Position numbers and translations under genes: made by a program. A stretch of DNA of 64,000 nt from IMG/VR virus record IMGVR_UViG_3300025413_001239; one strand, given 5' to 3'. Under the pieces are notes generated by a model, which had not been told where the DNA came from, ran no database searches, and was given only the letters and a program-made list of their open reading frames with translations. This stretch comes from a virus (lineage: Duplodnaviria > Caudoviricetes). Of the stretch, positions 1-64,000 are shown in pieces (positions within the stretch are counted from its first letter, which is position 1; each line of letters begins with the position of its first letter).

Positions 1-1
1 A

Positions 2-1051
2 CTTAACACAGTTGATTACCCTAATAAGACAAAAAAGCAACAAATAGAATGGATTGGTAAATCTGAGGGCTATGAAATAGACTTCGGTAACGGTGTCGTA
101 GTGTTTACTACAAAGCCTGAAACAATCCTTGATGTTGAGTTTATCGTTGTACCTCTTGAAGAAGATGGTATCGAAAAACAAATAGGTGAAGCAACATGCC
201 CAGTCAGCGGTAAAACTATTCCTATTTGGACAGCCAATTATGTTATTAAGGGTTACGGTACTGGTTACGTTATGGGTGTTCCTAACGATGATAAGAGGGA
301 CCGAGACTTCGCTATCAGACATGCAATCGAATTTAATGAAGATAAAAGCAATATCTCAGATGAATCGTTTGTGAAGACTTTTGCTAAACCTAAGACTAAT
401 TACAGACTTAAGGATTGGTGTGTATCGAGGCAAAGAAGCTGGGGTTGTCCTATTCCTGTTGAGGATGAAACAGATACGCTTGACACGTTTGTAGATAGTT
501 CATTTTATACTATTGAATACGATAAGACAAGACCTGTTGATGTTTATGTTGGTGGTAACGAACACGCATGTGGTCATTTGATTTTTTCCAGATTTATCTG
601 TAAATTTTTATTTGATATTGGTTATATTGATTTCGATGAACCATTTAAACAAGTGATTCATCAAGGTATGATACTTGGAACCGATGGTGAGAAGATGTCT
701 AAATCTAAGGGTAATGTAATTAACCCTGATAGCTATTCACCTCAATTATTAAAAATGTATCTAATGTTTATAAACCATTATTTTGATGGCGGTAAATGGC
801 AAGATAACGGATATAAAGGTTGTGAAAGATTTAAAAATAAATTATTTAACTGGCTTAATACAGCTGAGGATAACATTACCGATACAATTGATTTTTATAA
901 ATTTGAATCAGTTATTTTAGACTATTGGGATAGATGGAAAACAAATAAAGTTGTTTCGGAATGGATGGTTTTTTATAATAACAATAAAGATAAAAAAATT
1001 AGCAAAGAGATGGCTACAAAAATAGAGTATTTCTTCAATACTTGTTTTTAA
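2..1051 (+). CDS. leuS: Leucyl-tRNA synthetase, compact phage form; 5' end lies outside the window
   Basis: Frame open from base 2 (QIEWIGKSEG...FTTKPET). Editing-domain GTGYVMGVP...RD, RLKDWCVSRQRSWGCPIP, DTLDTFVDSSFY and KMSKS motifs. Confidence 0.9.
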   Translation, partial: LNTVDYPNKTKKQQIEWIGKSEGYEIDFGNGVVVFTTKPETILDVEFIVVPLEEDGIEKQIGEATCPVSGKTIPIWTANYVIKGYGTGYVMGVPNDDKRDRDFAIRHAIEFNEDKSNISDESFVKTFAKPKTNYRLKDWCVSRQRSWGCPIPVEDETDTLDTFVDSSFYTIEYDKTRPVDVYVGGNEHACGHLIFSRFICKFLFDIGYIDFDEPFKQVIHQGMILGTDGEKMSKSKGNVINPDSYSPQLLKMYLMFINHYFDGGKWQDNGYKGCERFKNKLFNWLNTAEDNITDTIDFYKFESVILDYWDRWKTNKVVSEWMVFYNNNKDKKISKEMATKIEYFFNTCF

Positions 1052-1078
1052 AACATATGGGGGTTACCCCATATGTTT
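1051..1078. terminator. Bidirectional intrinsic terminator between convergent leuS and GIY-YIG genes
   Basis: Perfect inverted repeat AAACATATGGGG-GTTA-CCCCATATGTTT. Confidence 0.7.
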
Positions 1079-1807
1079 TGTTATTTCTTTAAACCAATTA
1101 TTTTTATTTGAAATAGTATATGCACTAGGTGAATTTTTTCTAAACTCTTCTTTAAGTTTATATTTATTTGCTTCCTCAATACATTTTTCAATTGTCCAAT
1201 AACCTACAGGTTTTCTTAATTCTGGAAATATTTTCATTATATCATTTAACCAATTATTTTTTTTTGCTGATGACCAAGCACCATGGTATTTTGTAATAAA
1301 TTCTTTTTTTGATTTACAATTTTTTGCCGCCTCATAACATTTATCTTTAGTCCAATATAATTTACCTGTCCCTAATTCACCACCATCACTTTTATTTAAT
1401 ACTGTCCAATTTAATTCTCTATATTTTTTTATTAATGACTTTTCAATTTGAATTGCTTCATCTAAATTTATATAATCGGAAATTTGAATTAAATTTGGTT
1501 CTAAACCAGTTTTCATAATATGTTGGTATACTGGACTATTAATTCTATGGTGGTTTTTATTTCGTTCATTTAAATTATGGGTTATACCAATATATATTGT
1601 TTTTTCACTAAACTCGTATATATAAACGCATCTAAATAGTTTATTACCTTTAATGTTCTCATAATTAGACCAAATTTCATTAACCCAACCATTTCTTCTC
1701 ATAGCCATAAATGCACCAGCAGCATTTTTAACAAAATCTTTTTTAGTTGAATATTTTTTTGATTCCTCAATACATTTTTCCTTTGTCCAATATTTTTTCT
1801 TTCTCAT
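1064..1807 (-). CDS. GIY-YIG homing endonuclease with repeated (Y)WTKEKC DNA-binding modules
   Basis: VYIYEF...IYIGITHNLNERNKNH motif; three WT.EKC..(A/S)KKY-type repeats. Confidence 0.8.
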   Translation of the reverse strand: MRKKKYWTKEKCIEESKKYSTKKDFVKNAAGAFMAMRRNGWVNEIWSNYENIKGNKLFRCVYIYEFSEKTIYIGITHNLNERNKNHHRINSPVYQHIMKTGLEPNLIQISDYINLDEAIQIEKSLIKKYRELNWTVLNKSDGGELGTGKLYWTKDKCYEAAKNCKSKKEFITKYHGAWSSAKKNNWLNDIMKIFPELRKPVGYWTIEKCIEEANKYKLKEEFRKNSPSAYTISNKNNWFKEITKHMG

Positions 1808-1927
1808 ATTAATAAATATATGTAAAAATTAAAAAGAGCATAAAAATTTTGATTTGCACCTTATTTATTTTTAAAATAATTGTTTGTATCAAAATTTTTT
1901 AGTATCTTCGCATAAAAGTAAAGTAAT

Positions 1928-2041
1928 ATGACAACAGTATTCGCAATGTTGGCGGTTTTTATTAGTCTTTTTGGTAATAAAATACATGAATTATGTATTC
2001 ATATTGCTGTAAAATTATATTTGTATTTTAATAAAAGTTAA
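1928..2041 (+). CDS. Short hydrophobic peptide; its 5' end is duplicated in the next gene
   Basis: 37-aa ORF after a promoter; 27-nt repeat at 1921-1947 and 2040-2066. Confidence 0.45.
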   Translation: MTTVFAMLAVFISLFGNKIHELCIHIAVKLYLYFNKS

Positions 2042-2046
2042 GTAAT

Positions 2047-2247
2047 ATGACAACAGTATTCGCAATTCTAGCATGGTTATTCTTAGCAAAGATTGTTTTT
2101 GAAAAACAATATAAGGCTTGTTTTAAAGCTGGTACGTATAGTAGTGATTCAGATAAACGATTTACAGCAAGATTATTTGCTATATTTGCACCATTAACTG
2201 TAATAATTTATGCAATTCGTGCAGTTTTTTTTGAAGATTGGATTTAA
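2047..2247 (+). CDS. Small membrane protein
   Basis: Two hydrophobic segments. Confidence 0.6.
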   Translation: MTTVFAILAWLFLAKIVFEKQYKACFKAGTYSSDSDKRFTARLFAIFAPLTVIIYAIRAVFFEDWI

Positions 2248-2274
2248 TTCCATATCTTTGTTGAAAATACACAT

Positions 2275-3000
2275 ATGGTACAACAGTTATTGAGTTTGTT
2301 AGTTCTAGTAATACTAGAGTTGGTGTTAGGTATTGATAACCTTATCTTCGTGAATATTATCATTGATAACTCACATCATAAGGTAAGAACCAAACTAAGG
2401 AGGGTTTGGGCTATTTGTGGTGTTATCACTAGGTCAATCTTATTGTTTGGTTTAAGTTGGCTTTTATCACAGAAGGGTAAACCTATTATAACGCTTTTTG
2501 ATAAGGGTTTTGATTTAGCTAGTCTGGTTATGTTATCGGGTGGTTTATTCCTGATATATAAGACTGTATTAGAGATACATGAGAAGCTAGAAGGTGAATC
2601 AACGCATTCACATAGCAATCATCAAATGCCGTTTCATAAGGCTGTAATCCAAATCATTCTTATTGATATGGTATTTAGCTTTGATAGTGTGATAACCGCT
2701 GGCGGTACGGCAAAGGTACTATGGGTCATGATTTTGGCCGTTATTATCGCCATGATTGGCATGTTTTACTTTAGTGAAGCAATCGCCAACTTTATACATA
2801 AGAGGCCAACCCTTAAGATATTAGCCCTGTCGTTTTTGGTTATGATTGGGTTTACGCTAGTAGTTGAAGGATTCAGTAGTGAAGCTGCTGAAACACTTAA
2901 CCTAAAGAATTACGTTTATTTTGCGATGTTATTCTCGTTTGGTGTTGAGTTAATTAATTTAAGAATCAGAAAAAAGAAGAATTATGATATTGATAAGTAG
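2275..3000 (+). CDS. terC: TerC-family integral membrane protein
   Basis: LELVLGIDNL, IILIDMVFSFDSVITA and PTLKILALSFLVMIG motifs. Confidence 0.9.
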   Translation: MVQQLLSLLVLVILELVLGIDNLIFVNIIIDNSHHKVRTKLRRVWAICGVITRSILLFGLSWLLSQKGKPIITLFDKGFDLASLVMLSGGLFLIYKTVLEIHEKLEGESTHSHSNHQMPFHKAVIQIILIDMVFSFDSVITAGGTAKVLWVMILAVIIAMIGMFYFSEAIANFIHKRPTLKILALSFLVMIGFTLVVEGFSSEAAETLNLKNYVYFAMLFSFGVELINLRIRKKKNYDIDK

Positions 3001-3310
3001 TCCTTATAGTCACCCAGATGTGACGATTAAGATGGAAAGGGTTAAGAAGATTGCAATATTTGTTGATGCTGAAATCAAGAAAAGCAATTTGGTTTTCTCA
3101 CCAGTATTATATGGACTTAAGGTCTTACAATATGTGGATGGAATGGACGATTGGGCAACATGGAAAACATTTTGCGAAAACGCAATTTTGGTATCTAATG
3201 AAGTTTGGGTGCTTATGTTCGAAGGTTGGGATAAATCCACAGGTGTTAAGGCTGAGATTGAATTCGCAATAGCTAATAACATCCCAGTCAAGTATATAAC
3301 CATTGAGTAA
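2984..3310 (+). CDS. DUF1937-like / nucleoside deoxyribosyltransferase-like protein
   Basis: ISSPYSHP...VFSPV...WDKSTGVKAEIEFA pattern. Confidence 0.7.
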   Translation: MILISSPYSHPDVTIKMERVKKIAIFVDAEIKKSNLVFSPVLYGLKVLQYVDGMDDWATWKTFCENAILVSNEVWVLMFEGWDKSTGVKAEIEFAIANNIPVKYITIE

Positions 3311-3522
3311 TGTTAGAGTTCAAAAAGCCTATACCTGTTATCGTTGAAGAAGACAAAGAAGGCTACGCATTATATGTTACTGATAGTGGTCTATTAGAGA
3401 ATGACATTTGGTGTATTGTGTTATGTGATGGTGGTCATGTTAGACATTATCGTTCTGACCAAATTAAAATTCATGCAAACGCAACGTTTGGGATTAAAAA
3501 AGATAAAAATGAAAAAGATTAA
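3310..3522 (+). CDS. Hypothetical protein
   Basis: ORF coupled to upstream gene. Confidence 0.6.
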   Translation: MLEFKKPIPVIVEEDKEGYALYVTDSGLLENDIWCIVLCDGGHVRHYRSDQIKIHANATFGIKKDKNEKD

Positions 3523-3763
3523 AGGTTTAGTGTTAATTGTACTTGGTGTACTTATTTTTATGTCGGGTCTGGTTATACTTACATCAAGCACCGATAGAGA
3601 TAATAATTATTTTTATTACAGTCGTGGTTATACCTTAATTGAAAAAAATCAGGGTGGCCATGAGTATAAGGGTAGATACAATGGTGATTATTTCTTCACT
3701 GTACGGTATGATGACGATAAGAATACTTTTTGGACTAAAGAGGTTATAGTTAAATATATCTAG
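3509..3763 (+). CDS. Membrane-anchored hypothetical protein (start moved to ATG 3509)
   Basis: MKKIKGLVLIVLGVLIFMSGLVIL signal/TM segment. Confidence 0.6.
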   Translation: MKKIKGLVLIVLGVLIFMSGLVILTSSTDRDNNYFYYSRGYTLIEKNQGGHEYKGRYNGDYFFTVRYDDDKNTFWTKEVIVKYI

Positions 3764-3784
3764 GAAATTTTATTAAATCTTATT

Positions 3785-4036
3785 ATGTTTATCAAAAAAT
3801 GTAGGAAATCTAAATTTAAAAATAAAATAACCATTTTAACCAAGGTTAATTATTTAATTAAAAGTGGTCGATGGAATAACAAAGATAATAGCCATCGCAT
3901 TTACTATTGTGAAACTTGTAAAGCATGGCATATGACTTCTATGGTTGAGTCAGAATTTGACCCGACAATAAAGCCTGTTGATGTTACTGTTACATTCACT
4001 GATAGATGGGATGCATTACTAAAAAAAGATATATGA
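3785..4036 (+). CDS. Small zinc-finger-like protein
   Basis: RIYYCETCKAWHMTS motif. Confidence 0.55.
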   Translation: MFIKKCRKSKFKNKITILTKVNYLIKSGRWNNKDNSHRIYYCETCKAWHMTSMVESEFDPTIKPVDVTVTFTDRWDALLKKDI

Positions 4037-4315
4037 TTTGGTTGTATATCATTTTAGGTTATTTCTTTTTATATAAGTTATTTTCAAACAGCAAATTACA
4101 TGATGAATAATTATGGGAAAATTAATAGTTAAGTACAATGGTGGGTTAAGCGCAATTTTATGCTCGTTGTGTGAAAAGATTATAAAGACTGGCAAGGACT
4201 ACACAGATGAAGAAGCAGCTTATTCTAGGGGTGAAATTAAGGATTTACCTGAACAGCATTGTGATAGTTGTAAATTACTTCTTGGTAAACCCAAATAATT
4301 TCGTATATTTGCAGC

Positions 4316-5050
4316 ATGTGTTATAAAAAGAAAATATTATTGGTCTTATTTACCCTTATATTCACATGTATAAGGGGTCAATTTAAAAGTACTAGCTCAA
4401 TTGGTGGTAATTATTCACAAGGAAATACTGGCCTTATGCTTGGTTCACTTCAATCTGTTTTACAGTTTGATTCAACTAAGTTTTATGCTAATGTATCACC
4501 TTACTTTTGTTATAGCCAAGTCATGTCTGGTGGTCAATGGGTTACAAAGCAACGTGAATCATACTTAACCACTTCATTTTTAAGAAAATTTGATGATGTC
4601 AATTTCTATGTATTTACAGATGTAGAAAATTCACTTCAAAAGAAATTCAATTTAAGAGCATCTGTTGGTGTTGGTTTAGGTAAATACATTGAAAATAAAA
4701 ATATACGTATATCAACTTCTTTAGGTGTTATGCCTGAATATTATAGTTCATTTTCAAATCAAATTGAAAAGTCCTTAAGATTATCTTTAAGATTACATAT
4801 ACAAACTAAAGGTAAAATGAATTTTAGCACTATAACGCTTATACAACCAGCGATTCTCATGGACCCATTCATAGGTTATAAAAATAACTTTAATTTGAGG
4901 TCAACAAATAACTTTAGTGTTCCGATAAGTAAAACGTTATCAGTAGGTTTACAAGTACTTGTAACAACATCTACGTTATCTGAATACACCAGTACAACGA
5001 TAAAAGCAACGGATATTACTTCATCATTCATAATAACATATTCAAAATAA
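4316..5050 (+). CDS. Outer-membrane beta-barrel protein, DUF481-like
   Basis: Signal peptide, GGNYSQGNT, LRASVGVGLG, alternating beta-strand pattern. Confidence 0.65.
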   Translation: MCYKKKILLVLFTLIFTCIRGQFKSTSSIGGNYSQGNTGLMLGSLQSVLQFDSTKFYANVSPYFCYSQVMSGGQWVTKQRESYLTTSFLRKFDDVNFYVFTDVENSLQKKFNLRASVGVGLGKYIENKNIRISTSLGVMPEYYSSFSNQIEKSLRLSLRLHIQTKGKMNFSTITLIQPAILMDPFIGYKNNFNLRSTNNFSVPISKTLSVGLQVLVTTSTLSEYTSTTIKATDITSSFIITYSK

Positions 5051-5258
5051 ATTTCATCAAAACGATAAAAAAACTAAAATAAATTTGTTTAATTCAATAA
5101 AATTAAGTATATTTGCAACATGAAAATAAATAGAAAGTTACTCGTCTTGATTACAAGCATTATCTTTGTAATCCCTTTTGTAATACTAGTTATATGTGCT
5201 ATTGATGCATCTCTTTATGGTCGTTCATTTGGTAGTACAGTTTTAGATAATTTAATAA

Positions 5259-5756
5259 ATGATTAGCATGAAAAAGTTATTCACACTATTTATGGTATTG
5301 ATTACCATATCTTCATATTCACAGAAATACATATCGTTCACGCCATCAATATTTACAAACGCTGGTTCATTCAATGATAGATTTAGCCCAACAATTGAGG
5401 TTGGACAACAATTTAAATCCTTTAGTCTTGGGTTAGACGTTGGTAAGCTAAATACAACACCACAAAATAGAAATGGTTATAAGGATAGCACTTTCTATTT
5501 TGAAGTTAGACCCAATCTGAATGTATTTCAACAAGATAAATTTACAAATACACTTACAATTGGTTTAGGTTATGTTGTTAATTCATCACAACCAATTATG
5601 AATGAATTTACAACTGGTATGGAATATACACCTAATGAAAGATGGTCTTATAATATTTACTTCGGTACTTATTACTTTAGTGGTAAATCAGCTGCTAGTA
5701 ATAGCAATTTTTTTGGCGTATCTTTTATGTATTTTCTTAAACCTTATAAATTTTAG
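5259..5756 (+). CDS. Secreted or outer-membrane beta-barrel-like protein
   Basis: Bacteroidota-style signal peptide (MKKLFTLF...SYSQ), amphipathic strands, terminal Phe. Confidence 0.55.
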   Translation: MISMKKLFTLFMVLITISSYSQKYISFTPSIFTNAGSFNDRFSPTIEVGQQFKSFSLGLDVGKLNTTPQNRNGYKDSTFYFEVRPNLNVFQQDKFTNTLTIGLGYVVNSSQPIMNEFTTGMEYTPNERWSYNIYFGTYYFSGKSAASNSNFFGVSFMYFLKPYKF

Positions 5757-5779
5757 ATATATATTAAATAAAAAATAAT

Positions 5780-6157
5780 ATGCTTTTACCAGTATATGGC
5801 GGAACGCTAATTAAAAAAGAAAACAAATGGTTTGTTACATTTACACGAACCATAAACACACCAACACTATTTCCAGAAGAGAAAGTTGTTGAAGAAGAAT
5901 TACAAGTATTTCCAGATGAAAAGTACCCTCTGGAATCGCTTGAAGCGAATGTGGATAAAATTGTTGATTTTACGGTAGCTAAGAAGTTTTTGGCTAAAGA
6001 AACTCTTTGGTATGCAAAGATAAACGTAACACCTAAAAAAGAAACTTGGGATGATTTGGTTGCTAAATTTAAGTCTGAGGTCAAATGGTCTTCTGATGTA
6101 AACGTTATGTTTATTGAATGGCTTAAGGAAACATATAAGGTCCCAAAAAAGAAGTAA
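5780..6157 (+). CDS. Hypothetical protein
   Basis: ORF in same-strand gene run. Confidence 0.6.
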   Translation: MLLPVYGGTLIKKENKWFVTFTRTINTPTLFPEEKVVEEELQVFPDEKYPLESLEANVDKIVDFTVAKKFLAKETLWYAKINVTPKKETWDDLVAKFKSEVKWSSDVNVMFIEWLKETYKVPKKK

Positions 6158-6315
6158 CATGAAGTTATGGCGATTATGGGCAAAGGCCCTTGGAGAGAAA
6201 GCTGGCAGCACAAATGAAGAGGCTGATAGGATAGCTATCATTAGAACAATTATTATTTTAATCTATCTTGGAACAAACATTTGTATTGTTGCTGGGATAA
6301 TAAGACATTGGTGAA

Positions 6316-6567
6316 ATGGAAGAGAAGTTAAAGGCTAAGGAATTAGTTCAAGAGTTTTACAATATTATTAGCGAAGGTATGGAAAGAAATCCACCAGAAG
6401 AACATATGATTTCTCATATACTCGCACCAATGTATTGGGATAAAGCTAAAGAATGTGCTAAAAGAGAACTAGCTAATATCCTTCAAGTGATTGATGAATC
6501 CATACTTTACAAGCAAAAGAAAAGGGATTTCTGGAAAAACGTTGATAATGAAATTGATAAGTTATGA
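6316..6567 (+). CDS. Small protein, paralog family M(T/E).K.KA.EL
   Basis: Similar to ORFs at 7344 and 7508. Confidence 0.6.
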   Translation: MEEKLKAKELVQEFYNIISEGMERNPPEEHMISHILAPMYWDKAKECAKRELANILQVIDESILYKQKKRDFWKNVDNEIDKL

Positions 6568-7343
6568 TAACAGCAGAACATTGGGTTAACCAACAATTCA
6601 GTAAACAGATTATATCAGAAGATATCTATGCTTCTAAACAAGGTATTATTGAAGCTATGGTAATATTTGCTAAACTTCATGTTGAAGCAGCATTAAAAGA
6701 AGCTATTAAACAACTACCAGTTGATGATAAATTAAATAAGGATATTTTTGTTATGGAAAAAATAATAAATTGCTATCCACTAACAAACATAAAATAAAAA
6801 GTTATGATATATATTTTATTAACATTATACTTGTTGGGTGTGTTTATAACACCTATCATTTATCTAAATATGTCTTTTTCACTTAAGTATACACCGATAA
6901 CCAGCTTTTTCGGTTTGATTATCAGGTCTGTATTTTGGCCATTAGCTATAATTGAACGTATCTTTTTTTATTGAAAATATTAAATTATGAATATTAAAAA
7001 AGTCTTAAAAAGATTAGTTGGTGTTAACATATTAATAAATCTATTTGTTATACTAGTATGTTTGGGTGATACTCAAAACAAATATGGTAAGGTATTCATA
7101 GAGAAATATTCTTGTGTGTTAATTATTTGTTTAAAATCATGTTGTGTTATAGTATTAGCACTTTTATTGATATTTTTAATAGCGTGGTGCTTTGGTATAA
7201 CCGAAGAAAATAACGATGACGACAATAATTTTGATTATTATTATTAAATTATGATAGAAAAATACTAAATCACGAGAGTTTTATTCTCGTTCAATGAACC
7301 CAGTTGGTAAAGATAATATTATTAACCCATTAAATAAATTAAA

Positions 7344-7511
7344 ATGACACCAAAAGAAAAAGCAAGAGAATTATTTGAAAAATATACAGATTATTCTGAC
7401 AGCCAAAAACAATGTGCATTAATTGCAGTTGAGGAAATATTAGGACATATGGGAGCTGATAGAGGTTATAAATTTTGGACTGAAGTTAAACAAGAATTAG
7501 AAAAGCTATGA
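7344..7511 (+). CDS. Small protein, tandem paralog (55 aa, not in ORF track)
   Basis: MTPKEKARELF...GHMGADRGYKFWTEVKQELEKL. Confidence 0.7.
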   Translation: MTPKEKARELFEKYTDYSDSQKQCALIAVEEILGHMGADRGYKFWTEVKQELEKL

Positions 7512-7735
7512 CACCAAAAGAAAAAGCTTGGGAGCTTGTATCTAAATTCGGCCAAATATACGTATGGGATAACAATATGCCTAACGAATTTAATGAAGAG
7601 TTCAGTGGAACAATGCCTAGGCAAATAGCCAAAGAATGCGCTTTAATATGTTGCAATGAAGTATTAGGTCATATGGGTGCTGATAGAGGTTATGCATTTT
7701 GGACCGAAGTAAAACAAGAAATTGATAGCTTATGA
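7508..7735 (+). CDS. Small protein, tandem paralog
   Basis: MTPKEKAWELV...GHMGADRGYAFWTEVKQEIDSL. Confidence 0.7.
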   Translation: MTPKEKAWELVSKFGQIYVWDNNMPNEFNEEFSGTMPRQIAKECALICCNEVLGHMGADRGYAFWTEVKQEIDSL

Positions 7736-8142
7736 AATTAAAAATTAACACGCCATTAATTAATGGTGAATACGTTAAATTACAAAATAGAAAAGAAATT
7801 CAACATTTCTTCTCGGCAATTTCTGATAACGAATTACAAAATTATATTGACACAGCCGTTGATTTAAATAATTTGTATTCAAATTATTATTTTCAATTTT
7901 TTGATTCATTTAATGATTTTCGTTACTATATTTTATTTAAAACGTTTGAGATTAAGAAAAATATTTTACTTAGAGAGTTAATTTCAAACTCTTTAAAAAA
8001 GAAGTATAATCTTGATGATATTACTCCTTATTTTAAGGATGGTATGTTGTTAAATAGTGAGGATGAAAATGATTTTTATGTTATGATTCAAATTTTTAAA
8101 GATACAACATTAGATGATATGTTAAAATATTCTAATCTATGA
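7732..8142 (+). CDS. Hypothetical protein
   Basis: Coupled ORF. Confidence 0.55.
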   Translation: MKLKINTPLINGEYVKLQNRKEIQHFFSAISDNELQNYIDTAVDLNNLYSNYYFQFFDSFNDFRYYILFKTFEIKKNILLRELISNSLKKKYNLDDITPYFKDGMLLNSEDENDFYVMIQIFKDTTLDDMLKYSNL

Positions 8143-8379
8143 TAACAGACGTTAAGGATATTTTAGAGTTTGCTGAATGGCGGCATAATAACCGATGGTT
8201 CGATTATGACATCGAAGCTAATAAATGGCGACATACCTTTATGTGGGGTAAATGAACTGTTCATTAAAACTTAAAAAATATTAGTAAAAATTAGATAAAA
8301 ATAAATGCGTGTATTTTTGTCTTTTTCATTTTTTCAATATATTTATTATTAAGGGTGTAAATACATCCATCGTTAAATT

Positions 8380-9612
8380 ATGTTAAGAGCAATTAAAATA
8401 AGACTTTACCCAAATAAAACTCAACAAAGTTATATTAATAACTTGATGGGTTGTTATCGTAAAGTATATAATCTATCTCTTAATTATAAGATAAACGAAT
8501 ATAACTTAAATGGTGAAAACGCTAATATGAAAAGTATTGGTAATCAATTTCATAATAATTGGACAAAATCAGATGATTACCAATACCTAAATAATCATAA
8601 CACAAAAGTTTTGAAACAAGCAATTATTAATATGCTTGATTCGTATAAAAGATTTTTTGTTAATGGTAATGGTTATCCTAAATTTAAATCAAAACATGAT
8701 AATAAACAATCATGCAGATTTCCATCAGAAGCAATATCTAAACGTAACGATTATTCATCATATAAACTAACACTTATATCACAATTAAAAGATATTAAAT
8801 TTAGTTGTTCTGAAGAATATTCAAAATACTTAAACAAGCATAAAGATAATATTAGGTCTGCAACATTAACCAAAAATAAATCAGGTGAGTATTATTTAAG
8901 TATCTTAATTGATGGAGATTTATTAAAATCATTAAACACACCAAGTAATCAATTTATTGGTATTGATTTAGGTATAAAGGATTTTATTATAACGTCTAAT
9001 GGGGAAAGATTTGAAAATATTAAGATAAAAAGGGGTAATGAAAAAAAGTTAGCTAGACTACATCGTAAGTTATCTAAAAAACAAAAAGGAAGCAAGAATA
9101 AAGAAAAAGCGAGAATTAAGTTAGCTAAATTTAATCATAAACTAACTAATATTAAAGAAGAATATTTACATAAGATAAGTAATCAATTATTAAACGAAAA
9201 TCAAGTTATTGTAATTGAGGACTTAAATGTGAAGGGTATGATGAAAAATCATAATTTAGCAAAATCAATACAAGAATTAAGTCTTTACAATTTTAAGAGT
9301 AAATTATTGTATAAGAGTAATTGGTATAATAGAACAATAATTGAGATAGATAGATTTTATCCTAGTTCAAAGTTATGTTCATCTTGTGGGTATAAGAATA
9401 TTGATTTAGAACTGAGTGATAGGGAATGGACTTGTCCATCATGTAAAACAAAGCATGATAGAGATTTTAATGCTTCTATTAATATTCTAAATGAGGGGGT
9501 AAGGTTATATAATAATATAATACCCATCCGTTGTGGGGAATTAACGCCTTTGGAGAGTAGTCAACAGACACTCAATGAATTAGGAAATCGGGATTTGCAT
9601 AATATTGTGTAA
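8380..9612 (+). CDS. tnpB: TnpB RNA-guided endonuclease
   Basis: N-terminal HTH (AIKIRLYPNKTQ); RuvC-I GIDLGIK, RuvC-II IEDLNVKGM, CSSCG/CPSC zinc finger, RuvC-III DRDFNASINI. Confidence 0.93.
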   Translation: MLRAIKIRLYPNKTQQSYINNLMGCYRKVYNLSLNYKINEYNLNGENANMKSIGNQFHNNWTKSDDYQYLNNHNTKVLKQAIINMLDSYKRFFVNGNGYPKFKSKHDNKQSCRFPSEAISKRNDYSSYKLTLISQLKDIKFSCSEEYSKYLNKHKDNIRSATLTKNKSGEYYLSILIDGDLLKSLNTPSNQFIGIDLGIKDFIITSNGERFENIKIKRGNEKKLARLHRKLSKKQKGSKNKEKARIKLAKFNHKLTNIKEEYLHKISNQLLNENQVIVIEDLNVKGMMKNHNLAKSIQELSLYNFKSKLLYKSNWYNRTIIEIDRFYPSSKLCSSCGYKNIDLELSDREWTCPSCKTKHDRDFNASINILNEGVRLYNNIIPIRCGELTPLESSQQTLNELGNRDLHNIV

Positions 9613-9626
9613 GTTTCGTTGAACGG
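9500..9626 (+). ncRNA. Predicted omegaRNA scaffold overlapping the tnpB 3' end (boundaries approximate)
   Basis: Position at the element right end, as is typical for TnpB systems; GC-richer segment CCCATCCGTTGTGGGGAATTAACGCC. Confidence 0.5.
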
Positions 9627-9767
9627 TACTGCTATGAGTAAAGCTAATTATGAAAAGAATTACATGAAAACAACTGAGGAATTAACTGAATTATTTCTTA
9701 AGGATAGAGAAAAAAATTTGGTGGTTAAAAAAGATTAACGTATATTTGCATTCATAAATAAATACAA

Positions 9768-12188
9768 ATGGAAATAATAGCAGGTAAATGGTATAAGAAT
9801 TCTCAATGGACAAGTTCAAATGACTTATGTAAAGCAACAGGTGTTGTAGGTTCTAATGTAATCCATTTTAATGAAAAAATTACTAATGGTAAGTTTAAAA
9901 AGGAAGATAATTTTTGGTGTTATTTATCAACTTGTGTAGAGGCTGAATATGAAGAGTATGGGAAATATTTACCTGATGGCCACCCAGATAAACGTAAAAC
10001 AAGAAAAATTGAGGATATGCCTGTTGAATTAGTTAATTTTCCATCAGAAGGTTATTGTGAAACAACTGATAAAAGACTTGTTAAGTACTTAATTAGTAGA
10101 CCTGAATCAATGGGTGGTAACCCCCTAAAAAGTGATGCGAAGGGTATCGCTTGGAATCCTACCAGTTATTGGTATGTCGTGGGTGTCTCACTTAAATCGG
10201 TCTACACATTAGAACATTTGGAAAAGTTCTTCACTGAAAAGCCTAAACCTATTAATGAATGGGGTTTAAATACCTATTTAGTAATCGTTAAAGAAGGTTA
10301 TTTAGATTATGGTTATAAACTTACCAATAAACCAAAAACTAAAATTGGTCACGTTGGTAGAATTGATTTTTTTCGTAATGATGAATCTGTTACAGGTGTA
10401 AGTGGTATTGAATGGGTATTTGAGAAGGACTTAGCTAAGTGGTTTGCAACCAAAGAAGAAGCTGAGGCATTTGCTAAAACACTTAATAAAGACTCAATGA
10501 ATAATGAATTTAAAAAGGGTGATTATATTGTTACTCTTAATGTAGGTGTTACAACTACTAGTTGTGGTAAAAATGGCTTTTGTTTTAAACAACGTGAGGA
10601 TGCTAACTATATAGAGCCAGTATGTGATTTAAAAAATAGTGACACTAATAGTCATTGGGGGTTAACATTTGATAAATCTAACCATTTAAAAGATTGGCGA
10701 TATGCAACTAAGGATGAGATTCAAATTTATAATGAGTTAAAAAAGCCTTTTGATGTAACTGCGTTGCCTAATGTTGGTAATTATATTACCGTTACACATA
10801 ATGATAATGAAGATGAAAAAATTATATGCAAGTATAATAGGAAATGGGATGCTTTAAGATGCTATGGTCCTATAATTAGTAATTTCGATTCTATTGGTAA
10901 ATTTACGTTTAACAATGATTTAGGTGTTTGTTTTATCGGTGATGATAGAAAGTATAGACCTTCGACTGATGAGGAGATTGCTTGGCTTGATGCTTGTGTT
11001 AAAAATGGTGGTATTGTTGGTGGTATAGTTGATATTATAGAACTTATTGATTTTAAAACATGCGCTGGTAGAATTGTTAAGGCTAAAAAGGACCGTCCGT
11101 ATTCCATACCAATAAAAATTGGTGAATATGGAACATTAGATGATGAATATGGAATTAAATTATCTAATTATAGCGGTACTTTTGGTTTTGTTGAGGACAC
11201 ATTTTATGAGGATTTTGAGGTAATGCCTAAGGGGTTCACGTTACCAGAACCTAAAGAAGAAATTGAGAAGGAACCTGAATATAAGGTTGTTGAATGTAAA
11301 TCACAAGCTGAATGGGACTTTGTATCTAAGAAGTTAGGTTATACATGGAATGAACCAAGATTTGATTATTGTAATGATAATTGCATTAATATTCAACGAA
11401 AATCTCGTAGTAATCTTGCTTTCTATAAAAAAGAAAATAGCTTAATATACTCATTCGATGAATGGTGTAAAAAGTTTAATCATACTTTTGATAAATTTGA
11501 TGGTATTGAGTATGTGGAACTAGATATAGATTTTTGTGGTTATAAAGAAGGTGATATAGCTAAAGTAATTAATACGGATGGTTCTGTATTTGAAATATTT
11601 GCACCAAATAGGAAATCGCAGTCAAGTTTTACTCCAAATGTATTTGCTAGTAGAACTTACTTAAATCCATCAACCAAAGAGGCGTATGATAAGCAACATG
11701 CTACGGTAACACTTGATACATCAGGTAGTATGGTTGGTCTTTATAAAGAAACACCTAAAACAGTTGATTTTAAGGTTGGTGATTGGGTTGTATTTGAAGT
11801 TGATAAATGCTTTGGTGATTTAAGTTATTGCAAGACTGTTGCTTGGGATAGAGATATGGTCCTTCAAATTGAAGGATTTGAAACTCGTGGTGGTAACCCC
11901 AAATTTACAGCTAAACAAATGCAAAATCGTTATCCTCACCATAATTGGGGAAGTTTTGATGGTGTAAATTCCTATGACATAGGCAATACTGTAAGTCTTT
12001 TCAGACACGCTTATTCTTGGGAAATTCCAAGTGAAACAACAAAAGATACAACTTATGAACTTAAACCAATTAGCACAGTTAAGACTTATCAATTGTTTAT
12101 TGAGAAAACACAAGCTAAGCCAGTTGTTGCTGATAAGCCAATTAATTTAATTAAAACAAGAAAGTTACAAATAAATTTGGTGGATTAA
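9768..12188 (+). CDS. Large modular hypothetical protein
   Basis: Recurring modules FK(K/V)GD(Y/W)(I/V)V and R.(A/S)T..EI. Confidence 0.75.
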   Translation: MEIIAGKWYKNSQWTSSNDLCKATGVVGSNVIHFNEKITNGKFKKEDNFWCYLSTCVEAEYEEYGKYLPDGHPDKRKTRKIEDMPVELVNFPSEGYCETTDKRLVKYLISRPESMGGNPLKSDAKGIAWNPTSYWYVVGVSLKSVYTLEHLEKFFTEKPKPINEWGLNTYLVIVKEGYLDYGYKLTNKPKTKIGHVGRIDFFRNDESVTGVSGIEWVFEKDLAKWFATKEEAEAFAKTLNKDSMNNEFKKGDYIVTLNVGVTTTSCGKNGFCFKQREDANYIEPVCDLKNSDTNSHWGLTFDKSNHLKDWRYATKDEIQIYNELKKPFDVTALPNVGNYITVTHNDNEDEKIICKYNRKWDALRCYGPIISNFDSIGKFTFNNDLGVCFIGDDRKYRPSTDEEIAWLDACVKNGGIVGGIVDIIELIDFKTCAGRIVKAKKDRPYSIPIKIGEYGTLDDEYGIKLSNYSGTFGFVEDTFYEDFEVMPKGFTLPEPKEEIEKEPEYKVVECKSQAEWDFVSKKLGYTWNEPRFDYCNDNCINIQRKSRSNLAFYKKENSLIYSFDEWCKKFNHTFDKFDGIEYVELDIDFCGYKEGDIAKVINTDGSVFEIFAPNRKSQSSFTPNVFASRTYLNPSTKEAYDKQHATVTLDTSGSMVGLYKETPKTVDFKVGDWVVFEVDKCFGDLSYCKTVAWDRDMVLQIEGFETRGGNPKFTAKQMQNRYPHHNWGSFDGVNSYDIGNTVSLFRHAYSWEIPSETTKDTTYELKPISTVKTYQLFIEKTQAKPVVADKPINLIKTRKLQINLVD

Positions 12189-12219
12189 TAAACATCACAT
12201 ATATTTGCATCATAAATAA

Positions 12220-12566
12220 ATGGTTATGGTTGATTACAAAATTAAAGGAACGAAAATACCCAAATTAAGCGGTGTCGATGTTAGATTATCTCATTGGGGT
12301 GAATCATCAACAAATACTCGAAATCATGAATCATCATCATCTCTTGTTTCATACGGTTCAAAAGTTTTTAATGGTGAAGTATGGATAATTTGCGATTTAC
12401 CAAAAAGCACTGATAGTTACCATTATATGTTTAAATTGGTAGATATTGAAAAGCTGCTGCGGAATCAAGTAATAGTCCTGAATCAACCGTTTCCCAACCA
12501 CAAAATGGTGATGGTCCAATCAAATTAATTAAAACAAAAGTTCTTAAAATAAATTTGGTAGATTAA
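12220..12566 (+). pseudogene. Probably frameshifted gene sharing its C-terminus with the 9768 protein
   Basis: Adding one A at ~12450 gives ...PIKLIKTKVLKINLVD*, matching PINLIKTRKLQINLVD*. Confidence 0.5.
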
Positions 12567-12630
12567 AAAATATCACGTATATTTGCATCATAATAACAAG
12601 GATAATTTTTAAACAAAAAAAACAAGTAAA

Positions 12631-13080
12631 ATGGCAGACGCTAAAAGTAAAAAAGTAACCGTTAAGGGTGAAGTAAGTGAAGAAGTAGTTAAAGTGAATC
12701 CTTTCTTGGAGTCAGCGTTGGAAAACGTGAACAAGACTGAGGCAGATGTTTTGACCGAAAAAGTCACATTGTTCTTGGAAGAAGCGGCAATCGAAACCGA
12801 AATGCAAATTGCTGAGCGTACCACTGGTGCTATCCCAAGAAAGGAATTGGAGTTAAGAACCGCTACTCGCAACCTTGATAAGGCTGAGGTGGCTCTTGAA
12901 AAAGCTAAAGTTGCTGTTCCAAGCAACAGTAAATTGGAAACGTATTTGTCAAATTTGTATTCGGCTGAAAATGCTGTAAGACATGCAAAGGTAACCGTTG
13001 AGGCTATCGAAGGTCAAATCACTGACTTGAATAAAGAAGTGGTTAAGCTTGAAGAAATCCTTGCACGTTTCAAAGCGTAA
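12631..13080 (+). CDS. Coiled-coil protein
   Basis: Heptad-rich E/K/A sequence with its own promoter and terminator. Confidence 0.75.
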   Translation: MADAKSKKVTVKGEVSEEVVKVNPFLESALENVNKTEADVLTEKVTLFLEEAAIETEMQIAERTTGAIPRKELELRTATRNLDKAEVALEKAKVAVPSNSKLETYLSNLYSAENAVRHAKVTVEAIEGQITDLNKEVVKLEEILARFKA

Positions 13081-13095
13081 TTTTAGTCTAAGATG

Positions 13096-13129
13096 AAAAA
13101 CCCCAACAAAATAAATTGTTGGGGTTTTT
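13096..13129 (+). terminator. Intrinsic terminator
   Basis: AAAACCCCAAC...GTTGGGGTTTTT. Confidence 0.8.
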
Positions 13130-13174
13130 GTTTTTATCAGAATTTATCTGTATATTTGCAATAAAATAACTTAT

Positions 13175-13429
13175 ATGAAAGTATTATTAACAACTTTATT
13201 ATTAACATTAGCTTCTTGTGCTTGTACAATAAAAAAACCAGCACCAGTTGAATTTGAAAAAAAGACTTTCATTGCAGATTCCGTGGTGTATCACGACTTA
13301 CAAACGGACAACATTGCTCAGGTGGACCCTTACACTCGAGTTCACTTAAAAGGAACCGATGTTTGGTTACAAATAAATGGTTTTGTTTGTGAAGGGCAAG
13401 AAGTTCAAGTTTTTGTCGCTAAAAAATAA
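13175..13429 (+). CDS. Putative lipoprotein
   Basis: Signal peptide with LASC lipobox. Confidence 0.6.
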   Translation: MKVLLTTLLLTLASCACTIKKPAPVEFEKKTFIADSVVYHDLQTDNIAQVDPYTRVHLKGTDVWLQINGFVCEGQEVQVFVAKK

Positions 13430-13434
13430 ACACT

Positions 13435-13728
13435 ATGAGTTTTATACTTTTTGAATCATTTAGTGGTGTTGAACATAAGATTAATACCAATCAGATTACA
13501 CACCTTAAGATTCATCCTAATGAAGATAAGTGCATATTAACAGGTGTTAATCATCAGGATGCTAGAACGTTACCTAATTTTGAAATACGCTTAGCGTGTG
13601 GCAAAGTCATAGATAGAAATACACTAATCGGAGCCGCATCACCTAGCTTCATAAGGTTACAAGAATCTCAATACAGAACTGTAAGATTTGAAATTGAGGA
13701 ATTAATAAGAAAATTAAAAGACTTATAA
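13435..13728 (+). CDS. Hypothetical protein
   Basis: ORF in operon. Confidence 0.6.
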   Translation: MSFILFESFSGVEHKINTNQITHLKIHPNEDKCILTGVNHQDARTLPNFEIRLACGKVIDRNTLIGAASPSFIRLQESQYRTVRFEIEELIRKLKDL

Positions 13729-13730
13729 GT

Positions 13731-14168
13731 ATGTCAATAACAACAGCATTTAAGAATGCTTTTATAAAAGCCAAACAACGAAATTGGCCTGAGATTTATA
13801 TCGGTGTGGACATTCATGATACCATGATTAAATCCAATTATAAGCATGGTGAAATACCAACTGAGTTTTACCCTTACGCTATCGAATGCTTACAAGCACT
13901 CTCAAAACGTAAAGACATCAAGCTTATGCTTTATACATGCAGCCACCAACATGAGATTGAACAATACATGGAACTCTTTAAATCCCATGATATACACTTC
14001 AATTTTGTTAACGAAAACACCGATGTTAAAACAGACTTGGGTGGTTATGGCAACTACGATAAAAAACCCTATTTTAACGTTCTACTGGATGATAAAAGCG
14101 GTTTCGATGGTGAACGAGATTGGCTGGACATTAAGATACTCTTAGATATTATTAACCCATTAACATAA
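13731..14168 (+). CDS. HAD-superfamily phosphatase-like protein
   Basis: IGVDIHDTM (motif I variant), LYTC, LLDDK motifs. Confidence 0.7.
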   Translation: MSITTAFKNAFIKAKQRNWPEIYIGVDIHDTMIKSNYKHGEIPTEFYPYAIECLQALSKRKDIKLMLYTCSHQHEIEQYMELFKSHDIHFNFVNENTDVKTDLGGYGNYDKKPYFNVLLDDKSGFDGERDWLDIKILLDIINPLT

Positions 14169-14208
14169 TCCAATGTACAAATCAAGATAAAATTAACGAA
14201 TTTTACTT

Positions 14209-14373
14209 ATGAATCAAAGAAACGATAAAGGCTTAAGAGAAGGTTATTGGGAAGTTTATTATCCAAATGGCAAATTGGGATGGTTTGGCACATATAAAAA
14301 TGGTATTTTTATTGGGTATTATGAAGATTACAACAAAGATGGAATCATGATTAATAAAGATTTTTTCTTATGA
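14209..14373 (+). CDS. MORN-like micro-protein 1 (54 aa)
   Basis: MNQRNDKGLREGYWEVYYPNGKL...KDFFL. Confidence 0.75.
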   Translation: MNQRNDKGLREGYWEVYYPNGKLGWFGTYKNGIFIGYYEDYNKDGIMINKDFFL

Positions 14374-14588
14374 GTAATATAGTTTATAAAGAATACTTCC
14401 ATGAGAATGGTAAGATTTGGCAACGTGGTTATAAGAAAGAACATAGAAGAATAGGTCACTGGGAATGTTTTTACAATAATGGCAACTTGAAATGGTTTGC
14501 CACATTTGATAAGAATCACAATTTAGTTGGATATAGTGAAGATTACGATGAGGATGGTAAATTATGACTTAAAGAATTTTACTTATGA
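14370..14588 (+). CDS. MORN-like micro-protein 2; in-frame TGA at 14565 precedes LKEFYL
   Basis: EYFHENGK...GHWECFYNNGNL. Confidence 0.65.
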
Positions 14589-14821
14589 ATCAATATAACT
14601 TAAACAGAAAAAGACATGGTCCATGGGAACAATACTACGAGAATGGTCAACTCTGGTATAAAGGTGAATTCATTGACGGAAAAAGACATGGTCCATGGGA
14701 ACGTCACATAAATGATGGTAATTTATTGGCTAAAGGTGAATATATTAATGATAATTACATCGGATTCTGGATATGGCATAATATTACAAATCAAGATAAA
14801 ATTAATGAATTTTACTTATGA
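14585..14821 (+). CDS. MORN-like micro-protein 3
   Basis: HGPWEQYYENGQLWYKGEF...EFYL. Confidence 0.8.
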   Translation: MNQYNLNRKRHGPWEQYYENGQLWYKGEFIDGKRHGPWERHINDGNLLAKGEYINDNYIGFWIWHNITNQDKINEFYL

Positions 14822-15060
14822 ATAAACTTAATGAAAACGGTGAAAGACATGGACTTTGGGAAAAATACCATACAAATGGTAAACATCATTATAAGGGCGA
14901 ATATATAAACGGTAAAAGAAACGGACTTTGGACATTTTATTGGTGGAATAATACCCCAAGTTATACTGGCTTCTTTAAAGATAATGCATTTATTGGTTAT
15001 TTTGTATTTCATTATAATTTTGCTGGTTTATTAATAAACTCTAAGAGTTTTTATCTTTAA
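14818..15060 (+). CDS. MORN-like micro-protein 4
   Basis: HGLWEKYHTNGKHHYKGEY...FYL. Confidence 0.8.
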   Translation: MNKLNENGERHGLWEKYHTNGKHHYKGEYINGKRNGLWTFYWWNNTPSYTGFFKDNAFIGYFVFHYNFAGLLINSKSFYL

Positions 15061-15107
15061 CATTTGTTAGTTTCAATTTATTAACGTATATTTGCAAAAA
15101 AAACACA

Positions 15108-15410
15108 ATGACAAAAGTACCTAAAGCGTATATTAACGCAAATTACACATTGGCAGTAAAGCCAACTGAAGAACAACTATTGGAATATTATAAGGATTTC
15201 GGCCACGATACTATAGAAAGTATCCTAGAAGAACAAGGTTCTTGGGAAGAAGTAATCCGTCAATGGTTCGTTAACACAATCTTCAATCAAGACTATAAAG
15301 ACTATCAAACAGCCAATAATATCTTCCAATATGAAGATGATGGTGAATCAATTGAAGTTGATATAGTTGATGATGATAAATGGGTAAGTGATGAAGATTA
15401 TATTTACTAA
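15108..15410 (+). CDS. Acidic hypothetical protein with its own promoter
   Basis: Promoter at ~15064-15095; D/E-rich. Confidence 0.7.
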   Translation: MTKVPKAYINANYTLAVKPTEEQLLEYYKDFGHDTIESILEEQGSWEEVIRQWFVNTIFNQDYKDYQTANNIFQYEDDGESIEVDIVDDDKWVSDEDYIY

Positions 15411-15420
15411 AAATTAAGTC

Positions 15421-15612
15421 ATGGAAAAAATATATCATTTAAGAATACTCGATGGAAGCAGTCGAGGTTATACAATCTCTGTTACCAGTGACAGAGTGGA
15501 TAGTTATCAAGCTAATTACCATTTCTATAATATAGTTGATGGGTATAAAGTTGATGTGGCCTTTTATCCAAGTGGTCGTACAATAATTGAAAGAATTGAA
15601 GATGGAGAATAA
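15421..15612 (+). CDS. Hypothetical protein
   Basis: ORF in operon. Confidence 0.55.
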   Translation: MEKIYHLRILDGSSRGYTISVTSDRVDSYQANYHFYNIVDGYKVDVAFYPSGRTIIERIEDGE

Positions 15613-15916
15613 AGAACTTTGTGGTTCGTGTGGTGTAAAAATGGCTCAATGGTGCTACCTATCAGGTTATGGGAACGGTGAAAGCCCTTACTCTTGTGAT
15701 GATTGTGTTACATCAGTAGACTACGATGGTTGTTCATGTAACTGGCACTACTTACAATACGAACAACCAGAAGGTATAGAAGGTAAAGACTTTAGATTCA
15801 TACTTAGTGAGGGTATAACAAAAGAAGATGGAATCTGGATTCGTTTAGATGAACAAGGAAGACCCTACCCTTGTGCTGAATACTGCTTCGATGAAGAAGG
15901 CTTCGATAAAGATTAA
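15602..15916 (+). CDS. Cys-rich hypothetical protein
   Basis: CGSC, CDDC and GRPYPCAEY motifs. Confidence 0.65.
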   Translation: MENKELCGSCGVKMAQWCYLSGYGNGESPYSCDDCVTSVDYDGCSCNWHYLQYEQPEGIEGKDFRFILSEGITKEDGIWIRLDEQGRPYPCAEYCFDEEGFDKD

Positions 15917-15920
15917 AAAT

Positions 15921-16154
15921 ATGAATCAGTATAACTCCGAGGGGCAACAACATGGTTATTGGGAATATTACTCATATGTTAAACTATCATCCAAAGTTGA
16001 ATACGTTAATGGTAAAATTCATGGTTTATTTGAGCGGTATTTCAGTAATGGTCAATTACATATTAAGGGAGACGTGTTTAATGATATACGAATTGGCTTC
16101 TGGAAACAATATAACTGTAATGGTGGGTTAGAAGTAACTGAATTTATACTATGA
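15921..16154 (+). CDS. MORN-like micro-protein 5
   Basis: MNQYNSEGQQHGYWEY...TEFIL. Confidence 0.8.
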   Translation: MNQYNSEGQQHGYWEYYSYVKLSSKVEYVNGKIHGLFERYFSNGQLHIKGDVFNDIRIGFWKQYNCNGGLEVTEFIL

Positions 16155-16459
16155 ATCAACTTAATAAAAACGGCGTTAAGCATGGGCCTTGGATTGAATA
16201 CTGGGTTAACGGTGTAATGGATTATTCATGCGAATTTATAAATGGTCGTAAGCATGGTTTATATATCGGTAATCATCCTAATGGTAATCTACAATCTAAA
16301 ATTATGTATGATATGGGCCACAGAGATGGAAAACAAGAAACATTTTACGAAAATGGTAAACTAGGACATTCTGGAAATTTTAAACGTGGTAAACGATTCG
16401 GTTATCATATCATAAATAATGAAGATGGTAGTTTATTCATTAATTATTTTTACTTATGA
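16151..16459 (+). CDS. MORN-like micro-protein 6
   Basis: HGPWIEY...FYENGKL...YFYL. Confidence 0.8.
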   Translation: MNQLNKNGVKHGPWIEYWVNGVMDYSCEFINGRKHGLYIGNHPNGNLQSKIMYDMGHRDGKQETFYENGKLGHSGNFKRGKRFGYHIINNEDGSLFINYFYL

Positions 16460-16692
16460 ATAAAAGAAATGAAAATTGTGAACCTCATGGACCTTGGGAA
16501 AAATACTACGAGGACAATATATTGAAAGCTAAAGGCTTATATGTAAATGGTAAAGCTCATGGTCAATGGGAATTTTATTGGGGTAATGGTAACTTTCAAT
16601 GGCAAGGCACTTATAAAATGAGTGAATTAGTAGGCTTCTGGATAGGGTATACTTATGAAGGTGATTTGGCTTCAAAAGAATTTTTTTTATGA
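16456..16692 (+). CDS. MORN-like micro-protein 7
   Basis: HGPWEKYY...HGQWEFYWGNGN...KEFFL. Confidence 0.8.
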   Translation: MNKRNENCEPHGPWEKYYEDNILKAKGLYVNGKAHGQWEFYWGNGNFQWQGTYKMSELVGFWIGYTYEGDLASKEFFL

Positions 16693-16771
16693 ATCAAATT
16701 TGCTTATATCAAATACCTTTCGTATATTTGCTGCCTATACTCTAGTATAGGCATTTTTAATTTAACATATT

Positions 16772-17062
16772 ATGAAAATAACAAAATTACTATTTGAAAA
16801 AAATTATAATGGTGAATACACTTGGTTGCCATTAGCAGATATACCAAAGGAGTTCTTGGTGCCTGAAAACATGATAATGGTTCATATTGAACATGGCTAC
16901 CATGATAGTAATGGTTGGAATGAAGGTCATACAAGAATTCAAATCGCTGAGGAAAGAGAGATGAATGAAAAGGAAAGAGAAGAACTGAGAACGTTTATCG
17001 CACAAAAAAAAGCTGAACGTAAAAAAGAAAGGTACGAACAGTATTTAGAACTTAAAAAATAA
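16772..17062 (+). CDS. Hypothetical protein with its own promoter
   Basis: Promoter at 16698-16729. Confidence 0.65.
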   Translation: MKITKLLFEKNYNGEYTWLPLADIPKEFLVPENMIMVHIEHGYHDSNGWNEGHTRIQIAEEREMNEKEREELRTFIAQKKAERKKERYEQYLELKK

Positions 17063-17067
17063 ATAAA

Positions 17068-17469
17068 ATGGAAAAAGAATTTATCCCTTACGAAGAAGCA
17101 TTAGCATTAAAAGAATTAGGTTTTGATGAACCTTGTTTTGGGTTTTTTAAAACTAATAAAGAATTTGAACAATACCATACCTTTTATAAAGGTAAATTCT
17201 TTGGATGTACAAATAAAATATTATCTAGAATGTTAGATGGTGAAAACGTCAATTCTAAAGTTTTATCACCAACATTCTCACAAGCATTCAGATGGTTTAG
17301 AGATAACCATAATTTACATGGTCAAGTAAATATTCGTACTTGGTTTATATATGAAACGTCTAATGGTAATTTAACCATGGTAGATTTATATGATAAGCTC
17401 AATAACTCTCACGAAGAATCCGAACTGGTATGTCTTAAAGGATTAATTCAAATAGTAAAAAATAAATAA
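17068..17469 (+). CDS. Conserved phage hypothetical protein
   Basis: MEKEFIPYEEALALKELGFDEPC...PTFSQAFRWFR pattern. Confidence 0.7.
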   Translation: MEKEFIPYEEALALKELGFDEPCFGFFKTNKEFEQYHTFYKGKFFGCTNKILSRMLDGENVNSKVLSPTFSQAFRWFRDNHNLHGQVNIRTWFIYETSNGNLTMVDLYDKLNNSHEESELVCLKGLIQIVKNK

Positions 17470-17534
17470 TGTTTGGAATAATAAACTAACTGGTAGCGAT
17501 AAAACATGGTGGAAAATAGTTAAACAGGCAAAAG

Positions 17535-17690
17535 ATGAATAAGATACTTAATGGCTTAAGAGAATGACCTTGGGAAATGTATAACCACATTGGTGGATTA
17601 TCCTACAAAGGAACTTATCTACAAAGTCAAAAGATTGGTTATTGGTATTTTGATTGGTTTGGTAAACGCAAAACAGAGTTTTACTTATGA
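17535..17690 (+). pseudogene. MORN-like micro-protein 8 with a nonsense codon (TGA at 17565 where paralogs have Gly)
   Basis: MNKILNGLRE*PWEMY...GYW...TEFYL. Confidence 0.65.
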
Positions 17691-17857
17691 ATAAGGTAAT
17701 TAAAGGTTTAAAAGAAGGGCTTTGGGAACAATATTTTTCTGATGGTAGCTTATATTACAGGGGAAGTTATTTGCACGACAAAATGGTTGGTTACTGGGTC
17801 GTTAATTATTTAGTCCGTTTTAAGCATCGTAAACAAGAAACTGAATTTTACTTATGA
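17687..17857 (+). CDS. MORN-like micro-protein 9 (56 aa)
   Basis: GLKEGLWEQYFSDGSLYYRG...TEFYL. Confidence 0.75.
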   Translation: MNKVIKGLKEGLWEQYFSDGSLYYRGSYLHDKMVGYWVVNYLVRFKHRKQETEFYL

Positions 17858-18087
17858 ATCAATTTAACGCTAGAGGTAGCAAACATGGTCATTGGAAAAG
17901 TAATATTGGCGATACGTATATCCATGATGGTTCTTATCTTAATGGCAAAAAACATGGCCCTTGGAAATCAACCTTCGCATTTTCCGATAAGTTAAGCTGG
18001 ACTGGTTTCTATAAAATGGATATGCAAGTCGGATTCTGGAAAAAGTATCAAAAAGGTAAATTATATAAAACTCTATTTTATATATGA
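17854..18087 (+). CDS. MORN-like micro-protein 10
   Basis: HGHW...NGKKHGPW...LFYI. Confidence 0.8.
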   Translation: MNQFNARGSKHGHWKSNIGDTYIHDGSYLNGKKHGPWKSTFAFSDKLSWTGFYKMDMQVGFWKKYQKGKLYKTLFYI

Positions 18088-18404
18088 ATCAATTTAACGA
18101 GAAAGGGGAAAAGCACGGCTATTGGGAACGAAAAATTGGTGGAGTATTCACCCATAAGGGTTCCTATGTTAATGGTAAACAACATGGCTTATGGTTATCA
18201 GCATCTTGGGAAGAATATCATACTAATGGTAAATTACATTATAGAGGACAATACAAAAATGGAAAATACATTGGTAGATGGATATACTATTTTTCTAACG
18301 GCAAGTTAGCTTTTCTGGGTCATTACTTAAATGGTAATTACATAGGCTTCTGGATAGTTAATGATGATGATGGTCAATTAAAATATAAAGCATTTTATCT
18401 ATGA
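18084..18404 (+). CDS. MORN-like micro-protein 11 (apparently chimeric)
   Basis: Shares a DNA block with protein 12 and a module with protein 4. Confidence 0.8.
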   Translation: MNQFNEKGEKHGYWERKIGGVFTHKGSYVNGKQHGLWLSASWEEYHTNGKLHYRGQYKNGKYIGRWIYYFSNGKLAFLGHYLNGNYIGFWIVNDDDGQLKYKAFYL

Positions 18405-18637
18405 ATCAAAGAAACGATAAAGGCTTAAGAGAAGGTTATTGGGAAGATAAACATGGTGATATGGTAATTTATAAGGGTTCCTATGTTAATGGTCAAAAAC
18501 ATGGCTTATGGTTATCAGCATCTCCAACTTCTAATCGGTTAAATTGGGCAGGTTATTTTGATATGGATACCAACGTGGGGTTCTGGTGTTGGTATCTTAA
18601 AGGTGAATTAAAAACAACACTAGAATTCTTTTTATGA
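18401..18637 (+). CDS. MORN-like micro-protein 12
   Basis: First 46 nt identical to protein 1. Confidence 0.8.
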   Translation: MNQRNDKGLREGYWEDKHGDMVIYKGSYVNGQKHGLWLSASPTSNRLNWAGYFDMDTNVGFWCWYLKGELKTTLEFFL

Positions 18638-19268
18638 TTAAGCAAAAACTACATGAATTTGATAATAATTGGTATAGAGGACAATGTATAAATAATATAC
18701 CTGTTGGATTTTGGTTATTTAAGACTAATACAATTTTTGGTAAACATAATAAGATTTTTTACTTATGATATATTATGATAAAATGGACAGAATTAGTGAA
18801 TTATCTAATTATCTTCTCTACGGTTTCAATTTTACTGGCCGTTACATTAACGGATTTAAAATCGGATTTAAAATCGGATTTTGGGCCATAATTGATTATT
18901 CAACCGAATTAACGCATAAAGAATTTTACTTATGAAAATACATCATCATGAAACAACATGGTCTAAAGGCACACTTATTGATGGTGCGCAAATTGGTTAT
19001 TGGGAATACTATCACCACGTTAATCGTGGCAATTTAAAATCAATTAATAAAGTATTTCTTTTATGAAAGAACACTACAAATCAAATTGGGCAAAGGGTAC
19101 ATTTATTAATGGTGATTTTCATGGCTATTGGGAATTTTATCAGTATGGTAATTCTAAAATACTAAGCAATAAAATCACAATTAAAACATTCTTCATATGA
19201 AAGAATACGTAAATCAAACTTGGTATAATAGAGGTGGTAACTTAAAACGAGCTGAATTTTATTTATGA
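18634..19268 (+). CDS. Five coupled minimal MORN-like ORFs 13-17 (18634-18768, 18765-18935, 18932-19066, 19063-19200, 19197-19268; 23-56 aa)
   Basis: Four have G...G(F/Y)W; all end F(Y/L/F)(L/I) with ATGA overlaps; below the ORF-track cut-off. Confidence 0.65.
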
Positions 19269-19489
19269 ACGACAAAAATACAACCGAATTAATTGAAAGG
19301 TATTATCAAAACGGACAACTTAGTATCAGAGTTACATTAGTAAACGGCAAAAGGACTGGTGCTTGTGAATCATATTTCCAAAATGGTAAATTGGAATTTA
19401 AAGGACCATGCCTAAATAACGAACCCATCGGATTCTGGCTGGATTATCATTATAGCGGTAAATTAAATACAACAGAATTTTACTTATGA
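19265..19489 (+). CDS. MORN-like micro-protein 18
   Basis: YYQNGQL...YFQNGKL...TEFYL. Confidence 0.8.
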   Translation: MNDKNTTELIERYYQNGQLSIRVTLVNGKRTGACESYFQNGKLEFKGPCLNNEPIGFWLDYHYSGKLNTTEFYL

Positions 19490-19701
19490 ACGAATATATA
19501 CTTGAAATAAATTATTATAATAACGGAAAAATACGTTTTAAGTCATCTTATACGGATAATCGAAATAAGACTACAACCGAATGGTATTTCGAAAACGGTC
19601 AGTTAGACTTGATGTGTCATTACTTAAATTATCAACAAATAGGATTCGCTAAATCCTATTATCAATATGGTGGTTTACATACAACAGAATTTTACTTATG
19701 A
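19486..19701 (+). CDS. MORN-like micro-protein 19
   Basis: YYNNGKI...YFENGQL...TEFYL. Confidence 0.8.
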   Translation: MNEYILEINYYNNGKIRFKSSYTDNRNKTTTEWYFENGQLDLMCHYLNYQQIGFAKSYYQYGGLHTTEFYL

Positions 19702-20066
19702 ATCAATATAACGCAAACGGTGAAAGACATGGCCCTTGGGAATTTTATCACAATAAAAAAATTGAATGCAAAGGCCAATACGTAAACGGACAAAAAGAAG
19801 GTCAATGGATATGGTATTACCCTAACGGAACAATAGCATTCAATTACGTAAACGGATTAATGCATGGCACGTTTGAAAGTCATGATGATAAGTCAATACT
19901 TGTTTGTAAAGGCCAATACGTAAACGGACAAAAAGAAGGTGAATGGTGGGAAACTAACATAACGAAAGCATACACATGGTTAAGAACTTATTCAAAAGAC
20001 CATATCAGATTTGAAAAAAAATATGAATACATGGGTCATTTAATACATAAAGCATTCTTCTTATGA
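19698..20066 (+). CDS. MORN-like micro-protein 20
   Basis: Internal duplication CKGQYVNGQKEG. Confidence 0.8.
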   Translation: MNQYNANGERHGPWEFYHNKKIECKGQYVNGQKEGQWIWYYPNGTIAFNYVNGLMHGTFESHDDKSILVCKGQYVNGQKEGEWWETNITKAYTWLRTYSKDHIRFEKKYEYMGHLIHKAFFL

Positions 20067-20368
20067 ATAAGAAAATTAATAGCTTAAAAGAAGAACCTTG
20101 GGAAACCTATTATACTAATGGTAAACTAGCCTCTAAGGGTGAATACATTAACGGCAAACATCACGGACCATACGAATCATTTTATATGAATGGTAACTTG
20201 TATTGGCAAGGCTATTTTAAAGACGGTATTTACCATGGCTTATTTAAAGTATTTTATAATAACGGACAAGTATTCTCTAAAGGTCAACACTTTAATGGTG
20301 GTAAATGTGGCATATGGGAATACTATCACGAAGATGGTCTAATAGATTATAAAGAATTTCACTTATGA
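20063..20368 (+). CDS. MORN-like micro-protein 21
   Basis: YYTNGKL...FYMNGNL...FYNNGQV...KEFHL. Confidence 0.8.
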   Translation: MNKKINSLKEEPWETYYTNGKLASKGEYINGKHHGPYESFYMNGNLYWQGYFKDGIYHGLFKVFYNNGQVFSKGQHFNGGKCGIWEYYHEDGLIDYKEFHL

Positions 20369-20383
20369 TGTTTAACGAACTTA

Positions 20384-20523
20384 TGTGCCGTAGGCCAGAT
20401 GTCCAACGGACGAGTGTGCCGTAGGCCAGATGTCCAACGGACTTGTGTGCCATCGCCATGAAGGCTCTGGACGAGTGTGCCGTAGGCCAGATGTCCAACG
20501 GACGAGTGTACACAAAAGTGTTC
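20384..20523 (+). repeat. Tandem 30-31 bp GC-rich hairpin units ending in a GTACAC-N4-GTGTWC palindrome
   Basis: GTGTGCCGTAGGCCAGATGTCCAACGGACGA x3 plus one variant unit. Confidence 0.9.
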
Positions 20524-20881
20524 ATGAAATTAGAAGTTATGGATAAATATAACAACATAAGACTCTTATTGTAAAAATTACTTAAAATTCCTTAAATTTA
20601 ATTCTATGTGTTCTTAAGTGTACCTAAAACAACCCGTTTACATTATTTGAGTTTTTTTTTGAATTTTTGGTAAAATGTGGTAAAAAGTGGGTAAATGTGG
20701 TAAAATCCAGACGTAAAAAACGGAAAATGGGGTTTTTAAGGCATTTTAAAGAGTTTTTTAAAATATAGCATTTTAGCCATTTTTGAAAAATCATTTTATA
20801 CCACCCACTAAAAATATTTTTTTTCGATATATTACAGGAAATTTTTATACGTCTATATACAGGGCATAAAACCGCTTTTAT

Positions 20882-20970
20882 ATACACAAAAGTGTACATG
20901 AAGTCCAGAGCCTTCATGGCGATGGTACACTCGTCCGTATGTCCTCGTGACTACGGTACATAAAGTCCAC
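20882..20970 (-). repeat. Inverted partner of the 20384 repeat block
   Basis: Reverse complement contains GTGTACCATCGCCATGAAGGCTCTGGAC and the palindrome. Confidence 0.85.
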
Positions 20971-20983
20971 ACACAAGCCTGAA

Positions 20984-20999
20984 TGTTCCACGTGAAACA
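20984..20999. promoter_or_regulatory. parS: Canonical parS centromere site
   Basis: TGTTCCACGTGAAACA matches the TGTTNCACGTGAAACA consensus. Confidence 0.8.
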
Positions 21000-21089
21000 T
21001 AAGATTTTGGCCAGGTTTTTACGGTACCCTTAAAGCTTAAATTTTTCATGTTCAGCCTTAAGAATTGTACCTGAGTACTTGTGGTTTAA

Positions 21090-21353
21090 TTAAACAGTTA
21101 TTTGCGCACTGGATGCGTCATATTTAATTGAACCATATTTACTGTACTGAATTCCAGATTTAAATTCAGGTTCCTTTAACCTAAGAAATTTGTATGCGTC
21201 CCATAGGGCCTTTTTAGCTTCTCTTTTTGTTTTAAATGTTATTGTGTATCCATAGAAGTTATTTCTAGTTGTTACAGAATTATGTGTTTGGATTGCTCTA
21301 CAAAGGGTACTGTTTCCGTTTATTTGACCCGTAATGTTAATAGTTGTTATCAT
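21090..21353 (-). CDS. Hypothetical protein, divergently transcribed
   Basis: ORF facing away from the early block. Confidence 0.65.
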   Translation of the reverse strand: MITTINITGQINGNSTLCRAIQTHNSVTTRNNFYGYTITFKTKREAKKALWDAYKFLRLKEPEFKSGIQYSKYGSIKYDASSAQITV

Positions 21354-21549
21354 ATATAAGTTATTTGATGAGCGGCAAAAGTATATGTATGTAAGTCACC
21401 GTAAAAGATGAATTTGGTTATGTGGTAATCTACTAGTATATTTGCAGTAGTTAAGTGGTTAATTGTTAAGGGTTTACATATAAATAAAATAAAAAAAGTT
21501 TTTGCCATATCAAAAAATACCCTTATCTTTGCATTCTAAATTAACAATT

Positions 21550-22323
21550 ATGGTATTAGAAAATGTTCAAAGTAAAAAAGTTATTAAAACAAGTTATGTT
21601 CGTGGTAAGTATCCTTTATTAACTCAAAACAATTACAAAACAATTAAGGGTGAAAAGTTGGGCATCAAAACACTTATATTGTATCTAAGTCCTTATAAGG
21701 ATAATAGTAAGGGTAAAAACTTATGTCCCAAGGCTAGTTTAGGTTGTAGCAAAGCTTGTTTATTTAATAGTGGTATGGGTGGTATGTATGAGCAAGTTGC
21801 TAATGGTAGACGTAATAAAACAGAATGGTTTCTCGAAGATAGGGAAAGTTTTGTTGGTACGCTTATTGTTGAGATTGCGAAAGCGGTAAAAAAGTATAGT
21901 GCTGATTGGCATTTGAGTATTCGCTTAAATGGTACTAGTGATATTGTTTGGGAAAACATTTATTATGGTGGTAAGAATATTTTCGAGCATTTTCCTGATG
22001 TAGATTTTTATGACTATACTAAAATTAGTAGTAGATTCAAAAAACAACTACCAAAAAATTACCACTTAACTTTTTCAAGGAGTGAAGAAAACGAAAGTGA
22101 AGCTTTAAGCTTATTGCGTAAGGGTTTCAATGTGGCTGCCGTATTCTTAAAAAAACCAACACATTACAAAGGGTTTAAGGTAGTTGATGGCGATTTATCT
22201 GATAACCGTATTGGTGACGAAAAGGGTGTAATTGTAGGTTTATCCTATAAGAACGCTACAGGTAAAAATGGTGGTGAATTAAACCAATATGCGAAGACTA
22301 GTGGGTTTGTAATATTTATTTAA
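21550..22323 (+). CDS. GP88-family radical-SAM-like phage protein (start moved to ATG 21550)
   Basis: CPKASLGCSKAC, IRLNGTSDI, FYDYTK, YHLTFS and DGDLSD motifs. Confidence 0.75.
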   Translation: MVLENVQSKKVIKTSYVRGKYPLLTQNNYKTIKGEKLGIKTLILYLSPYKDNSKGKNLCPKASLGCSKACLFNSGMGGMYEQVANGRRNKTEWFLEDRESFVGTLIVEIAKAVKKYSADWHLSIRLNGTSDIVWENIYYGGKNIFEHFPDVDFYDYTKISSRFKKQLPKNYHLTFSRSEENESEALSLLRKGFNVAAVFLKKPTHYKGFKVVDGDLSDNRIGDEKGVIVGLSYKNATGKNGGELNQYAKTSGFVIFI

Positions 22324-22382
22324 AAATAAATTTTGTTAGTAATAAAAATAGGCTTATATTTGCATAAATAAAAATAATAATT

Positions 22383-23273
22383 ATGGATATTAAACAACAA
22401 GCACAAGACATTTTAAGTAAACATGGATTAGATTTTACAATTAGTAAATTACCATTAATAGCTATTGATGAAGGTGGTAATCAGTTGATAACACCTTATT
22501 ATGGTTTAGTCAATTCGAGTAATAACGAATGCATCAATACTTGCCGAGAAGGTTATACCATATCCCAAAACAGTGATGTTATTGAGATGGTGTTAACGGG
22601 TATGCAAAAGTTTGGTGATGAGTTAACAGTTAGCAAGGCTGGGTCAATTAATAACGGACGAAGGGTATTTGTGCAGTTGGAAGTTAAGGGCTTAAAAAAG
22701 ATTGGTAATGATACCATGAAGCAGTTTGTTACTGTTATTGATAGTAACGATGGTAGTACAGGTCTTAGTGTGGGTATATCAGATATTCAAGCACATTGTA
22801 CTAATCAGTTTTTCAGATTCTACAAAAAGGGTAATTCAAGGTTCAGGCATACTGCAACTATTACTCAAAAGATTCAAGAGATTCCTAGTTTAATTGAAAC
22901 AGCTCTGAATGAAAACCTAAGGCAGGTTCGTACATACGAGCGTTTCTTAAGTACTGAATTAAGTAAGAACTTAGCTGATAAGATGGTTAAGGAAGTGTTA
23001 GGTTATGATAGGGTGTTTACGAGCTTAGAAGACTTCGCAAAGATGACTAATCGTTCAACTGATATGATGGATACGCTTTATAACAATATTCAACATGAAT
23101 TTGGTGAGGTTGGTGAAAACTTATTTGGTTTGTTTAATGGTGTAACTAGATACACTACTTATCATCAAAGTACCCCTAAGCGTTTTAATGGGCATGATGA
23201 AAGTCTCATTGTTGGTTCTGGCTATAAGAAAGCCTTAACAGCTTATGACCTTTGTCTAGCTGAAATAAGCTAA
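22383..23273 (+). CDS. DUF932-family (phage/plasmid TIGR03299-like) protein, copy 1
   Basis: YTISQN, GSINNGRRVFV, DSNDGS, CTNQ, LFGLFNGVT.Y motifs. Confidence 0.75.
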   Translation: MDIKQQAQDILSKHGLDFTISKLPLIAIDEGGNQLITPYYGLVNSSNNECINTCREGYTISQNSDVIEMVLTGMQKFGDELTVSKAGSINNGRRVFVQLEVKGLKKIGNDTMKQFVTVIDSNDGSTGLSVGISDIQAHCTNQFFRFYKKGNSRFRHTATITQKIQEIPSLIETALNENLRQVRTYERFLSTELSKNLADKMVKEVLGYDRVFTSLEDFAKMTNRSTDMMDTLYNNIQHEFGEVGENLFGLFNGVTRYTTYHQSTPKRFNGHDESLIVGSGYKKALTAYDLCLAEIS

Positions 23274-23278
23274 AATAC

Positions 23279-23320
23279 TTATCCACACTTAGCTTCGGTT
23301 GAGTGTGGATAACTTTTTTT
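23279..23320 (+). terminator. Terminator whose stem is formed by two inverted perfect DnaA boxes
   Basis: TTATCCACA-CTTAGC-TTCG-GTTGAG-TGTGGATAA followed by a T-run. Confidence 0.75.
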
Positions 23321-23324
23321 ATAC

Positions 23325-23400
23325 ATGGGTAAAAAAGTAACGGGTAGGTCGGAGTATACCCCCGATGTCGTTTAGAACTATCGTCTTGTCTCAATGACAC
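23325..23400 (-). ncRNA. Candidate small RNA, copy 1 (ends approximate)
   Basis: TATCTTTG promoter at 23403-23410; body conserved with 39061-39120; no ORF. Confidence 0.55.
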
Positions 23401-23807
23401 TGCAAAGATAAGGGTTTCGTTTCATATAAAAAAACTTTTTTTATTTTTGTTTATGTGAAAATATAGTATTATATTTGCATCACAATAAAATTAAGTAGTT
23501 ATGAAAGTTGCAAAATTAGTAAGAGTGTCATTAGTTTGTCGTGTAATTTGTGAGGATACAGCTAGTAAACAGGATATTTTGGAATTGGCTATTCCTAAGT
23601 TAAGTGAAGCACTTATGGATAATCCGTATGAATCGGTTGAAGAAATTCTTGATGATACAGAATGTCCTTTTGATTTATCAACTGATGATTAAAAATAAAT
23701 TTTTTTATGTGGAGATATACTAGTATATTTGCAGTATATTTGCAGTATAAAATTTATTATTAACAATTAAACAACGAAGATGTCCCCGTTCAAAGGGCAT
23801 GTAGCTT

Positions 23808-24344
23808 ATCGGACAATATTTCAAAGCGTGTACATTAGGCGCAAATGGTAAAACAGTTAACAAGTGGGTTTATTCGTGGGATTTCAATAATGGGCTTAAA
23901 TTAATGGAACATTCATTTATTGGCAATCCGTTTGTTTCAGCGGTTGAAAGTCTTATATGGAATAAGCCTGAACGTTTGGTATGGGCTGGTGATTATGCAG
24001 ATAAGTGTAAGCAACGTAAAAGTAATGTGTATGACCGTTGCACTGACAAAAACCAAGTTAAGCCTATTGCGATGGTATCTACAAAGGAAAGCAGGTTTAT
24101 TATAAACCATACTAAGGGCTTGTATGTGGATAAAAATAAAGTACCTAAAGACAAATCTCATTGGGGTTTGCAATTACATCCTTTGCCATTACTAACTTGT
24201 GAGGGCAATTTAAGAGGTGGGGGTAGTTTTAGTGGTGCTAAAGGTGCTGAATTTGTTGGTACATGGGCAAGAGATTTAATTTCAGTTAGTTCAAAAAAAC
24301 CTATTGGATTTAAGGAAATTACACCTAACTTTAGTGAAGGTTAA
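23808..24344 (+). CDS. Conserved phage protein; frame extends upstream of ATG 23904 to an ATC codon
   Basis: (I)GQYFKACTLG...NGLKLMEHSFIGNPFV...VWAGDYAD. Confidence 0.6.
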   Translation: MGQYFKACTLGANGKTVNKWVYSWDFNNGLKLMEHSFIGNPFVSAVESLIWNKPERLVWAGDYADKCKQRKSNVYDRCTDKNQVKPIAMVSTKESRFIINHTKGLYVDKNKVPKDKSHWGLQLHPLPLLTCEGNLRGGGSFSGAKGAEFVGTWARDLISVSSKKPIGFKEITPNFSEG

Positions 24345-24537
24345 TAGATTATTGGATAACCTTATTTTATATAAGGTTATCCTTTTTGATATATCTATTA
24401 GTATGTGAACATAATGGTTTTAATTTGCGTAAAGTGGTTTATTCAAATTATCACGATTGTCATAAGATACCTAAGCGTATTGATGAAGATGACGAAGATG
24501 TTAAAGAAGTGTTGGTTATCAGTTAAATTAAATGAGA

Positions 24538-24890
24538 TGAATGTAGAAAAAATGTCAAGGTTTGATGTAATCCATAAGTTATTTCAATTGGATTTAGTAA
24601 ATGGGGATACTAACGGTTGTGTATCCTATAGTGAGTTTAAGAATCGTGCTAGTATTATGAGGTACGGGAAACAAAACAAAAATCAATTGAAGATTGTTTT
24701 TGTTGGGTTTCCTAAGGAGAATTTATTTGGATTCTATGTTCAATGTGATACTGACCCAAAGTGTATGAAACAAGCTTATGAGTGGTATTGCAAGTTAATT
24801 AAGGGTAAATTAGATTTTGACGATGTGGATATTCACTTTGGTAATTGTGGGTTTCCAATCACTTATGGTTATATTCGTTATATTGAATAA
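24538..24890 (+). CDS. Hypothetical protein (start approximate)
   Basis: 3' part of ORF 24405-24890. Confidence 0.5.
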
Positions 24891-24992
24891 TTATCACGTT
24901 TTATATCTCTATTAATTTTTGAACATAAAGGTTGAAGGTTAGTCGTATCAAAAAATACTAGTATATTTGCATCATAATTAAAAGTTTAACAA

Positions 24993-25550
24993 ATGAAAAA
25001 ATTTAATGTTACTTCGGGAGTTCTTGTTGCTTCTGACCCATGTTACACGATTAACCCACCAACATGGTATCAAGGCATCATTGAGAATGTCAAAAACGGT
25101 GAGTGGATTGCTACCGTTGAAGAATACGGTGAGCGTATTGCTGAATTGTTTATATCGCATAAGGATACGCATTTGACCTTATCTGATATGTTTGTTGATG
25201 AAGTTGAATTTCCCTTTGCAGCTGCTGTTGATAGTGGGCAATTTGGCTTTTTTGATAAGGCAGGTTATCGTCAAGACTTATTGGCTAATGGTTTACCTAA
25301 GGCTGATTTTGGTGATGGTTACGATAGAGAAGAAGGCGACCTATGGTATCGTGCTGTTTGTGATTTGACTTTAGGTGATGAAGGTTGGGGTGTATTGCCT
25401 GACGGTGTTGCTTCAAGTTCTGGCTTTGGTGATGGTCGTTATACCGTATATGGTGTTAAGGATGGCAATGGTGAATGGGTTGGCTTACGGGTTGTCTTTA
25501 TCAATTTGGAAACAGATAAAGAAGACGAAGACGAAGACGATGAGTTATAA
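24993..25550 (+). CDS. DUF4241-like acidic protein
   Basis: LVASDPCY, AVDSGQFGFFD and SSGFGDGRY motifs. Confidence 0.6.
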   Translation: MKKFNVTSGVLVASDPCYTINPPTWYQGIIENVKNGEWIATVEEYGERIAELFISHKDTHLTLSDMFVDEVEFPFAAAVDSGQFGFFDKAGYRQDLLANGLPKADFGDGYDREEGDLWYRAVCDLTLGDEGWGVLPDGVASSSGFGDGRYTVYGVKDGNGEWVGLRVVFINLETDKEDEDEDDEL

Positions 25551-25589
25551 AAAAGATTTGGGGGTATAGAAATATACCCCTATATGGGT

Positions 25590-25655
25590 ATGTACACAAA
25601 AGTGTACTATACGTCACGAGGACGTTCGGACGAGTGTACTATACGTCACGAGGGC
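25590..25655 (+). repeat. Palindrome plus hairpin-unit repeat (same family as 20384)
   Basis: GTACACAAAAGTGTAC, then GTGTACTATACGTCACGAGG twice. Confidence 0.85.
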
Positions 25656-25711
25656 AAAATAAATTTGGTAGTTTGGAGATATAGCCTTATATTTGCATCA
25701 AATTAAAAGTT

Positions 25712-26886
25712 ATGAAGAAATTACAGTTTATTGTTACATTAGAGTTTGCTGATAAGATAAGCGATGATAATGAAATTATTGAAGTTGCTAAAAATATCGC
25801 TAGAGCGATTAAGAATGAAGTAAACCACGGTGAAGGTATTGCTCCTGACGATAGTGATTCGTATACTTTAGGCGGTGAAGTTAAGCCTCAATTTATTGAC
25901 GAGTTTGCACCTATTACAATTTAAATTAGGTTAAGTCCTTAAATACTAGTATATTTGCATTCTAAATTACGAAGCATGGCAAAGTTTTTTGTTGTTGATG
26001 GTTATTGGAAAGATGATAAGTCTTCCATTAATGGTTATATTGTTACTGATATGGATAGCAGTGTCGGTTACCCTGTTAATGGCTTAACAGATGAAGATAT
26101 ATTCTTTTATGGTTTAAATGAACTGGAGATTCAAGAAGCTATTGAGTTGGGTGAAGATACCGTTCAAGATTTTGTTATTACAACATATAGAGAATATTAA
26201 ATTTGGTGGTATCGAAAGATACTAGTATATTTGCATCAAATAAAACTTATAAATTATGACTTATATTGTAACTGATATTGAGTATGATACTGATGGTGAA
26301 GATGTTGATTTACCTGAAACGCTTAGTATAGATGTTCCTGATGAAATTGATAACGAGGATGAAATTTTAGATTATATTACTGATAAAATAAGTGATATAA
26401 CAGAATTTTGTACACTTGGTTTTATATTTGAAAAACACTAAAAATTTACAGATTATGCAATTGTATGGGGTTAAATTAAACGATGGTCACAAGGCAAGAG
26501 TTGACCAACAATTTGAGGGTTACTTAGGTAGCGGTTACATTGAATTTTACACTAGGGGTGAAGCCATAAAGAAGGCTAAAGCCTTCGGTGGTTCAATTAA
26601 ACCAATGGGTAAAAACTATACTGTTAAGTCCTTAACGGTTTTGCAGTTATCCAAAAAGGATATACATAAAGTAATTGTACAAAAACTTAAAGGCTTAGAA
26701 GCTTTTATAGATACAGAAGAAATTGATGAGCCTTTATATCAAGGCGATATATTCGAGCAAATTATTGGTGAGGTTTCAGAAATTACAAAAATGAAAGGTA
26801 CAACTTTTCCACCAAACTTTGAAATGGAGTTAAAAGTCTTAAATACGTTATGTTTCAATGCTGATTATATAATGTTAGTAGATTAA
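25712..26886 (+). CDS. Four small acidic hypothetical proteins (25712-25924, ~25975-26200, 26256-26441, ~26455-26886)
   Basis: Three are preceded by their own promoter. Confidence 0.6.
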
Positions 26887-26955
26887 AAATAAATTTGCTA
26901 ATTCAAAATATAGTCGTATATTTGCATCATTATTAACATCTAAAAATTTACAATT

Positions 26956-27222
26956 ATGGGAATGGTTAAAAGACAAAAGCACACTTTGTTATTGGGTGAG
27001 GGTATTCACCAACACACTTTGTATGGTAACATTGAAGTTGAGGAAGAACGTAAGGACTTTTCAAAAGTTGTTGTTACAAGTGATGGAGTGTTAAGGCACG
27101 AAAAACCTAATGGTTCATTTGGTGAGCATAAAACTTTACAAGTTGAAAAGGGTAAATGGGTTCAAGGTAAGCAAGTTGAATACAATCCATTTAAGCAATC
27201 CGTATCACAAGTGTTTGATTAA
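26956..27222 (+). CDS. Small His-rich (cupin-like) phage protein
   Basis: GEGIHQH...LRHE...EHKTL...QVEYNP. Confidence 0.6.
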   Translation: MGMVKRQKHTLLLGEGIHQHTLYGNIEVEEERKDFSKVVVTSDGVLRHEKPNGSFGEHKTLQVEKGKWVQGKQVEYNPFKQSVSQVFD

Positions 27223-27316
27223 AATGAAAAGGGTAAATTAATTTTTACCCTTTTTTTGTTTATATCAAAAATAGTCTTATATTTGCACCAATATTAACAA
27301 TTTAAAAATTACAGTT

Positions 27317-27709
27317 ATGAACCCATTAGTCCATTCAAAGAGTTCAGTTAAACGTTGGGGTGGTAAAGTTGAAGATTACTTACCTATTCACATTTTACTT
27401 GATAGCCCAAAAGAAACTATGAATAACAATACAAGTAGATGCTTAACACATAATACTTGGTTTTGTTACCATATCATACCTAAGATATTTGGTTACAATA
27501 TAACCAATTCCGATGGTCGTAGTATTGATACTGTTGATATTGCTATGTTACATTGCTGCGAAGATTTTCGTTTTCGTTTCGTTCCTACACCACAAGACTA
27601 TTTGAAACACATGACTGTTGAAGCGTGGATGTGTAATGGAGTAAAGGATGTAGAAAATCCCGAAAGCATACAAGCAGCTAAGGATTTTTTAGAGAAAATC
27701 AGACAATAA
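27317..27709 (+). CDS. DUF6915-like protein
   Basis: PLVHSKSSVKRWGGKVEDYLPIH motif (family assignment from memory). Confidence 0.55.
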   Translation: MNPLVHSKSSVKRWGGKVEDYLPIHILLDSPKETMNNNTSRCLTHNTWFCYHIIPKIFGYNITNSDGRSIDTVDIAMLHCCEDFRFRFVPTPQDYLKHMTVEAWMCNGVKDVENPESIQAAKDFLEKIRQ

Positions 27710-27800
27710 ATTTGGTAGGTAAGTAATTTACCCTTACATTTGCACTCTATTAATAAATATCGGGATATTCCGAAAAAGTCATCTAATAAAATTTAAAGTT

Positions 27801-28457
27801 ATGGAACTAAAAGAAGCGTTACAAAGGTTTAAGGACTTAAACTTAGAGAAAGCAGTATTAACCTTTGATTGTGGTGGTGATAGTATGGGTGATACTAGTT
27901 GGGAGTTATTATTAGCTGATGGTGAAGCAGTTAAGGACGATGATTTGGAAAGTTACTTTGACGATGAAGTTTATAGGGAAGTAGAGTTCTATGTTAATTC
28001 CGATGGGTATTACAACGGTGAAGCAGGTACTGTTGAGGTTACTATTGAAACTGACGGTGAGGATGATGAATTTTTCAGTTATTATAAGGATGCTATGAGT
28101 GAGTTTACAGAGCAAACCACTAACATCATTGAGGTTAAATTAACGCCCGAAATGTTAGCTTTCATTTCTGAAAATGTATCAAACATTAATGGTGATGATA
28201 GTGGCTTTACTATCAATTACAAAAAAGACTTGCTTTTGACTGATGAACAAGAAACGCTTGTTGATGAGATTGAAAACTTGTTACAAAAGGAGTGTGAAGA
28301 ATATGAGCCTGAAATGGAAGGTGATGATTGCACACTTGAAGATTGGTTTAGTTATACCACAAATTCGGATAATGACGAATTAACTGAATTAACTATTAAA
28401 GACGATAACCTTTTGGTTATCCTTACTAATAGTTTCCAAACATTTAGTGAAAGTTAG
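27801..28457 (+). CDS. DUF6878-like acidic protein
   Basis: FDCGGDSMG...YNGEAGTV pattern (family assignment from memory). Confidence 0.5.
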   Translation: MELKEALQRFKDLNLEKAVLTFDCGGDSMGDTSWELLLADGEAVKDDDLESYFDDEVYREVEFYVNSDGYYNGEAGTVEVTIETDGEDDEFFSYYKDAMSEFTEQTTNIIEVKLTPEMLAFISENVSNINGDDSGFTINYKKDLLLTDEQETLVDEIENLLQKECEEYEPEMEGDDCTLEDWFSYTTNSDNDELTELTIKDDNLLVILTNSFQTFSES

Positions 28458-28527
28458 GAAAAAGATTTGGGGGTATAGAAATATACCCCTATATTTGCAT
28501 TATTAAATAACACATAAAATACAGATT

Positions 28528-29235
28528 ATGGCGAAAATTATTGTTGAAAATTACAAGTTCGATTTTGACTTGGGTTGCAGGCTTTTAAAGTTAAAGCACA
28601 CAGAATGTCCTTTTGTTCAGTTGGAAGATTTTTGGGATGAAATTAAGCCCTTAACTTTCAAGGAGATTGCACAGCTTGAAAACTTGGAGATGCGAAGGAT
28701 TGGTATTGTATGCTTGGGATTGGAAAGGCTTGTTGCAGAAGTTAATCCAAACAGATTAAGTGAGGAAACGCTTATCAAAAAAACTACTTGGATTGGTGAG
28801 GATGGTGGTTTAATTGAACACACATTTGAAGATACCTACGAATTGTTTGAGGTTGATGGGGAATACTTTAATAATGGTTTAACCGATTGGCGTAAGATGG
28901 GTAACTGTTACTTTGTTAAGTTCAAGGATACTTCAACCGATAGGGTTTATATGATTTGGGTTAATTTGTCAAGTGTTTGGAGTACAAACAATAAGCCAAA
29001 GGCTAATAGACAAAATTGGTTTATTGAAGAAGTTCATAAGCGAGAAATTTCACCTATTGATTGTATTGCTTGGACTTTGCAAACGAATGTTGCGAAGGGT
29101 AACATTGAGAAGATTATTAGACAAGGTGATTGCATTTTGGTTAAGCCAAAACACGCAAAGGATGTTACTGACGATAGCCCTGTTAGGCACTTAACAAGTG
29201 AAGAATACAGAAACTTGTTAGTTGCAGAAAGCTAG
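28528..29235 (+). CDS. Conserved phage hypothetical protein
   Basis: LEMRRIGI, DTSTDRVY and IIRQGD motifs. Confidence 0.65.
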   Translation: MAKIIVENYKFDFDLGCRLLKLKHTECPFVQLEDFWDEIKPLTFKEIAQLENLEMRRIGIVCLGLERLVAEVNPNRLSEETLIKKTTWIGEDGGLIEHTFEDTYELFEVDGEYFNNGLTDWRKMGNCYFVKFKDTSTDRVYMIWVNLSSVWSTNNKPKANRQNWFIEEVHKREISPIDCIAWTLQTNVAKGNIEKIIRQGDCILVKPKHAKDVTDDSPVRHLTSEEYRNLLVAES

Positions 29236-29514
29236 AAAATAAATTTGGGGGTATAGAAATATACCCCTATATTTGCATCAAATTAATAATTATGGCAAAT
29301 ACATTAGAACAAAGAACGGTTTATTTAAACGGTAGAATGGTTACTGTTGGATTAACGGGTGATTTAGGTTATATTGCCATAAACGATACAAACATATATC
29401 CTGACGCTGATAGTCGTGAACAGCATAAAGAAACAATCATACCGTTAATTAATAAAGCTGATTTAAAGGCTTTAAAGGTTGCGATTGACGAGGTGTTAAT
29501 AAATAGTAAGTAAT

Positions 29515-30030
29515 ATGAATATTAAGTGTACGCATTGTGGTTCAACTAACATCAAGGCTATTGATAACGAGCCATTAGACTTCAATAACGAGACTTTCGA
29601 TAACGAGTTATATGTTAAGTTCGATTGTAATAATTGTGGCAAAGAATGTACGAAAGTATTCGATTTGAAGCCACAACACAAGAAGCTTGATGAGCTTGTT
29701 GATAGGGTTATCCACCATATCGAAAAGGACTTTAGAGACAAGGACTTAACTGCTGTTGATGATTTGTTAAAGTGTTGCCCAGTTAAAAACCTTGTGGCTT
29801 ATTTGCCTGAAGAGGAATGGGCTGAATTTAAACACCTATTGTTATAACAGTTTAATTAAACAGATATGCCCGAAGTAATTAAAATAGTTAAGGATTGTCC
29901 TTGTTGTGGGGATAATACCAAAGTAAAAAAGGATTTTGATTTTCCTGATACAATGTTATGTTGTGATAAGTGTGGTGCTGATTTTACTAATGATGGCGAG
30001 ATTATACTTGACCCTCGTTTAATTAAATAG
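29515..30030 (+). CDS. Two small zinc-ribbon proteins (29515-29847, 29866-30030)
   Basis: CTHC/CNNC and CPCC/CDKC pairs. Confidence 0.6.
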
Positions 30031-30122
30031 ATGTACACATTAGTGTACCATACGAGCGTGGATGCAGAAATATTTGGCTATATCAAATAAAGTCCTATAT
30101 TTGCACTCTAAACAAACAGAAT

Positions 30123-30959
30123 ATGAGTTATAGTATAATCTACGACAGAGCCTTTATCAAGGTTGACGACAAAAGAACAATACCCTTTCTATTGATGGGT
30201 AGTAACAACTGTTACGACTTAAACAATAAACGTGCTAGGGATTGGGAAAATGCTAGTTTTCATAGTAACGGTATCATTGGTGATAACGAAGCTATCATAA
30301 AGAGCATTGATGATTATCGTGCCAGTTTAATTGAACGGTATGACGGTGTAGAACGTAGTGATGTTTATGACGACAAGCATTTCGGGTACTTTACAAGCCT
30401 TGCCTTTTATGGTAAGGGTACTTGGAAAACAACGTTTTCAGCTTATAGAAGCTACTTTGCTAATGGCATTAAGACAGCTAGAACGATTGAGGAATATAAG
30501 GCGTTATGTATAACTTTTGACGTTAAAGTGTATGTTTGGGATAAACAAAAGGACTTTATTGATAAGGGTATCGAATACAAGGAACGTGTTCATATAAACG
30601 ATACACAACACTTGATTGATACGGTTAAGGAGTTTGAAGATTACTACAAGCCTTTCGGTTATATGGTTTATATAACTAGCCATATAAGCGAATATACAGC
30701 AAAGCGATTAAAGGCTAAAAGAGTACCTAAGCAAAAAGAAGTTAAGGACTTAACAAAAGTATGGGTGTTAGAGTGTTTAAATGTTAATGGTTACTTTGTT
30801 AAGAATGGTCGTAGAAGTTATCGTTATTCACCTTGGAGTGATAATGCTAAGAAGTTTATAACTGAAAGACAAGCACAAGGATACTTAAATAAAATGCTTA
30901 GAAATAAAGATATGTTTGAAGTTAAGCCACTTGAAGGTAGCTTTAAGGTATTGGTTTAA
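30123..30959 (+). CDS. Hypothetical protein
   Basis: Own promoter; terminator at ~30978-31020. Confidence 0.7.
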   Translation: MSYSIIYDRAFIKVDDKRTIPFLLMGSNNCYDLNNKRARDWENASFHSNGIIGDNEAIIKSIDDYRASLIERYDGVERSDVYDDKHFGYFTSLAFYGKGTWKTTFSAYRSYFANGIKTARTIEEYKALCITFDVKVYVWDKQKDFIDKGIEYKERVHINDTQHLIDTVKEFEDYYKPFGYMVYITSHISEYTAKRLKAKRVPKQKEVKDLTKVWVLECLNVNGYFVKNGRRSYRYSPWSDNAKKFITERQAQGYLNKMLRNKDMFEVKPLEGSFKVLV

Positions 30960-31025
30960 TTTCACATATATTCTGTAATACATACAAGGGAACGGTTTAT
31001 ACCGTAGCCCTTTTTTTTATACCTA

Positions 31026-31075
31026 TATGTTCCGCTGTCACGAGGACAGCGGACGAATGTACTCAAATGTGTATA
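31026..31075. repeat. Hairpin plus palindrome repeat-family member
   Basis: TCCGCTGTC-ACGAG-GACAGCGGA, then GTACTCAAATGTGTAT. Confidence 0.8.
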
Positions 31076-31789
31076 TTAGACTTTATTTCGTTTAACGTCA
31101 CGATTGTAATAGCTACACAACGGTTGTAAGTTGGTGTAATGGTTCAATTGAACCACTTCTTGTTCGGTTAGTGCGGAACTGTTAGGTATTTTATGGTCAA
31201 TATCCCAACCATAATTTGGAGTACCATTATACAACCCATAATTATCCCAGCTCATCCATGACTCAAATTTAGATTCAAGATGTTGTTTAAATTCTTCAAT
31301 TGTACAACCTAGTATTTCAGTTGTTTTTGATGGTTTATTAAACCCTTTAAGACGTAAAGCGGTTTGGATTCTTTTCCTAGTGGTTTCTTTAAGCCGATAA
31401 AGAATATCAGTTTCATACCTGTTTTTACGATAATTATAGGCATACATTGTAACAGCTTCTTTATTACGTTTTTTATATTCATTACTATATGCTTTAATCT
31501 TTTCAGCGTTTTCCTGATAACGAATTTTATTATACTCACTTTTTTTAACCTTAGTTAGTTCATAGTATTGGTTTAATTTAACCGTGTTAGCTTCTCGATA
31601 CTTAACGTTATACTCACGTTTTTTATCCTTATCATAACTAGCTTTAGTACGTTTTAAAACTTTATCTTTATTAGCTTCATAATATTGCTTTGACTTTTCA
31701 GTTATAGATTGTTTATTAGCTTCATAATAGAGTTTTTTTCTTAGTTTAATAGCTTCTTTTTGTTCTGGTGTATATGTTCTTTTTGCCAT
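31076..31789 (-). CDS. HNH homing endonuclease with EANK repeats
   Basis: LGCTIEEFKQHLE...WDIDHKIP...LNHYTNLQPL. Confidence 0.85.
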   Translation of the reverse strand: MAKRTYTPEQKEAIKLRKKLYYEANKQSITEKSKQYYEANKDKVLKRTKASYDKDKKREYNVKYREANTVKLNQYYELTKVKKSEYNKIRYQENAEKIKAYSNEYKKRNKEAVTMYAYNYRKNRYETDILYRLKETTRKRIQTALRLKGFNKPSKTTEILGCTIEEFKQHLESKFESWMSWDNYGLYNGTPNYGWDIDHKIPNSSALTEQEVVQLNHYTNLQPLCSYYNRDVKRNKV

Positions 31790-31791
31790 AG

Positions 31792-31962
31792 TTATAGTGG
31801 TATTTCAGTTATGTGTTTATTTTTAAATAAGTCTTTAGCGATTAAGTTTTCGATATACTTAGATTTGTTATTATATAGTTCATCAACTTTTTGCATTATT
31901 AATGGGTTAATTGAAACTGTTACAGTAACCTTTTTTTCCTTTTCATCTAGTTTTTTTCTCAT
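31792..31962 (-). CDS. Small ribbon-helix-helix-like protein (56 aa)
   Basis: KKVTVTVSINP...NKSKYIENLI; ATATTTAT motif upstream. Confidence 0.55.
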   Translation of the reverse strand: MRKKLDEKEKKVTVTVSINPLIMQKVDELYNNKSKYIENLIAKDLFKNKHITEIPL

Positions 31963-32097
31963 AGTGTTCTTTATTATAAATATATTAAAACATAAGAAAA
32001 AGTCAAGAAAAAAATAAGAATTTTAAAAAATAAATTTGGCGGTATAAAAAATAGCCGTACATTTGCATCATTATTAACAATTTAAAGATTTAAAAAA

Positions 32098-32922
32098 ATG
32101 GAACAAGTATTAGAAATTAAGGAGTTTACAAAAGACCTTTTAGGTGACACAGCCACTGTAAGGGCTAATTCAACTAGGGGTGAAGAAGTTATTAAAATTG
32201 CACTTGACAAAATTGTTGTTAGGGATAATTTTAACGTTAGGCAAAATTATGGTAACTTGGAAGAATTAGCTTACTCAATGATTGAGAATGGTCAAGTAAT
32301 GCCTGGTCATGTTGATGTTCTTGCCGATGGTCGTTTCGTTTTAACTGATGGACACAGAAGGTTTAAAGCCTTAAAACTATTGGCTGAAATGGGTCACGAA
32401 CCTTTATTTAAGGCGATTGTGAACCCTAAAAAAATGACAGAAGAGCAAAGGATTCTTCAAGTATTTACTACGCAAGATAACAAGCCTTTAGAACCAAACG
32501 AAGTTGCGGAACTAATTAACCGTTTAATTAATTTGGGGTACAAACAAACCGATGTTGCGAAACGTATTGGGCGTACAGGTGCATACGTTTCACAGATGCT
32601 TAACTATGTTACTGAAAGTCCTTTGATTAAAGAAGAAGTTAAAGAAGGCAATATTACAGTTGCAGCTGTTTTGGATTTGCAAAAGAAGATACCCAATAAA
32701 GAAGAAAGGGTTAAGGCAGTTAAGGATGCTGTTGCAAAGAAAAAAGAAGAAACGAAAGACGATAAGAAACCAACGCCAGTTTCAGCAAATGAAGTAATTG
32801 GTAAAAAAGATAAGGGTGCTATTGCTTTTGAGATTGTGTGTTTAATTGAACAGGCTTATAGCGAAGAACTTGAAGGTGCTGATTTGAAAATGATGGTTAG
32901 CATTATTAAGGGTTATCTTTAA
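32098..32922 (+). CDS. parB: ParB/Spo0J-like protein
   Basis: NVRQ, LEELAYSM, TDGHRRFKA CTPase motif; HTH KQTDVAKRIGRTGAYVSQML. Confidence 0.85.
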   Translation: MEQVLEIKEFTKDLLGDTATVRANSTRGEEVIKIALDKIVVRDNFNVRQNYGNLEELAYSMIENGQVMPGHVDVLADGRFVLTDGHRRFKALKLLAEMGHEPLFKAIVNPKKMTEEQRILQVFTTQDNKPLEPNEVAELINRLINLGYKQTDVAKRIGRTGAYVSQMLNYVTESPLIKEEVKEGNITVAAVLDLQKKIPNKEERVKAVKDAVAKKKEETKDDKKPTPVSANEVIGKKDKGAIAFEIVCLIEQAYSEELEGADLKMMVSIIKGYL

Positions 32923-33066
32923 TGGTTTAATTGAATAGGTTAAAGTGGGATAGTAGAAATACTATCCCATTTTTATTTTAAGAACTTAATAAAAATAAAT
33001 TTGCTCATATCAAATATACTAGTATATTTGCATTCTAATTAATTAACAATCTAAAAATTACAGATT

Positions 33067-33918
33067 ATGACAAAGGTACACGAAAGTTTTAAGTTAGTTT
33101 CTAAGGCTATTAGCCACAAAGGGGAATCAGGTATTAAGGTAGAAATTCCTGCTATCTACGAAACTACAAATGAAGATGTGATTAAATTCAGTCACGTTAA
33201 CAGGTTAACTAAAATCAATGGAATTATTACTTTGGGTAATAGTCTTATTGAACTAGCCCACAATCTTAGGGATATAGTTGTTGCTAAGATTGGTGATGAT
33301 TTTTACTACATTGATGGACAGCATTTGGCTAAAGCCTTATTCAAATTGGGGTTGCCAATAAGGTTTAAATTGGTTTATTTAAACGATGAAGAAGAAGCCC
33401 TTAAATTCATTACTAAAATGAATAGTAGTGCTAGAAATTGGTCTTTGAAGCAGTACATTGAAAGTTATTCAAAGGTTAATAAAGACTTGGTTTATTTAAA
33501 CGAGTTAAATGCTCAAACAAGTGTTAGTTATAGTACATTAGGTATTGTGCTAACTAATCAATCAATGTCCTATGTTAAGAAATCAATAAAGGATGGTACT
33601 TTCAAAATAACCGAAAAGAAGGCAGCAAAAATAAGAGTTGATGTTGTGATTAACTTTTATCAAATTACGGGTGTAAAGGTATCTCAATATTGCACTCACG
33701 GACTAATTGACTTTATTAAGAACTTACCAAACGGCTTGAATGATTACTTAGCTAATGAAGGTAGATTTTTAGCTGTTGTGGAATGTGGTAAAATCGTGCC
33801 AAAAGTACCACTAGGGCAACGTGAAACCTATGTCGAATTATTTTCAAAGTGTTGGAATAAAAGCAAAGGTGGTAAATTTAAAGCCTTAAAAGAAAGGTTG
33901 GCAGAAATGGAAAATTAA
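33067..33918 (+). CDS. ParB/Srx-fold (DGQH-type) protein
   Basis: YYIDGQHLAKAL; MNSSARNWSL. Confidence 0.6.
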   Translation: MTKVHESFKLVSKAISHKGESGIKVEIPAIYETTNEDVIKFSHVNRLTKINGIITLGNSLIELAHNLRDIVVAKIGDDFYYIDGQHLAKALFKLGLPIRFKLVYLNDEEEALKFITKMNSSARNWSLKQYIESYSKVNKDLVYLNELNAQTSVSYSTLGIVLTNQSMSYVKKSIKDGTFKITEKKAAKIRVDVVINFYQITGVKVSQYCTHGLIDFIKNLPNGLNDYLANEGRFLAVVECGKIVPKVPLGQRETYVELFSKCWNKSKGGKFKALKERLAEMEN

Positions 33919-35552
33919 TGGTTTAAATAAATGGGAAAGCCTAAAAAACTTTCCCATTTTTATAAAATAAATTTGCTCATATCAAATATACTAGTATATT
34001 TGCATTCTAATTACTTAACAATCTAAAAATTACAGATTATGACAATTTACGAACAAACGAAAAAAGATGCTTTAGAATTTATTCAGAATGGTGGTAAAGC
34101 ACAACAAGCTACTAATGAAAATCAAAGATTGGTTGCTGAGAATATTTTAGATTTTCTAAGGTTTAATGGCTTAAATGTTGTATTAGTGGCTGATGGTTGT
34201 GTTATTGATATTCACGTTCAAGTTTATAACGCATTTCAAGATTCAAAGCATAATGGGGTCGTGAGGGTATTCTACAAGTCTGCTAGTGATGTTATAAAAA
34301 ATAATAAGGTGCAGTATTTACCTTCGTTAATTACTAATAGTATTGTAGGTTATACAAGAGAATGGAAAGACTTTAACGGCAATGATGAGTTATTGGGTTT
34401 AATTAAACAAGAAATATTTGAGGTCTATAAATACAAAATTAAAAAATAAATTTGCTCATATCAAAAATACTCATATCTTTGCATCACAATAAAACAGAAT
34501 ATATGTTAAGTAGTTTAATCAAAAGAAATGCAGGTTCAAATGAACCAAAGTCGTTAAGGGTTGGTAATAGTACTTTTCCCGAAAATCAACCTAGCTTAAA
34601 TGAATCATTAAAGATTGGTAAAACTGTATTACCCAACAACCAACCTAGTTTAAATGAATGGTGTAAAGAATTTAAAGTCTCTAGTCGTGTTCCAAAATAT
34701 TCGCAATTTTCACATCACGGTTAATATAACTGCATAACGGTTGAAGATTGGTGTAATGGTTAAGAAAACTGAAAGGGGTTACCGAAAGGTAACTCTTTTT
34801 AGTTTAATTAAACAGGTAAAAATAAATTTGTTTATATCAAATTAAGTCCTTAACTTTGCAGTAAATAAAACAGATTATGATAGAAACACTTTTAACTTTC
34901 TTTTTGATGGGTATGGTTTATATAAATGGGGTTAAGCCATTACAAGGCTTTAAGGATAAGCCTTTCAGCGAAAAAAGACGCATTGTCTTGTCATTAAGAG
35001 ATATGGATTAAAAATAAATTTGGCTGAATCAAATTAAGTCCTTAACTTTGCAGTAAATAAAACATACAGAATATGGCTAAGAAACTTGTTAGACTTACAA
35101 CCCATCAAATAATTGATGAAACGGTTGCGTTTTACGAAAAAAATATTCGAGCAAAACAAGACAATTGGTGCGAGTATCTAACTGATGATGGTAGAATGTG
35201 TGCCGTTGGTAGATGCTTAACCCCTAAGAGTTTGCAGATAGCCCAAACAGAATTTGGAGGTAAGGACTTTGGTAGCTTAAACTTGAATAGGATTAAGTTT
35301 AAGGCTCAATATACAGGTAAATGTGACGACTTTTGGTCATCACTACAAAGCCTACACGATAGCGAGAAATATTGGAATGGTAACCATTTAAGTTATATGG
35401 GTGAAATTAAGGTTAAAGCCTTAAAAGAACGATTTGCAAATATTTAATCAAAAATGCTTGTATATGAATAAAACAATTTGGATTGGTATATCAATTATTG
35501 TTTCAGTTGAATTAATTGGTATTCTTATGGGTTTAATTAAACTAATAAACTA

Positions 35553-35690
35553 ATGAAAATTTTAATGTGTTTGGCACTAGTAGTGCTGTTAACAAGTTGT
35601 TCATTCAAGAACTTACACCGAGTACATAAGGGAGATAAGATATATCGCCCACCTTGTAATTGTGGTCCACACTTTGGTCCGTTTAATTAA
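35553..35690 (+). CDS. Small lipoprotein (45 aa)
   Basis: MKILMCLALVVLLTSC lipobox. Confidence 0.55.
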   Translation: MKILMCLALVVLLTSCSFKNLHRVHKGDKIYRPPCNCGPHFGPFN

Positions 35691-35753
35691 ACAGGTAAAA
35701 ATAAATTTGGTTGATTGAAATTAATTCCTTAATTTTGTTGAAAATTACAGATT

Positions 35754-36062
35754 ATGATTAAAGCAATTAAGATTGATGTTCAGAACAGAACAGTTACTGA
35801 GGTTGAAATTCAAAACAACTTGGAAGCCTATTATAAGGAGATAGGCTGCGATTTAGTTGAGTTTGTTAAGGTCGATGAGGTTAACGACCTTATGGTTGAT
35901 GAAGAGGGTTTATTCACAAAGAATCCATTCTTTATAATGGAAGGCTTATATCAACCAATGAGAGGCAACGGCTTAATAGTTGGGGTTGATTTTGAAGAGG
36001 GTGAAACCATAAGCACAACCCTTACAGTAGATGAAGTAAAAGCAAGAGTACACTTTGTATAG
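35754..36062 (+). CDS. DUF3846-like protein
   Basis: IGCDLVE...MVDEEGL...GNGLIVG. Confidence 0.65.
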   Translation: MIKAIKIDVQNRTVTEVEIQNNLEAYYKEIGCDLVEFVKVDEVNDLMVDEEGLFTKNPFFIMEGLYQPMRGNGLIVGVDFEEGETISTTLTVDEVKARVHFV

Positions 36063-36114
36063 ACACTTTTGTACTTTTTTGATTTTTCGTTATATTTATT
36101 AATAAATAGATATA

Positions 36115-36759
36115 ATGAAAAATCAAAAATTAACAAGTGAAGAACGCAAAGCAAAAAAAATTGAAGCTAATAAAGCTTATCGAGAAGCTAATAAAATTAA
36201 ATTAACCGAAACAAATAAAGCAAAATACGAAGCTAATAAGGTTAAGATAGCTGAAAGAGCTAAAATTTATTATGAAGCTAATAAAGCTAAGATAATTGAA
36301 AAAAAACAATTATATATCCAACTTAATAAAGAAACTATTGCAGCTAAGAAAAAAGCTTATTATGAAGCTAATAAAGAAAAGTTAAATAAATTAACTAGAG
36401 ATTGGGTTAAAAATAAATTAGCTACCGACCCTTTATATAAATTGAAAGCGAATATAAGAACTTTAGTCGGGAACTCTATTCGTAGAAACGGTTATAAAAA
36501 GTTAAGTAAAACCCATTTAATTTTAGGTTGCACATTTGAACAATTCAAAGAACATTTAGAGTCACAATTTGAGCCGTGGATGAATTGGAATAACCGTGGG
36601 TTATATAATGGTACTGAAAATTATGGTTGGGATATTGACCACATTATACCAGTATCTAGCGGCTTAACTGAACAAGAAGTGGTTCAATTAAACCATTATA
36701 CCAACTTAAAACCTCTATGTAGTTATATAAACCGTGACGTTAAAATAAATAAGGTATAA
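36115..36759 (+). CDS. HNH homing endonuclease, paralog of 31076-31789
   Basis: EANK repeats; LGCTFEQFKEHLE...WDIDHIIP...LNHYTNLKPL. Confidence 0.85.
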   Translation: MKNQKLTSEERKAKKIEANKAYREANKIKLTETNKAKYEANKVKIAERAKIYYEANKAKIIEKKQLYIQLNKETIAAKKKAYYEANKEKLNKLTRDWVKNKLATDPLYKLKANIRTLVGNSIRRNGYKKLSKTHLILGCTFEQFKEHLESQFEPWMNWNNRGLYNGTENYGWDIDHIIPVSSGLTEQEVVQLNHYTNLKPLCSYINRDVKINKV

Positions 36760-36994
36760 CATACACTTTTGTGTACACAAGGACGTTCGGTGCATTGAAT
36801 ACAAATAACCCCCAACCGATTTGATTGGGGGTTTATTTAAACCTATTAAGGTTCATTCATAAAGTCAGAAATGTTTAATGGTTCAATCAATTCCTCGCAT
36901 TGAATGAACAAGTCAAAATCATCATAATCCAAAAGCATAGCTGTTTATTTAAACGTAAAAAAATAGGGGTGCGATTGCTCACACCCCAGAGTTA

Positions 36995-37255
36995 TTATTT
37001 GATGGCTGCTTTCAATTCAGCCTTTAATCTCTTAGCATCTTCGCCCTTGAAGGTTGAAGCATTACCTAAGAAATAAATTACAATGCTTTCAGCTGTATCA
37101 TAGCCATAAGCATCGTTTTTGTCTTGTAGGGTGCATAAAGCATCTAAATAAGGCTTTGCACCAAAGTAAACCTTTGCACCCCAAACACGCTTAATTTCAC
37201 GTCCTATAACACATAAAGAACGAAAGTTAACTACTGCATTTTTTGTCTTTGTCAT
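36995..37255 (-). CDS. Conserved phage protein (start moved to ATG 37255)
   Basis: FGAKPYLDAL...YFLGNASTFKGEDAKRLKAELK. Confidence 0.7.
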   Translation of the reverse strand: MTKTKNAVVNFRSLCVIGREIKRVWGAKVYFGAKPYLDALCTLQDKNDAYGYDTAESIVIYFLGNASTFKGEDAKRLKAELKAAIK

Positions 37256-37433
37256 AAACTGTAATTTTATTAAGTGATTAAGAAATTTCAGCAAAGATAA
37301 GTAGTTTATTTAAACCAACAAATTTATTTTATCCCTTTTTATAAACCTATTAACATAACTACAATAAGGGCGTATATTTATACGATTTTTTAAAAAGTTT
37401 TTGTTTATGTTATTTTACACCCTTATCTTTGCA

Positions 37434-37500
37434 ATGTTATTATAACAGGACGACATAAAAAATCGGGAGGTGTACTCCACTATGCGCTTTATTTTTATAT
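37434..37500 (+). ncRNA. Candidate small RNA, copy 3 (ends approximate)
   Basis: Promoter TATCTTTG at 37424; ACAGGACGA...ATCGGGAGGTGTACTCC core. Confidence 0.5.
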
Positions 37501-37667
37501 AACCATACATACGTTGGAATTTACAATATTATTCTAATACCGCCAAATAAAGTTATCCCCAAAATGATTTTTAAAATGTGGATAACTTTATTGCAGTTTA
37601 TTTAAACCATAACCTATCTTTGCTGAAATTTATTAACCGCTTCGAGAGAAGCACAATATTACAGATT

Positions 37668-38534
37668 ATGAAATATGTTAATTTAAAAGGTCAAAAATTA
37701 CAAAATGATGACGTGTTCCCAACAGTAGAAATTAAGTCATTTAGCGAGGCAATTAACCTCAAAACTAGGAAAGGTTATGATAATTTAGTTATCAGTAACG
37801 GCGAAGTAGTTAACGTTTGTAGTGATAGTTATGCACTACTTAAAAATGAAGACTTTTTTTTAAAGGTAGAAGAAAAGTTAATTGTTGACGCTGATGTAGA
37901 ATACACTAAAAGGAGTATAAACCGAAATAACCGTTCTTTTGCGGTTGATTACATTTTAAATGACGATAGGTATGATATTGTAATTAATAGCGGCAAAAAG
38001 GACGTTATTAAACCAATGCTTCGCTTTGTTAACTCTTATGATGGTAGTGCCAAAACAAAGGGTTCTTTTGGGTATTTTAGACAAGTTTGCACTAATGGTT
38101 TACACATTGCTGAAACAATGTTAAACTTTGATGTTAAACATAGGGGTGCAATAGCTGAAATAGTTCTCCCTAAGATGGATAACCTAATTTCAAATTTTAT
38201 GGAAAACGAATACTACACGTTAAAAAGTAAAGCTGAAACCCTTACAAATAGCAAAATTAGTGATGTAGCTAAATTTGTACAGGATATTTGTAAAAAAACC
38301 AATATCTTTAAATTTGAAAAAAGCGAAAAGAACCCCGAACCTTCAAAGTACGCTGAACAGGTAATAAACACAATTTTTAGTGAGGCAAATTACCTAAACG
38401 TTGTACCTAATTTGTGGCTGGGTTATAACTCATTTAATTCAATCCTTACCGATGGAACGTTTAGCAAAACATTCGAGAAAGAAACCGAATTTGATAACCT
38501 TATATTCAATAGGGTGCTTGAAATGGCAGGTTAA
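37668..38534 (+). CDS. DUF932-family protein, copy 2 (start ATG 37668)
   Basis: YALLKNEDFF, VNSYDGS, RQVCTNGL, LWLGYNSFN motifs. Confidence 0.75.
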   Translation: MKYVNLKGQKLQNDDVFPTVEIKSFSEAINLKTRKGYDNLVISNGEVVNVCSDSYALLKNEDFFLKVEEKLIVDADVEYTKRSINRNNRSFAVDYILNDDRYDIVINSGKKDVIKPMLRFVNSYDGSAKTKGSFGYFRQVCTNGLHIAETMLNFDVKHRGAIAEIVLPKMDNLISNFMENEYYTLKSKAETLTNSKISDVAKFVQDICKKTNIFKFEKSEKNPEPSKYAEQVINTIFSEANYLNVVPNLWLGYNSFNSILTDGTFSKTFEKETEFDNLIFNRVLEMAG

Positions 38535-38839
38535 GTACTTAACCGCTTAAAAGTAAGGGTAACAGAAATGTTACCCTTTTTTTATGCCCTTAACTATCCA
38601 TGTACACTAATGTGTACCATACGTGTGAAAATAGCCGTTTTTAGCCCATTTTGAGCCGTTTATTACCAAAATAAGGTAATCATATTAACAGCTTTATTTT
38701 AAGCCAAATTTGAGCCTTAAAATCAATTCTTTGATTACAATAAACCTATTTTTGCACAATAAAGCTATTAACTTTATTATAAGCCTATTAACTTTATTAA
38801 CCACTTAACAAAACATAAAAAAATCTTATGTTAGTAAAA

Positions 38840-39189
38840 TGTGGATAATTTTTAGATGTTAATAACTATGTGGATAAAATGTGGATAAGTACTTAGTAAC
38901 ATTTGTGGATAACTTATGTGGATAAAATGTGAATAACTTTTTTACTTATCCACATTTGTTAATAACGTATGCGGATAAAATGTGGATAACTTTTTTTGGT
39001 GGTATGAAAAAAAAGTTGTACCTTGCATCCGCATAGGCACATATATAAAAAAATAAAAGGCAGGTCGGAGTACACCTCCCGATGTCCTTTAGAACTATCG
39101 TCTTGTTATATTAACACTGCAAAGATATAGCAGCAAAATGACATGGACAAAAAAAGTTATCCACATAAGTAAAATAAAAATGTGGATAA
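38840..39189. promoter_or_regulatory. Dense DnaA-box cluster (oriC-like)
   Basis: Perfect TTATCCACA/TGTGGATAA at 38840, 38869, 38880, 38904, 38917, 38946, 38981, 39157, 39181; TGTGAATAA at 38928; near-matches at 38857, 38957, 38970. Confidence 0.88.
39045..39117 (-). ncRNA. Candidate small RNA, copy 2 (ends approximate)
   Basis: Full TTTG-N20-TATCTTTG promoter; conserved body; ends in a T-run; no ORF. Confidence 0.55.
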
Positions 39190-39276
39190 CTTTATCTTGT
39201 TTAATTAAACCAATATCAAAAATTTACCCTATCTTTGCAGTCTTATTAACCGCCGAAAGGCACTAAATTACAGATT

Positions 39277-39864
39277 ATGAATACAGTTGAAACGGTACAA
39301 ACTACTGAAATTGCAGTAAGCGAAGTAGCTGCAAAAGTGATTAACTTAGCTAAATTAGCTATCCAAAAATCGCCAACAGGTGTTAGTTTTGTTAGTATTA
39401 GGAATTATACTAATCAATACGGCGAAATTTCAAACCAAACAATTAATTTAGGCGAAAGCTATGAGAAAGCTAAATTAAGGGATATTGAAACGCTTGAAGG
39501 CTTGGACATTACCAATGCTGAATATGGCTTTAAAAGTAGTGTTTTAATGCTTGAAAAAGCAAGGGTTGAATTAATTGAGGCTTTTATTAAGCCAAACGAA
39601 ACCCGCTCAAAAGGGCAAACAGAAGCCTATACAAACATCTGTAAAGGTATAAGAGTGCATAACCAAACGGGATTGCTTTATTTATACGGCTATCGTATAA
39701 ATAAGAGTGTTTTGCAAAGTGGTACATACCCAACTAAAAATAGTAAGGAATTAACCATAGCGAAGGATGAATTAAGAAAGCTATTAAAGACAAATAAATT
39801 TGTAAACTTCTCTTTACAGGTCGGCAATGAATTAAGAATGGCTGGGGATACTTTAGAATTGTAG
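39277..39864 (+). CDS. Conserved phage hypothetical protein
   Basis: Own promoter; leader with GCC-GAAA-GGC hairpin and TTACAGATTATG. Confidence 0.7.
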   Translation: MNTVETVQTTEIAVSEVAAKVINLAKLAIQKSPTGVSFVSIRNYTNQYGEISNQTINLGESYEKAKLRDIETLEGLDITNAEYGFKSSVLMLEKARVELIEAFIKPNETRSKGQTEAYTNICKGIRVHNQTGLLYLYGYRINKSVLQSGTYPTKNSKELTIAKDELRKLLKTNKFVNFSLQVGNELRMAGDTLEL

Positions 39865-39983
39865 TAAAAAAATAAGGTGGGTTAAATAGTGCTATGTCTA
39901 TTGATAACAATAGAGATTTTTAGACTTAAATGGGCTGCAATACAATTTTGCAGCCCACTTTTTTAATAACTAAATTTTATAGT

Positions 39984-40229
39984 ATGAGAAATTTTAAAGT
40001 AGTTGATGGGGATGTTGATTTTGAAGTAGTCGAAAGGGTAATCAAAGGTCGTTTTACCAAAAAAAGGTTTAAGACGATACATAGAGCCGCAAGGGAAAGA
40101 TTAGGCGGCAAAGTGCCTTATTGTGGCTGCGTTTATGATTGTTGCGGCTGTTTAAGCAGCAAAGGCGTATCTTTCGACTTTCGTAATGGCGCACTTGTTA
40201 TTCAAGCATCAAGATATTACAACTACTAA
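39984..40229 (+). CDS. Small Cys-rich protein
   Basis: YCGCVYDCCGC motif. Confidence 0.6.
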   Translation: MRNFKVVDGDVDFEVVERVIKGRFTKKRFKTIHRAARERLGGKVPYCGCVYDCCGCLSSKGVSFDFRNGALVIQASRYYNY

Positions 40230-40283
40230 ACTTAAAGGGCTGCATCCTTGCAGCCCACTTTTTTAACCACTTAAATAAAAAAA

Positions 40284-40424
40284 ATGAAAAAAATACTTCT
40301 TGCCTTATTGCTTATTGGATTTCTATCTAGTTGCAGTTATAGTGAGTACCAATGTGCTGCCCACTACAAAGTAACCGACTATTATAGTGGTCGGATTACT
40401 CCGAGATGGAAACTAGCCCACTAA
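40284..40424 (+). CDS. Small lipoprotein (46 aa)
   Basis: MKKILLALLLIGFLSSC lipobox. Confidence 0.6.
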   Translation: MKKILLALLLIGFLSSCSYSEYQCAAHYKVTDYYSGRITPRWKLAH

Positions 40425-40559
40425 AAATACCCTAAAAAACAGCTAAAAAGCCCAAAATTGGGCTTTTTTTATGCCCGTAAGGTAATCGTATCAAAAACAA
40501 CCAAACAGGCTAAAACAGGCTTAAAATGGCTATTTTAAGCTATATGACTATACGGCAGT

Positions 40560-40608
40560 CCCCCCTCCCGTCAAGGTGACAGTACCCCCTACCCGTAACC
40601 CCCCTCCC
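40560..40608 (-). other. G-quadruplex-capable motif
   Basis: Six C-tracts of 3-6 nt on the + strand within 49 bp. Confidence 0.55.
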
Positions 40609-40740
40609 GTATGACAGATTGGCATAGCCATATGGGGGTGGCGATACTGTGTTCAAAATTTTTTTTTCATTTTCGGGGTCAAATAATAACTAATCTGAAA
40701 TTTTTGGTTTTTAATAAAATGAAAGTCATTTTAAAAAATT

Positions 40741-41103
40741 TTATTTTTTAAAATTTTTGAGGTCCATATGTTCATATATTGATTTTATTAAATCAATAAA
40801 ATCTAAATATGGTAAGTCATTTTTTAATAAGTTAATTTTTGTTCTAACTAAAACAACGTTATCTTTTGTATACCCAGCATTTGAATTAATTCTATCAATT
40901 GAGAATGCCTTATCATTGATTCTATAATCGGACAAATCATCTTCAGTTAAAGTATCCAATAATTCTTTACCAGTATATTTACATTTACAGTTTTGTTGTT
41001 CATATAATTCTTTAATAAAATCTGTTGTTAAGTCAAAGGCTATACCTTTTTTTATTGCTCGTGCACGTGCTGCGGCAACTCTAATTTTAATTAAGTTATT
41101 CAT
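40741..41103 (-). CDS. HNH-like endonuclease domain; may be the frameshifted C-terminal half of 41159-41758
   Basis: CKYTG...SIDRINSNAGYTKDNVVLV. Confidence 0.7.
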   Translation of the reverse strand: MNNLIKIRVAAARARAIKKGIAFDLTTDFIKELYEQQNCKCKYTGKELLDTLTEDDLSDYRINDKAFSIDRINSNAGYTKDNVVLVRTKINLLKNDLPYLDFIDLIKSIYEHMDLKNFKK

Positions 41104-41158
41104 TCGCCATTTTAATGCCTTTTCTTCTCTTAATTTTCGTTCATCTTCTGGTAAAGAA

Positions 41159-41758
41159 TTATAAATTTCTTTTTTTTCTAATGAAATACATTTTTTTGTT
41201 ATGAAGAAATTCTCTTAGTTCATTATCTTGTAATGAATTTATCTTATAGTAGAATTTTTTTTCTGGGTCAACGTTAGGGTATGTTATGTATCTTAATACG
41301 TTATATATAGCATCTTTTGTGACGTTATATTGCTCAGCGAGTTCTTTAGTTGATATGTTAGTATCATTGAATTTTTCTCTGATATCCTTAACGTTATCTT
41401 CATTTAATTTTTGGGCCCAACTTCTTGGTCTGAGTCCAGTTTGTATTGCGTGTGCGATATTTTCTTGTCTGGTCATCCATTCAAGGTTCTTAAAGTAGTT
41501 ATTGGTTTTTACACCATCGATATGGTTTACGGTTGTTTTACCTTCTACGTTTTCGATGAATAGGGTTGCGACTATTCTATGAACTTTAATGTTTTTGTAT
41601 CTACAAAACTTATCGCTATAAAGATTGGGTCTTACATAACCATCATCGTTAAGGATTTTCTTAAGTTCTTTTTTAGTCTTAGCGTTTCTAAGATTACCCA
41701 AATTAGAGAATTCATACTTTGTTAAGTCTGGGTGTTTTTTCCAAATTTCTTCTTCCAT
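41159..41758 (-). CDS. NUMOD4-HNH homing endonuclease
   Basis: EIWK...YEFSNLGN; VHRIVA...VNHIDGVKTNN...NLEW. Confidence 0.88.
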   Translation of the reverse strand: MEEEIWKKHPDLTKYEFSNLGNLRNAKTKKELKKILNDDGYVRPNLYSDKFCRYKNIKVHRIVATLFIENVEGKTTVNHIDGVKTNNYFKNLEWMTRQENIAHAIQTGLRPRSWAQKLNEDNVKDIREKFNDTNISTKELAEQYNVTKDAIYNVLRYITYPNVDPEKKFYYKINSLQDNELREFLHNKKMYFIRKKRNL

Positions 41759-41779
41759 AGTCTTTTTTTTATATAAGTA

Positions 41780-41986
41780 TTAGTTTTCTTCGTCTTCCAA
41801 TTCAAAATTTTCTGCTCCAAAGTCCTTTATTCTTTCGTTAACAAGGTCTTGGTTATCTCTGAACTCGACTTCATCGAAGAATTGGTCAGGGTTATTCTGA
41901 AATAATTCAGCTTGTTCATCGGTGATTTCTGCGCTATAGTAAGCGGTTGTTGTGAAGCTTTCTGTCCACGTTAATTTTCTTGCCAT
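41780..41986 (-). CDS. Small acidic protein
   Basis: Own promoter at ~42001-42030. Confidence 0.6.
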   Translation of the reverse strand: MARKLTWTESFTTTAYYSAEITDEQAELFQNNPDQFFDEVEFRDNQDLVNERIKDFGAENFELEDEEN

Positions 41987-42167
41987 AAGTTTTTTTTTTG
42001 CAAATATACTTAATAATTTTTATTTTTGCAAATTTCGGAATAAATTTTTTTGGGGGGTCATTTTTTAAAAATTTTTTTGGAAAATTTTTGATTAAAATTA
42101 TTGGGGGTCTAAGAATAAATTTGTTAGTAATTAAAATTTCCTGTATCTTTGCAAAAAGTTTTTAGGT

Positions 42168-42542
42168 ATGCGAGCAATTCTTGCGATGAACAATTTGGGG
42201 TTTATTGGGCTTAATGATGCTTTGCCATGGAGATGCAAAGAAGACTTTAAGCATTTCAAAGCGTTAACGCTTAACTGTCGTCTTTTGGTTGGTTATAGAA
42301 CGTTTCAAACGCTTCCACCGTTAAAGGATAGGCTTATTGTGTTAGACGATAGTAATTTTTATGAGGGTGATGATATTGATTGGTGTATTGGTGGCAGGGC
42401 TACGTATGAGAAGTATGCGAGTCGGTTTACAGAGTTACATATATCACACATAGATGACAATACGTTAGGAGATACGTTGTTTCCCAATCTTAAGGATTTA
42501 AATTCAGAGTGTAAAATTTTTAATTATTATTTCAAGCCATAA
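42168..42542 (+). CDS. folA: Dihydrofolate reductase (short)
   Basis: IGLNDALPWRCKEDFKHFK, VGYRTF, IGG...Y, GDTLFP. Confidence 0.92.
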   Translation: MRAILAMNNLGFIGLNDALPWRCKEDFKHFKALTLNCRLLVGYRTFQTLPPLKDRLIVLDDSNFYEGDDIDWCIGGRATYEKYASRFTELHISHIDDNTLGDTLFPNLKDLNSECKIFNYYFKP

Positions 42543-42544
42543 GT

Positions 42545-43732
42545 ATGCAGTACAAGTTAATTTTAGAGAGAAAATCGGATAAGTTAGATAAATTAATAGA
42601 AGTTTACAAGAAGGACCCTAAAAAGGCTAGGGTTTTATTTTTGAATCAGGGTAAGGGTTCATATTATATAGAAAGGCTTGTTTTATTTGAGGATGGTGAG
42701 GACTTTGAGATTTGCACGTTTAGGAAGAGTTTTGGTATAAGTATTACGAATCGTATGTATAGTTCTGAGAAGAAGCTTAAGTCGATAAAGTATAAGGATG
42801 GTAAATTTTGGTTCATTAATAATATGCTTTCGCAAAAAAATTTTTTTGTTCAGTTAACATATAATTGTGTGAAGTTATTTTTTAATGATTGGGGTTGGAA
42901 TGAGGCTTATTTATACTTGTTAAATAAGTTTACTTGGATTAGGTTTATAGGTGAGAATTCCAGTTTATTTGGCACTGCGTTTAATACTTTTACGAAGAAT
43001 AAGTTATATAATTTGAATGATGCTTTAAGGCATGTTTATGGTGCACCGTTGCCAGTTGTAAAGTTATATCTTTCAAATACTTTAAGTATTGATAACAATC
43101 ACAGTTATGAAAATCTCATAATTCGTTTTAAGAAATTTAAGCAGCGATTAATTAATATTGAGAATTTGCGTTTGGAGATGCTTGAGCATCCATTTTTTGT
43201 TGATACGTTAAGGCTTGGTAATATGCTTAACAAGAAAGTGAATTGTTCTTGGAGCCTTAATCGTCTTGTTGCTGAGCATGACAAGTGGTCAATTGAGGTT
43301 TCGGATATTCTTGCTGAGTTTGAGGAATTAAAGTACTTAAATATTTCTAAGGTTTACTTAGACTTCGCTGAGTTTTCAAATTTAAATCCATTAAAGACGA
43401 ATCAAGACTTAATACGTGAGGGTGCGGTTCAGCATCATTGTGTTGGTAGTTATTCAAGCAGTGTTGATGATGGTCGTTGTTGCATATATCATGTTGATGG
43501 TTTCACGCTTGAGTTAAGGTTTGAAAAGCGGTGGGTTGATGGTGCGTACACTGATACTGAGCAACTTTATATTGTTCAGTTTAGGGGTCTTAGAAACATC
43601 GATGCGCCAACGGAACTTAGGTTAAGAGTTCAAGCGCAAATAGATGAGTTTAATAAGGACTTAAAGGACTATGAGCCACGTAATAAATTAAGTTATACTG
43701 AAGACTTATTTGGTGTTCAGATTGAATGGTAA
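42545..43732 (+). CDS. PcfJ-like protein
   Basis: L..EG..QHHCVGSY...IY...TLEL...Q.RG..N C-terminal motif. Confidence 0.75.
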   Translation: MQYKLILERKSDKLDKLIEVYKKDPKKARVLFLNQGKGSYYIERLVLFEDGEDFEICTFRKSFGISITNRMYSSEKKLKSIKYKDGKFWFINNMLSQKNFFVQLTYNCVKLFFNDWGWNEAYLYLLNKFTWIRFIGENSSLFGTAFNTFTKNKLYNLNDALRHVYGAPLPVVKLYLSNTLSIDNNHSYENLIIRFKKFKQRLINIENLRLEMLEHPFFVDTLRLGNMLNKKVNCSWSLNRLVAEHDKWSIEVSDILAEFEELKYLNISKVYLDFAEFSNLNPLKTNQDLIREGAVQHHCVGSYSSSVDDGRCCIYHVDGFTLELRFEKRWVDGAYTDTEQLYIVQFRGLRNIDAPTELRLRVQAQIDEFNKDLKDYEPRNKLSYTEDLFGVQIEW

Positions 43733-43733
43733 A

Positions 43734-45539
43734 TTAGCGTTTGTTTTTTTGTGCAAGGAATTTAGCATATCTTTCAGCTTTAGCTTTATCAGCTTCAATT
43801 TCTTCAGGTGTCTTAGTTATTGACAATTCTGGTTTTCTTTTTTCTGGGTTAGCTCTTCTGTACTGACTTGCAAGCAATTCAGCGGCTTTTCTAACGTCAA
43901 GGTTTTTAAAGTCTTCATCAGAAAGCATTTCTAAATTGGCTTTTTTCCAATTGACCCAGAAGGCTGATTTAGCTAACGGGAAATTAAGCAATTCTTCGGC
44001 ATCAAATCTTATCTTAGAGATTTTATGTTCTCTATCCATTTTTGTATTGGATATTTCCTGACCCTTTTTATCGGTGGTATAGGATTTGGATGGCTTAAGA
44101 AAGTTTGTTATTTCTTCATGATTAAGTGTTCTAACTTTGATAGCGGCATCGATTGCTGGGGTTTCGAATACTGAATAAACCTTTGTTTCGTTTTGAAATT
44201 TACCAGCTACACCAGCCTTAAGGTCAAAGTACTTGATTCTATCATCGAAGATTTTATTATAACCAGAATCTGTTGCGGCATCTAAGTCTGGTTGTTCTAG
44301 GTTAGGGTTGGTTCTAATATTAGAAACAATTATTTTTCCACTCTTATAGAGTTTTACTTGGAATCCACCGTCACCCATTGATGGTATATCAAAGTATCTT
44401 GACCAATCCATTGGTTTACCGTTAATGTCTATGCTGTTAAGCATATTTTCAGGTATACGGCCAATGTGTAATTTGCCTTGAAATTCTGCTTCAAATGTTG
44501 TTTGTCTTTTTTTTAGGGCTCTAGTGAAAGCGTTAGCGGCTTGTCTAGCTTGGATTATATCTATTGTTACTTCTCTAAATTTTGAATCGGATATAACATC
44601 TTTATTAGATACACCAGCTTTAGCTGCCGCTCTAAATTCAGGTTTTTCGTTATAAGGTATGATTTTATCATCTTTATTAACGCCGTACATTGATTCTTTT
44701 ATTGAGATTTCGTTATCGTAAGATTTGTTCTTATAGCTATCTAACAATTCCATAAAATCGGTTCTTCTTAGGACTTTAAATACAAGATTCTCAGTTGAGT
44801 ATTCGCCACCTTTTTCCAATCCAGACTTGCGCATATTCTTTATGAGTTCTTTAATTTTATCAATTTTTTTTATTGTTTTTTTAAAGTCCTTTTTTTCGTA
44901 GTCTTTTTTTATGTCTTTGATTTTATCGAAGATTTTTTGAACTTTTCTTTTGATAAGAGATTTATCTATTTTTAGTTTAGTTTTATCTGGTTCAACAATC
45001 CACTTATTGGATTTAACGGAATAAATAGCTGATGCGTAGAGTTTTTCTTTTACGTCTTGTATGTAGATTTCTACTGGAAATCCATCTATTTTAACATTAT
45101 GCTTAGAGTTCCAAAGGTTCTTTTCGGCATCGAAGTGTTTTTTAATAAAGTCTTTATCGTCTTTAAAGTCTTTAAAATCCATTACGATGTGTAAGTCAAT
45201 ATCTGAGAACTTGGACCAATTATAATTTGCGAGGCTACCAACAAAAAGTATGTCTTTCATTTTTACGTTAGGTGGTACATCAAGTGAATCAAAGAAATCC
45301 TTAGCTAATTTTGTTAGTGCTATTCTTATTTTAGGTATGAGTTTATTATCCTTAAAAATTTGTGGATTTAATTCATTTTTAATCTTAAGCGATTGCAGAA
45401 CATCATTCGGGATTTTAAGTTCCGTATTAAGGCTATTAATAGCCTTTTCGTTCATTTTATCTAATTCATTTAACTTGAAAATTGGTCTAGTTATAGCATC
45501 AGTATTTTCAAGTATGTATGGCTTTGTTAAGAATTTCAT
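43734..45539 (-). CDS. Pol-beta-superfamily nucleotidyltransferase domain protein
   Basis: VGSLANYNWSKFSDIDLH; PVEIYIQD; ENLVFKVLRR. Confidence 0.8.
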   Translation of the reverse strand: MKFLTKPYILENTDAITRPIFKLNELDKMNEKAINSLNTELKIPNDVLQSLKIKNELNPQIFKDNKLIPKIRIALTKLAKDFFDSLDVPPNVKMKDILFVGSLANYNWSKFSDIDLHIVMDFKDFKDDKDFIKKHFDAEKNLWNSKHNVKIDGFPVEIYIQDVKEKLYASAIYSVKSNKWIVEPDKTKLKIDKSLIKRKVQKIFDKIKDIKKDYEKKDFKKTIKKIDKIKELIKNMRKSGLEKGGEYSTENLVFKVLRRTDFMELLDSYKNKSYDNEISIKESMYGVNKDDKIIPYNEKPEFRAAAKAGVSNKDVISDSKFREVTIDIIQARQAANAFTRALKKRQTTFEAEFQGKLHIGRIPENMLNSIDINGKPMDWSRYFDIPSMGDGGFQVKLYKSGKIIVSNIRTNPNLEQPDLDAATDSGYNKIFDDRIKYFDLKAGVAGKFQNETKVYSVFETPAIDAAIKVRTLNHEEITNFLKPSKSYTTDKKGQEISNTKMDREHKISKIRFDAEELLNFPLAKSAFWVNWKKANLEMLSDEDFKNLDVRKAAELLASQYRRANPEKRKPELSITKTPEEIEADKAKAERYAKFLAQKNKR

Positions 45540-45562
45540 TTAATTAAATTTATTATAAATAT

Positions 45563-46654
45563 TTGATTTATTTGAATAAAGTCGGTATATTTGCTGAAAA
45601 TATGTATTTTATGGGTTTAGCAGGATTATTATTATCGTTAAGTGGTTTTTTTGGTTTTTTTGTATCGTTGAAGTTTATTTTGATAAATCACTTTAGGATA
45701 CCTAAAAGTATAGCTAAGTTGCTTTATAAGCAAATCAGCAATTCTAATTTTAAATTTGTTATGGAAGAGGAGTTGGTGTTTGACAAAAAGGACCCAAGCA
45801 TTTACAAATCTTTAGTTAAGTTAGATGGTGTATATGTGTTATTTGATAGGTCTGAGAGGCTATTTACAGCTGGTTGGCAATCTAAAGAAGGTCTTACCGA
45901 TATATACTTTTTTAGGTGGAATACTCAAAGGGTTAGGCATATTTTAGATGCTATTAGTAAGATAAAAAAAGAAGTAAGTGTTTATGCTATGTCACCGTAT
46001 GGTAATTCGCATATTGGCACTGTTGATTGTAAGGAATTTAGTATTGTCTTGGATAAGGAAATATATGAGGATATTGAAAACGATGTTTCTAGGGTAATAA
46101 AAGGTGAGTTATCTAAGACGAGTGCTTTATTGTATGGGCCGCCAGGTAACGGCAAATCACGTTTCATTCGTTACATATCACAAAAGTACGAGTTACCAAT
46201 ATATACGTTTTATTTTAATCCAGACTATACTAATTTGGATATACTTGAAGCATTTGCTATGATACCAAAGCATTCGATAGTTTTATTTGAGGATTTTGAT
46301 AATTACTTTGATGATAGGACATGTCTTATTAAAAGTGAGAATGTTAAGTTTACGTTTGATGTGCTTTTGAATTGCTTGGATGGTGTTTATAATGATTATA
46401 AGAAGACTATTTTCTTTATGACAGTGAATGACTTGGGTAAGGTTTCTGATGCGCTTAAAAAGCGTCCTAGCAGGTTTAAATACGTAAGAGAATTTAAGAA
46501 TCCAAGTACCGAATTAAAGTTGGAATTATTAGGCAATGAGGAATTAGCTGAGGGACTTGTTGATATTAGTCTTGACCAGACTTTCAAGATTAAGGATTTT
46601 ATTTCGATGAAGGGGTTGATAACGCTTAATGATGCAAAGGAATTAATAAATTAA
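45563..46654 (+). CDS. AAA+ ATPase (BCS1-like) with N-terminal TM segment; real start probably slightly downstream
   Basis: LLYGPPGNGKS, LFEDFD, LLNCLDG, ALKKRPSRF. Confidence 0.85.
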   Translation: MIYLNKVGIFAENMYFMGLAGLLLSLSGFFGFFVSLKFILINHFRIPKSIAKLLYKQISNSNFKFVMEEELVFDKKDPSIYKSLVKLDGVYVLFDRSERLFTAGWQSKEGLTDIYFFRWNTQRVRHILDAISKIKKEVSVYAMSPYGNSHIGTVDCKEFSIVLDKEIYEDIENDVSRVIKGELSKTSALLYGPPGNGKSRFIRYISQKYELPIYTFYFNPDYTNLDILEAFAMIPKHSIVLFEDFDNYFDDRTCLIKSENVKFTFDVLLNCLDGVYNDYKKTIFFMTVNDLGKVSDALKKRPSRFKYVREFKNPSTELKLELLGNEELAEGLVDISLDQTFKIKDFISMKGLITLNDAKELIN

Positions 46655-46656
46655 AT

Positions 46657-47025
46657 ATGGCAACAGTATTAGATAAGGATTTGGTTAGGGAATCAACGGT
46701 TAAGGTTGATGGTCGTGAGATTTTAGTTTCTCTTACAGAGAATCAATCGATTTCAATGAAGTTAAAGGGTTTAAAGTCTGGTGATGTGAGTATCAGTATT
46801 AATGACTTATATCATCAATTAGCTGGTACAGTTAAAGTTGATGTAAAGCCTGAGGTTAAAAAGGTTAAAAAAGCAAGCAATTCAGATATAAATCCGAATA
46901 TAAGTTTGCTTGAGTTAAGGACACATGCTTTAGTTACTAAGATGGATTTAAAGACCAAGGTTGAGTTAGAGGGTGTTATATGTGAATTAATTAAACAGCA
47001 AATAAAAATTTTTGAAGATGAGTGA
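46657..47025 (+). CDS. Hypothetical protein
   Basis: ORF in operon. Confidence 0.65.
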   Translation: MATVLDKDLVRESTVKVDGREILVSLTENQSISMKLKGLKSGDVSISINDLYHQLAGTVKVDVKPEVKKVKKASNSDINPNISLLELRTHALVTKMDLKTKVELEGVICELIKQQIKIFEDE

Positions 47026-47239
47026 TACACAGAGTAGGTTAGAAGTTATTTTAGATAATACCATAGGTATTTTGTTAGTGATATTTGGTTCAGCCCTTAT
47101 ATTAGCATTTTTTGTAATGTGGACATGGAATTATGTTATTCCTAGTGTTTTTAATTTGCCTAAGATAGGTTATTGGCAAGCGTTTACGTTATATGTTTTA
47201 TCTGGGTTATTAATAAAGACAATAACGATTACGAGGTAA

Positions 47240-47779
47240 TTACTTTTTACGTTTTTTTCTTTTCTTTTTAAATTTTGGCTTAACGTATTTTCGTTGAACA
47301 TTTTCTTTTATGGTTAGGCCGTAGGGTGGTTTTTTAAGTATTGATAAATCCAGCGACCATTGATACTTTGAGCGTTCTTTATAGAGTTCAAATGATTCTG
47401 CAACGTGTTGAACGACTTGTTTATGGTCCCAATTATTAACGGTTTCGAGTTGTTTAAAGACTTCTGGTTGTTTACCCATTGCGTTAGCTCTACCTATGTG
47501 TTTAACGAGGTGACAAATCACACAAAGTGAAGTTAATTTAGTTAATTTTTGTGTAAAATTAACTGTATCATATGCCCAAACTTCATGACATTCAACATTA
47601 TGCTTGTAACCTTGTTCCAACCCAGTTTTACCACATATCTCACACTTGTTATTTGCTAAATTATAGGTTAATTTTCTAATCCTATCCCAATCTTTTTTTG
47701 AAACCATTGTCCTAACAGATGAAAACCAACAACTCTTAGGTATTAATTCAACAATTAATTTCGGTATATATTTACACAT
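47240..47779 (-). CDS. HNH-like zinc-binding protein, full-length copy
   Basis: CEICG...ECHEVW...LCVICHLVKH. Confidence 0.8.
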   Translation of the reverse strand: MCKYIPKLIVELIPKSCWFSSVRTMVSKKDWDRIRKLTYNLANNKCEICGKTGLEQGYKHNVECHEVWAYDTVNFTQKLTKLTSLCVICHLVKHIGRANAMGKQPEVFKQLETVNNWDHKQVVQHVAESFELYKERSKYQWSLDLSILKKPPYGLTIKENVQRKYVKPKFKKKRKKRKK

Positions 47780-47889
47780 CTTTTACTATAAATATAAAAT
47801 ATTAAAACAAATAAAAAAATATTTTTTACATTATGCTACAAAAAACTAAACTTTTACATATTTCGAGATATTTATAATAAAGAAATATT

Positions 47890-48489
47890 ATGATTAGAAA
47901 ATGTAGAAATTGTTCAGAAGATAAAAATATTAGTGAATTTCATAAACATAACGGAAACTATAGATTAGACTGTAAAATTTGTTATAGAGAAAAGGAGCGA
48001 GGTAGAAGGGTTAATCGTTTATTAAAAATCGATAAAGACCACGCTACTAGAGTTATAGCACACCAAGAAAATATTAAAAATAGAGGTGAATGCCCAGTGG
48101 ATAGTTCTTGGTGTTATAAATGTAATCAGTATAAACTAAAAAAAGATTTTTCACCACATAATTATAAAAATAATGGTTGTTGTAGAGAATGTTCTACTAA
48201 TAATGACATACAACGGAATCGAATATTAAAAATAAGAGCGATTGATTATTTAGGCGGTAAATGTAAAAGATGCGGATTCACTGGACACTATTCGGCATAC
48301 GACTTTCACCATATAAATTATTTAGAAAAAGAATTTGATTGGGGTGTAGCTAGGAAAAAATCATTTTATAAAATAATATCAGAATTAGATAAATGTAACC
48401 TTTTATGTCGAAATTGTCATCAAATTATACACACTAAATTAAATAATGATGGTTCATTAAACCATGAATATATACCAACAAATATATAG
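47890..48489 (+). CDS. HNH homing endonuclease with zinc fingers
   Basis: CRNC, CKIC, CYKC, CKRC...DFHH...LLCRNCHQIIH. Confidence 0.85.
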   Translation: MIRKCRNCSEDKNISEFHKHNGNYRLDCKICYREKERGRRVNRLLKIDKDHATRVIAHQENIKNRGECPVDSSWCYKCNQYKLKKDFSPHNYKNNGCCRECSTNNDIQRNRILKIRAIDYLGGKCKRCGFTGHYSAYDFHHINYLEKEFDWGVARKKSFYKIISELDKCNLLCRNCHQIIHTKLNNDGSLNHEYIPTNI

Positions 48490-48750
48490 AGGGCAAAGGC
48501 TTATAAGTCCTAGGAGTTTTTGTGTTAGTGTTTTATCGTCATATTTCCAAATTTCGTGACATTCAAGCTTGTGTTTAAAGCCTTTTTCCAACCCAGTTTT
48601 TCCGCATATTTCGCAAACGTTTTTTGCTTTTTCGTAGGATTGGAATCTTAGTTTATCCCATTCTTTTTGTGTTAGTGTTGAGCGAACCGATGACCACCAA
48701 CACGTTTTTGGGACGAGTTCTATTTCTAATTTTGGTTTTTCTTTTGCCAT
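48487..48750 (-). pseudogene. Truncated 5' copy of the 47240-47779 gene
   Basis: Aligns to it up to LISLCPL, then diverges exactly at the HNH stop codon. Confidence 0.75.
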
Positions 48751-49214
48751 TTATGGATAATTACTTTATGTTTTATTGAGTCTCTAACGATAAAGTCATT
48801 ACGAAACATGTATTTATTTAGTAGGACACCTATTGTATTGCTATTAGCGTCACCACTTTGTTCAGCTATTTTATGTTCACACTTATTTAGTATTTCTTTA
48901 AGTTTATCTGTTTTTATGTACCATATTTCATTCAATTGTTTGAAGTATGTTACGAACCATTTGGCTTTAGTTACTAGTATACCAGATTCTTTACCTCGAC
49001 AATTTGTTTCTATGAACATGTTACCAGTATCATCATATATATCTGTTTTGCATTCATAGCTTATTTTTTCGTTATTGAATATTACGATGATGTCGTGTGT
49101 ATTATCCTTATTATTTGAGTCATAGATAGCACCCATTGAGATTAGGTCTTCGATTACGACATTTTCGCCAGCTTCACCTATTATTAGGTCTTTATTAAAA
49201 TTATAATTTGCCAT
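48726..49214 (-). CDS. PD-(D/E)XK nuclease-like protein
   Basis: GEAGE...HDI...YECKTD...NMFIET. Confidence 0.6.
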   Translation of the reverse strand: MANYNFNKDLIIGEAGENVVIEDLISMGAIYDSNNKDNTHDIIVIFNNEKISYECKTDIYDDTGNMFIETNCRGKESGILVTKAKWFVTYFKQLNEIWYIKTDKLKEILNKCEHKIAEQSGDANSNTIGVLLNKYMFRNDFIVRDSIKHKVIIHKWQKKNQN

Positions 49215-50020
49215 GGTGTAAATATACTAATTAATTTTTAATTTGTCAAATTAATTTAAATTTCGTATATTTGCAAAAAAAGAAATGGAAGAAGCATTTA
49301 AGCATTTTTTTGGTTTATGTGGTGAGGGTCATCCAAGTTTTTTATATGCTTGTGGTCTTACACCATTTTTGATATGGTTTAGGGATACGATTAAGTTGTA
49401 TTATAATTTGATTATTTCAAATTTAGGAAAGTTTTTAAGACGTTTTCTGTGATATTTTTATCTTCATTGAATATTAGTTCAAGGTTATTAAAGAGTTTTG
49501 AGTAAAGGAATTTTATATGTGCCTTATTGCTTAGTTGAAACTTATCGCCGTTTTCGGTTATTATTGTTCTTTTAAAGTGTTTTTTATCCTTAATTCTATG
49601 AACTGGATAGTTCATTTTTAGGTATTTAAGCATTAAATTTTGCATTGTTTGCATCTTATTTATAAATATGTTAAAGTTTGACAATTACGTTTTTTACGCT
49701 TTATGTGATTATTCTTATATTTTGTATAGGGACACACATTATCGTAGATATCGTTCATTTTGTTGTGGTTTTAGGTCAACAATTCAATTAGATAATTTTA
49801 GTAATGTTGATTGGGAGCGTTTATTTGCGATGTGTGGTTATTTGATGTTATTATTTGGGTTTAACGTAGAGGAAAGCATGGGTTATATTAAAAGATACTT
49901 TTTAGAGGATAAGTTTATTATTTTTGAATTACCGACAAGAAATATTAGAGAATATTTCCCAACTAGTTTTAATTAATATTTATTTTAAATAATTATTTAG
50001 TATATTAAAAAGAAAAAATT

Positions 50021-50335
50021 ATGGCGTTACAAATTACTGATGGAAACCTGAATGAGGTTTTAAGTACAAATGAATTAGTTATGGTAGATTTTTTTGCTGA
50101 TTGGTGTGGTCCTTGTAAGATACTAGGCCCAGTAGTTGACGAATTATCTAATGAGATTACAGATGTTGCGATTGGAAAGTTGAATGTATCTGATAATCCA
50201 GAAAAATCTGCTGAATATGGGGTTACCAGTATTCCATGTTTAATTTTCTTCAAGAATGGCAAAGAAGTTGATAGGGTTAGGGGTGTCTTACCCAAATCAG
50301 CTTTAAGGAGCAAAATTGATGGATTAAAAAATTAA
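50021..50335 (+). CDS. trxA: Thioredoxin
   Basis: VDFFADWCGPCK, SIPCL. Confidence 0.95.
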   Translation: MALQITDGNLNEVLSTNELVMVDFFADWCGPCKILGPVVDELSNEITDVAIGKLNVSDNPEKSAEYGVTSIPCLIFFKNGKEVDRVRGVLPKSALRSKIDGLKN

Positions 50336-50387
50336 ATTAAGGAGCTGGAAACGGCTCCTTTTTTATTTTTAAGGATATTTATGGTAT

Positions 50388-51469
50388 ATGGGTACTAAAT
50401 TAATAATAACTGAAAGACAGCTTGAAATTTTAAAGAATCATTTAAATGAATATTCTCACCATGAGTCTTTGGTGGAAAAGATTGTAAGCGATTTGAATAC
50501 AAATTATGAACCAATGATTGGCATTATGCGTGAGGATGGTGAGTATCATGAGAATCCGATGATTAAAATCAAGGTTGACGATAGTGAAATTGGGGTTGCT
50601 GATTTATATGAATATATGAAAAAGAAATACAAGCTTGGTGAAGAATTTATTAAGCAAGTAATAAAAGATTGGATGTTTGGTACTGTGAAGGATGGTAACA
50701 AACTATCTAAGAATGTTGCCATAAATTAATTTGATATGGACATCAAGGTGAAAATTAGGCAAGCGTTACGTGAACAGTACGGTGAGTTTAATACGCATCT
50801 GGAGCATATCTATGAAGAAAAGGTTACTGATATTTTAGCTACTGGTAACAAAAAGAAAAAAGAAGCTTGGAGTACATATAATCAAGTAGTTTTAGAGTTA
50901 AAGCATTCGATTAAAGATACATTAAAGGTCAAAAAGTTACAATATGAATTAACTGATGATTTTAACCCAAATGAGGTTTGTATTGAGATTATAAGGGAGG
51001 TCGATAAGCCATCACCAGAGTTAGAAAGGCTCTATATTAAGATAATGAATTTTATTTAAAATTAATGACCAAAGAGCATTCTCAAGATATTTATGAATAG
51101 ATAACATTTATTAAAATCTTGGCTATGCAATTTTCTGATTTTATAGTAAAAAATAGTTATGGTAAAAATACGTTACTTGATAAAGAATACAAAAAATTAA
51201 TCAATAATGTTATTGTTAATAGTTCTGAAGAGGAAGAGATAAGGTGGGAGACTTATAATTTAATCATCAAAGAGATGATAAAAATAAACGATTGTGAGTA
51301 CTTTGAGGAGATAAAATATAGGTTTACGGATGGTGAGAATCCAAATAAAGTTTTAATTGATATTATATCAAGGTACAAGCCAGAAAATCTTAATCACTTA
51401 ATTTTATATTTGATGGGTAGGGTTGAAGAGTATTTGGAAGAGGATTTCTTAAAAAGATTTTATTTATAA
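50388..51469 (+). CDS. Three hypothetical proteins (50388-50729, 50736-51059, ~51119-51469)
   Basis: First begins KLIITERQL; ATATTTAT motifs upstream of the first and third. Confidence 0.6.
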
Positions 51470-51504
51470 TTGGATTAATTGAAAATATTTAGTATATTTG
51501 CATT

Positions 51505-52908
51505 ATGGTTGAAACTAAGTCAATAGATAGGTTAGAGTTTTTAGCTCAGAAATTTGATGTATTTGAAACTGATAAAGAAAGTTTGGATGCTAAGATATCT
51601 GGGTTAAAGAGTAATGGGTATTTTATAATACCGTTGACACATGATGAAAAAGTGTTAGCTTTGATTTATACTAAGGAGATTAATGATAATATAAAAAAAT
51701 ACGTTAGTGTTTCTTTAGAGGTATTTTCAGAGATTATTTCTGCGGACCCAAGTGTTAATAAATCATTTGTTCAATGGATGTTAAATATCTTTACAAAATT
51801 TTTATTAAATGGTAAGTATGATAATGCTACTAGATTTGTGATTGAGGATTTACCGTTGGCCAATGAATACATTAAGATATTTGAGGGTAACAAGCGTAAG
51901 AATAAATTTAAGGAATTTTGCGCCGCATCTTATTTAAATAAGCATGTTCAAGACCCAACTGATATTAATCAATATAAATCATTATCACAGTTATTTGATG
52001 CTGTTGACCCATTCATTAAAAAGAATCCAAGTGAGATGGAATCTTTATTAATGAGGTTTGTTAATATGAATCAAGCTATAATTGCGACTAAAGATAGAAA
52101 GTTTACGCTTTTTATTCCATTAAGTCTTGAGGCCTGTGTTGCTTTTAATGGTTATGCTAACTGGTGTACTACGAGACCTGGTAACGGTATGTTTAAAAGT
52201 TATACATCAAATAAGCGACCAGATGGTAAAGATTCAAAATTGTATATAATAATTAACAATAAGTTCTTTAATAATGAATCAAATGAATTATATCAGATTC
52301 ACTTTGAAACTAATCAGATAAAAGATAGAACTAACAGTTCAAATGTTGATATTTTTGAATCGGTTATAAGTCAAAGTGAATCATTATCGAATTACTTTTA
52401 TGATGAATTGATGGGGATGGCTAAGTTAGTTAAAAATGGCTTAGAAAATAACAAGTACTTAGATTATTTGATTAAGTTTGGTTTTTGTGAAAGTCTTTTT
52501 GAGTTTATAGATGGTAATTCTCCAGTGATTAAATTCTTGGGCAATAGTGGAAAAATGGAGATACCTAGATTACCAGATATGAGCAAATTTACCTCATTAG
52601 ACCAACTTATGCTTATTGAGGTAAAATTAAGTGAATTACATCCTTCAATTGGCAAATTAGAGTCATTAGAGATGTTGATATTGACTAATAATAGATTAAA
52701 GTCGTTACCAAGTGAGATTGGTAATTTAAAGAATTTAACATTTTTAAATATTACTGGTAATAAAATTGAATACATACCAGAGGAGATAAAGTATCTTGAT
52801 AAAAGCAACGGTGGCCAATTACTACGTATTGCGATGAAAAAAGATGAAATAGGTGAAGAGAATTATAAGAAGTTAAAAAGGTTGTTACCAACAACTTTAT
52901 TATCATAA
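51505..52908 (+). CDS. Leucine-rich-repeat protein
   Basis: C-terminal LxxLxLxxNxLxxLPxxIGxLxxL repeats; central NWCT motif. Confidence 0.85.
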   Translation: MVETKSIDRLEFLAQKFDVFETDKESLDAKISGLKSNGYFIIPLTHDEKVLALIYTKEINDNIKKYVSVSLEVFSEIISADPSVNKSFVQWMLNIFTKFLLNGKYDNATRFVIEDLPLANEYIKIFEGNKRKNKFKEFCAASYLNKHVQDPTDINQYKSLSQLFDAVDPFIKKNPSEMESLLMRFVNMNQAIIATKDRKFTLFIPLSLEACVAFNGYANWCTTRPGNGMFKSYTSNKRPDGKDSKLYIIINNKFFNNESNELYQIHFETNQIKDRTNSSNVDIFESVISQSESLSNYFYDELMGMAKLVKNGLENNKYLDYLIKFGFCESLFEFIDGNSPVIKFLGNSGKMEIPRLPDMSKFTSLDQLMLIEVKLSELHPSIGKLESLEMLILTNNRLKSLPSEIGNLKNLTFLNITGNKIEYIPEEIKYLDKSNGGQLLRIAMKKDEIGEENYKKLKRLLPTTLLS

Positions 52909-52958
52909 CATAATGGGTCTTCAGAAATGAGGACCCTTTTTTATTTAAAACAAAATTT

Positions 52959-53468
52959 ATGAAATGGAAAAGAGCAGGTAAAGAAATTACCGTACCGTTA
53001 GCCGACTATTTAGAAAATTTAATAAAAGAAGAAAAAGCATTAAATCATGATTTAATGGTTTCTGTTGGTACGGATTCACAAAGAGATGGTAAATCATACA
53101 AATTTGCAACTGTTATTCTTATAACTGTTAAAGAAGATTTGGGTGGTGGGGTTATTGTTGGTAGAGGTGGTAAAATAATTGCTTCAACATATAATATAAA
53201 AACACATCAAAAGAGTAAAGAAGGTGTTAATGAAAGAATGCTTACTGAAGTTGGTAAATCAATTGAGATAGCTTACGAAATAAACCCACTTTTAGAAAAA
53301 TATGGTATAAAAATGGAAATTCACGCAGATATTAATCCAGACCCAAAATGGGAATCCAATAAGGCGTTAAGCAATGCTATTGGTTGGATTTTAGGTATGG
53401 GTTATGATTTTAAGGTAAAGCCAAATGCATTCGCCGCATCATACGTGGGGGACCGTTACGCTCATTAA
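52959..53468 (+). CDS. RNase H-like YkuK/DUF458-family protein
   Basis: VSVGTDSQ, RMLTEV..SI, EIHADIN, KVKP.AFAAS. Confidence 0.8.
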   Translation: MKWKRAGKEITVPLADYLENLIKEEKALNHDLMVSVGTDSQRDGKSYKFATVILITVKEDLGGGVIVGRGGKIIASTYNIKTHQKSKEGVNERMLTEVGKSIEIAYEINPLLEKYGIKMEIHADINPDPKWESNKALSNAIGWILGMGYDFKVKPNAFAASYVGDRYAH

Positions 53469-53552
53469 TTTTTTTTTATTATTTTTATAACTTTTATGAA
53501 ATTATACATATTTATATAGTAAGATAAAAGTATTTTTAAAAATATAAAAAAC

Positions 53553-53753
53553 ATGTCAAACACAAAAAAAACAGTTAGAATCTCAGAAAACGATTTGGTT
53601 AATTTAATCGATAACATTGTTGCAGAAGCGGTTAATGTTAAAAAGAAAGAATGGATTGCAGAACAAACTAAAAAGGGTGATAAAACAGCTATCTTAGAAT
53701 CTAAATTAGCAGCGTTAGAAGCCAAAATTAACGGTTTGACAAAAAGAAAGTAA
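53553..53753 (+). CDS. Small coiled-coil protein
   Basis: VRISENDLVNLI; terminator downstream. Confidence 0.6.
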   Translation: MSNTKKTVRISENDLVNLIDNIVAEAVNVKKKEWIAEQTKKGDKTAILESKLAALEAKINGLTKRK

Positions 53754-53880
53754 TCTAATTTAATTTAAAAATATAAGCTAGGAGGTGTAATAATATGCCT
53801 CCTAGCTTTTTATTTCTATACTTTACCTTTTTCCATGTGTATTTAATTATAAATATCTATATAAAAATGAAAAGTCGTTT

Positions 53881-54612
53881 TTATCGGTATATTTCAGGAT
53901 ATTTTTCTCCAAACTTACGAATTATTTCACCAGCCTTATAGTTTGCTTCATTTTCAATTGGTGAACCAGCTTTATTGTTAGCATCATGGTGTGATTGGTC
54001 AAGTCTACCTTCTATGTCTTGTTTCATGTGAGTTAATTCATGTGCTATGGACCTCATAATATCAACAACCGCTCTTTCTTTTGCGTAAACATGAACTTTC
54101 TTTTCACCGTAAGCGGCAGTTGTAACAAGTCCTTCACGACCATATTGCAACGTAACTTTTGTATGTGGAATTTCTAGGAAGTCACAAGCAAAATCAATAA
54201 ACTCATTCATCATAGCAACTTGGTCTTTTGAATGTCTATTGAAAAGGCCTTCTCTTAATAATTGTTTTATTTCTGGTTTCATATTTTCATTTAATTTTGG
54301 ATACCTAATCATTGATTGTGTGAATTGATAGCTCTTATGGTGTCCTTTGTTATGCTTAAATCCGAATCGTTTATAGAATTGGATAAGTCGATTTTTGGAA
54401 CCACCAAAATCGCTGGCTGGTGTTAAAGCGATTATTTGCTTGTTAGCATCAGCGTATTTAACAAGGTCTTCGAGTATTTTAGTACCAATTCCAGAATTTC
54501 TGGAGTCTTTTTTTATCACAATTCTGGTTAGAATTAGACTGCTAGTATTTTCATAAATGTCCAGACCGTCTAAGTATTCACCGTACTTGTTTATTAAAAT
54601 ATCCTCAATCAT
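53881..54612 (-). CDS. GNAT acetyltransferase-like domain fused to an HExxH zincin-like domain
   Basis: RNSGIGTKIL...LIQFYKRFGF; SIAHELTH...ENEAN. Confidence 0.7.
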   Translation of the reverse strand: MIEDILINKYGEYLDGLDIYENTSSLILTRIVIKKDSRNSGIGTKILEDLVKYADANKQIIALTPASDFGGSKNRLIQFYKRFGFKHNKGHHKSYQFTQSMIRYPKLNENMKPEIKQLLREGLFNRHSKDQVAMMNEFIDFACDFLEIPHTKVTLQYGREGLVTTAAYGEKKVHVYAKERAVVDIMRSIAHELTHMKQDIEGRLDQSHHDANNKAGSPIENEANYKAGEIIRKFGEKYPEIYR

Positions 54613-54665
54613 TATAATAAATATTTAATAGAAATAAAAAACCCCACATTTAGTGGGGTTCTTTA

Positions 54666-55937
54666 TTATTTTTTTGATTTTGTTTTATCAGATTTGATAG
54701 CGATTTCATTCTTATCACTATCAAAGGATATTTTAATTATTTCACCTTCCTTAACGTTACCGCTTAGTATTTCATCGGCAACTTGGTCTTCAACATAGCG
54801 TTGAATAGTTCTTGCTAGTGGTCTAGCACCGTAGTTTTCATCGTAGCCTTCTTTAGCTAAGAACTCAACAGCTTCTTTTTCAATCTCAAGTTTATAACCA
54901 ACTTCTTCAAGTCTTTTTTGAACTTCAGCAACTTCATTATAAATGATTTTGTTGATATCCTCTGGCTTAAGACTATTAAACACGATTGATTCGTCAATAC
55001 GGTTTAAGAATTCTGGTTTAAATTTCTTCTTTAGAGCTTTTTCAATGATGCTACGATTTCTAGCATCTTCACCAGCGATGGTTGTTGCGGTTTCGAATCC
55101 GATTGTTTTTCCAAAGGTATTTAATTCCTTAACACCAACATTAGATGTTAATATAATTAAAGCGTTTTTGAAATTAACTTTACGGCCAAGACCATCTGTT
55201 AATTGTCCTTCATCAAATAGTTGAAGCATAATGTTAAATACGTCATCATGCGCTTTTTCGATTTCATCGAATAGAATTACACAGTGTGGTTTACGTCTAA
55301 CTTTTTCAGTTAGTTGACCACCTTGGTCGTAACCAACATAACCTGGTGGTGGACCAATTAATCGTGATACTGAGTGTTTCTCCATGTATTCACTCATATC
55401 AACCTTTATAAGTGCTTCAACGTCACCATAAACGTGCTCAGCGAGTAGTTTAGCTAAATACGTGTTATGGCTTAAGATACCATTAGTGTAATATCTTCGA
55501 TTAGAACCTTCTTTTAATTCAAGGTCATACATAACCTCCTCATAACCTAAATTAATAACCTCAATAACTTTCGATTCAATTAATTTACCATCATTATCTG
55601 ATACCATTACAAATGACCCAATTTTTAAGTCTTTAACAAATACTTCAGTTAACCCAATTGGTTCAAATGTGGTTTCATTATATTCAGTAACAAATATAAT
55701 ATGATTATCAGCACATTTTAGTTCTTTACCATCAGATAATTTAAGTTGATATACTTCGTAAGGTATTGTTTCATGTAATGCTTCTATATCAACAAATCCA
55801 TCGTCAGTTAAGACTTCGTACTCGCTAATTTTGGTTGTTTTGGTAATCTTTTTTAAAGATTCTAATTCATGTTTATCAAATAATAAAATATTATCTGACC
55901 CATCAACTCTTTTTTTAATTTCTTCTATTCTACCCAT
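54666..55937 (-). CDS. clpC: C-terminal half of split ClpC/ClpB: C-intein (158 aa) plus AAA2 domain
   Basis: LKCADNH, MYDL...NGILSHN|TYLAK; DMSEYMEKHSVSRLIGPPPGYVGY; FKPEFLNRID; YGARPL. Confidence 0.9.
   Translation of the reverse strand: MGRIEEIKKRVDGSDNILLFDKHELESLKKITKTTKISEYEVLTDDGFVDIEALHETIPYEVYQLKLSDGKELKCADNHIIFVTEYNETTFEPIGLTEVFVKDLKIGSFVMVSDNDGKLIESKVIEVINLGYEEVMYDLELKEGSNRRYYTNGILSHNTYLAKLLAEHVYGDVEALIKVDMSEYMEKHSVSRLIGPPPGYVGYDQGGQLTEKVRRKPHCVILFDEIEKAHDDVFNIMLQLFDEGQLTDGLGRKVNFKNALIILTSNVGVKELNTFGKTIGFETATTIAGEDARNRSIIEKALKKKFKPEFLNRIDESIVFNSLKPEDINKIIYNEVAEVQKRLEEVGYKLEIEKEAVEFLAKEGYDENYGARPLARTIQRYVEDQVADEILSGNVKEGEIIKISFDSDKNEIAIKSDKTKSKK
55464..55937 (-). other. C-fragment of split intein
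   Basis: Block B-like ADNH, block F YDL, block G SHN followed by Thr. Confidence 0.88.
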
Positions 55938-56069
55938 TTTATTTTATTTTTAAATTAAGATTCGTAAATTGGCATATATCTTTTCTAAAAGTCGTTTTAT
56001 GTAATGCTAAAGAATAACTTTTAATTACATAAATTAAATCATTTATATTATATATACTTTTTCCATTTT

Positions 56070-56432
56070 TTATAAATTTATTCTATTGATTAATTGAATA
56101 TATGAGTTAATACTTAATTTTTTAGATAGATATTTTTTTATTATTTCTGGATTATTGTATTTTTTTGGATTATCCAAAAACTCAAAAAGAATTTCTAGAA
56201 ATAAATCTTTTTCAATATCACTTTCACTACAACAACTCATAAAATCACCAAATGATGGGATAAAAGTATTAATATCAGTCATTATTATTATTTATATGTT
56301 TTAGTATTTCTTTAATAACATCTACCCATTGATTGGTTTGAGTTATATGTTTAATTTTGTTTTCTGAAAAAGAAGATACTTGTCTAAGACCTTCTTTATC
56401 TGTAATAATAATCTCCATTTTATTTTCCATAT
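56070..56432 (-). CDS. Two small ORFs inserted between the intein halves
   Basis: Preceded by a TATATTTG promoter at ~56445-56452. Confidence 0.5.
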
Positions 56433-56452
56433 TATTTTTTTTTACAAATATA

Positions 56453-57673
56453 CTACTTTTTATTAAGGAAAGCAATACATTTATTTATTATTTCTTGTTT
56501 ATTTCCCCATCGATATTCTGAATCCCAAATTACTAACACTTTATAACCTTCTTCAAGTGCAACATCTAATTTTCGTTTATCTTTATCCCACATTTCTTGT
56601 GCTGTAATGGTTTTTCTAAACGGATGTGGATAATCATCAGCTTTATATTTATTTGGATTTCCATGAAACATATCACCATGAAATTCAATTATCCGTTTAT
56701 TTTTAATATCGGTAAAATCATATAACCAAACACCACCTTCTTTTTTAGTTAATTTAAACTCACTATTATGTGTTGCGAAATGAACTTTATCCCTATCACT
56801 AATATCATATGTTTCTAAAATTTTATAGAACAAATCTTGAGATATTTTAGAATATCCAATAACTATATTACCATTGGTTAATAACGATTTTAACCATTTA
56901 TTTTGTCTTTCAGTAAAACGTTTTTTACCTTCTTCTTCACCATACTTTGCAATGCATTTTTCAAGACTAAAAGTTGACTGATGTTCTGATACATTTTGTT
57001 TTGCATCTTCTTTTGAATAACCTTTATTAACCCAATATTCTATATTGGATGGTATTAATCTAGTTTCAAAATCAACTTGTTTCGCAGCTTCAGTTTGGTT
57101 TTTACTAATTATATCTTTCGCCTCGTTTTCAGAATATCCTTTATTAACCCAGAAATCAGAATTTGTTGGTGTTAAACAAATACGTTTTATATCTTCATCA
57201 GAGTAACCTTTTTCTTTTAACATTTTTTTAGATTTACCATGATAAGTTTTAACACATTTAGATGATTTTTGTTGTTGTTTAGAAATTTCATTAATAGCTT
57301 CTTCTTTAGTGTAACCTTTATTAACCCAATATTCCTCACATAAACGATTCCTTTGTTTTAATTCTTCATTACGTTTATCCAATTCAACCAAAGCGTCTTT
57401 ATCATTCCAACCACGTTCAATCCAATATCCTAATTCTCCCCATTTTTTAGTTTTAAAACCATAATTTTTAACCAACCAACCACGCATTAACGATAACGAA
57501 ACAACACCTTCTTGTTCTTGTAATTTAATCATTAATGATTCCATTTTTTTTTTAATCGTTTCATTATCGTAGTGTATGTTTTTATCTAATTTTAAAACAT
57601 GGTCTTTAAACGTTTCTAAATCTGGAAACACTTCATTCACTTCTTTAATTCCTTTACTTGTTTTTATCTTCAT
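56453..57673 (-). CDS. Free-standing Vsr/PD-(D/E)XK-type homing endonuclease with YW...GY repeats
   Basis: YWVNKGYS repeats; YDF...IIEFHGD.FH...GYKVLVIWDSEY. Confidence 0.8.
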   Translation of the reverse strand: MKIKTSKGIKEVNEVFPDLETFKDHVLKLDKNIHYDNETIKKKMESLMIKLQEQEGVVSLSLMRGWLVKNYGFKTKKWGELGYWIERGWNDKDALVELDKRNEELKQRNRLCEEYWVNKGYTKEEAINEISKQQQKSSKCVKTYHGKSKKMLKEKGYSDEDIKRICLTPTNSDFWVNKGYSENEAKDIISKNQTEAAKQVDFETRLIPSNIEYWVNKGYSKEDAKQNVSEHQSTFSLEKCIAKYGEEEGKKRFTERQNKWLKSLLTNGNIVIGYSKISQDLFYKILETYDISDRDKVHFATHNSEFKLTKKEGGVWLYDFTDIKNKRIIEFHGDMFHGNPNKYKADDYPHPFRKTITAQEMWDKDKRKLDVALEEGYKVLVIWDSEYRWGNKQEIINKCIAFLNKK

Positions 57674-57719
57674 GACATCTATTTTATAATAAATATCATG
57701 AAGTTTTAAAAAGTTCGGA

Positions 57720-59531
57720 CTAATTGGTGTCGGGTACGATATTTTTTATATTAATAATTTTAATCTCACCAGTTAGTTTATTTCTAACTGTTATTTCTGT
57801 ATCACCACAAATACACTTACCAACACCTGTTGGACCTAAAAAGATGAATGTACCAACTGGTTTATTTTTAGGCTTAATACCAATACGATTTCTCTTGATG
57901 GCTTTAACAACTTTAGCAACAGCTTCGTCTTGACCTATGACTTTACCAGTTAACTCCTTATCAAGGGTAAGTAATTTTTTACTTTCTTGGGTTGAGATTT
58001 TAGTTAATGGGATACCAGTCATCATCGATACAACTTCGGATATTTGTTCAACACCAACAATTGTTTCTCTTTTTTCAAGCTTAGTAGTCCAAGCTTTCAT
58101 AGCGGCTTCTAGTTGCTCATTGATTTTGTTTTGTTCATCCCTAATTTTTGCAGCGTCTTCGTATTTTTGTTTGCTAACAACTTCTTTTTTCCTGATGATA
58201 AGTTTGTTTTTCTTATCTTCAAGGTCCTTAATATTCTGTGGTTTTTCAAGACTAATATTAGTTGCAGCACCAGCTTCATCCATAACATCTATGGCCTTAT
58301 CTGGCATTGACCTTTCCATGATGTATCTATCAGAAAGCTTCACACATTCTTCAATAGCTTCGTCAGTATAAACAACGTTATGGTGTTTTTCATACTTTTC
58401 TTTAATATTTTGAAGAATAACCTTAGTTTCTTCGAGGGTTGGTTCCTCAACAAGAACTTGTTGAAATCTTCTTGTTAAAGCACCATCTTTTTCGATGTGC
58501 TCACGATATTCATCAAGGGTTGTTGCGCCGATGATTTGTATTTCACCACGAGCCAATGCTGGTTTAAAGATGTTACTAGCATCTAAGGCACCAGATGCGT
58601 TACCAGCACCAACGATTGTATGTAATTCATCGATGAATAAAATGATATCTGTGTTTGCTTTACATTCTTCAAGAACGGCTTTCATTCTTTCTTCAAATTG
58701 ACCACGATACTTGGTGCCAGCAACAAGAGAAGCTAATTCAAGTGAATAAATCTTTTTATTAGCTATAATTCTAGGTGCGTTACCTTCTTTAATAAGAAGT
58801 GCAAGCCCTTCAACGATTGAGGATTTACCAACACCTGGTTCACCGATGATAACTGGGTTGTTTTTCTTTCTACGAGAAAGAATTTGTGAAATCCTCTTGA
58901 TTTCGTTAGTACGCCCAACTACTGGGTCGATTTCATTTTTTTCTACTGCTTTGCTGATATCTCTACAGAAATTATCCAACACTGGTGTTTTACCACCATC
59001 AGATTTTCTTTTAGATTTTCTAAAACGTTCTGAATCGTTTGTAAAATCATCTTGTACATCTTCATCGTCCATCGGACCGTTTTTAAAGTTTTCTTTACTT
59101 TGCATTATCATTTTTTTAAATGTTACATAATTGACACCGAATTCATTTAATATATCAGAAATCGGTGTTTTAAAGGCTAAAATAGACAATAATAAGTGTC
59201 TTGTGTCGATTACTTTATCATTAAGTTTCTCACATTCACTATCTATTATTTTAAATACATGTTTAGCATCTTCAGAGAAGATTATATTATTACTAAATTT
59301 GACTAGTACTCTTGGTGTTAAATCGCTTCTTAGGTAATCATAAACAGCGATTTGTAATGCACTAATATCAATTTTATTCTTTGTTAGAATTTCTACACAC
59401 TCATTATCGTTATCGTTTAATAGTGATATAACTAAGTGTTCTGGTTTAACTTTATTATCATCAAAGCTTTTAGCTTCTTCATTAGCTTTATTAATAATAA
59501 ATTTAACCTTAGGATATATTTCTCTATTCAT
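57720..59531 (-). CDS. clpC: N-terminal half of split ClpC/ClpB: N-domain, AAA1, M-domain, Walker A2 and a 31-aa N-intein
   Basis: [44 protein letters not shown]; GPTGVGK|CICGDT...*. Confidence 0.92.
57723..57815 (-). other. N-fragment of split intein (31 aa)
   Basis: [10 protein letters not shown] block A directly after the Walker A Lys. Confidence 0.85.
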
Positions 59532-59803
59532 TAATTATTTTTTGCAAAGATACGGTAAAAAAACTTAAATATCAAGTTGACATTATAATTTTTTTTTAGT
59601 ATCTTTGCATAAATAAAATATATGTACGAAAAAAAAATTGAATTATTATTAATAAGTGGTTCTTCTGTGATTAAAGTTGAACACTTAGAATGTAGTTACA
59701 GTTATCAAAGTAACTATATTATAATCTGTGAAAATAAAGATGATTCACTGATATGTACCCCTTACGAATTATCGAGGGTTAAATCGTTTAAAATTACACG
59801 TCA

Positions 59804-60250
59804 ATGATATTAAAAAAACAAGAGAAAGATGGTTTAGTAAAAGCAATGTATGATTCATCAAACATAATTGCTTCAATTTATAACTCTAAAAATAATGATT
59901 TAGAGATTGTATTTAAGTCTGGTACAAAATATAGATATAGTAATGTATCTAAATCAGATTACATGAGATTTGAAATTGATGAAAGTCAAGGCAAAATTTT
60001 TAATAGTCACATTAAAAAATATGATGCGACAAAATTAGAGAATGTCGATATTACTAAGATTCTGGATGAAACAACTTCATTAAAAAAACAAGAGCATGAA
60101 GCTTTGGTTTTAGCTAAAAAAGAACGTCTTATAAAAACAATGAAAGGTATTGTATTATTAGCTGATGGTGGAAGACCATTTGTTGATAATCTTGAAACAC
60201 TTAAAACTGAAATTGACGAATACGTCAATAAATTAAAAGAAGAGGTGTGA
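59804..60250 (+). CDS. KTSC-domain protein
   Basis: SSNII...YN...LEIVFKSG..YRYSNV...ESQGK.FN. Confidence 0.85.
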   Translation: MILKKQEKDGLVKAMYDSSNIIASIYNSKNNDLEIVFKSGTKYRYSNVSKSDYMRFEIDESQGKIFNSHIKKYDATKLENVDITKILDETTSLKKQEHEALVLAKKERLIKTMKGIVLLADGGRPFVDNLETLKTEIDEYVNKLKEEV

Positions 60251-60300
60251 GTAATAAATCAACAAGATGATAAAGGAATTAATTTTAAATTTATAATATT

Positions 60301-62724
60301 ATGAAAAATGGGTTAGATGAACAATATATCGAATTATTAGAGGATATATTAAAAAATGGTATTGAAAAAGAAACCAGAAATGGTAAGGTATTATCTGTTT
60401 TTGGACGTGAAATTAGATATAAATTTAAAGATGGTAAATTTCCACTTATAACTACCAAAAAAATGTACTTTAAGGGTATTGTAACTGAATTACTATGGTT
60501 CTTACAAGGACGTACTGATTTACGTTATTTACTTGAGAACGATTGTAATATTTGGACGGGAGACGCTTATAAGAGATATATTTTTAATTCAGAATGGTAT
60601 CCAATTGCTGGTTCACCTAGTGGATTTATTGGCACTAAATCTGATAGTGATGAAATAATGACACAAGGAATATTCATTGAACGTATTAAAACAGACGATG
60701 AGTTTTCAAGGACATGGGGTGATTTAGGACCTGTGTATGGGTCTGGTTGGCGTAATTGGAAGTTCACAGATAAGTTTACAAATGGAGAACAGATTACTTA
60801 TGTAAATGGAAAGGTAGACCAGATTGCAAACTTAATCGAAGACCTTAAAACAAATCCAGATTCTCGCAGACTTATGGTAAATGCGTGGAATTGTTCAGAG
60901 CTCGACCAAATGGTTTTACCACCATGCTTTACTGAAGATATGATGGTTGCATGTGTGGATGGTTATAGGAAAATATCTGAAATAACCACTAACGATTTGG
61001 TGTTAACTGAAGATTGTTCTTATCAAAAAGTTTATGAACTACATGAAACAATGTATAATGGCGATTTAATTAAATTTAAAGTATTTGGCAATACTAAATA
61101 TATAACATGCACCCCTAATCATCCGTTTTTAATTAAAGATAAAGGTTATATTAGTGCTAATGAAATAATTGAAGATGATTACTTAGCGATACCTATAAAT
61201 AGAAATTCAATTATACCGTCATTTGATACGTTGTTAAAATGCAACCAATATGGTGAAAAATTAGTAACCACAAAATTAGATAATTTTGATTATTGGTTTT
61301 TAATGGGGTATTTTATGGGAGATGGTTGGTTAATAAGTTCAAAAGAAGAGGTTTGTTTTGTAATAAATGACAACCAAACGGATTTAATACTACCTAGATT
61401 AAAAAATATAATAGGTTTAGCTAAATTAAATAATTCTGGTATTAATTGCACAAAATATGTCGGTAAGAAAAAACAAGTTTTTGAAATTTTATCTATGTTT
61501 GGAAAATATGCTGATGGCAAATTTATACCAAAATTTGTTTATGATGCGCCTAAGGAGTACATTGAACAATTTATTGAAGGTTATTTTATGGCCGATGGGT
61601 GTAAAACAAAAGACGGTATAAGTTATAGTACAGTATCTGAAAATATTGCGTATGGGGTACAATTACTATATGCAAAGTTAGGTGTTAAAGTTAGTGTATA
61701 TTTTCAAAATAGACCTAAAAAAAAGGTTATTGAGGGGCGTGAGGTAAACCAAAAAAATACATTTTCAATAAATGTATACAAACAAAAAAATAAAACAAAA
61801 AAATATATTTTAGACACCGACTATTTGTGGGTTAAAATTAAAGAAATTAATAAAATTAATTTTAATGGTTATGTTTATAATATATCGGTTGGTAACAATC
61901 ACACGTATAACGTGTACAATCTAATCAACCATAATTGTCATTATGGATTTCAATGTTATACTAGAGAATTGGGTTTGGAAGAAAGAAGAGAGATTGCTAG
62001 AAATAAATTAAATTCTATAGAATGGGGTGATGTTATTAAATTAGCTCATTACAATGAGACTTATGATAAGTATAATATACCAACCAGAGCATTATCATTG
62101 AAATGGAATCAACGTTCAGTTGATACACCATTAGGTTTGCCATTTAATATAGCATCTTATGGTCTATTGTTAGAGATACTTGCAAAAGAAGTTAACATGG
62201 TACCAGATGAATTGATTGGTGGTCTTGGTGATTGTCATATTTACTTAAACCAAATTGAAGGTGTTAAAGAACAGATTGGAAGAGAATATACAGTTGAAGA
62301 GGGTTTACCTAAAACGATTAAATTAATAGGTTACGGTAAAGAATTGGAATTTTCATTGACAGATAAAAGAGAAATAGAATATTATGGTAAAACCGAAGGT
62401 AGCAATGAAACTTTGTGGAGAACTGAAAAATTTAAAGATAATGAAGTATTCTACCAGACAGAATTTGGATGGGGTGTTTTTCTAAATACTGACACTTTTG
62501 AAACTGTCACATACGATGGAACTGAATGGGGTGGTCAAAAAATAAACATCTCTAAGAGAACTCGTGAACCGTTTCCGTTACCAAGACTTAAGCACATGAA
62601 AACTGATGCTTTCTATAAGTCATTATCTGAAGACCAATCGTTGTATGGACATTTAGATAATAAAGATTTTCAAATTGAGAATTATCAATCACATCCGTCA
62701 ATTAAATTTCCGTTAAGTAACTAA
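60301..62724 (+). CDS. thyA: Thymidylate synthase with cis-intein
   Basis: FPLITTKK, ELLWFLQG, LGPVYG, PDSRR, LPP|C, QRSVD...PFNIASY, GDCHIY. Confidence 0.95.
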   Translation: MKNGLDEQYIELLEDILKNGIEKETRNGKVLSVFGREIRYKFKDGKFPLITTKKMYFKGIVTELLWFLQGRTDLRYLLENDCNIWTGDAYKRYIFNSEWYPIAGSPSGFIGTKSDSDEIMTQGIFIERIKTDDEFSRTWGDLGPVYGSGWRNWKFTDKFTNGEQITYVNGKVDQIANLIEDLKTNPDSRRLMVNAWNCSELDQMVLPPCFTEDMMVACVDGYRKISEITTNDLVLTEDCSYQKVYELHETMYNGDLIKFKVFGNTKYITCTPNHPFLIKDKGYISANEIIEDDYLAIPINRNSIIPSFDTLLKCNQYGEKLVTTKLDNFDYWFLMGYFMGDGWLISSKEEVCFVINDNQTDLILPRLKNIIGLAKLNNSGINCTKYVGKKKQVFEILSMFGKYADGKFIPKFVYDAPKEYIEQFIEGYFMADGCKTKDGISYSTVSENIAYGVQLLYAKLGVKVSVYFQNRPKKKVIEGREVNQKNTFSINVYKQKNKTKKYILDTDYLWVKIKEINKINFNGYVYNISVGNNHTYNVYNLINHNCHYGFQCYTRELGLEERREIARNKLNSIEWGDVIKLAHYNETYDKYNIPTRALSLKWNQRSVDTPLGLPFNIASYGLLLEILAKEVNMVPDELIGGLGDCHIYLNQIEGVKEQIGREYTVEEGLPKTIKLIGYGKELEFSLTDKREIEYYGKTEGSNETLWRTEKFKDNEVFYQTEFGWGVFLNTDTFETVTYDGTEWGGQKINISKRTREPFPLPRLKHMKTDAFYKSLSEDQSLYGHLDNKDFQIENYQSHPSIKFPLSN
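60925..61935 (+). mobile_element. LAGLIDADG intein (337 aa) in thyA
   Basis: CFTED...TPNHPF...GYFMGDG / GYFMADG...VYNISV...NHN|C. Confidence 0.92.
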
Positions 62725-62960
62725 TGACATTAGAATCACAATATAAGCAGTATTTAGAACAACATCCAGAATCTACGTTTACTTTTGAAGAATGGAAAAC
62801 TTGGTTTGGACTTAAAATAAAGGAAGCGTTCAAGGATAAAATACTCTGTCATAAACATGGAACGATGTATCAAATACATGAGCCATGTCCGAAGTGTTTA
62901 GAAGAAAAAAATAATTAATTGTAAAAAACACATATTTATTAATAAGAAAAATAAAATAAA

Positions 62961-63323
62961 ATGAAAGATTTCTCACTATCAAAATTAAACGATTATATAG
63001 CGGATAAATTATCCTTGATTTTATCAATGATGATAACTTTTTATCTTGTTACAGCATTAGTTATAATCCCATTGTTTTATCCTGGTGCACCAACTACTCT
63101 TGTAACTTGGGCACAATATTTATGTTCGGTTGTATTTCAAGGTATTGCTTTACCAGTGTTAGGTTATACTGCTAGGAAAGCATCAGATAAATCCGATGCG
63201 TTAATGGCTAAGATGTTTGAAATGACAGAAGAAATCGACCGTTTAGTTAAGAATATAAAAGTACAAGAAGATATTATTGAAAAAGAAGTTGGGGAAGTTT
63301 TAATACTAGAAAAAAATAAATAA
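62961..63323 (+). CDS. Membrane protein, DUF1003-like
   Basis: Two TM segments followed by a coiled-coil tail. Confidence 0.55.
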   Translation: MKDFSLSKLNDYIADKLSLILSMMITFYLVTALVIIPLFYPGAPTTLVTWAQYLCSVVFQGIALPVLGYTARKASDKSDALMAKMFEMTEEIDRLVKNIKVQEDIIEKEVGEVLILEKNK

Positions 63324-63346
63324 TTTATGTAAAACCCTATAAAAAG

Positions 63347-64000
63347 ATGAATCAGGAATTAACTATTGTTATACCTTGTAAAAATGAAGGTAGATTGGTT
63401 ATCACTACATTAAAATTGTTACAAAAACAAGAAATTGATTGTGAGATAATAATTGCTGATTCATCGACAGATGATACTATAAGTTCATTAATTAACTATA
63501 AGAATAATTCATTACAAGATATAAAATTAGTTGGTGGTGGTTTACCATCAATCGCTAGAAATAATGGTGCTAAATTTGTTACAACACCTTATGTTTTATT
63601 TTTAGATGCTGATATTCTTTTACGTAATCATAATGTAATTATTAATTGTTTAGATACAATTATTAAGAAAGACTTAGATTTAGTTACTTGTAAGTTTCAC
63701 ACATCAGAAAAAAAATTTGATTACATATATCGTTGGTTTGATGTTATACAATGGGTTTCATCTAAAACTAAGCCATTTGCTATTGGTGGGTTTATGTTAT
63801 TTAATGTTGAGACATTTAGAAAGTTAGGTGGGTTTAATGAAAATGATAAAATAGCTGAAGATTATCATTTAAGCTCTAAAATACAACCAAAAAAATTTAA
63901 AATAGTAAACGTTTACGCACACACGCCAGCAAGAAGATTTATTAAAAAAGGTCTTTCTTATATGGTTAAATTAGCTTGGAATTCATGGTTAAATAGAAAT
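63347..64000 (+). CDS. Glycosyltransferase family 2, 3' end outside the window
   Basis: TIVIPCKNE, IIADSSTDDT, ARNNGA, LFLDAD, GGF...EDY. Confidence 0.9.
   Translation, partial: MNQELTIVIPCKNEGRLVITTLKLLQKQEIDCEIIIADSSTDDTISSLINYKNNSLQDIKLVGGGLPSIARNNGAKFVTTPYVLFLDADILLRNHNVIINCLDTIIKKDLDLVTCKFHTSEKKFDYIYRWFDVIQWVSSKTKPFAIGGFMLFNVETFRKLGGFNENDKIAEDYHLSSKIQPKKFKIVNVYAHTPARRFIKKGLSYMVKLAWNSWLNRN

Follow-up and report, generated by a model that had tools for sequence, protein, structure and literature searches.

A small-RNA-linked array of DnaA boxes in the early region of a large Bacteroidota-type phage: a likely landing platform for host DnaA

A 742-bp intergenic gap in the early region of a large uncultured phage holds a dense array of DnaA boxes, set among promoters, terminators and a small RNA, and we propose a model in which this gap acts as a modular, cis-acting platform that would bring DnaA, the initiator of the host, to phage DNA. 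In this model the 150-bp array, with its phased and mostly consensus boxes, would seed a DnaA oligomer, and this oligomer would then give rise to an oriC-like start of phage replication; we put the probability of such a start site at about 35%. Recruitment of DnaA as such is likely, with the function that it serves split among an origin, a DnaA sink and a transcriptional gate. The sites, the selection upon them, the consensus promoters and the anatomy of the cassettes can all be read in the DNA; what sets this locus apart is that it belongs to a jumbo phage, how large its array is and how the array is combined with a small-RNA/promoter/terminator cassette.

The DNA analysed (64,000 nucleotides, called ‘the window’ throughout, with position 1 as its first letter) corresponds to positions 5870-69869 of a 148.7-kb virus record, for which CheckV estimates a completeness of 44%. 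The gap contains no open reading frame of 50 aa or more, and runs from a DUF932 gene to the gene for a 195-aa protein (39277..39864, plus strand), which is conserved, lies directly downstream of the unit and was used to find relatives. Genes nearby encode two HNH endonucleases, a PcfJ-like protein, an AAA ATPase, a second DUF932 protein and a GP88-family protein; the neighbourhood also has a TnpB gene, ClpB and thymidylate synthase genes (both intein-bearing) and, 5-6 kb upstream of the array, two ParB-like genes. The genes that flank the gap match phage families, including PHROG phrog_21518 and phrog_36119. The 195-aa protein has at least 172 homologues, mostly on large phage contigs, some of 95-362 kb; its AlphaFold model (pLDDT 87) matches no solved structure, an Atlas search gave no result, and the sole strong match in the AlphaFold database is a homologue of unannotated type.

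Two further features of this region may be mentioned. An IS605-type TnpB (OrfB) gene lies within the phage early region at 8380-9612 of the window, and two adjacent minus-strand HNH-type endonuclease genes (40741-41758) break a block of genes otherwise on the plus strand; the first of these HNH genes also scores against PHROG families for the T4 Srd anti-sigma factor / host sigma-70 decoy.

As regards the host, the Bacteroidota promoter pattern TTTG-N18-21-TAnnTTTG is matched 39 times against 4.1 expected, nearly always before plus-strand genes, and the early region is therefore transcribed by a host polymerase of the Bacteroidota type. The DUF932 gene resembles, at the DNA level, genes of Flavobacterium psychrophilum phages. 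The host group is Flavobacteria-like, and the phage itself is a large, uncultured, jumbo-type phage of the Bacteroidota type.

Two trivial origins for the locus were considered and set aside. A chimera with a host contig was ruled out, both by the phage-type flanking genes (DUF932, HNH, PcfJ-like, phrog_21518 and phrog_36119) and by the recurrence of the array unit in four independent metagenome assemblies. A captured host oriC is not supported: the tandem 21-mer of the array is found mainly in Clostridia and other phyla, and once only in Bacteroidota, and the 148.7-kb contig carries no dnaA. The absence of dnaA had been claimed for the window, and it extends to the full contig, where neither Bac_DnaA nor Bac_DnaA_C finds a match.

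Within the gap, the first-pass annotation had described nine exact copies of the 9-mer TTATCCACA/TGTGGATAA in 350 bp, and exact matching over 38840-39189 recovers every one of them: seven copies of TTATCCACA on the minus strand (38840, 38869, 38880, 38904, 38917, 38981 and 39181) and two on the plus strand (38946 and 39157). The rarity that it ascribed to these 9-mers is equally well founded, as the window holds 15 exact boxes against 0.79 ± 0.82 expected from 100 dinucleotide-preserving shuffles of the same 64 kb, with a maximum of three in any shuffle; the whole 148.7-kb contig has 16, and 38840-39189 is its only dense cluster. A further consensus box and three near-matches had also been listed and are present, with TTATTCACA at 38928 fitting the consensus TTATNCACA, TTATCCGCA at 38970 carrying one mismatch, and TTATTAACA at both 38857 and 38957 carrying two.

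Counted at up to two mismatches, the main array (38840..38989, minus strand) comprises 11 sites in 150 bp, namely seven exact boxes, TTATTCACA, TTATCCGCA and the two copies of TTATTAACA. Ten of the 11 point the same way, and the start-to-start spacings (17, 12, 11, 24, 13, 11, 18, 11, 13 and 11 bp) fall mostly at 11-13 bp, in agreement with the co-orientation and spacing reported at first reading. Closely spaced tandem boxes, as expected of an oriC, occur as three doublets with 2-bp spacers. Repeat analysis finds a 22-nt double-box unit in three to four copies, 40, 48 and 53 bp apart, along with two 19-nt stretches (38980-38998 / 39148-39166) that are perfect inverted copies of each other and lie 149 nt apart. 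An inverted pair, TTATCCACA-N15-TGTGGATAA (39157..39189), lies between two divergent promoters and also forms an RNA hairpin; its 24-25-bp geometry is seen again in relatives.

Host DnaA is very probably the protein that binds these boxes, a view that we take because of the way in which the sites vary, their monomer-like arrangement and the presence of the same composite site in regions upstream of dnaA. When sites from the window and four relatives are pooled at up to one mismatch (59 in all, 45 exact and 14 with one mismatch), the information content is confined to the 9-mer, and eight of the 14 one-mismatch sites vary at position 5, which is the N of TTATNCACA. Some sites stand alone, some form direct tandems, and others are paired in inverted orientation across spacers of 6, 15 or 16 nt; such mixed arrangements suit binding of a monomer to each 9-mer, and not of a fixed dimer. 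At least 120 bacterial genomes, drawn from many phyla, contain the conserved core of the array, TTATCCACA-NN-TGTTAATAA; about half of these loci have further exact boxes within 500 nt, and in Leifsonia (66% GC) and Sporosarcina the core immediately precedes dnaA (the pair L300:4666-4685 and L294:5709-5728). The TGTTAATAA half may, on this distribution, correspond to a conserved weak DnaA site of chromosomal origins. The same composite recurs in similar intergenic contexts in several Chitinophagaceae genomes (L298, L299, L350, L357 and L317 are also listed).

It is very improbable that the 9-mer is bound instead by a phage-encoded or another host protein, with its identity to the DnaA box a coincidence. 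The sites match the universal consensus and vary at its one free position, the same composite lies upstream of dnaA in distant bacteria, and the contig has no Bac_DnaA_C match; against this, 56% of the genome is unseen and could encode a phage protein with a DnaA-like DNA-binding domain, of the kind that some pelagiphages possess (PMC8477408).

The loci of eight relatives, found through the 195-aa protein in a protein database (scans of viral contigs with single proteins found none), were compared and the boxes counted in each. This count across the genome and its relatives, which the first-pass annotation had suggested, gives 0-20 boxes per relative locus, beside the 16 of the present contig. 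L128 (91% identity in the 195-aa protein) has 20 exact boxes in 7 kb, spread over three cassettes, with the whole 700-bp unit both upstream and downstream of the gene in copies 1.3 kb apart; L132 (67%) has nine, in the architecture seen in the window; and L129 (72%) has three, with boxes and RNA downstream of the gene, so that gene and unit come in the reverse order to that of the window. L133 (63%) has two exact boxes, forming a single inverted pair that is a textbook terminator after the gene, and the remaining four loci (53-60%) have none, with the RNA core kept in three of the four.

The unit is carried by L128, L132 and L129, whose source assemblies are independent, and it aligns over ~700 nt at 69-75% identity with the boxes still exact, from which it follows that the locus is real, selected and not a chimera. 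The TDAGCC phased repeat and the palindrome described below accompany the array in every aligned unit, with the TDAGCC pairs only partly conserved; the AT tract varies among relatives in both length and sequence, and is missing in the second unit of L128. Conservation of the motif in relatives, on which the first-pass annotation had made its reading depend, therefore holds in part: the motif is kept in these three relatives, and the array is absent at or below about 63% protein identity, where the gene order is nonetheless maintained. Since the 53-60% relatives have no exact boxes, and L133 has a single pair, the array is a lineage-specific addition; the unit is both lineage-specific and mobile within its neighbourhood.

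The 700-bp unit is marked at either end by a 13-mer of the TTAACCGC type, found just past the stop codon of the upstream gene and within the 5' leader of the downstream one (window 38539-38551, 38797-38809 and 39246-39258; L128 3413, 4066 and 4688). It may be a recombination point through which the unit is duplicated or moved (compare L128 and L129). The 5' leaders of the DUF932 gene (37633-37671) and of the 195-aa gene (39243-39279) are themselves paralogous, both ending in ATTACAGATTATG, and promoter-leader modules have therefore been copied between genes of the early region.

The unit opens on its left with the intrinsic terminator of the upstream DUF932 gene (38555..38583, plus strand), an inverted repeat for which a terminator scan gives a 10-bp stem and then a T-run. 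A conserved block comes next, comprising a palindrome, GTACAC-N4-GTGTAC (38602..38617), which is invariant in all five aligned units, and two phased pairs TDAGCC-N5-TDAGCC (38641-38657 and 38700-38716, plus strand). The paired pattern has two matches in the 64-kb window, both of them here, against 0.00 expected, and the pairs are candidate sites for a second protein; no Rep-like family was found among the flanking genes beside these candidate iterons. There follows the AT-rich spacer (38740..38839), a candidate unwinding element within the AT-rich tract noted at first reading; the duplication of CTATTAACTTTATTA noted in it is real, the 20-mer being repeated in tandem at 38759-38778 and 38779-38798, and the tract is ~78% AT in a genome of 70% AT. 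The array itself then leads into a putative plus-strand promoter that faces the small RNA (38981..39026), composed of a box, CTTTT, a TTTG -33 element (38995-38998), 20 nt and TACCTTGC as an imperfect -7 element. Its first 19 nt (box and -33) are a perfect inverted copy of the upstream part of the small-RNA promoter, and it is kept in L128 and L132; it fails the strict promoter pattern.

On the right, an ORF-less small RNA of ~70 nt (39036..39112, minus strand) is transcribed towards the array and ends in a short 3' hairpin and a U-run. Its promoter, TTTG-N20-TATCTTTG (39120..39151, minus strand), has the full Bacteroidota consensus and is built from the mirror image of the box-plus-TTTG module. 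Beyond the inverted box pair come a palindrome, GTTTAATTAAAC (39199-39210), and the -7 element, TATCTTTG (39230-39237), of the promoter of the 195-aa gene (39199..39237, plus strand), a palindrome/-7 module that also precedes the DUF932 gene (37596-37622). We take the small RNA to be real because its sequence is conserved, its promoter fits the consensus and a few of its pairs are compensatory: eight copies align with an invariant core and some compensatory pairs. A terminator scan gives a terminator-like match within it at 39082-39065. Its folding energy is ordinary when single sequences are folded (z = -0.5 for the main unit and about 0 overall), and an Rfam search of the small RNA and the gap returned no family.

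All three places in the window where boxes cluster (~23.3, 37.5 and 39.0 kb) follow one cassette order, in which a full-consensus promoter precedes an ORF-less RNA of ~65-75 nt, with an invariant core and a 3' U-run, and the boxes lie 30-100 nt past the end of the RNA. In paralogous cassette B (37400..37622, plus strand), the promoter (37400-37431) and small RNA (~37436-37500) are followed by boxes at 37553 (TTATCCCCA) and 37577, a palindrome (37596-37607), a -7 element (37615-37622) and then the DUF932 gene (ATG at 37669). In paralogous cassette A (23279..23410), the box pair 23279/23304 comes directly after the stop codon of the first DUF932 gene and forms a 15-bp hairpin with a UUCG loop and U7, with the small RNA at ~23398-23330 (minus strand) and its -7 element at 23403-23410. 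Inverted box pairs fold as strong hairpins between A and U runs (z -4.9 to -8.5; -21.6 kcal/mol and z -8.5 for 23272-23322, -18.4 kcal/mol and z = -6.7 for 39146-39204), and are therefore able to act as terminators, something that the direct-repeat array cannot do.

The two functions offered by the first-pass annotation, replication start and titration of DnaA, are still leading candidates; these cassettes add a third reading that it had overlooked, whereby bound DnaA would activate or repress the adjacent promoters and act with the hairpins as a roadblock terminator. We regard such gating of early transcription as possible and rather doubtful, and the same applies to its corollary, that expression of the small RNA, the DUF932 genes and the 195-aa gene would be tied to the replication state of the host. 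DnaA is well known from E. coli both as a transcription factor and as a roadblock, which speaks for this reading, as do several features of the locus. Boxes abut promoter elements, as at DnaA-regulated promoters, at both 39152-39166 and 38981-38998, where a 19-nt module, present in two perfectly inverted copies, places a box 5 nt ahead of the -33 TTTG; the junctions between terminators and promoters in cassettes A, B and C, and likewise in L133, are occupied by inverted pairs with strong hairpins; and each of the three box sites in the window is part of a paralogous small-RNA cassette. A wider set of phages, moreover, has the same RNA followed by an inverted weak pair, TTATTAACA-N6-TGTTAATAA, and a T-run. 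On the other hand, 11 phased sites in an apparently untranscribed 400-bp zone far exceed what a promoter needs, and the inverted pairs may be plain terminators that are box-like by descent, in which case the array alone is left to explain.

The wider set was found by matching the pattern of the RNA core to IMG/VR phages of 27-48% GC, in which the RNA is again followed by an inverted weak pair of the TTATTAACA type and a T-run; this suggests that the strong boxes of the present lineage evolved from a weak-pair element of a wider phage family. At matches to AGGTRTACTCCGACCT in L259, L280, L256, L267, L273, L282, L264, L272, L262 and L281, a promoter-driven small RNA of ~75-100 nt has an invariant core, then an inverted pair of the TTATTAACA or TTGTTAACA type and a T-run, with no Rfam family. 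It would seem to be an RNA family of Bacteroidota phages that has yet to be described.

Dense box arrays also occur outside this lineage. Four unrelated viral contigs of ~40% GC have 7-11 exact, co-oriented boxes 0.4-1.3 kb from the gene for the large terminase, TerL (L117:12733-13029, L058:1467-1695, L021:61-166 and L015:3860-3990), and, in the records checked, IMG/VR phages with at least six exact boxes in 400 bp encode no DnaA. Among GenBank phages, the array matches only non-coding DNA of two gokushoviruses (KT264787.1:1774-1844 and MK496755.1:2689-2734); microviruses may, by this likeness, carry similar box arrays.

Returning to the replication start that we favour, binding of DnaA, formation of an oligomer, unwinding and replication are steps that we infer from the layout of the locus. 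Several aspects of it argue for an origin. The array is phased and of a size to hold an oligomer. Its boxes read TGTGGATAA with AT-rich DNA on the 5' side, the orientation of E. coli R1 beside the unwinding element. The setting is insulated, with the terminator at 38555-38583 on the left and the terminator-like hairpin of the small RNA on the right (both from the terminator scan), and a strict promoter scan finds no promoter firing into the array zone. A promoter bearing a box directs a short transcript at the array, much as mioC reads towards oriC in E. coli. Finally, a second repeat family (the TDAGCC pairs) and ParB-like genes are close by. Tandem consensus boxes 2 bp apart are a further likeness to oriC, with TTATCCACA-NN-TGTTAATAA being common to regions upstream of dnaA.

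In contrast to oriC, the locus lacks DnaA-trios and a skew turn, has neither dnaA nor dnaN as a neighbour, and has an AT tract that does not clearly stand out as an unwinding element; several of these points weaken the case for an origin. Where at least three DnaA-trios in register were looked for, no run of four or more adjoins the array on either strand, and the only run in the gap (39048) is inside the tail of the small RNA. The AT tract is ordinary and unconserved: 38758-38786 ranks among the 2-3% least stable positions of the window, with many intergenic sites less stable still. Cumulative GC skew, a weak line of evidence here since it also follows the coding strand, rises steadily over 0-90 kb of the contig and passes through the locus at 44.7 kb without a turn. 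DnaB_C helicase and DNA polymerases A, B and III alpha have no family match in the 148.7-kb contig (44% complete), so that there is no adjacent replication module. The unit has been duplicated and relocated, and is missing in more distant relatives, and under the twin-domain model transcription towards an origin adds positive supercoils that hinder its opening. Of the earlier inference of an origin or a titration site, then, the sites beyond chance, the phage nature of the locus, its retention in near relatives and DnaA as the likely binder all stand, and several features of a chromosome-type origin were looked for and not found.

Replicons that borrow DnaA provide other points of reference. 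DnaA boxes are used in the origins of P1 (oriR) and of iteron plasmids (RK2, pSC101 and F), and the present locus resembles these in that its DnaA boxes adjoin both AT-rich DNA and repeats of a second family, with ParB-type genes nearby; it differs in that no Rep gene was identified, the TDAGCC pairs are only candidate iterons and the boxes are far more numerous than the 1-5 that are typical. Phage lambda has footprinted DnaA boxes downstream of the promoter for the oop RNA, and DnaA stimulates activation of its origin (PMC3985674). The likeness here is the promoter of a short RNA with DnaA boxes downstream, host DnaA acting on the replication-control region of lambda through transcription; lambda differs in that it has an initiator of its own, O, with iterons, and only two boxes, both weak, where the present locus has 13 sites and no initiator gene was identified.

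The titration half of the earlier inference would make the array a sink for DnaA, or a modulator of its state, in which the boxes soak up DnaA or shift its nucleotide state, and initiation in the host is blocked or deregulated as phage genomes multiply. We consider this unlikely on balance and somewhat less probable than a replication start. The nine exact boxes form a cluster of high-affinity consensus sites outside an origin, as expected of a titration locus. Nearly all sites are of the highest-affinity consensus, the ratio of exact to one-mismatch sites being 45:14; their number and position vary freely in close relatives (3, 9, 12 and 20) and units are duplicated, which fits a dependence on dose and not on exact architecture; and the locus lies in the early region, with its 39 host-type promoters against 4.1 expected. 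However, 12-20 sites per genome are few before the phage has replicated, such that the effect would come late, and a passive sink would not need to be invariably linked to a small RNA, to promoters and to the conserved block on the left. The datA and DARS loci of E. coli and the clusters of B. subtilis are similar in being high-affinity boxes away from an origin whose number matters, and different in being chromosomal and regulating initiation of the cell's own replication. The literature searched gave no description of a phage-borne locus like datA or DARS, nor of DnaA boxes in jumbo phages or Flavobacterium phages; Ori-Finder-style predictions for phage G and a Pseudomonas phage are software output and not tests.

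A described analogue in a lytic phage is that of T5-like phages, where eight DnaA boxes lie in pairs among the inverted repeats of a large untranslated stretch of the first-step-transfer DNA (bioRxiv 10.1101/866236). Both there and here, consensus boxes are accompanied by the variants TTATTAACA and TTATCAACA, and boxes are paired 2-3 bp apart and placed in inverted repeats or palindromes of large non-coding early DNA; paired boxes with weak variants in inverted repeats of a long untranslated early region are thus a feature of the present locus also. It departs from T5 in belonging to a Bacteroidota jumbo phage, in its longer, co-oriented array of 11 sites, in its promoter-driven small RNA and in having boxes that abut promoters. 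The comparison raises the prospect of a DNA-entry or anchoring signal, resembling the injection stop of T5, in which membrane-associated DnaA would hold, pace or position the DNA that enters first. We think this improbable. As in T5, the locus is a long untranslated gap of the early region, rich in repeats and palindromes, and the arrays of other IMG/VR phages, 0.4-1.3 kb from TerL, are near likely genome ends; the role in T5 is, however, itself only a hypothesis, and a linear contig that is 44% complete does not define the genome ends or the order of entry.

Drawing the readings together, we tentatively suggest that the terminator of a widespread phage small RNA, with its weak likeness to DnaA boxes, was turned in this lineage into a 700-bp ‘mini-oriC’ that can be transposed or duplicated. 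With similar reserve, we would see this ‘mini-oriC’ as a DnaA-loading array placed under a DnaA-sensitive small-RNA promoter, which would either use the host initiator to start or time the replication of the phage or stop initiation in the host, according to the state of DnaA in the host.

How jumbo phages start to replicate, and what purpose sites for the host initiator serve in many lytic phages, are largely obscure, and the present locus, which is compact and conserved and varies in nature from 3 to 20 boxes among close relatives, provides a test case. If DnaA is the initiator, a giant phage would rely on a host protein for the first step of its replication; if DnaA is titrated, the array would be a new device for host takeover made of DNA alone; and if DnaA gates promoters, the phage would be reading the replication state of its host. 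The small RNA family, being common to many Bacteroidota phages, carries this question past the genome described here.

Follow-up and report, generated by a model that had tools for sequence, protein, structure and literature searches.

A clpC-like phage gene carried in two open reading frames

The clpC-like gene of a large lake-water phage was found, in the 64,000-nt window (the whole stretch of DNA that was analyzed), as two minus-strand open reading frames (ORFs) interrupted within the second ATP-binding loop, the Walker A motif of D2 (Table 1). The upstream ORF comprises Clp_N, D1 (Walker A GEPGVGKS), a short UVR-bearing middle domain, and the beginning of D2, as far as GPTGVGK, and it matched Clp_N, AAA, AAA_lid_9, and UVR in Pfam. 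The downstream ORF follows after a gap of 1782 nt and matched Intein_splicing/Hint and then AAA_2 and ClpB_D2-small. Its C-extein begins with Thr+1 (TYLAKLLAE...) and holds the remainder of D2 (AAA_2), a TIGFE loop, and ClpB_D2-small; the sequence directly after the end of the intein part (...YYTNGILSHN) is TYLAKLLAEHVY.

Table 1. Positions of the Clp exteins, intein parts, and intervening ORFs in the window
Feature	Position	Strand	Description	Evidence
Upstream ORF	57720-59531	(-)	603 aa; ends in ...FLGPTGVGK plus 31-aa IntN, TAG stop	
Clp N-extein	57816..59531	(-)	Residues 1-572	ORF and translation, Pfam, ClpA model
IntN	57723..57815	(-)	31 aa; Cys1 57813-57815; TAG stop 57720-57722	Translation, allele conservation
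Putative free-standing homing endonuclease gene	56453..57673	(-)	406 aa, intact	Homologues, profile, fold search
Small ORF	56275..56475	(-)	66 aa from the listed TTG; cassette passenger	ORF call
Small ORF	56070..56282	(-)	70 aa; cassette passenger	ORF call
Downstream ORF	54666-55937	(-)	423 aa; 158-aa IntC first, then C-extein	
IntC	55464..55937	(-)	158 aa	Translation, Pfam Hint, solved-structure match
Clp C-extein	54666..55463 (stop codon included)	(-)	ORF residues 159-423	Translation, Pfam, ClpA model

The exteins sum to 837 aa (572 + 265 aa), and joining them gives GPTGVGKTYLAKLLAEHVY. On the NCBIfam ClpA model the N-extein covered positions 4 to 500 and the C-extein positions 502 to 733, so that no residues are missing at the joint, and both the ClpB and the ClpA models of NCBIfam were covered end to end by the joined exteins. 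Compared with one-piece homologues, the N-extein was 66 to 73% and the C-extein 68 to 78% identical. With Clp_N, D1, D2, and D2-small all present, the host protein is a ClpC-like class I Clp/Hsp100 AAA+ unfoldase. TIGFE is a candidate ClpP-docking (I/V)G(F/L) loop; a gene for ClpP was not found in the 148-kb record (44% complete). The first-pass annotation had described one gene ending with a 31-aa N-intein after GVGK, which proved correct to the base, and a second gene about 1.8 kb downstream with a 158-aa intein part ending in SHN and followed by TYLAK, which is present as described. Its further claim, that joining restores Walker A GVGKT and an 837-aa protein, agrees with the sum of the exteins and with unsplit homologues that carry exactly the predicted junction.

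Intein parts and catalytic residues

Cys1 of IntN directly follows GVGK and was invariant in all alleles compared (18/18). IntN also contains a beta-hairpin motif, (T/S)xIxVRNK, that is conserved among alleles; in the model of a contiguous relative (allele L050, described below), IntN corresponds to strands 14-19 and 25-29. In IntC, residues 1 to 28 constitute a head specific to the Clp alleles, which is helical and then disordered in the same model, and residues ~29 to 158 constitute the Hint core. Block B is CADNH and contains His79, block F is MYDLEL and contains Asp138, and block G is GILSHN and contains His157 and Asn158. These four residues were invariant in 50 of 50 relatives. Of the block B TxxH pattern, His79 is kept and the Thr position is Ala, as it is family-wide (Cat has KCSDNH). 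An in-frame stop codon lies 2 codons upstream of the IntC ATG, which leaves this allele without an upstream extension. The junction motif was recognized in 144 of the best 150 relatives, 106 with Thr and 38 with Ser at +1; Thr+1 is a weaker nucleophile than Cys. On the basis of Cys1, the block F Asp, the block G His-Asn with Thr+1, and the Hint fold, the element classifies as a class 1 intein, for which splicing is predicted. A Cys1-x-Cys3 redox trap (CIC) was considered and dropped because conservation does not extend to the second Cys (CVVAD, CFLSE, CFTAD).

Estimates of dN/dS were 0.22 for IntC, 0.39 for IntN, and 0.19 to 0.26 for the exteins; these values are rough, with dS near saturation and pairs that are non-independent. 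The closeness of the intein to the extein values suggests, as a rough estimate, that the intein parts are under purifying selection.

Split, contiguous, and intein-less alleles in related phages

The search for unsplit homologues that the first-pass annotation had proposed yielded an unbroken Clp gene of 835 to 845 aa on ~50 related phage contigs, with the predicted spliced junction (last residue Y or F); GPTGVGKTYLAKLLAEHVF was present in 8 of these. Such one-piece alleles form the majority among the relatives. The split form, its halves separated by a gene of the same nuclease family (nuclease identity, 41 to 92%), was found on at least 15 other independent contigs from different metagenomes, and the arrangement occurred on diverged ENA and IMG/VR contigs, including contigs of 362 and 384 kb. 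Since the record is a metagenomic contig, the stop codon and the intervening DNA might be suspected of being an assembly error; the recurrence of the split on at least 15 independent contigs argues that they are not, and we regard the chance of misassembly as negligible.

Two further alleles differ in form. One contig (L055) retained the split without the nuclease, with a spacer of only 36 nt. At this site another contig (L050) carried a mini-intein that is contiguous and 173 aa long; the C-half of this allele was 74% identical to that in the window. The Hint fold was assessed on L050, a natural contiguous allele standing in for the two pieces of the window. Its model (pLDDT, 82.9; pTM, 0.78) places the split point in a helix directly before a disordered linker and gave 68 matches to solved structures at E ≤ 1e-3, and all 50 of those listed were inteins or intein-like Hint domains. 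The best structural match was the atypically split VidaL (6VGV; E, 3e-9), and Cat (6DSL_B) was among the matches. On either side of the gap the sequence differs from allele to allele, and some alleles carry added N-terminal domains fused to IntC. The presence of intein-less, contiguous, split-with-nuclease, and split-without-nuclease forms at one site supports the model in which inteins are split by free-standing endonucleases.

Whether the split intein still acts is a separate matter, as trans-splicing is a prediction and selfish insertions can destroy genes. The cassette could have inactivated clp, or the halves could work or idle as separate, unjoined proteins, and the prevalence of one-piece alleles indicates that the lineage can do without the split form. 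We consider such a dead intein unlikely, however, because the Clp halves are intact, as are the two intein parts, the catalytic residues were invariant across alleles that have diverged to 50 to 60% identity, the (rough) dN/dS values of the intein parts were as low as those of the exteins, and L055 keeps its split without a nuclease. Moreover, a D2 cut within the P-loop could not bind ATP, and in a related lineage of large aquatic phages, to which the present phage may belong, a Clp ATPase is listed in 24 genomes (25 identified) as one of the genes that are widely shared (PMC12619734).

The cassette between the halves

The gap is filled by a 406-aa ORF and two small ORFs, which the first-pass annotation had left unnamed. 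The 406-aa ORF had 455 homologues at 60 to 92% identity and gave no match in Pfam, NCBIfam, or PDB by single-sequence search. Its N-terminal part contains three (Y/F)W(V/I)NKG(Y/F)S..E repeats, to which no Pfam NUMOD model corresponded, and its C-terminal part a putative Vsr-like nuclease domain of the EDxHD type (residues ~297 to 390). Vsr and I-Bth0305I were reached only via profile and fold searches. The family profile found Vsr (1ODG, 1VSR, and 1CW0) at weak E-values of 0.37 to 0.48, in an alignment that pairs the catalytic Asp and His and has Glu at the position of Vsr Phe62, and E305, D319, E330, and H337 were invariant in 27 sequences. The AF2 model (pLDDT, 84) had Vsr (probability, 1.00; weak E, 0.02) and I-Bth0305I (probability, 0.97) as its top Foldseek matches. 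The Vsr-like (EDxHD) assignment thus draws on results that are mutually consistent at weak E-values (0.02 to 0.4), each short of conventional significance.

Of the two small ORFs, the one at 56275..56475 more likely starts at an internal ATG (MENKMEIII...) than at the TTG; it had no Pfam match and no homologue among 80 related loci. The other also had no Pfam match and shared 80% identity with the ORF that occupies this position in a related locus (L004).

Vsr-like endonuclease genes are known in group I introns too (PMC2677866, PMC3239194). The break might accordingly be repaired before or during translation, by removal of a nuclease-bearing self-splicing intron or by ribosomal bypass, after which a contiguous intein would splice in cis; the form of such a product is illustrated by L050. 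The region from 55800 to 57850 contained no Rfam family, intron or other, at E ≤ 1. Neither the size of the gap, which holds three ORFs, nor the stop codon that closes IntN and the ATG of IntC directly after an in-frame stop favors such a repair, and the variable gap flanks and the N-terminal domains added to IntC do not fit conserved intron ends. We regard this route as very improbable.

Relation to known inteins, fractured genes, and nucleases

By its sequence, IntC groups with the atypically split inteins of AceL-TerL/Cat type. Its best match among solved structures by sequence was CatC (6DSL_B; E, 6.8e-6), in two stretches that include YYTNGI.SH, and most of its nearest relatives are inserted at GK|T/S within the Walker A motif of TerL and DnaB; the family also fractures TerL, DnaB, ClpX-like, and ABC ATPases at Walker A. 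VidaL, the best structural match of the contiguous allele, is cysteine-less and has an IntN of ~16 aa. Together, the Hint domain, the CatC match, and the invariant splicing residues bear out the first-pass reading that an atypically split intein interrupts a Clp ATPase, with trans-splicing predicted.

AceL-TerL, GOS-TerL, and Cat trans-splice in vitro (Thiel 2014, Bachmann & Mootz 2015, and Stevens 2018 [PDB 6DSL], summarized in PMC11766414). The Clp intein resembles them in its split near the N terminus (IntN of 25 to 37 aa and IntC of ~104 to 115 aa in theirs), in its phage or metagenome origin, in Cys1, and in the motifs KC(A/S)DNH and YYTNGI(L/V)SH, and Cat matched the L050 model in structure at 29% identity. 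It differs in that the host is a Clp/Hsp100 ATPase, with predicted splicing, and not a terminase, in that the intein sits at Walker A GK|T with Thr+1 and not Cys+1, and in the ~28-aa extra head of IntC. Like VidaL (6VGV) and PolB16 OarG (PMC10189870; 8CPN/8CPO), the element is naturally split with a short IntN; unlike them (PolB16 has a 15-aa IntN and Ser1/Ser+1 [PMC10189870]), it has Cys1/Thr+1, a later split after the second beta-hairpin, and a different host protein. Against published IntN lengths of 25 aa for AceL-TerL, 30 aa for Cat, and 15 aa for PolB16 (PMC11766414, PMC10189870), the 31-aa IntN is not exceptional, contrary to what the first-pass annotation had made of its shortness.

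The layout is that of the fractured genes described by Dassa, London, Stoddard, Schueler-Furman, and Pietrokovski (2009, PMC2677866): these have same-strand halves that each carry an intein part, a free-standing Vsr-like endonuclease gene between them, a phage context, and joining attributed to trans-splicing. The hosts named there include DnaE, NrdA, NrdJ, IMPDH, DNA ligase, and terminase, and the Clp cassette differs in carrying two additional small ORFs. A text search of the paper found none of the words "Clp," "chaperone," and "ATPase," and our literature search found no published intein in a Clp ATPase. Selfish elements of this kind are already known, and it is the Clp ATPase as host for which we found no published case. 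The locus is less unusual than it was rated at first pass, since the arrangement is that of a described fractured gene and the split belongs to a large Walker A family.

The 406-aa ORF resembles I-Bth0305I and the EDxHD family (Taylor et al. 2011, PMC3239194) in having N-terminal repeats (putatively DNA binding) followed by a putative C-terminal Vsr-like nuclease, and in the conserved Asp and His with an extra Glu at the Vsr Phe62 position. The structure of I-Bth0305I (3R3P) aligned with the model at a TM score of 0.60 to 0.62 by target, with 23 to 24% identity. Unlike I-Bth0305I, the ORF has a much longer N-terminal region (~290 aa), and it had no significant sequence match to 3R3P.

Proposed joining of the two Clp halves

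We consider it likely, with a probability of roughly 0.8, that the clpC-like gene of this uncultured large phage is fractured and that its protein halves are joined by split-intein trans-splicing. In the proposed mechanism, a class 1 mini-intein would be inserted between Lys572 and Thr of the D2 Walker A loop, and a mobile cassette, consisting of the Vsr-like endonuclease gene and two small ORFs, would have entered the intein gene ~30 codons in, so that the upstream part acquired a stop codon and the downstream part was left with a start codon of its own. Two proteins would then be made, Clp(1-572)-IntN (31 aa) and IntC (158 aa)-Clp(573-837). IntN would supply the first two beta-hairpin strands and dock into the incomplete Hint fold of IntC, Cys1 would form a thioester that is attacked by Thr+1, and Asn158 would then cyclize, yielding a Clp of 837 aa in which the native loop GPTGVGKTYLAK is restored. 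Unspliced D2 would be unable to bind ATP, so that a functional hexamer would depend on splicing. The endonuclease probably spreads the cassette by homing, through cleavage of alleles that do not have it.

Short-N split inteins are wanted as tools for protein engineering, as the N-piece can be made synthetically, and to our knowledge few natural ones have been characterized. The Clp intein, for which splicing is predicted, offers Cys1/Thr+1, a 31-aa IntN, and dozens of diverged natural alleles. For phage biology, the locus suggests that a chaperone/unfoldase gene, beyond the usual replication and packaging targets, can persist in pieces. A broader reading, to which we give somewhat less than even odds, is that the Clp element is the tip of a large radiation, as such undescribed, of atypically split inteins at Walker A GK|T/S of phage ATPases. 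Its targets may comprise TerL, DnaB-like helicases, both Clp modules, and ClpX-like, ABC, and clamp-loader proteins; it may include contiguous, split, and nuclease-free natural alleles of one intein, and also Clp genes in three pieces, whose two related short-IntN inteins would have to act orthogonally in one protein. If true, short-IntN pairs that are mutually orthogonal would be readily available, and the splitting of an intein by a free-standing endonuclease could be studied in a natural system.

Promoter motifs in the window

A scan for sigma-70-type promoters did no better than shuffles, and the Bacteroidota-type pattern TTTG-N17-21-TAnnTTTG had no match within 54.5 to 59.8 kb. In the window as a whole, this pattern had 39 matches versus 5.3 expected, and judging by these motifs the host of the phage would be of Bacteroidota type.

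The Clp gene is split at its second Walker A loop

The coordinates of all features are collected in the table. The Clp N-half ORF contains Clp_N, AAA and AAA_lid_9 domains and a UVR motif, and in the 423-aa ORF an Intein_splicing/Hint domain (residues 52-158) is followed by AAA_2 and ClpB_D2-small (all Pfam). In the translation of 54666-55937, IntC ends with ...RRYYTNGILSHN and the C-extein starts with TYLAKLLAEHVY. Since the N-extein matches the NCBIfam ClpA model up to position 500 and the C-extein matches it from position 502, the cut lies exactly between Lys and Thr of the second Walker A loop, with nothing else missing. The first-pass annotation, which had described a Clp gene broken by an atypically split intein, was borne out in all details of the ORFs, the sizes of IntN and IntC, and the junction by ORF translation, Pfam and NCBIfam ClpA. 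Because of its short UVR-containing middle domain and its TIGFE loop, the joined protein is, judged by its sequence, a ClpC-like class I Clp/Hsp100 protein. No ClpP gene was found in the 148.7-kb record (CheckV completeness, 44%); ClpP may be supplied by the host or by the missing portion of the phage.

Coordinates and properties of the features described (positions on the contig named)
Feature	Contig	Coordinates	Strand	Remarks
Clp N-half ORF	window	57720-59531	-	603 aa; last 31 aa are IntN, then TAG
IntC and Clp C-half ORF	window	54666-55937	-	423 aa; first 158 residues are IntC
Nuclease-candidate ORF	window	56453-57673	-	intact, 406 aa
Small ORF	window	56275-56475	-	66 aa
Small ORF	window	56070-56282	-	70 aa
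Thymidylate synthase gene	window	60301-62724	+	807 aa
Transposase-family ORF	window	8380-9612	+	410 aa
Leucine-rich repeat protein	window	51505-52908	+	467 aa
Second ORF with Vsr-like nuclease domain	G000:C1 (own record)	132023-132229	-	202 aa
Clp D2 intein split	L055	5776-6369	+	36-nt spacer only, no endonuclease gene
Contiguous mini-intein at D2	L050	5917-6435	+	173 aa, no endonuclease
Domain before IntC	L001	6249-6536		~60-100 aa
Domain before IntC	L008	5821-6003		~60-100 aa
Domain before IntC	L009	5794-5991		~60-100 aa

The split recurs in related loci

A 384-kb ENA contig, found via a nuclease homologue 62% identical to that of the window, carries the Clp N-half, the nuclease and the IntC-Clp C-half in this order, with a KTSC gene and thymidylate synthase as neighbours, as in the window. 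The C-half was used to scan IMG/VR, and BLAST with the three proteins served to sort the 80 loci obtained. The D2 split, with a member of the 406-aa nuclease family between the halves, was present in at least 15 further contigs. Misassembly as the source of the stop codon and the intervening DNA is excluded, because the same split occurs on independent contigs. About 50 of the 80 loci harbor Clp as one unbroken gene (~835-845 aa) with 66-78% identity to each half of the window protein, and these genes read GPTGVGKT(Y/L)LAKLLAE... at the junction. Eight of them contain GPTGVGKTYLAKLLAEHVF, which equals the predicted spliced sequence of the window except for the last residue, so that the junction proposed at first pass is found in unsplit homologues.

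Other alleles were also present. The L055 contig has the D2 split with hardly any spacer, and in the L050 contig a single 1019-aa ORF contains a contiguous mini-intein at the same D2 site and a C-half 74% identical to that of the window, so that it can serve directly for comparison with the split form. In three contigs (L007, L010, and L017) Clp is split at both Walker A loops into three pieces; there, and in the related protein P0129, the GK↓T of the D1 Walker A also holds an atypically split intein of this family, and the middle fragment therefore begins with IntC and ends with IntN. Such a protein would require orthogonality between its D1 and D2 intein pairs. Three contigs (L033, L043, and L046) were split at D1 only, and five (L025, L026, L034, L011, and L012) had a contiguous intein of ~360 aa at D1.

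Both intein parts are conserved

All class 1 splicing residues are present: Cys1, block B His (CADNH), block F Asp (MYDLEL), block G His-Asn and Thr+1. Cys1 was invariant in 18 IntN alleles, and His79, Asp138, His157 and Asn158 were invariant in 50 IntC sequences (36 to 90% identical to that of the window). In pairwise NG86 comparisons of 18 split alleles, dN/dS was 0.22 in the IntC core, 0.39 in IntN, and 0.26 and 0.19 in the flanking exteins; dS was near saturation and the pairs were non-independent, so these values are taken qualitatively only, and they suggest purifying selection on the intein parts like that on the host protein. A dead element is unlikely in view of this conservation, and ATP binding is impossible for a D2 module whose P-loop is cut. 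Mending of the break at the RNA level or in translation is also unlikely, as no Rfam family matches the gap, which measures 1,782 nt and contains three ORFs, and as the flanks differ among alleles.

The fold of the contiguous L050 intein was modeled confidently from an alignment of contiguous and split relatives (pLDDT, 82.9; pTM, 0.78). In this model, the IntN-equivalent part forms two strands (residues 14-19 and 25-29), followed by a helix (30-44), a disordered linker (47-58) and the rest of the Hint fold; the split point of the window, which is the cassette insertion point, aligns to residue ~37-38, within the helix. Foldseek matched the model to solved inteins, the first being the atypically split VidaL (6VGV; E, 3.4e-9; TM, 0.82 by target), and also to the consensus atypical intein Cat at 29% identity. 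The best PDB match of the window IntC by sequence was CatC (E, 6.8e-6). The related inteins AceL-TerL, GOS-TerL and Cat trans-splice in vitro (PMC11766414), and we infer that the Clp halves of the window do so as well.

A predicted Vsr-like endonuclease lies between the halves

Direct searches of Pfam, NCBIfam and PDB gave no match to the 406-aa protein, which has 455 metagenomic homologues, many of them 60 to 92% identical over the full length. In an alignment of 27 homologues, E305, D319, E330 and H337 were invariant. The profile of this alignment matched three Vsr endonuclease entries weakly (E, 0.37 to 0.48), placing yDF...iiEfdGdmyH opposite Vsr PDF...VIFTHGCFWH, so that the catalytic Asp and His coincide and a Glu of the nuclease falls on the position of Vsr Phe62; such an extra Glu is reported as a feature of the Vsr-like homing endonucleases of fractured genes (PMC2677866, PMC3239194). 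The top Foldseek matches of its AlphaFold model (pLDDT, 84) included Vsr (1CW0 and 1VSR; probability, 1.00) and the I-Bth0305I catalytic domain (3R3P; probability, 0.97; TM, 0.60 to 0.62 by target). These lines (invariant residues, profile and model) are individually weak and concordant, and we read the ORF with moderate confidence as a predicted Vsr-like/EDxHD homing endonuclease, whose activity and target are putative. The 70-aa ORF has a counterpart at the same place in the L004 contig (80% identity), and the 66-aa ORF has no relative among the loci examined. The second Vsr-like ORF of the record (E, 6e-15 to the nuclease profile) sits about 62 kb past the window end.

The history that we consider most probable is that of the Dassa model (PMC2677866): the D2 P-loop would first have held a contiguous mini-intein resembling the one in L050, whose gene would later have been entered by a free-standing endonuclease cassette. 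IntN tails ending in (D/N)TN or DAN accompany nucleases 66 to 92% identical to that of the window, and tails ending in RIKH or KIKH, as well as other tails, accompany nucleases 41 to 64% identical; this covariation suggests that the cassette provides the 3' end and the stop codon of the upstream ORF. In some relatives extra domains of 60-140 aa are fused to the N terminus of IntC, where they would be excised along with the intein; the window IntC cannot carry such an extension, since there is an in-frame stop two codons upstream of its ATG. The domain before IntC in L001, L008 and L009 reads MKKEIKLNETYxLDLGS...YELFEMNGF, and unrelated extensions of 120-140 aa precede IntC in P0124, L016 and L006.

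Clp is a minority host of a large intein family

When 1.84 billion cluster representatives were searched exhaustively by HMMER with IntC, 705 proteins passed E ≤ 1e-3, and 307 of them passed E ≤ 1e-10. The junction motif was located by regular expression in 144 of the best 150, with Thr (106/144) or Ser (38/144) at position +1. The first HN junction lay within 170 residues of the protein start in 123 of the 144, suggesting split forms with IntC at or near the N terminus, and deeper in 21, from 14 of which contiguous inteins (GK↓C to SHN) could be excised. Pfam assigned the C-exteins of 136 of these proteins to T4-type terminase large subunit (58), DnaB-like helicase (20), Clp D2 (6), Clp D1 (AAA_lid_9; 3), ABC ATPase (4) and other AAA proteins. 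By these counts, Clp is only a minor host. The contiguous members have the form RQxGK↓C...SHN↓T, and the nearest members, so far as examined, interrupt phage P-loop ATPases at the Walker A GK↓T/S; the preference of inteins for P-loops is well known (PMC4760082).

Host and split had both been called unusual. A limited search with incomplete journal coverage found no paper describing an intein in a Clp ATPase; the text of the fractured-genes paper (PMC2677866) does not contain "Clp," "chaperone," or "ATPase," and the text of a 2015 intein census has "Clp" only as ClpP protease. Published examples exist both of atypically split inteins and of fractured genes with Vsr-like endonucleases. The Clp split intein is real and tidy, no surprise for an intein specialist, and offers a useful supply of short-IntN split inteins.

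Genome context

A Bacteroidota-type promoter pattern (TTTG-N17-21-TAnnTTTG) had 39 matches in the window versus 5.3 expected, lying between 2230 and 49273, mostly on the + strand and usually just 5' of ORFs; none was in the Clp locus. In large aquatic phages, mostly of Bacteroidota, a ClpA-type ATPase is among the widely shared genes (24 genomes; PMC12619734), and that paper does not mention inteins. A full-size intein that includes a LAGLIDADG endonuclease domain interrupts the thymidylate synthase gene at the cysteine of the active-site LPPC↓H (...VLPP↓CFTEDMM...NLINHN↓CHYGFQ); ThyA of L001 is 380 aa, with no intein match in Pfam, and that of L002 was called as two ORFs. The 410-aa ORF matches the PHROG transposase family phrog_506 (E, 8e-112) and is thus possibly an insertion sequence element within the phage genome. 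The 467-aa protein has leucine-rich repeats at its C terminus, which is unusual in a phage gene.
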